A stretch of 63,897 bases of DNA, counting the filler, from Reticulomyxa filosa (Eukaryota > Protista > Foraminifera): NCBI GenBank assembly GCA_000512085.1. It is 18 parts of 18 records of this genome, joined end to end, with 100 filler letters (N's around TTAATTAATTAA, not from the genome) between each part and the next. Parts side by side here need not be neighbours in the genome. Positions count along the whole stretch, not along the records: positions 36,224 to 47,256 come from ASPP01008414.1; 17 more parts are not named here. The stretch is one strand, 5' to 3'. Within the stretch, counting starts at the first letter, position 1, and each line of letters opens with the position of its first letter. The position numbers and the translations under genes are program-made. The notes beneath the pieces were generated by a model that saw only the letters and a program-made list of their open reading frames with translations, was not told the origin of the DNA and searched no databases. This document shows, piece by piece, positions 1 to 63,897 of the stretch.

Positions 1-539
1 CCCACAGCATTATAATGCAAAAGCTGATCTATCAAAAATTTTCAAAAATAAATAAAAATTAAAATTTTTGAAACAATTAATATGTTTAATAAAACAAAAA
101 TCATATTTAAAAACTACAATTTCGTATATACTTTTTAATTAAAAAATTAAATATTATGTTGTTTTTTATAAAGAAAATCAATAATCTATATAATGTGACA
201 TTTTATGTGTAAACTTTCTTTGACGATGTTGTATGGTCATATACACGAACATTCAAGTGTGACACAAACAATGATGCTAAAAGAGCAAAAAAAGTCTTTC
301 GTCACGTCCTTTTTTATTATTGAACTTAACTGTTAACCAAAAATTTGACTAGAAAAAGGTTTTTACTTTGAATTTTAAACCGTCTTTCAGATTCTGGACT
401 TTGAGATATTGCATCTAATTGGCTTTGATTACTACTTCACAAAAAAAAGAGCATAAGTTCCAAAACTGCTTAGACCCTTTTTTTTTGGAGTTATTATTGA
501 AATTTTAATTCCTCTTCGACTTGCGAAAGCAGAATAAAA

Positions 540-2253
540 ATGAATATTAACATTACAAATCTGATCATTAGTGTATTGTGCTGTGTTTTCCTTTGCGTGA
601 CGTGTGTTTTTTCGATGATATACTACACATACCACTATTACAACATGAGACACTTGCAACCATTTCGAAGACGGCAGCCATTGTTATTTGTCGGTGTAAG
701 CATAGCAGCAGTGCTGTCTTGTTTGAGTATGCAAGCCTATTTATTGTTGCACGGCTTGAATTGGCAAAAGACTCACCCTGAGCTTCTTCACAACATATTT
801 TTTGAGTGGGAAGGACCGGTGACACTATACCTTCTCGCCGAGCTGTTTTTGATTCGAGTTGGTATGATTGTGTTTGAAGTGAAGTATACCATGTATTCCT
901 TCCGAGAAAAATGGAAGTCTTACGTTTCTGTAAGTGAGGAGCAAGGAGATTCAAGTTTCTATATTCGTTGGTTCCCAAAGCTTCGCTCGCCCGCATGGAT
1001 AGCATTATACGTATTTCTGCCAACCTTTGCTGCTGTTGTTTTTATTCATACGTTTGATTATATGCACAATACATATATACGTACTTGTAATCTTATATTT
1101 GTTTGTCCATACGTATACATATATATATGCACATATGTGAAAGTATATACATATAAATATATGTCGTTTTTTGCAGAAGTGTGCTTTATTTAGAGAAGAA
1201 ACAAAAAAAAAAAAAAATAGAGGCGGATCGCTTTTGCTGCAAAATGATGTTGCAACAGCATTTGACGGGGTCCCAGTGGGGTGTTATATTTGTGCAGGGC
1301 TAGCACTTGCGTGGACGATTCCGAAATACAAGGATTATTTTGAGATGCATGGAGAATTAGTGTCGACGCTCAAACTCGCTTTGTTTTCTGTGTTGCTCTA
1401 CTTTCTGCTGTACGTGGTGTTCGCAAAGAGGATTGGCGCTTTTGTAAGAGCGCTCTTATACGCACTCAGTTATTGCTGTATTTTGTGGCTGATTGTAATG
1501 AGGTCGACATGGTGGATCATGCGCCAGTACTACTCTTGCATCGAAAGCCACTTATCCAAAACCAACACCAAAATTTTGGGATTGTTTGTGCACCCTGATC
1601 CTACTTCACGCCTCTCTGTTGTCGTAGCTGTTGATCTTTCCAATGTCTTAAAAGACCCAAAGGGATTTGAGCTGTTTATGGAACATTTGTTTTCTGGTAT
1701 ATACATATGTGTACGTATACTTTTTTTTTAAGTTCATCAAAAAAATCAATAATAATAAGTGCTTTATTAGTTTTTTTTTTTTTATACGTATAAAATAACA
1801 GAACTCGCTTCCGAAAATTTATTATGTTATTTAGAATTAACTCAATTTCGTCAAATGGTGAAATTGAAATGTGAAAGGAATGAAACAGAGATAAACGACC
1901 CCTTGAATGGTATCTTTGTGTTAAGTGCGCAGTTGCCACAATCGTCAATTGTAAATAATAGTCGTTGGAGCGACGAACAAAAGGCAATTACGTTGATTGA
2001 AAAGTATATTATTGTGGGCGCACAGAACGAAGTTAATCTTTCCTATGATGTAAAGATGAGCTATGTGAAGCTTTTTCAAAATAAAAATAATCAAACCAAT
2101 CCTTTCCATCTCATGTCCCCTTCAGATTATATTTTTTTATTTGATCCGGTGCTGAAGGAAGTTTTTCGATTAATGAGGGACTCATACTCTCGATTTTTAA
2201 CCACAAATGCATATTGCAAATATGTAGAACATACTAAACCACGTACGCCTTAA
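540..2253 (+). CDS. 7TM-RGS protein (seven hydrophobic helices plus C-terminal RGS domain), 3 exons
   Basis: ORFs 540, 1171 and 1855 join through GT-AG introns at ~1052-1220 and 1697-1801. Seven hydrophobic segments precede an RGS box that is restored by splicing: LSNVLKDPKGFELFMEHLFSE-LASENLLCYLE ... LIEKYIIVGAQNEVNLS ... VFRLMRDSYSRFL. Confidence 0.85.
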
Positions 2254-2856
2254 AGACTTGCTTTTTTTCCTCCGTCTTTTTCCATGAAATGTGCTTTTTT
2301 CCTTTGTTGTTTGTAAGCAATATTACATTTTTTTCTTGTGTTACGTATTCGATTTGTAGGATACATTATTGTATAAGAGTGTGTTGATTAGGTGTTATTG
2401 TCTGACGATTTGAATTAGAGCGTTCGCAAGAAAACCAAAAAACATGTTAGTCAAATTTAAATGTTTGTTTTTAAATATCAACTAAACATCGTCAATCAAT
2501 GAAACAAGGATTATTTTTGAACACAGCAATACAAAAAACAGATACCCATATTTTAAAAAAGTACGATAACCTTGGTTTGTGAAACAAAAAAAAGGGACAA
2601 GTTGATAATAAAGTTCAAGTGGCTTTGAGAGCTCTTTTCTAAAACTTCATTCTGCAGCAACTTCCTCATTCTTTTGTTTTGCTTTTTCCATTTTCTTTTC
2701 TTAATTTAATTTCATGATATTGTAACTTGCACTAAAAAAGTAGACCTTTCGTATTACACTTCTCCTGTCTGATCTTGCTTACCACTAACTTTTTAAAGAT
2801 CTTACTTAACAATCAATCTTTTTTGCAACTCCACATACATTTTTGAAAAACAAAAA

Positions 2857-4614
2857 CTAAAAGTCAAAATAAGGGGTAAATAAAGAAACGTCTTTGCTAT
2901 AAGTCAGAGAAACCAGGTCATGTCTTTGTAGGTTTTGCAAACCATTGATCAAAAGGTTCCATACCATCTCAGCCCGAGAATTGAGCCGCAGTGCAGTGAG
3001 AAACTTTTGACATGCCTCTTGGTAGAGCCCTTGGTTGAAAAAACAAATGCCCGAGTTGGCTAAAACGCGTGTGTATTTTGGTTTCAATTTCAACGCGTTT
3101 TTATACGATTTGAGAGCAGAATCAAACTCGTTGTCGTTAGCTTGCGTTGCACCTAACTTGTTCCACAATGAAGCGTCTTTGGGACGCTCTTGCAACGCTC
3201 TTTTAAAGTGTAGCTTTGCCGCTTCGAAGCGGTTTGAACAGCAATACAACACCCCCAATATAATGTGCAAGTCCGGGTCCAAAAAATTTATCTCCACTGC
3301 TTTCAAAAACATTGCTGTCATATTCCGGTGTACTGCCGCTTCAAAATCAGCCGAAATTGCCATATTCTACAATATTGACATGCAAATGTAAATTTATCAA
3401 GGTTATATTTTAATTTATAATTTATATCATCTGATCTTTTTTTGTTAGTGATGGAAGTGTACGCATACACGTATAGGCGTATGTATACGTGGACACACAA
3501 AACTGGAAATACGGGCTTGTGTTGTTTGGCGATGACAGAGTAGTCAGGATGACCAAAAATCCATTTTTCAAAAAGCTTGCGAGCTTGCCTGGAATCTCCT
3601 TCGTTGGAATATGATACTGCCAAATCCAGTAATGCTTCTCGATTAGATGGATCTAACATGAGGCACTTTATATATATATACATATATGTGTACGTATATA
3701 AAAATGGATATTTTTTTTGTTGTCGCTGTTATTTCCTTTTGAACACTAAACAAACAAAAAAAAACTCTTGTGAAGGCGGTAATGGCATTGGTCTCGCTTT
3801 CATTGTCATTGTGACACTGTCCTAAATACTTCCAAACATCACTTTGTTTGAGATTATTTAGCAATGATGCTTCAAAGGCAAGAACGGCTTCACTCAAATT
3901 CCCTTCTCTCATCAAATGCAATCCTTTCGTTTTCAAGTCCTCAGAAGCTTTATGATCCACTCTCTCTCCATTCTCTGCAATGATGTCATGTTGTAGATAA
4001 GGATTTGTTGGGTCAAATAGGTAATCAACATATATTCCAAACGGAAAATCTTTTTCAAAACCTGTCCATTCCTTTCATGTAATATGTAGTCCTCCATGTA
4101 TACGTATACGTATACGTATACATACACATGTATATATATGTACACATATATAATGTGATTGACCTCCAACCAAAAAATTTGCATTTATATGTGTAATGTA
4201 AATAAAAAAAGAAAATGACAAAACTATAACGTCATTAGCTTCAGGGGGTGAATCCTTATTTACGCCGGCGATATGATTCTGGTTCTCTTTGGTGGAATCA
4301 CGTTCTGTAAATGGCGAAGCTGAGTCTAATTTGCTACGCTTCACTTCCTCTTCATCTTCGGTTGCTTCTGCGTCTGTGTTCAGAAAAAAGAGTGTCCAAG
4401 AACAGGCCTTTACCATTTAGAAACAAGAGCCTATTCACATGTCTCCCTTCTCTCTGTATTTCCACTCTTTTTCTTTACGTCTTTTTGCTTTCTTGTGAAA
4501 ACATCCGTAACGTTGCTTTAATTCAATTTCGTCAATTTCACTTGTCCAGGATGGTAGCATGCCCAGAATTTCATCCAATTCCTGAGATTGCCAGGAATTT
4601 GAATTGTTGGTCAT
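2857..4614 (-). CDS. PEX5: Peroxisomal targeting signal 1 receptor (PEX5 family, TPR), multi-exon
   Basis: YLFDPTNPY motif followed by PEX5-type TPRs: GNLSEAVLAFEA, WKYLGQCHNDNESETNAI, LDPSNREALLDLAVSYSNE, LGVLY, LWNKLGATQAN, ALKLKPKYTR. The 5' exons and start codon are tentative. Confidence 0.88.
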
Positions 4615-4970
4615 ATTTGTTTTTTTGTTATTATTCTCCCCTTTCAAAGTTTTTCAAAAAATTTGTCTCAGCTTAAGGTTAGGTCCACCAAACATATTGT
4701 GTGGACATAATTTTTCCCTGCTCACTGGTATTGATCTAAGAAATAGAACAAATCCAAAAAAAATGTGTTTATGCTAGATTGATAATTCTACATAGTAGCA
4801 TTGCCAAATCTTTGAAAATAATTTTTTAAGAATGATTTGCATTTTATACCCTCCAAAAAAAAAAGGCCACGGTAACGACCAAAAACTACAGTTTAAAAAA
4901 AGAGGGGGTTTGTCAAGGTGATAACAATATTGAAAAAAAAGACTAAAGCTTGTGCAATCAAAACAAAGCA

Positions 4971-5912
4971 ATGTCTTCAACCGAATCTGCTACTGCACCA
5001 ACTGATAACAAAGCAGAAAGTGCAGAAAAAACAACGCAACCGGCCAGTGCTGATGATTCGTCTAAGCCAGTGTCGAAACCAGAAAAAGAAAAAAAAGGAA
5101 GAAGAAAAAAGGGCTCACCAAAATCCACCAAAAAACCGACCTTAAAGGACGCCAAAAAGAAAGCTGAAGTGAAAAAGAAGCTTAAACAATCCAAAACAAT
5201 TAAATTGGTAAAAAACTTTATCTAAAGCATTTGCAAACACAAAAACATACCAGACAAACAAGCAAATAAACAAAAAAAAAATAAACATGGAAAGACCCGA
5301 CGCAAAAAAACGGAAGAACGTAAACGAGCGCGAATTCGAAATGGCATTTTACGACGTGAGAAATTGGCGGCTCGTCGTGCAAAATCCCATTCAAAATTTC
5401 AACTTCGTTGCAAAAAGCCCGTGGAAGATGAAATATTTGATGTGGATGAGTTTGTCAAATTTTTGACTGAGAAATTTAAAATCAATGGAAAAACAGGAAA
5501 TGTGGGAGCTGGCAAAGATTCCAATATTCAAAAATCGGGCAGCTCTGTTCACATCCAGAGCAAACAACCTTTCCCAAAATATTACATCAAAGTTAACTCC
5601 AATTCCATCACGATACACACATTATTTTGTATATTATCTTCACGTTCATCCACCCCTTTTCTTTTTGGTGACAAAAAGAAATAAACAAACCCCCCTTTTT
5701 TAATGATGCGATTTTCCGGCGTGTGGGATTTGCACTGGTAATACCCAAAAATTAAAAAAATGAATAAACAGTCCTTGACAAAACGTTATTTGAAGAGAAA
5801 TGGCTTGCGTGACTACGTCCGTGTCATTGCTGACAAGAAGGGAAGTTACGAATTGAGATATTTCAACATCCAAGAGGAAAAAGAGAAATCGAAGAAACAA
5901 GATCAACAATAA
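4971..5912 (+). CDS. RPL22: 60S ribosomal protein eL22 with Lys-rich N-terminal extension, 3 exons (4971-5207, 5295-5591, 5772-5912)
   Basis: [36 protein letters not shown] ... PFPKYYIK|[33 protein letters not shown] matches eL22. The GT-AG introns keep the frame. Confidence 0.92.
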
Positions 5913-6284
5913 AATCACATTTACTATCCTTGCTTTTTTTTTTCATAAAAAAATCTGTGAAAAAATTACAAATTGCCTTTTCAATCAACACTCCAGAATT
6001 GAAACTTGTTTTTAGTTTCTTGATTTTAATGGTTAGATGCCTCGAAGATTTATTCTCTTTGTTAAAAAAATTAAAACTAATTTCAAATAAAATTTTTTTA
6101 AAATAAAACACAATTTTTGTTAGTACAAATTTGGACATTAAAACAAGGAATTATGCCAAAAAAAAGTATTTTGCTAGCATTTACTAGTTATTGCAAATTA
6201 CGGTATCACAACAAGCAAAAGCCTGTCAGTTTTCTTTTCCCCTTTCTTCCTTGTTTTTCCATACTCTCCTCATAATATAACAAA

Positions 6285-6875
6285 ATGAAGCAACTTTTTG
6301 TTATCTTGGGATTGGTTGCAGTAGCTTTAAGTAAAACAGTGGAATTGACACCTGATACATTTTCACAAGCGGTCGACGGAAGCAAACATGTGTTTGTAAT
6401 GTTTTATGCTACATGGTGCGGGCATTGCCAAAATTTCAAACCAGTTCTTTTTTTTATTTGTTTGTGTTTTTCGAGCAAAATGAATAATAACAATAATATA
6501 ACAAAAAGGACTATGAAAAAGTTGGTCATTCATTTGAAGGCATCGATGATATTGTAATTGCTAAATTCGATGCCGACAAGTATCGTCCAATTGGTGAGAA
6601 ATATGGTGTTAAAGGGTATGCAAAAAAAAAACAACGACTGTGAGGCGAATAATAGAGCATGACAAATACTGACAAAAATTTGGTGTAGATTTCCAACACT
6701 GAAATTTTTCCCAAAAGGCTCGACCGATCCAATTGCATACGATGGTGGTCGAACTGCACAAGATGTCGTTTCATTCATTAACAAAAAAGCTGGGAAGAAT
6801 GCGGTTGTCATTGAGCCTCCGTTGAGTTTTTTCTCTTGTTTGATTTATTTATTTGGTCTAATAAAAAAAAAAAAA
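6285..6875 (+). CDS. Protein disulfide isomerase (PDIA6/ERp38-like), 3' truncated by contig end
   Basis: Signal peptide [16 protein letters not shown], then [13 protein letters not shown]. After splicing: [19 protein letters not shown]|[18 protein letters not shown]. Confidence 0.9.
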
Positions 6876-6975
6876 NNNNNNNNNNNNNNNNNNNNNNNNN
6901 NNNNNNNNNNNNNNNNNNNTTAATTAATTAANNNNNNNNNNNNNNNNNNNNNNNNNNNNNNNNNNNNNNNNNNNN
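6876..6975. other. Artificial contig linker, first of 17 (others start at 8346, 17883, 19374, 21791, 22979, 25226, 27919, 29345, 31505, 32996, 34620, 36124, 47257, 59409, 60735, 62693)
   Basis: Identical 44N-TTAATTAATTAA-44N each time. The 12-mer places stop codons in all six frames. Confidence 0.99.
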
Positions 6976-7679
6976 TGGACGAATGTCGAAACGAAAATGT
7001 TCGACAATATCTTAATCCAGGAAGTTCATACATTTTTGAAGATGCTTCAAAAGTTTAACATATTTTTAATTGTTTAGAAAAGGGAGTCGCCCCTTTAGTT
7101 GACGAATTTTAAATAAAATGCAAAAAAACAACTCTTTGCTTGTTTTCGTATTGTACTTGAGAAAATATTAACCCCCTCCAAAAAAATTGAGTTTGTTGTG
7201 TGTCTATTTTGACCAAAAGATAAAAATGTGTATTTTGATCATTATTTATCAATTTTATAACACAATGTCCACATAATTGAATAGTACTTGGATAAAAATT
7301 AATGTATTTATATTTAATCTTTAAGAATACGATAATAAATAACACTATTCTTCTCTATAGCCTATACAAATGAGTGAATCATGCATTGACATTGAACAAA
7401 TGCATTAGGTAAAAGAACACAAAGTTACAAAGTCTTGCATTTGCTGTCTCAATTGATTTAATATTAAATTCAGCTATTTGGCTGTCAATGAAAATCTTTT
7501 TTAAAATAAATGCTATAAGAAAAAAAGTTGAACTGCAAGTGAAAGGATTGCAGTCAACGCAATTTTAACAACATTAAAATAAACTTTTTCAAATCAATTT
7601 TAGAAAACTCAGTCAAAACTACTTTCTTTTTCTCTTTGAGCCATTCGTCTGTATAATTCGCCTCTTTGCTTCGAATATT

Positions 7680-8070
7680 TCCCCACATTATCTTGCAATT
7701 TCCTTAATCCATCATTCACTTTGTCAACAATTTGTCTACGTATACTATTGTATCCACGTGCAAAGATGTTGACTGCATCTTCATTACTAGATAATAAAAA
7801 TTCATTTTTAAACATTGTCACAAAAGATCCACTTTTTATTTCTTTAATTACATTTGATTCTAAGTCAATCTTTCATTATAATTTTTTTAAAATTGGTGTC
7901 AAAAAATAAATTATTTCTAAACTGCTAGATTCCTTGGCATAAATTAATTACAAGCTATTTCTTCAAAAAAATAATCCAAATTCATTATTTTTTGAATTCG
8001 CGACTTTTTGTTCTGCGCAATACTGTATTCCTAAGTTGAAGGCCCACTTGTCCAACTTCTTTCATTTCAA
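7680..8070 (-). pseudogene. Decayed alpha-tubulin fragment (divergent, foraminiferan-like)
   Basis: Remnants VGQVGLQL and IDLESNVIKEIKSG..MFKNEFLLSSNEDAVNIFARGYNSIRRQIVDKVNDGLRKLQDN align with alpha-tubulin GKEDAANNFARGHY..KEIVD....IRKLADN. Conserved residues are lost, the frame is broken and the gene is truncated. Confidence 0.75.
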
Positions 8071-8445
8071 CCAAATAATCAAACATAAGGACACCCAAAG
8101 GCAACTAGCACAAATGATAACTAAAATACGACAATTGCTAAGAGTGTTAAAATAAAATTATATAAAAACACTTCGAGGGATACAACTGACAGTACAAAAA
8201 AGTAATGAAAGTAATGAAAGTAATGAAAGTAATGAAAATAATTAAAAATTAAAAAAATAAGCAACTATTAAAGAAGGTAAAATGTTTTTGTTTTGACAGC
8301 AGAAAAAGAGTCAGTTGGTACAAAAGCGAAGAAAAGGGAACTCTTNNNNNNNNNNNNNNNNNNNNNNNNNNNNNNNNNNNNNNNNNNNNTTAATTAATTA
8401 ANNNNNNNNNNNNNNNNNNNNNNNNNNNNNNNNNNNNNNNNNNNN

Positions 8446-9288
8446 AAAAAAAAAAAAAATTTCTTACAATGCACACATTTCTCATCTTTTTTTTGTTTGT
8501 TCTCCTTCCCCCCCCCCCTTTTTATTAAAAAAAGAACTTTCGTGTCCTTGATCAAATTTTTTCCAACTTTCATCATCGCTTTCGTTGTCGTTGATAAGGT
8601 CCGCCCACTCGTGAATTGGTGAATGAGAAGGCTGGTACAAATCAGTTCTTTCATAGCCCAAACTGCGACTTCCGGTGTTAGGATAACGACCTCCCCAAAA
8701 CTTGGGTTTGGAATGAATCTTTTCTTGGGTCACATTGTGCCATACTATACCTCCACTGCTGTCATTGCTCGCCAAAGAGGTGGTACCACCATATGTCGAC
8801 GACGGCAGTGATTTGTTGGGTTTCATTACAATCGTCGAACTAGTCGTAGCTGTTGTCAGCGATGTGTTTTCCAGTGAAACAACGTCCGGGGCTATTGAAT
8901 GCACAATATGTGGGTTATAACAAAATGCATTCGGATTTAACCCAATGCCGTTGTCATGGTTATTACTATTGTAAGTATTATTCATTACGTTATTGCCATT
9001 GTTTGCTGCTAGATTATTCGTATTGACATTACCATTGTTGTTACTGTTGTTATTATTATTACTGTTGTTGCTGTTATGATCGATACTAGGGTTGTTGTTC
9101 GCGTTGCTTACATTTGGGGTCGAATTTTCTAATGCCATTGCAATCGTGTCGTCGCTTTTTTCACTCGTATGCTCGTCGGCCATGTTGAGGGCCCCGTCCT
9201 CGTGCAAGTCGTTTTCGTTGTTTAATAAGCACGATAGAATTGTTTCCACGTCGTTGCTTGTTTGTATGCTTTTTTTTTTTTTTTTCAA
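8446..9288 (-). CDS. Hypothetical protein fragment, Asn/Ser-rich low complexity
   Basis: 268-aa ORF with poly-N tracts. It is flanked by intron-like poly-A/T runs and no domain was recognised. Confidence 0.5.
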
Positions 9289-9771
9289 AAATAATTCTTG
9301 ATTTCTTTTTTTATTTAAAAAAAAAAATAGTACTCAACTTTGTCATCTTTGTGCTTCTCTCGTTTGCTTCTAGGAGCGCGAAATCGTGTCGTTACACGTT
9401 GATTCGTTTCAGAAAATACTTGAAGAAATATATTCTATTGATTTGTTCCGAAAAGTTGAAAGAAATAGCGCTAAAAAAATATATATATAATAAACAAGTA
9501 AATTTGTCGATGCTGCCCCTTTTTGTTATGGTTCTTGGACACTCGGGACCATTTCTTCAACCACTGCAATTAGAATTTCCGCCGTGTTTTCTTAAAAAAC
9601 ACATTCCTGTTTTTTACTTTATCTATTACAAAAAATACATAGTCATTAGTCCTCCTGTCTTATGGAACTACTTTAACAGCTCTGCAGTTCAAACGTCAAG
9701 TGACTGGCAAACACACTTTAAAGGTTCCTGTGACCAAAAAAACAAAAAAAAGTTCTGTCTAGCAAAATAGA

Positions 9772-10420
9772 ATGAGTGGCCAAAGTTATCCCAATTATCA
9801 AAATGGTTTTGATTTGAACAATTATTTCCAAGATTTGTGCAATTTGACGTTCATAACAACAACTCCACTACCGCTTAAAAGCCGAAAGCTCTCAGACGAA
9901 GCCGAATCAGCACAAATAATTTCTTATCTCTCTCAAAGTTATAAACGGACCGCAAGAGGGAGATAATTAAAAAAAAAGTACGAATTTCATTTTTTTTATT
10001 TGGGATATGTGGGAACTGTGTATAGACTATCAGAGCGACAGCAGTTTCAAAGAAGCGTTTTGTCATTGCTACAGTGAGATTGGACCAGAGCCGGGATTCC
10101 ATGATGCAGCAAAAATAGGAGAATGGCAAAAGGCATTGGCCAAATGCATGAATGGATACTATGATAATGGTAGTCCAGGAGCAGAAAGTGCTTTGTTGGT
10201 GGAAAAGCCATGGAAAAATGACAATTATCCTAAAGGCCACGACGAAAGGTCTGAACTGACCATTGCAATACTGTGTGCTTTGATTATTTTTGTTGTTATG
10301 TTTCTTGTTGGTGTTGTTGCGAAATTTGTCTGGCATCACTATCGCATCAAAGGATACGAAACTGTCCCTTTTAAAACCTTGTCAAAGAGTTATGGCACAA
10401 CTCGTGTCCAACACGTGTAA
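9772..10420 (+). CDS. Single-pass (type I-like) membrane protein with Cys-containing ectodomain; 5' end uncertain
   Basis: ORFs 9772 and 10007. The C-terminal TM LTIAILCALIIFVVMFLVGVVA is followed by a short tail containing GYETV (GYxxPhi-like sorting motif). Confidence 0.5.
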
Positions 10421-11369
10421 CCCTCGCGTCTGTTAACTCGCGACATACAGCGCAATTTCCTTTTCATACAAATCATGGGAAAATTGCCATTAAAAAGAAG
10501 CAAAGGAGAACTTTTTAGAGACTTTTGTTGTGATTTACATTAGTTTTAAAAGTGTGACAACTTCGTTTTTTCTTATAATATGATAAAATGTCTAACATTG
10601 ATATTTTTGTTTTATCAAAGACTATTGAACTTTTTTGTTATTGTTTTGCATGACTGGCGCTTACCATTTGTCTTTTACTTGGCAAAACTGACTTATTGGC
10701 ACATCTTTACTTGTAGAAGGGATGAGTCGACGTCAGAAACAAAATAGCAAGCGAATTTTCCGCTTTGGTCTTGTTGTAAAAAAAAGATTTTAACAAGTTG
10801 TCACACTTATTTCTAAATCAAATTAATAATATAGCATCTGTTCAACAGAATTAGCTGCATTTAAAAAATCAAAAACAATACTTAGGCTACCCAACATCAA
10901 AAACAACTATTAGACTGTGCAATTAGTTTTTTGTTTTTTGGAATTGGTACGTGAAGAAAAGAATTAAGTTTGAAAAAACCCCTTATTTCCTGTCAATAGT
11001 TTCATAAACAAAGCTCTCTTTCTCAAGTTCCCACATTCCTCAATTTCTTCTTTTGTTCTATCAACTGAGTATTCAAATGCTTTTCTTAAGTCTTGAATAT
11101 CAGTCGTATGACACTTTTCATCGTAATGAAAAACAATTTGAAACAATTTATATATTTTATTAGCGACATATAAAATCACAACAATAAAAAAACCAAGATA
11201 ATAATATTTTTTGCAATCAATTCTACAACCATGAGTATACATAATCATAAATAATCTCAATAATAACAAAAAAATAAAAAATTGATTAACAAATACTGTC
11301 TTCATATTGACACTGAACAATTTTTAAAAAGTGTCATTCTTTTTTTAAAATGACAAAATAAATTATGTT

Positions 11370-11693
11370 TTGTTTTATTTTGTTAATAGGTCGCAGCATG
11401 AAGTATTGGAAGGTTTTGTAAATAAGCTGAGATCGTGTAAAAAAACATCTGAAATCTGGCTGATTAAGCAATTGCGCGAGACAGACGAAATATCGATCAG
11501 TGTGCAAGTGTCGCAGCATTACTTTGGTCCAGAGGACTTGTACGAAATATTTGATGGCGAACGAACGGATAAATTTGTGCGACCGGACAAGATGACACCG
11601 AGCAAGCGCTATGGATGTCGTGCGATCATTACCAATGTTACAATGGCTATCAGATTTGAGTTCAATAACGAAAGAAGAAAGAGTGTGTATTGA
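11370..11693 (+). CDS. Hypothetical protein, probable terminal exon or gene fragment
   Basis: Protein-like composition starting after an AG acceptor at ~11389. No family was recognised. Confidence 0.3.
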   Translation: MFYFVNRSQHEVLEGFVNKLRSCKKTSEIWLIKQLRETDEISISVQVSQHYFGPEDLYEIFDGERTDKFVRPDKMTPSKRYGCRAIITNVTMAIRFEFNNERRKSVY

Positions 11694-12657
11694 TGAGAAA
11701 ATTGAGCAAAAGGAGAAAAAAAAAGATGGCGAGAAAAATCAACAACAGAATAAAATTTTTTGTTTTTTTAATTTTTTTTTTTTTTAAATTTATTCAAAAC
11801 TCTTTTTTTAAGTGTTCCTTTCACTCATTAATTGCATTTTGTAAGCTACTTATAAAATAAAATTGAATAGACATACATGCCAAAATATATTAGTTCTCGT
11901 CTCCAGATCAAAATTAATCCAATGACCAACCTGATTTCAACGAGTGAAATCATTTTTTTTTAAAATTGTTCATCATTGTGTGGGGAGTCTACGGTGAAGA
12001 GCTTCACTAAATGTAATACGAAAGATTGTTACTCGAAATGAGAGTGACTTTCAGTAAACAAAAGTAAATTAAAGAATAAATCAAAGGACAAAAGAAAGTA
12101 AAGAAAGCAAGTAAGTAAGAGGTAGTTTGTTGAGGAGGTTTAACCCAAAGGGAGCTCCTCAGTTCCATAAGCGTTCAGCCGTGCGTGATAAGGGCTTGTC
12201 CTACAGCGCCAAAAAGAAAGCAGTTGTTCTATGTCAATGACAACGCTGATGTACAAAAAGCTGTTATCAATTGTAAAAATAGCAATATCTAATGTAAAGT
12301 GTTTCATCATTTCGTCAGGTACAATACTGTCTATCAATATCATTTGATTGATATGTTGTTTATTAAAATACCCAATTTTGTTTGTTGGTTATCAGTTCTA
12401 GTATAAAACAGTATCCCTTTCAAAAGGAATTTGTAAATAGCAGAGCTAGCAATTGTGACGATATTCAATGAAGTATATTAGTTAAGTATTTTTTTTATTA
12501 TTATTGAAATCACGGATAAAAAAAAGAAAAACAATGAATATTATGGATTTAAAAGGTTCATGAATGAGCCTTCCAAGTTATCAATCAAACAAGGAAATCT
12601 ACAAGTTGTTTTTGCATGTTCGTCAATATGACGAAGGAAAAAAAAACCAATGTCACT

Positions 12658-13636
12658 TTATTCATTCAAATTGTTATAATAAGAAGGTTCGTCCAAGTAG
12701 CTATCTTCACGGACTCTAACTCCATTAAAAGTTTTCACCAAGCCAACTGCACAGACCATGCCGCAGAGTTGTAAAATAGCATGACAATGCTGACTGCCAA
12801 AAGGGTATCGCGAAGGCCATCAAAATAATTTTGCAGCGAATTGTAGCAATATTTGTCATAGCCTTTATCAGAAACACAATCTTGATCTGGGTAATCTTCA
12901 TTTAAGCCACAGCACTTGAATCGATCCTCCAGCCACGACTAATTTTGCATATTCACAAAAAAAAAAAAAAAAAAAACGATCAATGTGGTCCTTTTTTTTT
13001 GTATGTGTGTTGCTCCCCTCTTTTTGTGCGTAAGCAAAAAATTTTGTGACAAGTTTCAAAAACGAGCACACAAAACTTTATCATTGGCTGACAAGTCCTT
13101 CCATCCTTTAACAATCCATTGCTTGTTAATGTTCTGCGATGCGACGACTGAAATCAGTGCAATTTCAAAAAGGAAACACAGCGCGCTTGTGACCGTATAC
13201 TATTACGAATGAGTTTTTATGAGAAAAGGGGGAATAAGTGAATCCTGTGCAAAAGGGGCCACCAACCGCAACAACAACATACAAAAGATCAATGAAATAA
13301 AAACTGTTATCAAAAGGGCTCGCGAGAGTTGACAAGCACCCAACAATCCAAATGTCGAAACAATTATTATCACACCGAATGATAGAAACATTACAACTGG
13401 GATTACATTTTTGTCGTGGGCAAATACCCCCCATTCTGTTGTTAACATGTAACTTGCATAAGCCACCAAAAATAATCCAAACATCTATTTATTGTATTAT
13501 TATTTTTTTTTTTTTTCTTGTTCTTTTTGAGTGTTCAAGTTCAGAAACTTAAACATGAAAGAAACAAGTCCTAAACGAAAATCAACAGGTTCAACATGAA
13601 AAGGAACCAACGCATCACTTGCTGTCTCACGTTCAT
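12658..13636 (-). CDS. Tetraspanin, multi-exon, with one apparent 1-nt frameshift in a T run at ~12775
   Basis: MNVRQQVMRWFLFMLNLLIF|MFGLFLVAYA (TM1), GVIIIVSTFGLLGAC (TM2), TM3, then the EC2 loop WLEDRFKCCG..C..YC. TM4 (LQLCGMVCAVGL) is restored by adding one T. Confidence 0.82.
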
Positions 13637-14018
13637 TTTAACCTTTGATATACACATCTTAAGACTTGTCGGTACTTTTGTTACTTTTTAATACGGAGAT
13701 TCCGAAATGAAGGACCAATTTTTTGGAAGAAAACCAAAAAAGCCTGTCGTGTGTTTTGACGATAGCGAACAAAAAGGCATTCTTTCTTTCAGTTCTTTTT
13801 ACAATTTCAAACATTTTTCATATTCTTCTCAAGGAATCTAAGATTGCAAAGTCTTTTGGCATTACACCATAAGCGTTGACGGAACCTTCCAAAGCCAATT
13901 ATTTTCAAACACGGCCTCTGAAACAAAAACTTAGAAAGCTGTTGGACTGAACCAGAGTTATCAACCAAAAAAAAAAAAAAGAAAAAACCCTTTCTAAAAG
14001 AGATTAAAGCAAGCAAAT

Positions 14019-15033
14019 ATGAATCGATTTTTTGGCAAAAAAAAACCTGAGAAAGAAGAAGCTCCAAAACCAACATTGGATGATGTTTCTGGCCGTGTAA
14101 GTTATTTGCATAATTTCCTCTGAAGACTTGCGATGGTTGGTAAGTACAAGAGGATGTTTTGTACGACGAAAAACAGATGGACAAAAGAACGACCGAAATA
14201 GATACCAAAATAGCTCGTCTTGACAAACAAATTGTAGAAGTAAAAAAGAAGATGCAAAAAGCAAAAGGAGCAGCCAAGAATTCCTACAAAAAGAAAGCCC
14301 TGCAGCTTTTGAAACAGCGAAAACAGTTTGTATGGCAGGGAAAAGGAGGGAAGGGGCAAGTATTTAAAAAAAAAACTAGCGATTATTTATTATTGACAGT
14401 AAATTTTCCAAACTTGTGATTTGTTAAACAATTACAGGAAAAAAATAAAAAATAAAAAAAATAAAAACAAAAAGGTACGAAGTTCAAAGAGATCGTATAA
14501 TGGGACAACAGATGAATATCGACAGTGCTAAATTTGCCACTGAGTCATTGAAAGACAACGCAGAGATGGTGAGCGCAATGAAAGATACCGCAACTACCAT
14601 CAAACAACAGTACAAAGAAATAAACATAGACGATGTCGAAGACTTACAAGACGAAATGCGTGATCTCATGGAGGACGCTAATGAAATCAATGACGTTTTA
14701 GGAGAGGCTTGGGGAGTGGATGATTTGGACGAAAATGACCTTTTGGAAGGTTTGTTGTGGGCTGTTCATACATTTGTATATCTACATGTAATACATATTT
14801 ATGTGCACAGAAAAGTATACATACGTATAATCCAATAACTTCAAATTTTTTTTTGTATATTTCATTTAGAGCTTGAGGGATTGGATACAGAACTCGACGA
14901 TATAGATGCCGAGGAGGAAATTCCTGATTACATGGTAAGCGCGGCCAGTGCTGCAAACAAAGACAAACAGAAAGATAACGGCGAAGTGGATGAATATGGG
15001 TTGCCTAAAGTTCCAGAAAAAATGATGAACTAA
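14019..15033 (+). CDS. CHMP5: ESCRT-III Snf7-family protein CHMP5/Vps60, 4 exons
   Basis: MNRFFGKKKP..PKPTLDD, KKKALQLLKQRKQ|YEVQRD, INIDDVEDLQDEM and the C-terminal VDEYGLP are all CHMP5/Vps60 hallmarks. Confidence 0.93.
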
Positions 15034-15985
15034 CCAAAATCCCCATTTTTTTTTCCTAATATGCAACCAACTTTTTTTCTACTTTCATTGGTTTTGCTTG
15101 TTTCTGAATAAGTAGAATGTGGATCAAATGAACCCAGCTTTAAATAACATTTTATTGAACCAAATTTCTTATGATAATATTTTGAATCCGTTCTTTTATA
15201 CACAGTTTTCTTTAGACAGTGTTTAAAGTCATGCAAAAAGTTTTAATTCTGTAATCCAATATTGCAGTGTAACTTTGTTTTATCAATTATAGATCTTCCA
15301 AAATATATTTACTTGTTTCAAACTTTTTCTAAAACAGCGTATCACAACAATTGAAATTATAATATTCTACAAGCAATTAAATTTGCTGTATAGCACAAAA
15401 AATATTTTAAAAAAGTGGATCATTTTATTTCGATAAGTCAAAAAAACTATAGTAGAAATATGTAATATGTATTGAACGTAATTGTATGTGATGTGCGATT
15501 CAATTTGCGTGTAGCTTGCAAATTGATGAGCTAGCTTGACTGATGGCCATGCTTGTATAACACGTAGTATCTTATAATAATCAGATGACATATTTTTATT
15601 GTACCATTTGCGATTGTAATAAGCATAAATATACTAACTTAATGTATAGTTATTAGAGCTAGCTATTTGAGGTTGGCCGGTAACAAATCGTCAATGAGTC
15701 CTTTTTTTGTATTAAAAAGACTTTATTGTTATATTTTATATCATAAAAAAAGAACAATTTAAAATATTATTTGATAATATTCAAAGATTTTTACAATGTC
15801 ATGCTTCATTATTTCATTCGCTGTTCAGAAGATGCAGCGTGAAAAATATAAAATTTGTAAAAAAAATACAATTAAACAATAAATCTCCAGGTGGGACAAA
15901 ATATGTATTTTTATTTATGAAAATTAAGAATGTTGAAAAACAATGAGCAAACAAAGTTAGTGAGCAAAAAAAGTTATTGTCCCAT

Positions 15986-17701
15986 TTATGAAACGCAATA
16001 CAAATTTTTTTTCCAGTTTCGAATTTGTTGAAAACTCTGCATAAGGATGTCATTGCCGTGTTGAAGTTGATGAGTAAGAATAGCATTAGACAAAGGAACA
16101 AATACATTATCAATGGCATAATCCAAGACAAACTTGACATCATTTTTATCAACCATGCCATTTTGTTTCAATAAGACAGGATCTACACCATTTCTTCCAA
16201 ACAACAGTTGTGCATTTTGAAGATAAATTTCGGCAGACATGGTTGCTCGACTGCGAATAGTGGACATCCAATGTTGGGTGTCATTTTGGAGATTAAAGGT
16301 TTGAGTAATCCATTGCAAAATGTTCCATGCCAATTGGGCATGTGCGACTTCGTCTTTTCCAATGGCAAGTATATCTTCCAACAAGGCCGAGTCAACAGAC
16401 TCGCTGTTGGCAATATTGTTACATTGTTTGGCAATTATCAAGCAGCCCAAAGTCTCTTGGACGCATCCATGAATAAAAGTCTCATGAGCAATGTCTCGAA
16501 TGCGATCAGGATTAGCATCCATGTCAAGAACGTGTCTGGGAAAGGCTCCAATGGTAAGAGTGTCATTGGTCAAGCCACGATATTTAGAGCCATATTTCAA
16601 AGAGATCTGAGTGTGTCTCCATTCGTCCAAGGCCGCCTTTTGGACGGCTTCCAACAAGTCCATTGGCGAGCCCAACACCATTAATTGCAAACTTACCTTG
16701 TTAAACGCCGCAATTGATGCATGCTCTGACAGCGCCGCACTCAGCCATTGTCCGGACAATACACCGTCTGTAATCGCTATATTGCTTGTCGTGTGATCCT
16801 CTATCGGTATCGACAGCGATGCTTGCAGATGTTTTTCACTGCTTTTAGTCGCAAACGGCCTTCCGTCGGATATATATTGCAATGCCCACAATTCTATCGT
16901 CGAGTTTTCAAACTTAGGTTTATCACTGTTACTAATTATTTGTTTTGTATAGGTCGATTATATACATATGTATAGGTACATATAAATGTATACGTATACG
17001 TGCACATAAATTTTTTTCTTAGCAAGCTGAAAAAAAAAAAAAAAAAACTCTAATAAACTTGGCACATTCGTTCAATTTGTTCATTTCATTTGCAGTATAG
17101 TAATATAAGGTACAATAGCCTAATGACGTGCGATCAACAAAGACGAGACCGGCAAGATACGATGAATATTCATTAAGACAGCCATTTTGAGAGGTTGTCA
17201 CATTATTCGGCAGTGTTGACCAAGGATCTCGCAGCACGCAATAATCGGAAAATAAGTTATCCAAACCAATGTCGTTGTAATACTGCGAGTAGTTTACCCA
17301 AACTTCAATTTTGTAGACATGTGTCACATAAATATATATGTATGTGTATGTATACATTTGCATATGCATGCCCTTTTTTTTTTGACAAAGAAACATTTTT
17401 TAGAAAATTTGGAAAAGTTAATCAATTATTTCAACCAACCAGAGCCACTGCTGTAACCATACGCGTGTCCAAAGGTATAATTTTTATCATTTTTGATGAT
17501 GGCAATTACAATCACAAACGGTAAAATAAACGCAAGCAAAACCAAGCATATTTTGATTTGTTTTTTTATTGTCATCTTCTTGTGCGCTGATCCTTCTGTA
17601 TTCGAGGTGAGTCCATCGTTAGGTGTTGATACGCTTTCTCTTTGACCCGAAGGAAGCACAAAAGCTGGTTCCTTGTCAGTATTAGGTATATTTTCTTGCA
17701 T
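15986..17701 (-). CDS. Type II membrane-anchored ferritin-like (di-iron carboxylate) domain protein, 3 exons
   Basis: N-terminal TM (ICLVLLAFILPFVIVIAII) and a Cys-containing middle exon. The final exon carries GRPF, W..AALSEHASIAAF, AALDEWRH, GCVQETLG and IGKDEVAHAQLAW, i.e. two E...DExxH half-sites. Confidence 0.75.
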
Positions 17702-18757
17702 CACAATGTCTTCAAGCCAGAGCGGATAAGTCCCTTTTTTACTTTCAGTGGAACACGACCCCAAAATGTACACCTTTTTCGGTAATACTTGGACTAATAT
17801 TCTCACGTCCACAAGTTTCAAAAAACTCGACGTCGCAGCATGCACAAAAAAATTATCCGATAATTATTGTCACTTTTTTTTTNNNNNNNNNNNNNNNNNN
17901 NNNNNNNNNNNNNNNNNNNNNNNNNNTTAATTAATTAANNNNNNNNNNNNNNNNNNNNNNNNNNNNNNNNNNNNNNNNNNNNAAAAAAAAAAAAAGCAAA
18001 GTGTTAATGACTCCATTTTACATTAACACTTCGTCGTGTATATTTTGCAAACTTTTTATACTTAGTATTGTTTAGATGGAAGCAATTCTTGTATTTGTAT
18101 ACCTTTTGGTGGCATCAAACAGTATACAATCATCGACAAGCAAGTGCATGACAACTAAAACTTTGAGGACAACTTAAAAATAAAAAGAAGAAGAAGAATT
18201 TTGAAAGCTATGTTGGTCTTGCAAAAGCAACTACAAAATTTAAAATATTGGTCGTTATCACTACAAACAAAACATAACAAGGAAGATGTGGATATATTTT
18301 TTGACAGTATGTTATGTATTCCACAAAGAGCAAAAAGGTTTAGAGAAGCAATATTGAACATACATCAATTGGACTTTGTAAAAGCTCAGATTTGTGTCTA
18401 CTAATTGTGGACTACGACGAAGATCATAGAAAAAATTGACATATGATATATAATGTAAAGTTATTGTCAACATTATATTCAAAATTATTTTCGCTCCAAA
18501 GTTTTCACATTGTCATTTTTTATGTACTATTTGTACTGTTGGAAGAACGACATTCAGTATCAAAAACTCCCTTACATAACTGATCAAAGGTCTTTGAAGA
18601 TGATTCATAAAACTAGTATTGATTTGGGTGGGGGGAGACATTTGAGCTATTCAAAAATGCATATTTAATTGGATTCTCTCATTTCAATAAATATAATAAA
18701 TCATATTTTACCAAGCAAAAGCAAATGACTGCGTTTAAAAAACAATTTTTATCATTG

Positions 18758-19141
18758 ATGCATGAGTCATAACTAACTCCAGAGTTGTAATAATTCAACT
18801 CATAAATAAAACATTCCTTTTTATCCTCAATTTTCTTGTACGTTTTTGTTAGCTGAGCTCTCTTTCTTGCATCTCTCTACATTTGGCATCCACTGTTTAG
18901 GCGATCGAGTTGCGAAGATGAATTCACACTCATTACAAAACTCTGTTTCATGTTCCGAAGAGAAAAGGTCAAAGAATCAGTAGGGATGCAAGAGACAAAT
19001 TAATAAAATTTGCAAAAATGAAGCATAAAAGTGAGTCTATGTCAAATAACCACAAAAGCCAGCATCAAGATAAAAAAAAAGGAATGTTTTATTTTATGAG
19101 TTGAGTTATTACAACTCTGGAGTCAGTTATATCTCATGCAT
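18758..19141. repeat. Foldback/MITE-like element with ~65-bp imperfect terminal inverted repeats
   Basis: ATGCATGAGTCATAACTAACTCCAGAGTTGTAATAATTCAACTCATAAATAAAACATTCCTTTT (from 18758) is the near reverse complement of 19077-19141. There is a nested inner pair TTCTTGCATCTCTCTAC / GTAGGGATGCAAGA and no ORF. Confidence 0.7.
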
Positions 19142-20139
19142 ATATCACTACATGTTCGTTACGACAATAATGTATAATTCCACTCGATATGTTGAAGTAA
19201 TTCTTCTAAAAAATCCCTGATACAGCAGAAATTTTAAGTACGAAACAATTGCTCATGTTAATATACACAAACTAATTGTACGTTAAAAAGTTTCAAATAT
19301 ATTTAAAAGAAAGATTGTTAACATTTGTTGTCAATAAAAATTTAAATTTTAGTATTTGTGATTCATTGCATATNNNNNNNNNNNNNNNNNNNNNNNNNNN
19401 NNNNNNNNNNNNNNNNNTTAATTAATTAANNNNNNNNNNNNNNNNNNNNNNNNNNNNNNNNNNNNNNNNNNNNCACTACAATTAACCTTTTCATAGAAAA
19501 AATAATTAACACAAAAATAATTATCTTAAAATAGACAAAACAGTACAACGGCGGGGCATTGTGCGAGGTCGATACGTTGATAAAAATGCATGGATATGGC
19601 ACGCAAGAGTCGATATCAAAAAAGAATTTGGTGTGCTGGTTGTTGGTATACAATCGAAAACGACATCGTCTTTCGCAATATAACAATGGTGTCGGCGAAT
19701 CAAATGTCTAGTGAGTAGCAAAAAAGAAACTTATTTTATACTTATTATTTAAAAAAATAATCTTGGTATCTAAATATACAATAGAATCAAGCTGGTTTGA
19801 ACAAATGGAATATGCTCCGCTTGTTGAAGATATGGCACAAAGCGTTGAGCAATTGGTGGAGGACGCGACTGACAAATTGGCAAGGGAACGCGTCAGAACA
19901 AATTCTTCGTGATGTGGGTGACTCGTAACCCAGACGCAATGAAAATGTTGGTAGTGCAATTTTCCAAATAAATATTTGATAAATGCACGAGATCTCCATC
20001 TCATCTGGCAATTGGAATACGGGGCTACACTAAATGTCTCCACAATAATATCTCATAGTGTTGAGACTCCCCAATATCGCGCAGTGCCAATCCGCCAACC
20101 CAAATGCCGTCAACTACTTCAACAACTTACATTTCTTCC

Positions 20140-21115
20140 AAGTATAGATTGTTCTTTTTTTGTGTGTGATATACGTGATCAATTTTTAGAAGAAGTATAT
20201 ATTTAAACAAATATGTGTGCATACTATGTTTTTGTTGGTTTTTTTAAAAAAAAGATAAATAAAAAAATATGACATAATTATGTGTATGTAGGTCATACTG
20301 TGATGGAAAAAAAAAGATACCACGGGGTAGAATGCCACCCCCGTCTCCTAAAGGAGCAAACAAGGTTTGATTGTTTTTTTCTTTTTTTAAAACGTAATAA
20401 TCTGTTGTGTGTTTGTAATAGGAATTCCCCCGCCCACCAAATAAAGTTCCATTCATTTCCACCCATTCCACACAAAAAAAAAATCAAAAAACTGGGGTTG
20501 AAATCTATCCAGTGTGCAAAAGAAAAAGCAAAGGTTTGTATGTTTTCATTTATACGTGTAATCCTTTTGATATTCAATGTGATTGTGTGTGCTTGACAAA
20601 ATAGGAATTCCCCCCACAAAGAAAAAAGAACATATATGTACATATATATATATATATATTTTATACTTTATTCAAAAAAAAAAGATTGTCAGTGTGTTCT
20701 CAAAGGAAAAAAGATAAACTGGGTATTCATGTGCAGCAAAGGTCCGGCAAAGTATGTAATTTTTTCTACAATGGGGGGAGGTGAAGATGTTTTTAATAAG
20801 GGAGTGGGAAAAATGGATAATAAGAAAAAAAAAGTATATAAAAAAGAAAAAAAAAGTATACAGAAAGATAAAAAAAAAGATAAAAGAAAAGAAAAAAGGA
20901 AAAAGAATTAAAAAGAAAAAAGATAAAAGATAAAAAGATAATTTGAATAAAAAAAGAAGAATAAGTGAAAATAAAAAAGAATAAGAATAAAAAGAAAAAA
21001 AAGAACAAGAATTAAAATTTTGATTTTTTAAATTTATGTTTATGTGGGAGCTATGACTCCAAAACGATTGTTATCACGTGCTGATAACAAATGTTAGTTA
21101 AGTAATTTTTTTTTA
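20140..21115 (+). repeat. Diverged copy of the repeat family forming the inverted arms at 48.0-50.5 kb and 52.8-55.3 kb
   Basis: Shares these blocks, in the same order, with 53.8-55.0 kb: ATATTTAAACAAATAT, GGGGTAGAA.GCCACC..GTCTCC.AAAGGAGCAAA, AGGAATTCCC, a long A/G tract, GGAGCTATGACTCCAAAA and AGTTAAGTAA. Confidence 0.8.
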
Positions 21116-21890
21116 TTTATGTGCTTGCTTGAAAAAAAATTATATCTAAGTTTACAGTCAAAGTTGTTGCATGTTATCATAGAAATGTTGGTCGTTGTTT
21201 TTTTGTGGAGTGCGAGTTCATTGTAGTCGTGATGGGGATTGTGCTGTCCAAGTCTTTTGCAAAATTGCTGGCTTGATGATTGATATAATCAAAAGTAAGC
21301 TTCAAGTCAATGATAGAATGATCCAAGCAGAGGCTATAGATTGGGTGCGTATGTTCGACATATGCTAATTGACAGAATTTATCCACAATTGAAGATTATA
21401 TCATCCAAAGTATATACGTTCAAGTAGAATGCGTTATGGACATAATATAATGATCATAACACAGCCGATAGTGTTACAATTTTTTACCAGTATACGTCCA
21501 ATCCAACTGATGTTCCATGGGCTTCCACTTTTTCGCAGGCACCAATACGCGTATTGCGATCCAACCTCAAGTCATTCGTTTTTTTGTTAGAACATGATGA
21601 CACAATTTGTATGGATGTACCTGCGGTTTCATACCACGCTATGAAAAATCCTACTAACAATATCCTCTCCGACAAACTCTCTAGCTCCACATTCAGCACA
21701 CAAGAATTTCCTAAAACCAATTACGACACCACAAAGCCAGCATGGTTACTAGTAACAACAGCACCGCACCTTCCAGTTCCATTGGTCCAANNNNNNNNNN
21801 NNNNNNNNNNNNNNNNNNNNNNNNNNNNNNNNNNTTAATTAATTAANNNNNNNNNNNNNNNNNNNNNNNNNNNNNNNNNNNNNNNNNNNN

Positions 21891-22440
21891 AGAACTATTG
21901 TTTGAGAGATTGGCAAGAGCATTAAGATCGTGTCGACGATATAACATTACTTCGCCATTGGCGAAAAAAGTGCAAAAATTACTTGCACAGTATGTTGAGT
22001 CGCGAATTGATCCTGAAACCAAAAGACTGTTGGAAGAAGCCATTAGCGAAAAAGATATCAACAAATTGAAAGCAGTTTGTGAAATCATAGAAAGAAACGG
22101 ACAAATGTATGTTGGTGTTGAAAATGATAGATCGCATACACGCAATTATACGAGAATCTGAAAAAAACCATTGCGATATTGGAGCCAAACCACACGGAAG
22201 TACGTTTGCTTGCTGCCCAAGAGTTAGAATACAACAATCAATACATTGAGTATTTCCAGTCCATGTTTCAGACTTTGGCCAAAGATACCGATAAATTTGT
22301 TCAAGAACAAGATGGACAATTTTAAAATGCATGGATTGTTCATTCGCAGTCCCGTCGACGTATTCAAAGCCATTTTCACTGACCATTTCATATGTCATCA
22401 ACATGTCGGATGCACCAACTCAAAGTTTGCTACGTAGGAA
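21891..22440 (+). pseudogene. Fragment of a helical protein with broken reading frame; unidentified
   Basis: Coding-like text (RLLEEAISEKDINKLKAVCEII..., LLAAQELEYNNQYIEYFQ) switches frames with no clear introns. Confidence 0.35.
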
Positions 22441-23078
22441 AATTTTTCCCAATCAAAAAAAAGTTATATTTACATAAATTGTTGAAAAATGATGTTGCAT
22501 CCATCTTGTATCCTAATTACTTATGTCCTCATTGATAATGTGAACATTCGACAATCTGCTAAAAATTTCACAATAACTCAATTTCTTTTATCTTTTTCAA
22601 ATTTTTATCTATCTGCTTCTTCCATGAAAATGCATTGTTTTTTTGTTTCAGTCTCTTTTTCTATCAATCTGTTTACATTTGTTTTCGTTATATATCACTG
22701 TTATATCATTCTAAAATATGTGTATATGAATTATGTTCACTCAATACTGCATCACAACAACTCAATGCAATCGATAAATTGTGTCACAATAATACATACT
22801 TTTGTTGAAACATTTTGATTTGAAGCACCATAGTTAATACGAATGTAAGCATACTAATTGAATTGTACAATTTTGAAAGAATATAATATTTATGTTATTT
22901 TTAAAAACTTTGTAATTGTTTTTTCTTTTTGATCATGCATGTATATTCCAATACGTCAAGTGTGTTTGGGTGACATCANNNNNNNNNNNNNNNNNNNNNN
23001 NNNNNNNNNNNNNNNNNNNNNNTTAATTAATTAANNNNNNNNNNNNNNNNNNNNNNNNNNNNNNNNNNNNNNNNNNNN

Positions 23079-23257
23079 CTCCTCCTCCTCCTCCTCCTCT
23101 TCTTCTTTTTCTACCCATTGCAAAAAGAGAGAGAGACAAAAAAATACACACCTCTGTTTTACTGTCATTGATATCGGCACCATCTTCTTTGTCATCGGCC
23201 TGTTGTTGTTCGTACATTGCAAATCTTTACAGTATTCATAACATACACATATATGTG

Positions 23258-23291
<34 letters not shown>

Positions 23292-24252
23292 GTAACGTAC
23301 ATCAACGCACATCACCAAGCGCGATGACGATAGTCTACTTGCTCGCGCTTGTTCCAAAGCGTTTTGCAACAAAATCAAACTACTACTTCGCCGCTCTCTC
23401 GCAGCGCTTTGGCTCAGGTTTTCTTCCAGCGACGGCTCTTTGGCAAAAAAGCGAGCCAAATGCGTCCAGCCATTGCGATACAAGCACTTCATAGCTTGAT
23501 CAGAGAGTATTGTGGACACACTGGAAGATGTATTGTTTTCTGTTATAATACATGGTTATTGTTATTACTTGTTTCTGTTTGTTCTCTCGATCACAATGAA
23601 AAATCACAAGTTACACCTTTTTTTTTTTTTTTTTTTTGAGAAAAAAAATTAACTTTTAAAAATCTTAAAGAAACCACTGAACCACTTTTGATCATTGGAA
23701 TCATTGTCATTGGAACGAACTCCAAATTTTCTTTGCAGATAATCAATAGTGAACAGTCTCCATAAATTAGAAGTGACTGTGTTGTTGAGTTGCAAAGCTC
23801 GTGGCAGTTTGTCTTTGACTTTTTGCTTGGTATAACTTCGGAATTTGGTTTCCAACATGCTGATGCTATAACTAAGGGCATCGCACAGCACCAATGGCAA
23901 CAATTGATCTCGCAACTCTTTGGTTGTTCGACGTTCGCTATCCCATTCAAGAGTTTGGGTGTCATCCGGACTTTCGTTCAAATGGTACATGGTATCATTC
24001 ATTTGCTTGAAAAATTCCGTCACCACTTTTTTGTGTTGGAGTGTGACATGGGTTTCGAGGAAGTGTTTCCACTCCTCATTTCCAATGCCACTGTCGTTCA
24101 GTCTTTCTTTTCAATGCCATTGTTGCTGCTGTTGTATGCGTTATTCTTGTTTGCTGTTTCGAATGGCAGATTTCCTGACGTTGAGATTGAGCTGTTTTCT
24201 TTAATGCTTGTTTCGTTTTCCGCTGTTTTACCTTTGTTGTATGCGTGGTGTG

Positions 24253-24286
<34 letters not shown>

Positions 24287-25225
24287 AAAAAAAAAATAAA
24301 ACAAAAAAAAAAAAAAAAAATTTGCAAAACTTGGTTCGGTTTTCTTGATTCCATTAAGGAACGTCAGCAAACTCGATCGACGTTTTGCTGGCAACGGAGT
24401 TGGGAAAGACGTTGGGTCTTTGGATGTGATATAAGCAGGAATGGAATCGAAAAAGGTATCACTTCCGTTGATTATTCGTGACTCTCCGGAATGTTTTAAT
24501 GTCATTCCTGCTATTCTCGTCTGGCGAGATACCGAATGGAGTGGAACCAAAGTGTTGGATATTGTCTAGTGAAATGGACAAGAGTATACAACATACATGC
24601 AATACTTGCTCAACATTAAGACCAGTTGCAACAAAATGAAACAATGTCTTTGTGTGATATTTGTTGTTTTGTTTTTTTTTTATGAATAAAAAAAAAACAA
24701 CCTTGCAATAGGGACAGACGAATTCATGATGGGTTTGTCTGACAGTGGAATTTCCATAAGTTTCTTCTCCACGGTTGATTTTTCTTGAATTCGATTGCTG
24801 TACGTTTCATAGCATGTGAAGTGGACTGCATGGCCACAGAAAATCCAATGGCCTCCATTGCGATAAGGAAGACATGAGACTTGGCCGCTTGATTGTTCAT
24901 TCTTTGCGAATATCTCATGTGTGTTGTCTACACAACGGTACAATGTGGTGGATCGCTATATTCCCATTATTCATTTATTTATTTTTATTTAATTTATTGT
25001 TTAAAAAAAAAAAAAAACAAAAACAAAAAAGAAACTGTAATGAATGCAACTAATCCCATTTCATCTTCTTTTTCTCTACTCCGACAAACAACACATTGAT
25101 ATCTAAGACCAACTCCCGAGGATTCCAACAATTCTTTTTCTTCAATTTCTTCTCGCATGGCGTCTTCTTTGATGATGCTCTTGTTTTTGTCCTCAAACAA
25201 CAGTTTTTGATTGTTCATCAGTTTC
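23079..25225 (-). CDS. UBR1/2/3-type (N-degron) E3 ubiquitin ligase, internal fragment with RING domain
   Basis: CVVC ... CGHAVHFTCYETY ... EFVCPYCK forms the long-spaced UBR RING, with an apparent frameshift near 24730. Downstream LCDALSYSISMLETKFR resembles the UBR post-RING helix. Confidence 0.65.
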
Positions 25226-25325
25226 NNNNNNNNNNNNNNNNNNNNNNNNNNNNNNNNNNNNNNNNNNNNTTAATTAATTAANNNNNNNNNNNNNNNNNNN
25301 NNNNNNNNNNNNNNNNNNNNNNNNN

Positions 25326-25783
25326 TTTTTTTTTTTTTTTTTTGCAAGAAGGGAAGAAGTTTTGAATTGAATTGTTCAAACATCTTGTTTTGAAAACGTA
25401 TACAATAGAGTTTTTTTTTTATTAAAAATCGCAAATTGGAAAAAGGAGGAACATAGAAAGTTTTTGTGTTTGCATACACAAAACATACCATCCAATTCAA
25501 TTTGATCTTTGAGCTGCTGGACTTTTTTGTGGATGGCTTCGTCGATTTCATTTTTGCTCAAACCGATTATCGATTGGCTTCGAGTTAGAGGTTCGTCTAT
25601 ATCACCCCCGTCATTGTGGTTTATCACTGTGTCAGTGGGTACGACGTCAGCGCCTCTCCAATCTTCTTCGGCATTTTCATCTCCCCAGTCCCCAGTCTCA
25701 TTTGTTTCAATTGCTCCATCGTCACCTCCCCAGTCGTCTTCATTTTGTGTTTCCGTCATATCCACATCTTTGTCGTCGGCCAT
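25326..25783 (-). CDS. Acidic N-terminus of a possible Ariadne-type RBR E3 ligase (truncated)
   Basis: Asp/Glu-rich start followed by LSKNEIDEAIHKKVQQLKDQIEL, which resembles the Ariadne pre-UBA-like helix. The RING domains are not in this contig. Confidence 0.35.
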
Positions 25784-26206
25784 CACTCACGTTAGCTTGA
25801 CAAGCAAAATTACCGTAACAATCAAACTACTCTTCCGAATGATGATGAAAGGCACTATCCAGCAGAACTGAGATTTTTTTGATCAATAGTCAGGGCAAAA
25901 CCAATGCAGCCAGAAACCATTCGTTTTTTGGAAGATTGTCATAATCATCGTAGGGAGAGTTACTTTCATTAATTTTTTTTTTGCGTTTTTGATATTGTTC
26001 ATGCAAATAGTACAACTTGTACTTGAGCAAGTCTGATTTAAAAATCTGGATGACAATAAATGTAAAACAAATTGTTGAGACATACGCTTGCTTTTTTGAA
26101 AGCCCTTCCAAAACACTGTAAGAGGTAGAATTTTATGGAATTCTGTACGTTTTCCAACTTTCAGTTTCCCCTTTTACCAGTAAAATTCCCGTCATAAACA
26201 AAGGAG

Positions 26207-39800: not shown

Positions 39801-42488
39801 TCTTGACAATATTTTTGAAAAGCTAATTTGATTTTTTTGGGATTTGTCTGAATTTTTAATTCTGACAATTTAGATAAAATATTTTTCACGTGAATGTCAA
39901 TCCATTGTTCATTAAATGCTTCATACACTTGTGCTTTTGATATTTTACTGTCTGCTCCATATTGTTTTACCAATGATGGCAACACAGTTAAAATAAGTTG
40001 AAGAAGAAATGGTTCTTCTATCATTTTCAACAAGTTTGGATAATTATTCAGCGTTTCTTCATATTGCTGTGAGGACCAAATTTTCTCTTTATTTTTTTTG
40101 TTATTTTTGGATCTCGTAATTGCAAATTTTTCAATATAGCTGTGCATTTGTTGTTTTGTAAATGGCCATAAATACATCATCGATGTATCATTTTGATTTA
40201 CATCAATTAGAGCGGCATTAATATCATCGTCATGTAATACATTGCTTCGACAAGTAATAACAATTTTCGCATTCCATTGATTCAAATTAAAGCGATCATA
40301 AAAATACTGTACATTATCAAAAGTGCGATAAAAATCAAATATCTCATCAAATCCATCCATAATAAATACAAAGGATAATTTTTCACGAATTGTATCCATA
40401 ATTTCTTTGTTTATGTGCTTGCATTGTAATGCTTGCAAAATAATATCCTTTTCATTTTGTTTATTGTAAAGTTTTGATAATGAAATATAAATTGGAATAT
40501 CTTTTTTTAAGTCTGACAAATTAGTTGCTTCCCACAAAGCTTTTTCCAAATGACGGCAAAATATACTTTTCCCTGATCCTGATTTTCCTTGAATTATCAT
40601 TACTTTCCTCTTTTGTTCTTTTTCTTGTTTCTCTTCGCTTTGTTCTTGCAAAAATTCAAGCACGTGTTGATGACAGTCATATGTTTTTTCATTTGCACCA
40701 TCTTCACCATCCATGTGTGGATAATTGTTCGCTTGCAGTGGAATATATGTTTCAAGTGCTTGCGATATGGCAACATCTTCTTCTAATTCTTGTTTTCTTG
40801 ATTTTTGTAATAGTGCTAGAAAATCTGCATAACTTGCCAGATTCTTGTCTCCGATAATATACTTTTTATAATAGTCGTATAAAATTACATAAAGTGCTTT
40901 TCCCTTCATCCCCTCCGGAGTGAATTTGCAAAGTTGTTCATATGCAAATTGTGCCACTTTCAATGAGATGTTTTTTTTAATCTCTTCTTCTGTTCTATTT
41001 GACAGTTGTGGCGGTTTAAGTATCATGATATTCGAGTGAGTTTTATAACGCTCTGCAATTTTTTTACTTCCTTTTTCGTCAATCCATTCGCAAATGATAT
41101 CATTGATTTTAGTTAATGTTTTGTCGCTCGCTTGCTTTAATTTTTGTTCTTGTGTTGATGAAACATTTGGCTCCCATGCTCGAATTAATTCATAAAATAA
41201 ATGACTTAATTTTGGATTTTCAATGACAGTGTATCCTTCTAAAGTTGTAAAATTTTTTAATGTTGCTTGCATTTCAATATAAACATCATGTTTTGGAACA
41301 TATAATTTAATATTATGAAATCTGTGATGTGTTTTTGATTGTTTATCAAAAAAATCTTTATCTTCAGACACAATTAGATTAAATTGTTCTGCTTTTTTCA
41401 TTACTATTACCGCAGTTTGTAACGTTGTAGGATTATTACATAAAATGGTAAATCTTCCAATATCAAATACTTGATTATAGTTTCCCTTGTAATCACGTTC
41501 AATCTTTTCCAGTAATCTTGCCTTATCTTTTACTTTGGATGGTTTGACCACCGTGATGGAATACCTTTCTAATTCCTTCACTAAATTTACAATCTCCACA
41601 CTTGCCATTGCATTTTCACTGCGAGCAATTAAGTCTTCTAGACTTATAGCATGTTGTCTGATTTTGCTTGCTTTCAATTCATATGTTAATCCTGGCTTGA
41701 CTATATAAAAGCATTGGTAGTTATTACTTTTCACTGGTGCCGTGTCATCGTTTGCGCGAATTGAATGTTCCGAATTAAAAAACATTACCTTGACAATAGA
41801 CGTCACTGTTGGCTGCTTGCAATATGGACAGCAATAGGATGTCTTATCTGAAGTAAATGAAATATCAGCAAATCCAATATTCACCCATACCGGGAGGTTT
41901 GCTTTTGAAGCCAAGCAGCTCTGATTATATACGCAATAGCCCTGCAAATTAATCCCTGGATTAGTTTCTCCAATTTCTGCCTTTTCATCTTCTTTTTTCA
42001 ATGAACTGTCTGTTTTCTTTTTTTTTTTTTTTGTGCAAATATATGCTTGTAAACAGGGCCAAAAGTAAAGAAACAAAATTATAGCTGCAATTTATAGTAG
42101 CATTGTGAAACCTGATCATTTTGTTTGTTGTCTATGTCATTCTCTGGAATCTCAATCTTTTTTATTGTGTATTGATTATGAAAATCAATTGAAATAAAGT
42201 TAGTGTAAAAAATTTATTTTATACATTTTGATTTATCAATTTCGAAATAATCTTTTCAACCACCAGAGCTACGCTGCCATTATTTTCTTCTAATTGTTTC
42301 TCTAATTCGTCTTGATCAATGGTGCCGCTACATAATCTTTTTAGCATCTTCATTTCTGTTGCGTACTTTTCCTGTCCATTTTCGCTGTGCATTCCTCCTA
42401 CAAGCCTTTCCTTGTTAATATGACCAAATTCTTTCTTGTTATGTGCGAACACGTGGGTACTCTCTTTAGTCTTCTGACAAAACGTCAT
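36869..42488 (-). CDS. NLR-like STAND protein: Cys/Zn module - RelA/SpoT-like nucleotidyltransferase - NACHT - pentapeptide repeats - 16 WD40 repeats
   Basis: One ~5.1-kb exon (within ORF 36869-42076) plus probable short 5' exons (42219-42488). Walker A IQGKSGSGKS (~40565-40595), Walker B FVFIMDGFDE (~40345-40375), IVITCR, FLHKSCQEY, AAANAITIL with pentapeptide repeats (~39040-39250) and 16 WD40 repeats (~37040-39030). RSH-like motifs lie at ~41170-41560. Confidence 0.9.
37040..39030 (-). repeat. Tandem ~126-bp WD40 coding repeats (16 units)
   Basis: The unit LEGH....V..V.FSPDGSKIVSCS.DKTIRIWD recurs about every 42 aa and is recognisable at the DNA level (TCCCATATTCGAAT recurs). Confidence 0.95.
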
Positions 42489-42871
42489 TACAACTCATAT
42501 AATATCACTCACTAGCAAAAATGTGAATTCATTCAAAACTTGGATTGAGTTTGGAATTACTGAAGTTTTTTGCATGATATGCGTTCTATTATCCGTTATT
42601 TTTTTTAAAAAAAAGGGGAACACAGAAAAACTGCACGCTACAAGTACGACAACCTTTGCAAGATGTACGTTTTACTGTCAGCGTTCTACTTAGCAAATCC
42701 TTCATTTTAAAAAAATAACATCACATCATTCAACGATTAGCTTAATAGTGCAAAGAAAAAACATTTTTTAAAAGATTTAGAAAAGTGAATACTATATTTT
42801 GTGCGATGTTTGAAATTTGCAGAATGATTGTAGGAATATTCTATTCTTAAAAAACTATTGCTAAAAAACAA

Positions 42872-44712
42872 TTATAAATGATCTCCTTTTGGCTTTGTGT
42901 AATGATAAGGTTTATCGTCACCAGGACAAAAGGCATTAAAGACAGCAAATCCGTAGTTTTGGATATGTGCTGGAACAACAACATTTTTTCCCGATTTGAA
43001 AGTATTGCAAAAGCCTCCTCCGTCAATCATCAAGAAGTGGATGATGTCGACTAACATACTCCATCGAACTTGGAAATTTCGTCTGGACCAATCTTGCTCT
43101 CGTTGCGGTCTATCTGTCGTCCACACGATACTGTCATTTGGCAACTGCAATCCGAAATAATTGAACTGCGTATCCCAATATGTGTATCCAACCAAGGTGG
43201 GTTCGTCCAGACTACTCGCCCAGGGATCGCCCATGGCCGGCATCAATTCCACAATGAATGACCCATTTTGTCTCATCCATATTGCATCTTGCAAATGTGC
43301 ACCTATTTCATTAACGCAATATATTTGTATATATATATGTACATATATATACAAATATATGTACATATAAATGTATATACACATATATGTATGTATATAT
43401 ATGGTACCATGGATGCCAAAAACGAGATCAAAAATACGATGTTTGATGACGACATCTCTGGAATGAAGAAAGCCCTCCAATAAAATGGAGTCACAAGCGA
43501 TGAAGAAGGGATTGAGCATGGTGTTGCAATTGCGAAGGATATCATCCAAATTGGTCCAACGCCTCCGCACAATGCGTTGATAAAAGCCGATGACTCTCCA
43601 TTTTGGAACCTGGTTCAAGGGAACGACGACGGGGGAATGGGGACTCATCGATTTCAAAATCTGCGTCAATTGCGTTTGTTTGAATAACAGCGTATCACGT
43701 TGCAAGTAAATATCGACCGAGTCGATATATTGGTTCAGAGAGGAAATGACAATAGGATACAAGCCCAAGGACCCGAACGAGGGCAAGTCAATTGGGTGCA
43801 AGGGATGACGTGTGGTGTTATGGACAACATGCAACGTATCCCAAAAAAAAGCCACAAAAGAACATGCGCCGGAAACACTTGCAGCCAAATGGGGTTCAGT
43901 AAATCGGTGATATGTTGGACATGCCAGTGCGTAAACTTTTCCAAGAATAAGTGATGGAACGTAAACAACGGACTCTGATCTTGCATGACAATCCAAAATT
44001 GTACGTCCTTATCAAACGCAAGTGACGTGGGGCCATATTCAAAGTGGTAATAGAGGAATCTCATCACACGAATGAAAAACTCGCCCAGCATTGTCATGTA
44101 TTTCGCTTCGAGGATCATGTGGTTCACTATTGGGTGGTATGCACATTTGGCTTCGTTGTATTCGTCCTGAGTTCGCGACTGGTTCCACGGCTCTGCTTTG
44201 AAAAACTGTCGATATACGTCGTTCGACTTGCTTACGACTGACTCAACGTCCACCAACTGTCCTAACAAATCCCAATGCTGCATTTGCAATTCAAACGTCT
44301 CCGAATCGTTGCGCACGTAAAAGTGACCGTTGTGTACACAAATGTCGTTCCAGTACGGGCAGCTCTCCATTCCATTTACACGGCTCATTCGTTGTGGCTC
44401 CAATGTCAACCAATCCTTCGATGCATAGCCTTGGCTCGCTGTTTTCGACTCCTTTTTTTGTGCATGTTCATCACTTTCATGTGCACCCACTGCTTTTCCT
44501 GCTTGTGCTCGCTCCTGACTGTGCTTGTCTTCTTTGCTCAGAACAGAGGACGAAGGAAGGCCCACCACCTCTGATATTAATAACTTTGTTTGCAACAGAT
44601 TATCACTCAATATCCAACCCAACGCAAAAAAAATACAAATCAACATTAGCCAGAAGGCAGATAACAGCCCAGTTCTGTGTTGTCCATGCTCGCCAAGGAT
44701 AGTCAATTTCAT
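42872..44712 (-). CDS. Glycosyltransferase family 61 (DUF563-like) type II membrane protein; apparent frameshift near 43880
   Basis: N-terminal TM (AFWLMLICIFFALGWIL), a stem region and CPYWNDIC. The GT61-type motif DLVFGIHG|AHLQDAIWM....FIVELMP is restored across the intron at ~43304-43404. Confidence 0.7.
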
Positions 44713-45207
44713 TGAAAACACAACTTTTGACCCTTTTATCTTCGAGCATCTTTCAAGTCCCAAAAAATTTTTTGTTTCTTACTCTTTGCACCTAGTAAAT
44801 TTTTTTAACATCTTTGAATAGATTTATCCTTTGTTTTAATTTAAAATATAGTAGAAAGGATTTTGCCACCACATAGTCAATTATCATTTCAGTAAAAAAA
44901 TGAACCAAAACACATTGACTTTTCTTCGTCGGCTAGCGGAACAGGTTCTAAAATTCTGAGAATGCCCCTTTTCGACTAGTTTTCGCGCATTTGAATTCAG
45001 TTGTGTGTTGAACAGCTTTTATTTCCAATTCATTATTGAGGAATTTTGAGCTTTTTTTAGGTATTTTTATTTTATGTTGATTTTGGTCTCTTACATTTTT
45101 TTTGTCCCTTCTTTTTTTAAGAAAAAAAAAAAGCAAATTCTCATAGCGACAAAACAAGTTTTTTTTTTAAAAAAAAGTAAAGGACCAGAACCCAACACAG
45201 TACATAA

Positions 45208-45888
45208 ATGGCAGTAAGTGAAACAGCGACTCTAGAACAATTAAACTATGTAAACTACGTAATGCACGGATTTGTTCCAAGCCAAATGGCGTACCGAAAA
45301 GCCGCGACGATACAGCAAAGAAGTCCCAATAGCAGTGTATATGCAGCGACATCTCCTCACTCACGAATGGGAGGGATTGCAGGCATTCCTGGCGTGAACC
45401 CATCTCCTCGAGGGTACAACACAGCAGGGACATCACCAGTCCACGACGCGTACCCCGCTCTTTATACGACCAACGTGAACATTCCCCAAAGCAACGACGA
45501 AGACAGGCAAATGAGTATTGGATCGGACAAGCAAGCTTTGTATCCAAAGTTGCATCATAACGGCCACAACATTCACCACAAAAATAACAATAACAACTAT
45601 TATCGCAATGACGTATCACCCAAGAGTGGATCAAGCGGAATGAACACGATGACCCACTCACCCCCTGCGGGTACGTATAATGATGGATTTGCAGCCATGA
45701 AATTGACCGTTGAAAGTTCCAGAAAAGGCACTGCCTCACCCACTTCTCTTGTGTCGTCCCCTCCCGTCCATTCCGCTGCAAACTTACCTCATTTAGGATT
45801 CGACCATTGCATGACCATTATCATTGTCCCCCAAAGTCCGATCCCGGAAAACGTCAAACAAATCAATGCTGGCTTGCACTGGGATTAA
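45208..45888 (+). CDS. Hypothetical low-complexity Ser/Pro/Asn-rich protein or terminal exon
   Basis: 226-aa ORF with coding-like GC content, followed by a long U-rich 3'UTR-like region. Confidence 0.5.
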   Translation: MAVSETATLEQLNYVNYVMHGFVPSQMAYRKAATIQQRSPNSSVYAATSPHSRMGGIAGIPGVNPSPRGYNTAGTSPVHDAYPALYTTNVNIPQSNDEDRQMSIGSDKQALYPKLHHNGHNIHHKNNNNNYYRNDVSPKSGSSGMNTMTHSPPAGTYNDGFAAMKLTVESSRKGTASPTSLVSSPPVHSAANLPHLGFDHCMTIIIVPQSPIPENVKQINAGLHWD

Positions 45889-48049
45889 CATGATTTTTTA
45901 CAAACTTTTTTACTTCAAAAAAAAAAAAATGTATCTACTCATTGAGTTTTTGTTTGTTTTTTTTTTTTGTGTGTTTTGTTTGCGTTTTTCGTACATTTTG
46001 TCGTTTCCCTCGACAACTTGCATTCTTTTGGTCAAATGCCATCTGTACGTAAAAAAAAAAAAATTTTTTTATACGTTTTTTTTTTGTTGGGGTTTTTTTT
46101 TGGTATCTCAACAAAGTCTAACTTTTTTACACCTTTCACTTTTTTATGGTTGTGATGTTTGTTCAAGTCTTATTATCATTGTGGTTTTTTTTTTTTGTTT
46201 GTTTTGTTTTCAAATTTCGCCGTATTTTGTTTGTTTGTTTTCTTTTGTCTTTTTGTTTGTTTTAGTGTTGTATTTTGGTGCTTCTTATTTTGGTGTTTGT
46301 TTCTTACCTTTGGTGTGACCTTTGTTTTTGTCCTTGTGAGTGAATTAGAAGCAACGGAATTAAATGCAATTACAATAAACACGAAAGCACACAGAACAAA
46401 AAATCTATGTTCTTGAAATCACTCAAGGGCAACAAATGGTCACCCGTAATTTTTTTTTTTCCCATTACCGTCCTGTTCTTTTTTTTGTTTCGCCAATGGA
46501 GAGTACACTAACTCTATTGAATTTCTTTTTTGTTGTTCCTTTTTTTTTACCAGCGAAAGTGTGAGTTGTCTTGTTTTTCTATTTCTTTATTCCTTTACTT
46601 GTTTGCTGCGTTTTTACATTTTGTTAGTTGTTTTTTTTCTTTGTTTTTGGTTTAGTGATGCTTTTCATTTTTGTTTTTTTTGGAAAGATTTTTTTTTTGT
46701 TTGTTGTTTTTTGTGGCAGATGTGTATAAAAAACGTGGCAATTTTAAAACAAGAACACTCGCTTTGTTTTTTTTTTTGAGTGATGTTTCTCCTTTTTTTT
46801 TTCGCAATGCAAACGCGAATAAACTCCTTTGCCATTAGAGACATTTCAAATTTGGTTGGCCTGTCATTTGCGTTTCATTGAATTCTTGGCAAAAAGTTGA
46901 ACAATTTTAAGCCTTTTAAACTGTCCAGCAGCATAATTCAAGTAGTAAAAGCTGACAAATGAGTAGTATGCTTTCATTTTCAACTTTTTCTGGCCTAAAA
47001 GATATGCCATAACCGACAGTGTTTTAAGCCTGAACATTTATCTTTGACGATATTTGAACGTAATCCTTTCAAAAATAATTGATTTCTTTTTCTTAACAGT
47101 TACAAAAGAAAGGGTAGTTTTCAAAATTGAAAAGGGGAGACGATCACACAATTCGTTTTTTAAGGAAATTGCGCCCCAGTGTCTGTCCTCTATTTCAAAG
47201 CAATGTTTTCGTCAAAAAAACGCAAACTGAATGACCTGACCACGTATTGTTTCTCTNNNNNNNNNNNNNNNNNNNNNNNNNNNNNNNNNNNNNNNNNNNN
47301 TTAATTAATTAANNNNNNNNNNNNNNNNNNNNNNNNNNNNNNNNNNNNNNNNNNNNCCATAACATGACTCAATCTTTGTTTCTTGTTGTGCCAATTTGAT
47401 GAATATTCTATGTGCCTTGCAACGAGGGTCTTTGTTGCTGTACCATCATATTCAAATCCATTTGTACAACAGACACGCTCTTGATATCAAAGCTGGGACT
47501 CTTGTCAAGGAGGATACGAAGGGCGAGTAGTTAGTACGGCTTGCTGGAGGTGTGGTCGAACAAATTTGTTTGGGAGTAATTTGTGCAAGAATAGCTCTGT
47601 TCGACTTGTGCCGATATAACTAACTGTTGTTATCAACAGTACATGTGCTCTCGAAACCCAATCCATTCTATAGCAAGTGTTTCTTTGTCACACATATCTT
47701 TGACGGCACCCCACGCGAAATGTTTTTGGCGCACACGTAAATGCTTCCTCTGGATATACGTCGAATTGATAATATGCCCCCCTATCCAAATACGCGAACA
47801 ATTTCGGCTATTAGCTGAGTATGTATATCACAAAACAATGTATCTTAGTGACAACTTTTTATTTTGTTTTCGATTTGTATTTTTTTTAAATTTTTTTGAA
47901 TTGAAATGAACTGCAACACGAATGTGAGAATACGTGTAGTCCGGAACAATTATAATATATCAATATCTCACAAAGCATCCACCAATGTACATATTATAAC
48001 AACCGATCTCTTGCAACATCGACACTCTTTTTCTTGTTAAGGCCTTCAC

Positions 48050-50549
48050 ACTCGCATTCACGTATACTTTTTTTTCTTTGTCACCTATACGTAAAAATAA
48101 GTTATTATTTTATTGTTATAAAAAAAAAGTTAGTGAAACACACAATGATGTTATATATTTGTTTATTTACTTAACTTTTTATTAATATCAACAAAATATA
48201 ATAATTTTTGGAGACATTGCTTCAGCGTTTAATAAATAAAAAATATAAAACTTTCAATTTCTTTTTTTTATTCACTTTTTTTTCATTTATTATTTTCAAT
48301 CAATTTTTTTTTCATTTTTTCTTTTCTAATAATAATAATAATTTTTTCTAAATTCTTTTTTCATCCCTTTTTTATTTCTTTTTTTCACTTATTTTATATA
48401 TCCCCCTTTTTATCAATTTTCCCCCCTTCTATAATTTTTTTTAACAGCACTGGATCCTGGACATCTATATAAACACACAAATAAAATTATTTTTTAAATG
48501 TTTAAATAGGAACAAAAACATACGTACATATGGTGTGGAGTTTAATCTCCATTTCAAATTATTTTTCCTATGGTACAACACTCAAACTTTGTTTTTTTTT
48601 ATGTGTGGAGGGGACATAAAAAGAATAAACATATATTATTTTTTCTTGAGGGAATTCCTATTTATAACATACACACACAACTTTATTTTAACAAAAGAAA
48701 AGTGTAAATATAAATATAAACATAACATACCGTTATTCTTCCTTTCGGAAGCGGATTGGCCTTCGACCCCAAAATATTTTTTTTTTTTGTGTGAAGGGAT
48801 TGGGCAAAAATGTAACGTTGTTTGGAGGGCGGGGGACTCCTGTACACAATCATACAATAGATTAATATATTGTTATTTAAAAAAGATAAAACAAACCTTT
48901 TTTGCTCCTTTCGGAGACTGTGGTGGCTTCTACCCCTTGTTTTTCTTCATAACTGCTTGTGCACTGTTGTGAAAACACTCAAACATTGTTTCTATGTCAA
49001 AAAAGAAAAAAATAAATTAGAAAACTTTACCTTATTTTTGTGGTTGTTGCAATGCAGTTTGTGCAATATCAAACACTTGCTCCATTTTTTGTTGTCGTCG
49101 GCGTCCTTTGTCGTCATTGCCTAACTTTTTTTTAATAACACATACAATGCATACAATATGGTAAATGTTTTAATTATAAATTGTTTTTGTTATTTTTAAA
49201 AAATAATTATATACAAAAAAAAGTATGTACATATATTTGTTAAATATGTGTCGATTATTAAAAGACTTATTCGTACATAAATAATAAAAAAAAATCATTT
49301 GGACCTTATATGTCAATGTTGCGCAATCGTCATGTTGAGATGTCCTCTCTGTCCTTCGCTATGTGCGGGACATTGTGTGCAAGATGGAGCTAATACTCCA
49401 CAAGATTAATACACTAGGGTTCCATGCATAACATATCGACGCCAACTTAAGAAATAAATGCCATTGAGCAGTAATGATTGCACGTGCCATCGCCACTCCT
49501 CCAAACCTTGCAACTGCTCGTGGCATTAATTGCATTAAATTATTATTTTATCACTGATATGGGCGTTTCTCTTCGCATACGCGAATATGTTGGTCGCCCT
49601 CACACTCACCACCATACTTCAACCTGGATTTCCAATCGCCAAGCAAGAATTCTTGCTTATTGTCACAAGTCCAACAGTAACAACACGACGAATTAAGGCA
49701 ATTGATTGATCACAATCCCATCTCTTGTGCTTGCATTTGTATCGCCGTGGCTGTACATATTGCAATCGCGACCTTTGTTTGAGTATATCGTTATGCTGGG
49801 ACCCCCATTAATGCCATTGTCTATTTTATACATATTATTTTTATATATATATACGTGAAATTGAATTATACTATCATGATAATTCTTATCAAAGTTTTTT
49901 CCCACACTTCTATCACATATCACTATTATTTATTTATTTGACAGAAAGGTATATATAAAGTAACTGAAATAATCATACATATAATTTCTAGTGACACCTT
50001 CATTTTTTGTATTTATAAAACACAATATTTGATTCATATAAATTTTGGAGTGTATTGATATTTGCGATATGTTCGGTAGTTGTTGGCATGATAGTAATTG
50101 ATATGATAGCTGTTGATGTGATAATTGTTGGCATGACATATGTTGGAGTGATTGTGGTTGACTTGATTGTGGATAGTATTGTGGTGATATATATTCGATG
50201 TCGCCATTGTGCTTGACTTGTTGAGTGAGATGGCCAGAAGTAGAGCGCACTTCTACTTTGTTCACAAAGTAACACGAATTTTGAAATGAATGACTTAAGG
50301 TCATTTGGAAGCGAACATTGAAACAGCGTGGTCATATCTGCAACGCCAATCCTAAAGAACTCCGAACTTCGCCAGAAAAGAAAAAAAAAGAGTTTTTACA
50401 ACTAATCCAATGTCATACTTTCATATAACAGATATTTGTAATTTGCAATTTTGATTAACATATTTCATCAAAATAATTTGCTTTTAATCAATATATTTGA
50501 TTCAGACAACTTTTCAATACTTTTCACGTCAAACAGGGAAAAAAAGTTC
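48050..50549 (-). repeat. Left arm of a large inverted duplication (unknown repeat family)
   Basis: Reverse complement of 52807-55275. Both arms encode the ORF start MTTLFQCSLPND.KS.ISKFVLLCEQSRSALYFW (50000-50335 minus and 53021-53401 plus). Confidence 0.92.
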
Positions 50550-50692
50550 TAGACTAAAAAAAATCTTTTTTTTTAAGAAAGATCTATATGCTAGTGCTAT
50601 TCTCTTTAGTAAGAAAGAGTAGCATATACATAGTTCAATTTGGTCTTCTTGACGAAAGGAGTTTTTGTGCTATAAACAAAAGTGTGATATAT

Positions 50693-51900
50693 ATGTTTTT
50701 GTATGTATTTTGGTTAGTGCTACAATTGGGTTGGTACGATGTGGTTATTCCAACCCAATATCAAGTAGCATTTCAAGCAAACAAATAGCGTGTTTGCCCA
50801 CTTTAACATGGCACGTACTATGGTAACAGTGATGCCTCTTGCAAACCGGAAATTGGAATATGTCTATCTTTTAATCCTTATGCACTGAACATAAGCAATT
50901 GGGCCGTCTCCTATAAAAATTTGGGAGCAAAGTCAGCAGTGTTAGCAGCCAAGCATGGATGTGAATTTTGTGTTTGGCCAACGAATGTGACAATTCCATC
51001 GACAGGAAATATTTACAATTACTCAGTGACATTTTCATCATACCCCATACGACATAGTGCCATTGTTTGTTGATGAGATGAAGAAAAACAATTTGGGTTA
51101 TGGTTTTTATTACAGTTTGACGAACAATTTTTATTTAACGTGGATAATCACATGGTGCAAAATACAATATTATTGCCAGGACAAGTGCAAGTGACTCAAC
51201 AGCAATTCGAAGACATTGCAATGGAGCAATTGACCGAGTTATTCACATCATATGGAGAACTCACCGAGTTCTGGTTTTGATGGAGGCACTTCCGATCTTA
51301 TGCCAAGAGTCCAGCAATTGATCCAAAAATATCAGTCATCGGATGCTTTCCAGATGGAACTGGAAGTCCCAGTGCAATCCGTTTTTTTTTTGGAGTCAAA
51401 TAATGAAAAAAAAAGAGGGAGTACATTAACTTGTGCCTTTTTTTTTTAGGATGGTGTCCGGTTGGATGTGATAAACATTGCAAGAGAATGACGACTGGTT
51501 TTTGTAGCCAATGTCCTATTGAAACCTTGGATGAATTGATAACGATTTATCATGACACTGTTGGAAATAATGGCGTCTTGGAAATGGATTTTGCAATTGA
51601 CACCACTGGACAGTGTTCATCCTAATCAGGATGCACAGTATAAAGCACTTAGAGATACAATCCGAAACTGCTATTCCACGCCCATTGCATCAACCAATGC
51701 AATTCTCAATGGTACTGTTATATACCACGTTGCAATTGTGGTTGCCGCTTCATAGTTATGACGTGTTTGATCGGGCCATGGTTCAAGAAGATAATTCAAT
51801 ATGGCCAATGTGTTCGATATTTTTCTATTAAAGTTGATAGCCAATTGGACATCTGTTGGGCACAAAAAAATTTTGCTGTTTGAAAAGAATTTAACTGATA
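50693..51900 (+). pseudogene. Alpha-L-fucosidase (GH29) pseudogene in the spacer of the inverted duplication
   Basis: Across frameshifts: FAHFNMA, FNPYALNISNW, LGAKSAVLAAKHGCEFCVWPT, GYGFYYS, EQLTELFTSYGELTEFWFDGG, LITIYHDTVGNNGVLEMD, FDRAMVQED and TSVGHKKI. Confidence 0.85.
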
Positions 51901-52806
51901 TTATTCCTGTTGCTTATTCATTTTCAAGTACTAATTTTGTGAATATGCTTGGCAGATATTAGTACACATATTTGTACGGCGCGAAACCAAGTATTTAAGA
52001 CTCGTTGTCCATTTATTATTTAAAAAATTAAAAATACTGGTGAAGTAAAATATACGATCCACAACAGCAACAGCCCCACTGGAATATTTTCCAAGTCATT
52101 GAGAGAAAGAAAGAAAACGCTAAAATTTTAAATTTTTTTCGAAGTTAGTTATGCTGAAATGTTTTTGTGAAGATCAACACAAGAAAAAAGGTGTTTATCT
52201 TTCGTTCATTTTTTTTTAATTATCGCTTTTGTAGACATTGCCGCACCAACTGGGAAATAATCGATATTGCACCAGAGCGTTAGCACATTTCTTTTGCAAC
52301 ATTTGTGAGCTTCTCTTGTCAACACCCAAAATCATAGCGGGTGACATGTGTCCAATAGGATTCTCAAATACAGCAACAGCCCTACTGAGATGTCTTCTAA
52401 ATTATTTAGTTCAATCCTTTTATAATCATTTTTTGCTATTAAAATTCACTATACAATAAAATATAGCAAAAGGGATTCTATCTTCTCTTTTTATTGATAC
52501 TCACAAACTATTTACTTGAACTCAGTATTACACTATGCACCGTATTGTGTCCCGACTTTCTTTTCTGTTTCATTTGAAATCTGTTCTTTTTCTTTTGTAT
52601 GTTATTTGTTTCATAATGAAAAAGAGTATGGTACTGCCAAACTTAACTTCAGGTGCTTTTATATGGTGTTTTCCTTGTAACAGCGTCGTAAGCAAAACTT
52701 TAAAAACTTAGAAAGTCACAAACAGCAAGGAACAATAATGTGGTACTTGTTTTCCTTTGAAAGGTGTCATTCAACTGTTAATATGTTAGATATTTCTAAA
52801 AAAAAC

Positions 52807-55275
52807 AACTTTTTTTTTCCTGTTTAACATGAAAAGTATTGAAAAGTTGTCTGAATCAAATATATTGATTAAAAGCAAATTATTTTGATGAAATATGTTA
52901 ATCAAAATTGCAAATTACAAATATCTGTTATATGAAAGTATGACATTGGATTAGTTGTAAAAACTCTTTTTTTTTCTTTTCTGGCGAAGTTCGGAGTTCT
53001 TTAGGATTGGCGTTGCAGATATGACCACGCTGTTTCAATGTTCGCTTCCAAATGACACTAAATCAGTCATCTCAAAATTTGTGTTGCTTTGCGAACAAAG
53101 CAGAAGTGCACTCTACTTCTGGACACATCATTCCACAAGTCAAGCACTAGGGCGATACCGGATGTATATCACCACAATACTATCCACAATCAAATTAACA
53201 ACAATTACCACACCAACAACTATTATATCAATTACTACCATGCCAACAACTATCGAACATATCGCAAATATCAATACATTCCACCAAATTCATATGAATC
53301 AAATATCATGTTTTGCAAACACAAAGAATGAAGGCATCACTAGAGATTATGTGTATGCGTATTTCAGTTATTTTCTATATACCTTTCTTTCAAATAAATA
53401 AATAAAAGTGATATGTGATAGAAGTGTAGAAAAAAACTTTGATAAGAATTATCATAATAATTTAATTCAATTTCACGTATAAAAAAAAATATGTATAATA
53501 GATAATGATATTAGTGGGGGTCTCAAACAAAGGCCGCAATGGCAACATGTCATCATGGCAATACAAATGCAAGCACAAGAGATGGAATTGTGGTCAATCA
53601 ATCCGCCTTAATTCGTCGCGCTAGCACTGTTGGAATTGTGACAATAAGCATGAATTCTTGCCAGGCGATTGAAAATTCAGGCGGAAGTATGGTGGTGAGT
53701 GTGAGAGCCCAAGATATTCGCGTATGCGAGGCGAAACGCCCATATCAATGAGTTCCACGAGCAATTGCAAATCTCAGGTCCAAATGATTCTTTTTTTTTA
53801 TTTATGTATGAATACGTCTTTTAATAGTCAGCACATATTTAACAAATATATGTACATACTTTTATATATAATTATTTTTTAAAAATAACAAAAACAATTT
53901 ATAACTAAAACGTTTACTCATATTGCATGCATTGTATGTGTTATTGAAAAAAAGTTAGGCAATTACGACAACGGACGCCGACGACAAAAAATGGAGCATG
54001 TATATTGATGTTGGTAATGTCCCAAAATGCATTGGAACAACAAAAAAATAAGTTAAAGTTTTCTAATTTATTTTTTGTCTTTTTTGATATAGAAACAATG
54101 TTTGAATGTTTTCACAACAGTGTACAAGCAATGATGAAGAAAAAATACGGGGTAGAAGCCACCACAGTCTCCGAAAGGAGCAAAAAAGGTTTGTTCTATC
54201 TTTTTTTAAATAACAATATATTAATCTATTGTATGATTTTGTACAGGAGTCCCCCGCCCTCCAAACAACGTTACATTTTTGCACCCTACCCTTCACAAAC
54301 ACAAAAAAAATATTTGGGGTCGAAGGCCACCCCGCATCCGAAAGGAGAAATAGAGGTATGTTATATTTATGTGTATATACTTTTCTTTTGTTAAAATAAA
54401 GTTATTGTGTGTATATGTTATACATAGGAATTCCCTCAAGAAAAAAAATATATATATTCTTTTTTTGTGTCCCCTCCCTATATACAAAAAAAAACAAATT
54501 GTGAGTGTTGTACCATAGGAGAAATAATTTGAAATGGATATTGAACTCCACAACATATGTGTGTATGTTTTTTGTTTATATTTAAACATTTAAAAAATAA
54601 TTTTGTTTTTGTTTATATAGCTGTACAGGATCCGTGCAGTTAAAAAAAAAGTGGAAGAAAGTATGAAAAGGGGAAAAATGGATAAAAAAAAGAAAATGGA
54701 TAAAAAAAAGAAAATGGATAAATGGGGAAAAAAAAGGATGTATAAAATAGGGGGAAAAAAATGTAAGAATAAAAAAGGGTGAAAAAAAAGAAAGAAATTT
54801 GAAAAAAAAAATAATTATTATGATTACAAAAGAAAAAAAAGTTAATTGAAAATAATAAAGAAGAAAATAAGAAATGAAAAAAAAAGAAAAAACAAAAAAG
54901 TGATTGAAAAAAAAAGAAGAAATAAATGTAAAAAGGAAAAAAAATTGAAAATTTTATTTTATTTTTTGAACTCTGGAGCTATGACTCCAAAAATTATTTT
55001 CCGGGGATCAACAATTGGCAGTTAAGTAAAATAAACAACTATATCCATTTTCATATTTGACTTGTTTAAAATAAAAAACAGGACTGGAAACCAACGGCGC
55101 AGCAAATCAAATACAAGTTCAATATACAAAAAAAGTCTTTTTAAATTCCACATTATTCTCATTTCTCATAATGTCCTTGTGTGTTTTCACATTTTTGTTT
55201 GTAACACTAAAATAAGTGTGTTTTTTTTTTATATATAGGCGGCAAGAGAAAAAAGTGTACGTGGCGCGAGTGTGT
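52807..55275 (+). repeat. Right arm of the large inverted duplication
   Basis: Colinear reverse-complement similarity to 48050-50549. It lacks ~200 bp present at ~49310-49505. Confidence 0.92.
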
Positions 55276-56720
55276 TATCAAGAAAAATGGTTTGCAATGT
55301 ACATACTAGGAGAACTTGGCCGATGTGGTACGCGTATTTGGATATCAACTCATATCAGAAGGAAAGTACGGATTTGTCGTTCAACGCCATCAAAGAATGT
55401 GTGGCAATATAACACTGGATGTGAATTGGATTTTACAAACGTAATTTGGCAATGAGGGCTCGTTCTATTTATGCACAAGTTCAATCGATTCAAATGGTCA
55501 GTCCAATGTAACGAATCCCAATGCTTACTCTTTCAACAAATTTTTTTTTGCTGATTGTGATAGACGTTGGAAAGATGATTTGTGGTGGATCTCGATATGA
55601 AGGAACCAATTATCAAAATCGACATACCAAAAGCATTGTGGATATATGATAAATCAAAGAATCGTTCCGAAATATGGATGCCTCAATAACATCGTCAAAC
55701 AAAGAAGTGTGCTTGTTCGGCTATGTGAAAGGTTCGATGTGGGGAAAACATACTGAAATTATTTGTCACGCATTCGAGAAATCTTGTGGGCCGACGTTGT
55801 AAAACACCAAAAAGATATTAAAAAGAGTTGTGGATGATCAATTTGACCTGATTTAATGGCTCGTCTTTACAAAAGAAGACATGTGGGGATTAGGTGAAAT
55901 GAAGACCAATTGCTGAGCACTACAACGGAGATCTTGATTGACTGCGCCATTCACTGTGATGCTTTTTGCCCGAAATCGTACCGTCTTCATTTGTATCATA
56001 GCATATGTGGCTATGATTAGAACTCAATTTGCAACGATGATACACACAATCTGTATTTGGAATATGCTCCAACAATTGTGTTCAAACTCGCTATCCTTTT
56101 ATCTCTTCTGCAAAACTCCCAACAATGCCCCATATTCGAAACCCGAGTTACAATCGAGCATGCCTCTTAAGCCACTATCTTACGCGACCACATACCAGAT
56201 TATGGACATATTCCACCTTCGATGCAATCTCTGTCTGATTCTCCAACCTCGAGGCATCCAACTTTTTTCCCTTGTTTACAATCATACTGTGGGATCAACT
56301 GTAATTCCGACTATCCATCGTGCTTGAGCTGATGTATCTATCCGAGTACTGATGTTGATGGAATGTACTTGCGTTGGTCTCCTACATGCCTTATCTCGTG
56401 TCTGAATTTCTGCGAAAACGCTGTGTGAAGATATATTATTTGTTATGACAGTCAATCCTGTTTCTTGCAATATCATTGTATTGTTATGCCCAATCTTATC
56501 AAAGTGATATTCAGTATATTTCACGCTGTAATAAAGCTCGCACATTGGACTGCAATAGAGCAAGAGATGTAATAATTGCTAAATCCAAACCTCTTTGCTG
56601 TCTCTCAATTATATGAACGTATACAAACGCCACAACCAATCGTATCCATCGCTAATTCCCTTCTCCGCATTTCTCGGCAAGAGTTTCAACTTTGATACCA
56701 ACACTAGATCAAACGGTACA

Positions 56721-56751
<31 letters not shown>

Positions 56752-58700
56752 GTATATATTTCCAACAATATATCCTATAATATCTCCCCACGCCTTTGTA
56801 CTACAGTTGTTATGAATCCGTCTTGTATTTTTTTGGATTGTACATGTTGGAGTAATTGCATCGACAGTGAAAAACAAGAGCGTGGTCTTACAAGTGGCTT
56901 TAAGTGCTGAACACAATGTCGCAGTGACAAAGATCCCCGTCTACAATGTAGATGACTATTAAACAGAACCAACGAGTAGCAAGATGAATTGAAGTTGGAC
57001 AGTTCATTTATATTGCACAATAATTGCGGTGTCATAGTGCATAATACGATCGATTGTGGCGTGTGTTGTTCATCGCCAATTTTTTTATCGAGTGTAGCGA
57101 AGGATGTGATTGGACAATATTGATTTATGAAAATTTGATTAGTACATCTCTCGGATGGATGGAGGATACAAATTATTTGGTTGTGGACACGAAACGACAC
57201 CAAACAGCAAAGCGAATGTTGTGTGATGAGTGGGCTTGAATATCATGGTGCTAAAGTTTTGTATTCGCTACAATTCTTTCGCGTGTCGACATCACATGAC
57301 GAACCATTATTTGTCGAAGGGCTTGACCACAACAATCTCCTGTTTCAATTTGTGGATCATGTTGTGATCCAACTTTTTGTGAAACGTGAGTAGCAATGCG
57401 ATCCAGGGGGGGGTACTGAAGATGTTTCAAATGGACTGTTGGAAAGAAGTGCACAATGCGCACCCAATCAAATCAATACACACTCGGAATCTCAATTGTC
57501 GCAGCCTCTGAATATGTTTACACATAAACGTTGCCTTCAAGATGTTGTATCGGGACAATCCCGTCATATTTGAGAGCAAATTGATTTTATTGAAACAAAT
57601 AATCCTGCGATAAATAATACAATGTCAAATTCCGCGTGTTCAAATATCGCTATCGAAAGAAAATATCCTAGCGCAATCTTTACGCCATATTGCAAATATG
57701 GCTGGCACGAAGGCAGTGATAGCACATTTGAACGACAAGACAACAATTCAAAGAATTTCGTTCAAATGGAACATTGATCGAAGTGAAAGAGTTAGAGATT
57801 AAAAACAATTTGTCCAAAGTAGCACCAGCATACAACACGTATACTATCTCTATCACAAGTGGCATCTTTGATTGTCAGCTTTTCATATCACATTGCAGAT
57901 TATGTCCTACACAGTTCATGCTGCCACAAGCAACCAATATCAACCAACCTATTACAACGCAACGATATCAACAGATTGGAAATCGTTGGATGTATGTACA
58001 TTGGATAAATGCATTGCTAGATATGGTAACGTCGACAAACAAATGAATCGGGATTAGTCTAAGCAATTTTGAAAACTTTTCAACAAATCGTCCAATTGGT
58101 ATCTCGGGAGCAAGTCACACAAGTACTTTACCTATCACGTTGTTACATATCGCAATTACATCTCAATATTGGATTGCTTCGTGATAAGTTGACACAATCA
58201 AAAGAAGCAACGAGGAAAAAAAAAGCATAGGAAAGGATAAGAAAATAAGGACAATGAATCAGAAGTGACGGATGAAGATCGGTATTGATGTATGTTGTTT
58301 GTGTCATATCTTCTATGTCTCTATCAAAACAATGTGAGCGTGGACTTTTTTTATTGTGAAGTGATTTACTTTAGGTTTGAATGGAAGAGGAGAAGAAAAA
58401 AAAGAGGAAATGAAAGAGCAGAGTCAAAAATGTAGATCAATAGTATGATATGGCAAGAGGCAATTGATCTATGAAAATGGCAACATGGATAATATCAACG
58501 GGGAGTGTTGTTGTCTACAATCACACTACTTTCAATCCCAAAATGAATTATGTGAATATCAGGATATTGGTATCGTTGCATTTTACATATATTTGCGATT
58601 ATGTTGTATGTGCCCACTCATCCTCCGATATCATACACCAGAAGTGCATAGAAACACTCCAGAGATGCAAAGTGATATGATGTATGTGTTGATTTGATGG
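55230..58700 (+). pseudogene. Extended decayed coding-like region contiguous with the right arm; identity unknown
   Basis: Coding-like base composition with many short broken ORFs. It begins at an acceptor (ATAG|GCGGCAAGAG) mirrored at ~48090 on the minus strand. Confidence 0.35.
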
Positions 58701-59508
58701 AAGATATCATACTTGTGATATATTACAGTTCGATTGGCAATTGCAAGTAACTGTTTTGTTTCTTTTTAATTTATACAAACAATTTTCTTAAAATAAATAT
58801 ATTTTTGTTTGTTTGTATGCTCTCAAAATTGAAAAAAAAAACATTTATGATTGTTGTCTTTTTTTTTTTTTTTTAAGCAAATTTAAATTAGTTTGTTTTG
58901 TTGTTTTCATTCTAGAATGCTCTAAGTCCACAAGCAGTGGAAGTGATGGAACCACAAATAAAGTATAACAAAAAATAAATACATGAACAAAAATGTCAAA
59001 TTAAATACTGTCGTCTGGTGAGCAATCCAATCCAAATAAACGTATCAGAACGAACAATAGAACTGATTTGCATCAAAGAAAATATTGATTAAGCGCAAAT
59101 CTTATAACAATTGGGTAAATATGTAACATATACATTTGGAGTTTTTTTAGATCGTATTAAAACAAAATTTGTACAACAGATACGTAAAGATTTTGGTCCA
59201 GTTTTCGTTGGAGAGCAGAACCAAGAAATGATGAATGCATCGTTGTGAAGGCAATGACATCAGTCCCTCCAACAGTTGGAATACGTAATGCAGCAAATCA
59301 CTCCCATTACGTAGCGCAGCAACAATATACAACAATTCCACTCACACAGTCAATACATGTAATGTCGAAGCTCCAGTGATCGACCGATATATAGCAATCA
59401 TTGCAAGANNNNNNNNNNNNNNNNNNNNNNNNNNNNNNNNNNNNNNNNNNNNTTAATTAATTAANNNNNNNNNNNNNNNNNNNNNNNNNNNNNNNNNNNN
59501 NNNNNNNN

Positions 59509-59545
<37 letters not shown>

Positions 59546-60734
59546 TATCATCGTCGTCATTATCATCATCATCATTATCATCGTCGTCATTATCATCATC
59601 GTCGTCGTCATCATCATCATCTGCATCACTGTGTTCTTTCTTTTGTTTCAACGCGGACAAGGGCTTTTCTCGCGAATAAGTGATGGGCGAGAGCACGGAA
59701 ACGGTCGAGCTAGGAGCGGAATAGAAATGGGAAGCTCGGCCGTCGGAGGGATCATTGCCATGCCGTGCCAATGGCAACAAGCTTGAGTTGTTTATTTTCA
59801 AATGCAATTCGGGATGCAACAACATGTTTTTCTGTACTTGCTCACTTGTCGCTGTCTTTGTATTTGTATTTGTATTTGTGTTTGTGTTTGTGTTTGTGTT
59901 TGTATTTCTATTTCTATTTCTTCTTTTTTTTGTCCTCTTTGTGGTTGCTGTTGTCGTTGTCGGTGTCATTGTCGCCGTTGTCGTGGCCCTGGTTTTCTCA
60001 TTTTTTTCTTTTCTTTGGTGTTGATGTCGATATTTTCATTGCTTGGTTTTAAAATTGTGATAAGACATTTGACGGTACGAGAGATCATTTCACCCACGCT
60101 TTGGCGAGTCGTTTCACTGCGAATTTCCATCACTGTTTGTTCCTCTTCGAAGCCAATGTTGTCACCGCTGATGCCATCTCCTAGTCTGGTGAGCACGTCT
60201 AATCGATCTAATGATGCTTTTTTCGTTTTTTTTTTTTTTTTTTTTTTTATCATTATGATCATGATCATGATGATCATTAATATTATTTTTTAAAAAAAAA
60301 AAAAACTTTTTGCAGCCTCTGCCGCTGGCACGTTGATTTGATGTATATGATGAGAGATATTTCTCCTCGGAATAAAATGCTCATCCAAATCATCGAGATA
60401 ATCCTCCGAATAATTGGGTGTGTTAACGGTGGTGATTGCCAGTTGGGTCTCTTTAGTCTCTTCCGGGACAACGGTGCAAAACTTGTTGGGCGACGCCGAC
60501 GGCAACGCATCATTGTCATTGACGTCGTGTTCATCGTGACGACCCCCAACGTGGGTCGACAAATACCCATGCTTTACTTGCTGTTGCCATTTCGTCTTGC
60601 CGCGGTGGTCATTGCCAACTACCGGAAACGGACTCGCATTTCCGCTTGCATCATTTGACTTGGTCGGACTGGAATTGCGACTATGGCTATGGCTATGGCT
60701 ATGATTATGACTATGATTATGACTATGGTTATGA
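59509..60734 (-). CDS. Low-complexity protein fragment (poly-D, NT and SH repeats), multi-exon
   Basis: ORFs 60290-60562, 59966-60277 and 59457-59969, with (TCA)n, (GTATTT/GTGTTT)n and (CTATGG/CTATGA)n microsatellites. Confidence 0.45.
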
Positions 60735-61636
60735 NNNNNNNNNNNNNNNNNNNNNNNNNNNNNNNNNNNNNNNNNNNNTTAATTAATTAANNNNNNNNNN
60801 NNNNNNNNNNNNNNNNNNNNNNNNNNNNNNNNNNAAATGATATTTAAAAACTACACGATTTGTAGATATTTTTTTTTTTAATAAAAAAAAATTTTGATTA
60901 AATGTTGTTTTTTCATAAAGAAACACAATCATCTCTATAAGATGGCATTTTAGGTGTCAGCTTTCTTTTTTATCTTACATTAATATCTTTTGGAAGGATA
61001 ATTTGTTGATCATTTGGTGAAAACGCAATATCATGTATTTAAAAGTAGAAGCAAGAATCGGTAAAAAATTGTTGTTTCTCATAACTCTTCCAACCATAGC
61101 GTTATCTTTTTTCATTTGTTCTTTTTCAGGAAATAACTATTTCATTACAATTGATTTTTTTTCTTCATTTGTATTTGAATTCAAAGTTTATCTTAAGCAT
61201 TTCTTTTTTTGTCAATGAAATCATATTTTATTAAAAAACAAATTAAAATTATAATGACTTTAAAAGAATTTTTTTTGTTGAATAACAAAATTATATGAAT
61301 GAATAATTAGACCATATTTGTGTTAATAATTTTAAATCAAGTTGTTATTTTTAAATTCTCTTTTCATAGATTTATATTAATTAATCAATTCAAGTATTAT
61401 GATAAATTAATATCATTTAGTTTATTTAATATTTAAAATCGATATTACTTTCAAAGATTATCCAAATTATTTATTCATTCAAAACAAAACATCAAATATG
61501 AATTGCAACTATTCCATTTGCATTTCAAAGTACTTCAATTTCCAATTTTAAAAATAATTTGAAACTGACAAAATAAATATCATTTGAAAACAAACAATTA
61601 TTGAAAAAATTTGGAAAATAAAGAAATTAAATCAAA

Positions 61637-62692
61637 TTATTTGTGGAGCCTATTAAATGGTTTCGGATCAATATCTAAAATATCATCTGATGATAATTCA
61701 ATACCATAAATTGCAATTCTTCCATCTCCACCATTATTTTGGCCTTTCTTTCCTCCAATACATGTGATAGTTCCAAAAGTTTGTTCCAATTTATTTAAAT
61801 GAGATTGAGATTGAGATTGAGATTGAAATTCAATTAATATTGATCCTCCACTTCCACTACCACCAGAATGATGTCCATTCCCTCCATTAGATTGAATTGA
61901 TCCATGATTAATCAATTGTTGTTCAATTATCAATTCAATTATCCCACCACCACTTCCTCCATATATATATCCACCTCCACTTCCAAAATGAATTTCTTTC
62001 AACAAAGTCTCTTCTCCATAAATTTTTCCACCTTGTCTACGATATCCTCCATTTGTTCCATATCCACCACCATCACCACTATCTTCCCGACGTCTGTACA
62101 TACCCCTTCCAGGACCTTGATTCCTTGGATATCCCAATTGTGAGCAATCGATTTTGGATGAAGGATGTTTAATCCACAAATGACTTGTTTTTATTTTTAG
62201 ATATCCAAGTTCTTTACAATTAGGAGTTAAGGTGATATCTTCTCCAAGTAAAAATATTCCAAAATTATAATTATTCCATTCATTGTTTTTTAATTTTATT
62301 ATTTCTTTATTTTCATTGATCAATAAAAAATCAATTCCATTTTTTAAATTCGAAATTTGAATGAATGATAACATATTGTTACAGCTTTGGTATTGTTTCT
62401 TTTCTTTTTGTTCATTCTTTTGTTCTTCTTCAAATTGCGTTTTAATTTGAAGTTGATGTTGTTGAATATTTGTATCTTTATTTTCTACTTTGGTTTCGAT
62501 ATTTTGTTTGTATTCATTAAATTGAATTTGATATTGTTCGAATTGTTTTTTGAATTCAATATTATTTATTTTTAATGCATTTATTTTTTCTTGTAATTCA
62601 TGTTTTAAATTGTCAATTTGTTTTTTTAAATCAATAATAGTTTGACTTATTTCCATTTTGAATTGTTGGATATCTTTTGTTAGTTCAAATAT
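61637..62692 (-). CDS. Coiled-coil plus glycine-rich domain protein, 5' truncated
   Basis: A coiled coil is followed by IDCSQLGYP...GPG.G, GGGYGT.GG, LLKEIHFGSGGG, GGGIIEL, GSGSGGSILI and GGDGRIAIYG. The ORF is intronless and very AT-rich. Confidence 0.75.
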   Translation of the reverse strand: MFELTKDIQQFKMEISQTIIDLKKQIDNLKHELQEKINALKINNIEFKKQFEQYQIQFNEYKQNIETKVENKDTNIQQHQLQIKTQFEEEQKNEQKEKKQYQSCNNMLSFIQISNLKNGIDFLLINENKEIIKLKNNEWNNYNFGIFLLGEDITLTPNCKELGYLKIKTSHLWIKHPSSKIDCSQLGYPRNQGPGRGMYRRREDSGDGGGYGTNGGYRRQGGKIYGEETLLKEIHFGSGGGYIYGGSGGGIIELIIEQQLINHGSIQSNGGNGHHSGGSGSGGSILIEFQSQSQSQSHLNKLEQTFGTITCIGGKKGQNNGGDGRIAIYGIELSSDDILDIDPKPFNRLHK

Positions 62693-62904
62693 NNNNNNNN
62701 NNNNNNNNNNNNNNNNNNNNNNNNNNNNNNNNNNNNTTAATTAATTAANNNNNNNNNNNNNNNNNNNNNNNNNNNNNNNNNNNNNNNNNNNNTTTGTGAA
62801 TTGAGATGAAAAACTACAAAATATTTTTGGGAATTTGTCCCATGGGAATAACAACAGAATTTAATTTTTTTTTAAAAAAAAAAAAAAAAACAACAAAAAA
62901 TTAA

Positions 62905-63615
62905 TTAATCAGGAACTTGAGTGGATTTCGGCTTGGATTGCTTGAGTTGAATAATTTCGGTATCTTTCTGTTGTATTGTGGTACTCAATGACTGTACCAA
63001 ATTAGTAATCAAATTCAAATGCAATTCGAATTGCAATGTGCAATGTTGTTGTATATCTTGTTCAAATAATGTGATATTACATCCAAATGGCTTGAATGGA
63101 CAATCCAATAATTTCAAATGACAATGATTGTCGAGATGATCCTGCATCTGTCTTAATTCTCCTTTGAATGCACATTTCGTTACTTTTTTATCACCATTTG
63201 TCGATGTTGTTTCTCCCTCTTCTTCTCCTTCTACTGGATACTGGCATCCATTGTTTTGGTACTGTCGTGGACAAATAACCTTCAAATCATTAATTTGGTT
63301 TCGAAGGATGGCCACATTAACATAGGTGCAATTGTCATGCTGGCCAACTGGACACCGATTGGTATTTTTTTTAAGATATTGCTTGAGGCAATATTCTCCA
63401 ACCACAACAGCATCGCTGAGATTCTCATGCTCTTTGCAAGTCAATTGTGTTGGTGGATATGCTATTTGTTGGCAAACTGCACAAACAAAGTGCTTGAGTT
63501 TGCTCGCTTTGTTCGTTGCTTGTATCCATTGCTTATCCAAGCAAGTTTCAACCGAAAAAAGCTGAGTCATCACCGGTTGTTTGTGTTTCTCTTCTATAGT
63601 ATTTAAAAGCAGCAT
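62905..63615 (-). CDS. Degenerate RING plus TRAF-type zinc finger protein
   Basis: CAVCQQ..CKEH..GEYCL..CPVGQH (RING-like), INDLKVICP, CAFKGEL..MQDHLDNHC and CPFKPFGC..H (TRAF zinc fingers), then the start of a coiled coil. Confidence 0.85.
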   Translation of the reverse strand: MLLLNTIEEKHKQPVMTQLFSVETCLDKQWIQATNKASKLKHFVCAVCQQIAYPPTQLTCKEHENLSDAVVVGEYCLKQYLKKNTNRCPVGQHDNCTYVNVAILRNQINDLKVICPRQYQNNGCQYPVEGEEEGETTSTNGDKKVTKCAFKGELRQMQDHLDNHCHLKLLDCPFKPFGCNITLFEQDIQQHCTLQFELHLNLITNLVQSLSTTIQQKDTEIIQLKQSKPKSTQVPD

Positions 63616-63897
63616 TTTTCTTCAGATTTTACACAAGAAATAATTTATTCTGGAGAAGGGGAAAAAATGTGGAGGTTTAGACTTTGTTTTCCAAAATTTT
63701 TACTGAAGAGCAAACAGTACTAAAGACATTGTCAATCACATCGAATTTAAACAAAAAGAGAAAGTCATAGGTCAAACTGACTGAATTGGATGAACATACC
63801 TTATTTAAAACACTTCTGAATATTGAAGTTTTACACTTATATTCAACTGAAAATCGCCATAAAAAGCAAAGAGTTGTTTTCAATGAGTTAGTCGTCA

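What the first reader, a model, noticed from the sequence alone, without database searches (positions are those of the whole stretch)
41170..41560. RelA/SpoT-like (alarmone synthetase-fold) effector domain fused to a eukaryotic NACHT-WD40 receptor
Seen: residues ~175-300 of the 1735-aa ORF read KVKDKARLLEKIERDY ... VFDIGRFTILC ... KTHHRFHNIKL ... YIEMQATL ... SHLFYELIR, upstream of a complete NACHT and a WD40 sensor. Established: RSH synthetase cores have, in this order, a basic K...K segment, a metal-binding Asp, an aromatic/His segment and ExQ. STAND/NLR proteins activate N-terminal effectors by oligomerising. RelA_SpoT N-termini are known in fungal NLRs, and toxic small alarmone synthetases (e.g. 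CapRel) act in bacterial anti-phage defence. Inference: this is a single-chain protist immune system in which ligand binding by the WD40 propellers switches on a pyrophosphokinase. The product could be (p)ppGpp or (p)ppApp, or the enzyme could modify tRNA. The putative catalytic Asp and Glu are intact. I know of no characterisation in this lineage but cannot confirm novelty without a search.
Basis: partly seen in the sequence, partly recalled or inferred. Interest (0 to 1): 0.9.

Follow-up and report, generated by a model that had tools for sequence, protein, structure and literature searches.

The report
Tas1-like pyrophosphokinase on a foraminiferan NLR
A Reticulomyxa filosa gene, one of more than fifty copies, joins a domain closest to a bacterial ATP-consuming toxin to an immune-type NACHT-WD40 receptor; this design is known from fungi, has not been tested in any eukaryote, and I found no report of it in this lineage.

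Summary
The piece is a Reticulomyxa filosa contig with a three-exon, 1818-aa gene on the minus strand. Window 41075-41647 encodes a RelA/SpoT-homologue (RSH) synthetase fold. For the AlphaFold model, all 50 Foldseek rows shown are alarmone synthetases (Tas1 first, E 4e-7). VIA-align gives Z 12-13 to SAS2, SAS1 and Tas1, against about 8 for generic nucleotidyltransferases. A profile of R. filosa copies alone hits only Tas1 in the PDB (E 0.008). A profile that adds distant relatives hits Tas1 at 4e-26 and SAS2 at 1e-11. The motif residues (K-x-K, EK, D-x-x-R, E-x-Q, H-x-x-Y-E-x-x-R) are invariant across relatives only 20-30% identical. They are kept in about 95% of roughly 85 R. filosa copies. 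Downstream lie a NACHT above Pfam's threshold, pentapeptide repeats and 16 WD40 repeats. The domain is closest to Tas1/Apk-type (p)ppApp-synthetase toxins carried by eCIS and MuF proteins, not to housekeeping (p)ppGpp synthetases. The likely role is an NLR-triggered, nucleotide-consuming death or arrest effector. Activity, product and trigger are inferred only. RelA_SpoT-NACHT-WD40 proteins are already catalogued in fungi, so this is a new member of a known but uncharacterised kind.

The parts
42225..42488 (-). Exon 1 (88 codons, ATG at 42486-42488). Residues 36-88 (42225-42383) form a three-helix UBA/CUE-like domain.
   Evidence: The exon matches annotated protein P0002, and a GT donor follows it. 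The helical domain is conserved in paralogues. The fold match is weak: VIA Z 5.2 to a CUE domain (1otr, 49 aa, 2.5 A) and several UBA domains at Z 4.2-4.7. Pfam CUE gives E 0.029.
42112..42156 (-). Exon 2 (15 codons), flanked by introns 42157-42224 and 42017-42111, both GT-AG
36869..42016 (-). Exon 3 (1715 codons plus the stop at 36869-36871). It encodes the beta domain, RSH domain, linker, NACHT, pentapeptide repeats and WD40 array.
41660..41974 (-). Cys-rich beta-sandwich domain with a CPxC zinc-ribbon-like knuckle (P0002 residues 118-222)
   Evidence: The model has pLDDT above 88. G, C, W and CPxC columns are invariant or nearly so in paralogues. There is no Pfam match and no clear known fold: Foldseek E is at least 0.06 and the best VIA Z is 5.8. 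The same domain is repeated up to 9 times, or fused to ubiquitin, caspase or trypsin domains, in other proteins.
41075..41647 (-). RSH (RelA/SpoT-homologue) synthetase-fold domain of Tas1/Apk-like type (P0002 residues 227-417). The motif residues are K264/K266, R270, E273-K274, D288, R291, K323, E351, Q353, H375, Y378-E379 and R382.
   Evidence: Foldseek: all 50 rows shown are RSH synthetases, with Tas1 first at E 4e-7. VIA: Z 12.8 SAS2, 12.4 SAS1, 12.2 Tas1 (168 aa, 3.4 A), 11.2 CapRel. PDB profile searches. Pfam. Invariant columns. Codon positions.
41170..41560 (-).
40127..40603 (-). NACHT NTPase domain, with Walker A GKSGSGKS and Walker B FIMDGFDE
   Evidence: Pfam PF05729 gives 39.6 bits against a cut-off of 26.7. 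The motifs are read from the translation.
39032..39214 (-). Pentapeptide-repeat stretch between the NACHT module and the WD40 array
   Evidence: Pfam PF00805 gives 22.4 bits against a cut-off of 20.2; PF13599 gives E 8e-6.
37040..39022 (-). 16 WD40 repeats, mostly exact 42-aa units, enough for two propellers. Variability is concentrated at repeat positions 15, 16, 18, 19 and 34.
   Evidence: Pfam WD40 gives E 7e-160 over 16 stretches. Repeat dissection and per-column entropy. DNA-level 126-bp periodicity at about 75% identity.

Best explanation
This is an NLR-type (STAND) receptor of the foraminifer Reticulomyxa filosa. Its effector is a Tas1/Apk-like nucleotide 3'-pyrophosphokinase domain of the RelA/SpoT-homologue superfamily.

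Shown here:
- The domain order is UBA/CUE-like, then Cys-rich beta domain, RSH synthetase fold, helical linker, NACHT, pentapeptide repeats and 16 WD40 repeats.
- The RSH domain keeps every conserved active-site motif.
- It is closest in sequence to bacterial toxin domains of the Tas1 type.
- The gene is one of at least 50 full-length paralogues.

Inferred, from how NLRs and Tas1 are known to work:
- A ligand bound by the variable face of the WD40 propellers releases the NACHT module. The module oligomerises and brings the N-terminal enzyme domains together or un-inhibits them.
- The enzyme then transfers pyrophosphate from ATP to an acceptor nucleotide. The most likely acceptor is adenine nucleotide, giving (p)ppApp as Tas1 does.
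- This drains ATP and ADP and causes local growth arrest or death of the infected or non-self-fused cytoplasm.

My odds:
- RSH fold and homology: 0.95.
- Catalytically active: 0.7.
- Defence or allorecognition role: 0.55.
- Product is (p)ppApp: 0.4.
For: Fold:
- All 50 Foldseek PDB rows shown are alarmone synthetases, tRNA pyrophosphokinases or Rel/SpoT enzymes.
- VIA-align gives Z 12.8, 12.4 and 12.2 to SAS2, SAS1 and Tas1, clearly above generic nucleotidyltransferases at Z about 8.

Sequence:
- Pfam RelA_SpoT matches 27 of 29 paralogue modules.
- The profile built from R. filosa copies hits only Tas1 in the PDB (E 0.008).
- The exhaustive search links that profile to bacterial eCIS-core and MuF toxin proteins (P0141, E 3e-11). 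The P0141 toxin domain itself hits only Tas1 (E 5e-11).
- The combined profile hits Tas1 at 3.9e-26, SAS2 at 1e-11, RelP at 3e-7 and RelSeq at 6e-7.

Active site:
- K266, K274, D288, R291, E351, Q353, H375, Y378 and R382 are invariant across relatives 19-30% identical; R270, E273, K323 and E379 are at least 90% conserved.
- Each is kept in about 88-98% of the R. filosa copies that cover it.
- The Asp and Glu-x-Gln align with the D-x-x-G-x-R and E-x-Q-x-R-T motifs of SAS2 and RelP.

Features shared with Tas1 and absent from canonical SAS:
- [IVL]K-x-x-x-R-x-x-x-K-I-x-x-D-Y-x-G.
- D-x-x-R-x-T.
- H-x-x-Y-E-x-x-R.

Receptor:
- The NACHT scores above Pfam's cut-off and has intact Walker A and B motifs.
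- There are 16 regular WD40 repeats with variability focused at a few positions.

Family size and origin:
- 52 long and 47 short R. filosa entries were found.
- GT-AG introns show it is a eukaryotic gene.

Literature:
- Tas1 makes (p)ppApp and kills by depleting ATP and ADP (PMC10083569).
- RelA_SpoT is an N-terminal NLR domain in fungi (PMC4986451).
Against: - No activity, product, ligand or phenotype has been measured.
- No expression data could be found.
- This copy scores below Pfam's gathering threshold (20.8 against 27 bits).
- The Tyr of the canonical G-Y-R motif, which is also Tyr in Tas1 and in most aligned distant relatives, is His here (T-H-H-R-F-H-N). The Arg-Thr after E-x-Q is missing, as in Tas1. 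So acceptor specificity cannot be read from the sequence.
- By structure, Tas1 is tied with SAS1 and SAS2 rather than clearly nearest.
- A tree of the domain is a star, so the sister group is unresolved.
- The homodimer prediction gave no verdict.
- An ATP-draining enzyme in a eukaryote would normally need a safeguard, and none was looked for. The structure model rests on 29 fairly close paralogues.
Confidence: 0.6

Rival explanations
1. The architecture and the activity are as proposed, but the chemistry differs. The domain makes (p)ppGpp, either as a signal or to interfere with bacterial prey and symbionts as suggested for fungi. Alternatively it pyrophosphorylates the CCA end of tRNA and blocks translation, as CapRel, FaRel2 and PhRel2 do.
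For: - The fold is as close to SAS1 and SAS2 (Z 12.4-12.8) and CapRel (Z 11.2, 171-175 aa aligned) as to Tas1 (Z 12.2).
- The acceptor-site aromatic residue is His rather than Tyr, so the specificity may differ from Tas1.
- Dyrka et al. suggested that fungal NLR RelA_SpoT domains manipulate prokaryotic signalling.
Against: - By sequence, only Tas1 is hit by the R. filosa profile.
- Tas1 is 14 orders of magnitude ahead of SAS2 with the wider profile.
- No CapRel or toxSAS sequence match appeared at E up to 1.
- The nearest non-foraminiferan relatives carry eCIS_core or MuF delivery domains, like the described Apk toxins.
Confidence: 0.25
2. The RSH-like domain is a pseudo-enzyme. It serves only as a scaffold or adaptor, or is an evolutionary relic, and the family signals through other partners.
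For: - The score is below Pfam's threshold.
- The canonical Tyr is replaced by His and the Arg-Thr after E-x-Q is lost.
- Some paralogues have deletions over the motifs (P0038, P0040, P0043, P0064).
Against: - All metal-binding, ATP-binding and catalytic positions are invariant between R. filosa and bacterial toxins at 20-30% identity.
- They are retained in about 95% of copies that differ by 25-50% elsewhere. That pattern is expected under selection for catalysis.
- The missing Arg-Thr is also missing in active Tas1.
Confidence: 0.1
3. The protein is a regulatory STAND NTPase that makes a nucleotide second messenger for ordinary physiology, such as stress, starvation or cytoskeletal or reticulopodial control. 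It is not an immune or death receptor.
For: - RSH enzymes are classically stress regulators.
- Not all STAND proteins are immune.
- No infection or fusion data exist for R. filosa.
- The UBA/CUE-like N-terminus hints at links to ubiquitin pathways.
Against: - A family of more than 50 diverging paralogues fits recognition repertoires like fungal NWD/HET-E NLRs better than housekeeping control.
- So do regular WD40 repeats whose variability is focused on a few positions.
- The nearest relatives of the enzyme domain are delivered toxins.
Confidence: 0.15

Closest known systems
Tas1 (Apk1) of Pseudomonas aeruginosa and the MuF-fused Apk2 toxins: (p)ppApp synthetase toxin domains (PDB 6ox6; PMC10083569)
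   Same: - It is the nearest solved protein by sequence and the top Foldseek hit.
- The motif variants [IVL]K-x3-R-x3-K-I-x2-D-Y-x-G, D-x2-R-x-T, E-x-Q without Arg-Thr, and H-x2-Y-E-x2-R are shared.
- The nearest non-foraminiferan relatives sit on toxin-delivery proteins (eCIS_core, MuF).
   Different: - Here the domain lies inside a eukaryotic receptor, upstream of NACHT-WD40. It is not at the C-terminus of a secreted or injected bacterial protein.
- No PAAR, MuF or eCIS domain and no adjacent immunity gene are present.
- His replaces the Tyr of G-Y-R/S.
- Identity to Tas1 is only about 18%.
- Activity is untested.
Fungal RelA_SpoT-NACHT-WD40 NLRs, e.g. in Gaeumannomyces graminis (Dyrka et al. 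2014, PMC4986451; Sordariales survey PMC12258605)
   Same: - The tripartite design is the same: RSH-type N-terminal domain, NACHT, WD40 repeats.
- The repeats are regular and internally conserved.
- The organism is filamentous or syncytial.
- The fungal proteins also lack biochemical characterisation in the papers read.
   Different: - The lineage differs (Rhizaria).
- The family is very large here (at least 50 full-length copies), whereas RelA_SpoT is a rare class in fungi (under 1% of annotated N-terminal domains; 17 or so NLRs across Sordariales).
- Extra UBA/CUE-like and Cys-rich beta domains sit in front.
- Whether the fungal domains belong to the same Tas1-like branch, or share ancestry with these, was not tested.
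CapRel (SJ46) and other toxSAS tRNA pyrophosphokinases (PDB 7ztb, 9erv)
   Same: - The fold is the same (Z 10.8-11.2, 171-175 aa aligned).
- It is a single chain in which a sensor part controls a toxic RSH domain in defence.
   Different: - There is no sequence-level match.
- CapRel is controlled by a small C-terminal antitoxin-like domain that binds a phage capsid protein, not by a NACHT-WD40 oligomerisation module.
Small alarmone synthetases RelQ/SAS1 and RelP/SAS2 (PDB 5ded, 6fgk, 6ewz)
   Same: - They give the best structural Z-scores (12.4-12.8).
- The Asp and E-x-Q align.
   Different: - They are stand-alone bacterial (p)ppGpp synthetases with D-x2-G-x-R, G-Y-R-S-x-H and E-x-Q-x-R-T motifs, which differ here.
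- The sequence match is much weaker than to Tas1 (1e-11 against 4e-26).
Bacterial NACHT (bNACHT) and other STAND anti-phage proteins with enzymatic N-terminal effectors (Kibby et al., 10.1101/2022.07.19.500537)
   Same: The logic is the same: N-terminal toxic enzyme, NACHT, C-terminal repeat sensor.
   Different: - This is a eukaryotic, spliced gene.
- An RSH effector was not among the examples in the passages read.
- Defence has been shown experimentally for bNACHTs but not here.

Membership tests
RSH (RelA/SpoT homologue) synthetase superfamily / Pfam RelA_SpoT PF04607 | Reaches Pfam's gathering score for PF04607 | tested here: not met
   This copy scores 20.8 bits (E 5e-4) against a cut-off of 27. 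27 of 29 paralogue modules match at E up to 0.1, best 2.3e-6.
RSH (RelA/SpoT homologue) synthetase superfamily / Pfam RelA_SpoT PF04607 | Significant sequence or profile similarity to solved RSH synthetases | tested here: met
   The R. filosa profile hits Tas1 at E 0.008. The wider profile hits Tas1 at 3.9e-26, SAS2 at 9.8e-12, RelP at 2.7e-7 and RelSeq at 6.3e-7.
RSH (RelA/SpoT homologue) synthetase superfamily / Pfam RelA_SpoT PF04607 | The alpha/beta synthetase fold of SAS/Rel enzymes | tested here: met
   The model has pLDDT 79.5. All 50 Foldseek rows shown are RSH synthetases. VIA Z is 12.2-12.8 over 153-168 residues, against about 8 for other nucleotidyltransferases.
RSH (RelA/SpoT homologue) synthetase superfamily / Pfam RelA_SpoT PF04607 | Active-site motifs in order: basic [RK]-x-K...K, metal-binding Asp with nearby Arg, aromatic-Arg segment, E-x-Q, and H-x-x-Y | tested here: met
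   K264/K266...K274, D288/R291, H335-R336 (His in place of Tyr), E351/Q353 and H375/Y378 are aligned to SAS2, RelP and Tas1. They are conserved in paralogues.
RSH (RelA/SpoT homologue) synthetase superfamily / Pfam RelA_SpoT PF04607 | ATP-dependent 3'-pyrophosphotransfer activity | not testable with these tools
   This needs enzymology.
Tas1/Apk-type (p)ppApp synthetase toxins | Closer in sequence to Tas1 than to (p)ppGpp synthetases, with the Tas1-type motif variants | tested here: met
   Tas1 is the only PDB hit for the R. filosa profile. The bridging relative P0141 hits only Tas1 (5e-11). Shared motif variants are seen in the alignments. By structure alone, Tas1 ties with SAS1 and SAS2.
Tas1/Apk-type (p)ppApp synthetase toxins | C-terminal toxin domain on a delivery protein (PAAR, MuF, eCIS) with a cognate immunity gene | tested here: not met
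   Here the domain precedes a NACHT-WD40 receptor in a eukaryotic gene. No delivery domain was found by Pfam. The neighbouring ORFs have no family match.
Tas1/Apk-type (p)ppApp synthetase toxins | Synthesis of pApp, ppApp and pppApp with ATP depletion | not testable with these tools
   This needs nucleotide profiling.
NLR / STAND NTPase of the NACHT class | NACHT domain above threshold with Walker A and Walker B | tested here: met
   PF05729 gives 39.6 bits against 26.7. GKSGSGKS and FIMDGFDE are in the translation.
NLR / STAND NTPase of the NACHT class | Tripartite layout: N-terminal effector, central NTPase, C-terminal repeat sensor | tested here: met
   RSH domain 41075-41647, NACHT 40127-40603, 16 WD40 repeats 37040-39022.
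NLR / STAND NTPase of the NACHT class | Ligand-induced oligomerisation that activates the effector | not testable with these tools
   A homodimer prediction for the RSH domain gave no verdict, which is not evidence either way.
Fungal RelA_SpoT-NACHT-WD40 NLRs | Same Pfam-level domain architecture | tested here: met
   The architecture is listed for G. graminis in PMC4986451. The same three domain types are found here.
Fungal RelA_SpoT-NACHT-WD40 NLRs | Common descent of the RSH domain or of the whole gene with the fungal proteins | not tested
   No fungal sequence could be fetched by reference. None of the hits whose source was looked up (30 of the 150 listed) was fungal.

The most novel reading that the evidence does not exclude
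R. filosa, a giant multinucleate network-forming cell, maintains a repertoire of more than 50 NLRs. Their warhead is a bacterial-toxin-type (p)ppApp synthetase. Recognition of a virus, an intracellular bacterium or non-kin cytoplasm after fusion would trigger local ATP collapse. This would be a eukaryotic counterpart of abortive infection or heterokaryon incompatibility. It would also be the first case of (p)ppApp made by a eukaryote's own immune receptor. The enzyme domain would have been captured from bacterial eCIS- or MuF-type toxins.
Probability: 0.3. Interest if true: 0.8.

Novelty: new member of a known kind. Interest (0 to 1): 0.55.

Why it matters
NLRs with enzymatic N-terminal effectors link bacterial, fungal, plant and animal immunity, but protist repertoires are almost unexplored. 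RSH-type NLR effectors have been catalogued in fungi since 2014, and none of the papers read reports a biochemical test. This R. filosa family is large and well conserved, and its enzyme domain sits next to toxins with known chemistry (Tas1/Apk). That gives a concrete, testable prediction: ATP-draining (p)ppApp synthesis as a eukaryotic cell-death or arrest effector. It also gives a compact domain that can be expressed in E. coli or yeast. If confirmed, adenosine alarmone chemistry would extend to eukaryotes, and toxin-to-immune-effector domain capture would be documented in a new supergroup. If the domain proves inactive, the finding is one more annotation of a known architecture.

Tried and rejected
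- Literature searches for Reticulomyxa with NACHT or with alarmone found nothing. A broad multi-term search was uninformative. A protist NLR search gave nothing relevant.
- No RNA sequencing run holds the locus. Only low-share DNA contigs of a 'synthetic metagenome' were listed. Expression and splicing could therefore not be checked, and read laying was not used.
- A homodimer prediction for the RSH domain (residues 108-310 of the module, two copies) scored 0.01: no verdict, no evidence either way.
- A maximum-likelihood tree of 55 RSH domains was essentially a star (32 of 52 inner branches open). The R. filosa clade is monophyletic (99%) on a long branch with no resolved sister, so no donor or direction of transfer can be claimed.
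- Foldseek and VIA-align on the N-terminal 225 residues found no convincing fold for the Cys-rich beta domain (E at least 0.06; Z at most 5.8). They gave only weak CUE/UBA matches for the helical domain.
- Pfam found nothing in the neighbouring ORFs of the piece.
- Contamination by bacterial DNA was considered and rejected. The gene has two GT-AG introns, low G+C, and dozens of paralogues on other R. filosa contigs.
- A chance motif match was considered and rejected on the statistics.
- I could not fetch a fungal RelA_SpoT NLR or a Mesh1/SAH/Aph1-type hydrolase by reference. Comparison with the fungal domains, and a search for a detoxifying hydrolase in R. filosa, were therefore left out.
Full report
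**What the piece is.**
Places 36224-47256 are an 11,033-base contig of the foraminifer Reticulomyxa filosa. The long minus-strand ORF 36869..42076 is identical to most of an annotated 1818-aa protein, P0002, named 'NB-ARC domain-containing protein [Reticulomyxa filosa]'.

Mapping the protein back onto the DNA shows three exons: 42225-42488, 42112-42156 and 36869-42016. They are separated by two short introns with GT donors and AG acceptors. G+C is 26-45%. The gene is eukaryotic and spliced, not bacterial contamination.

**Check of the observation.**
Window 41171-41560 (minus strand) translates to SITVVKPSKVKDKARLLEKIERDYKGNYNQVFDIGRFTILC...KTHHRFHNIKLYVPKHDVYIEMQATL...SHLFYELIRAWE.

- Pfam gives RelA_SpoT (PF04607) at E 0.0011 to 0.0005 and 19.6-20.8 bits. 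That is below the 27-bit gathering score.
- 27 of 29 paralogous modules match the same family, the best at 2.3e-6.
- A single-sequence search of the PDB put Tas1 (6ox6) first, but only at E 0.23.

**Paralogues.**
The word-indexed protein search found 52 long R. filosa proteins (954-1990 aa) that share the N-terminal module at 47-77% identity. Nearly all of them have NACHT and WD40 Pfam hits. It also found 47 shorter, mostly partial entries.

Close relatives outside the R. filosa assembly are only three environmental sequences: P0055, P0107 and P0113.

An alignment of 29 modules (A1) shows that F-D-x-G-R-F-T-I-L-C is invariant. S-E-D-K-D-F-F, K-T-H-H-R-F-H-N-I-K-L, D-V-Y-x-E-M-Q-A-T-L and S-H-L-F-Y-E are invariant or nearly so.

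**Is it an RSH fold?**
AlphaFold2 on A1 gave a model with mean pLDDT 79.5.

- Foldseek against the PDB returned 45 matches at E up to 0.001. All 50 rows shown are RelA/SpoT-homologue synthetases: Tas1 first (E 4e-7), then RelP/SAS2, RelQ/SAS1, CapRel, an exported Streptomyces SAS, Rel and SpoT.
- VIA-align re-scoring gave Z 12.8 (SAS2, 6fgk), 12.4 (SAS1, 5ded), 12.2 (Tas1; 168 residues, 3.4 A) and 11.2 (CapRel).
- Unrelated nucleotidyltransferases such as Cid1, URT1, cGAS and pol lambda lie at Z 7-8.
- The fold spans model residues 117-307, which is P0002 227-417 and window 41075-41647.

**Which branch of the superfamily?**
- A profile built only from the R. filosa modules hits a single PDB sequence, Tas1 (E 0.008), through the segment I-K-S-R-E-R-A-M-Q-K-I-N-N-D-Y-K-G-D...D-L-A-R-N-T-I.
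- The exhaustive HMMER search of 1.84 billion representatives with that profile found 156 proteins.
- Beyond the R. filosa clusters, the best are P0141 (3127 aa, E 3e-11) and P0162, both carrying the eCIS_core toxin-cargo domain. There is also a Polyangia DUF4157/eCIS protein (P0187) and a MuF/SPP1-gp7 protein (P0186). These are the kinds of delivery scaffolds described for Tas1-like (p)ppApp synthetase toxins (Apk1/Apk2; PMC10083569).
- The toxin domain of P0141 alone hits only Tas1 in the PDB (E 5.4e-11).
- An alignment of the window's domain with 20 such relatives (A2, 19-30% identity to the window outside the R. filosa-type sequences) gave a profile that hits Tas1 at 3.9e-26, SAS2/YwaC at 9.8e-12, RelP at 2.7e-7 and RelSeq at 6.3e-7.

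The alignments show features shared by the window's domain, these toxins and Tas1, but not by canonical SAS or Rel enzymes:
- an Arg three residues after the metal-binding Asp (D-x-x-R-x-T, against D-x-x-G-x-R);
- E-x-Q not followed by Arg-Thr;
- H-x-x-Y-E-x-x-R at the end.

By structure alone, Tas1 is tied with SAS1 and SAS2. A tree of 55 domains is unresolved apart from a 99%-supported R. filosa clade. I therefore claim 'Tas1-like' on sequence and profile grounds only, and I make no claim about a donor.

**Catalytic residues.**
R270, E273, Y279, G281, K323 and E379 are at least 90% conserved. D288 and E351-x-Q353 align with the D-I-A-G and E-I-Q motifs of SAS2 and RelP.

| Residue | Kept among the 123 sequences at least 40% identical that cover the position | Note |
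|---|---|---|
| D288 | 83 of 87 | |
| E351 | 75 of 83 | 7 of the 8 exceptions are gaps |
| Q353 | 81 of 90 | 7 of the 9 exceptions are gaps |
| H375 | 85 of 89 | |
| R382 | 85 of 89 | |

Most exceptions are fragments or models with internal deletions (P0038, P0040, P0043, P0064, P0109). The second refutation criterion ('catalytic residues not conserved among paralogues') is also not met.

One family-specific difference stands out. The Tyr of the G-Y-R motif stacks on the acceptor base in Rel and SAS enzymes (this is from my own knowledge of RelSeq and RelQ structures, not tested here). In R. filosa it is His (T-H-H-R-F-H-N).

**The rest of the protein.**
- **NACHT.** Residues 575-733 are a NACHT domain (39.6 bits against 26.7) with Walker A GKSGSGKS and Walker B FIMDGFDE.
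- **Pentapeptide repeats.** A short stretch follows.
- **WD40 array.** There are then 16 WD40 repeats, 13 of them exactly 42 residues long. Column entropy peaks at repeat positions 15, 16, 18, 19 and 34, and the scaffold positions are nearly fixed. This is the pattern reported for the WD repeats of fungal NLRs (PMC4986451). It fits a recognition surface, but that is an inference.
- **Exon 1.** In front of the RSH domain, exon 1 encodes a conserved three-helix segment. It has weak CUE/UBA-like fold matches (Z 5.2 to 1otr over 49 of 49 residues, and several UBA domains at Z 4.2-4.7). Pfam CUE gives E 0.029.
- **Cys-rich beta domain.** Residues 118-222 form a confidently modelled Cys-rich beta domain with a C-P-x-C knuckle. 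It has no Pfam family and no convincing structural neighbour.

**How it most likely works.**
Shown here are the architecture, the fold, the intact motif set, the affinity to Tas1-type toxins and the size of the family. The following is inferred from established NLR/STAND behaviour and from Tas1 biochemistry (PMC10083569):
1. A ligand binds the WD40 propellers.
2. The NACHT module exchanges nucleotide and oligomerises.
3. The clustered or released N-terminal enzyme transfers pyrophosphate from ATP to an acceptor.
4. If the acceptor is AMP, ADP or ATP as in Tas1, the ATP and ADP pools collapse and (p)ppApp accumulates.
5. This arrests or kills the affected part of the syncytium.

The rivals are:
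- a different acceptor ((p)ppGpp, or tRNA as in CapRel);
- a pseudo-enzyme;
- a non-immune regulatory role.

My attempt to test self-association of the domain in silico gave no verdict. No RNA data were available.

**Comparison with what is known.**
[quoted passage not shown] It is still listed as a rare 'canonical' class in fungi (PMC12258605; PMC10197012). None of the papers read reports a biochemical test.

I found no paper that mentions Reticulomyxa together with NACHT or alarmones. The public names of these proteins ('NB-ARC domain-containing', 'WD-40 repeat protein', 'hypothetical') do not mention the domain.

Tas1-like RSH domains also occur in other protist proteins:
- a diatom protein with NPHP3_N and WD40 domains (P0189, Proboscia alata);
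- Guillardia theta (P0183), Triparma (P0211) and a dinoflagellate (P0195);
- an Ank-RSH-NACHT protein of unknown origin (P0205).

**Verdict.**
It is a new member, in Rhizaria and in large copy number, of a known but uncharacterised kind: NLRs with an RSH-type effector. The added point is that the enzyme belongs with (p)ppApp-synthetase toxins. Interest is moderate (0.55). It would rise sharply if (p)ppApp synthesis or ATP-depleting death were demonstrated.

Noticed in passing
window 41660-41974 (-); also P0148, P0161, P0175, P0157, P0169, P0191, P0207: The Cys-rich beta domain in front of the RSH domain has no Pfam family and no clear structural neighbour. It recurs elsewhere: 9 tandem copies in P0148, 5 in P0161, and fusions to ubiquitin-like (P0157, P0169), caspase (P0191) and trypsin-like (P0207) domains. 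The Atlas feature search points to rotifer proteins (score 0.90-0.92). It may be an undescribed adaptor or recognition domain of conflict systems.
   Followed up: partly
window 42225-42383 (-), exon 1: A three-helix domain is conserved in paralogues, with the pattern K-Y-x-x-E-M-K-x-L-x-R-L...N-G-N-V-x-x-V-I-E. It has weak CUE/UBA-like fold matches (Z 4.2-5.2) and Pfam CUE at E 0.029. This suggests a possible ubiquitin-binding module at the tip of the receptor.
   Followed up: partly
window 37040-39022 (-): The 16 WD40 repeats are very regular (13 of exactly 42 aa). Variability is concentrated at repeat positions 15, 16, 18, 19 and 34. This resembles the hypervariable positions reported for fungal NLR WD repeats.
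   Followed up: partly
window 42872-44763 (-): Two overlapping long ORFs in different frames lie upstream of the gene, interrupted by an AT-rich microsatellite at 43319-43403. They have no Pfam match. The Atlas feature search of the 374-aa ORF gives Glyco_transf_61 clusters in 29 of 30 hits (score 0.91). This is probably a spliced GT61-type glycosyltransferase gene, and is a lead only.
   Followed up: partly
P0046 (R. filosa, 1017 aa), residues 593-948: The same beta-domain and RSH module sits at the C-terminus of a protein named as VCBS-repeat-containing, after a Ser-rich stretch, a hydrophobic segment and a charged coiled region. There is no NACHT or WD40. It is either a different deployment of the module or a fused gene model.
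   Followed up: no
P0205 (1170 aa, metagenome); P0189 (Proboscia alata, 1394 aa): Tas1-like RSH domains are combined with STAND parts outside foraminifera. P0205 has ankyrin repeats, then RSH, then NACHT. The diatom protein P0189 has NPHP3_N, then RSH, then WD40, with the RSH domain after the P-loop region.
   Followed up: partly
P0038, P0040, P0043, P0064, P0109 (R. filosa paralogues): Several paralogue models have deletions that remove the E-x-Q or H-x-x-Y motifs. They may be pseudogenes, mis-spliced gene models or assembly gaps. This bears on how many of the copies are functional.
   Followed up: no
window 39032-39214 (-): A pentapeptide-repeat stretch lies between the NACHT module and the WD40 array. 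It is also recorded in the precomputed Pfam lists of many paralogues (PF00805).
   Followed up: no
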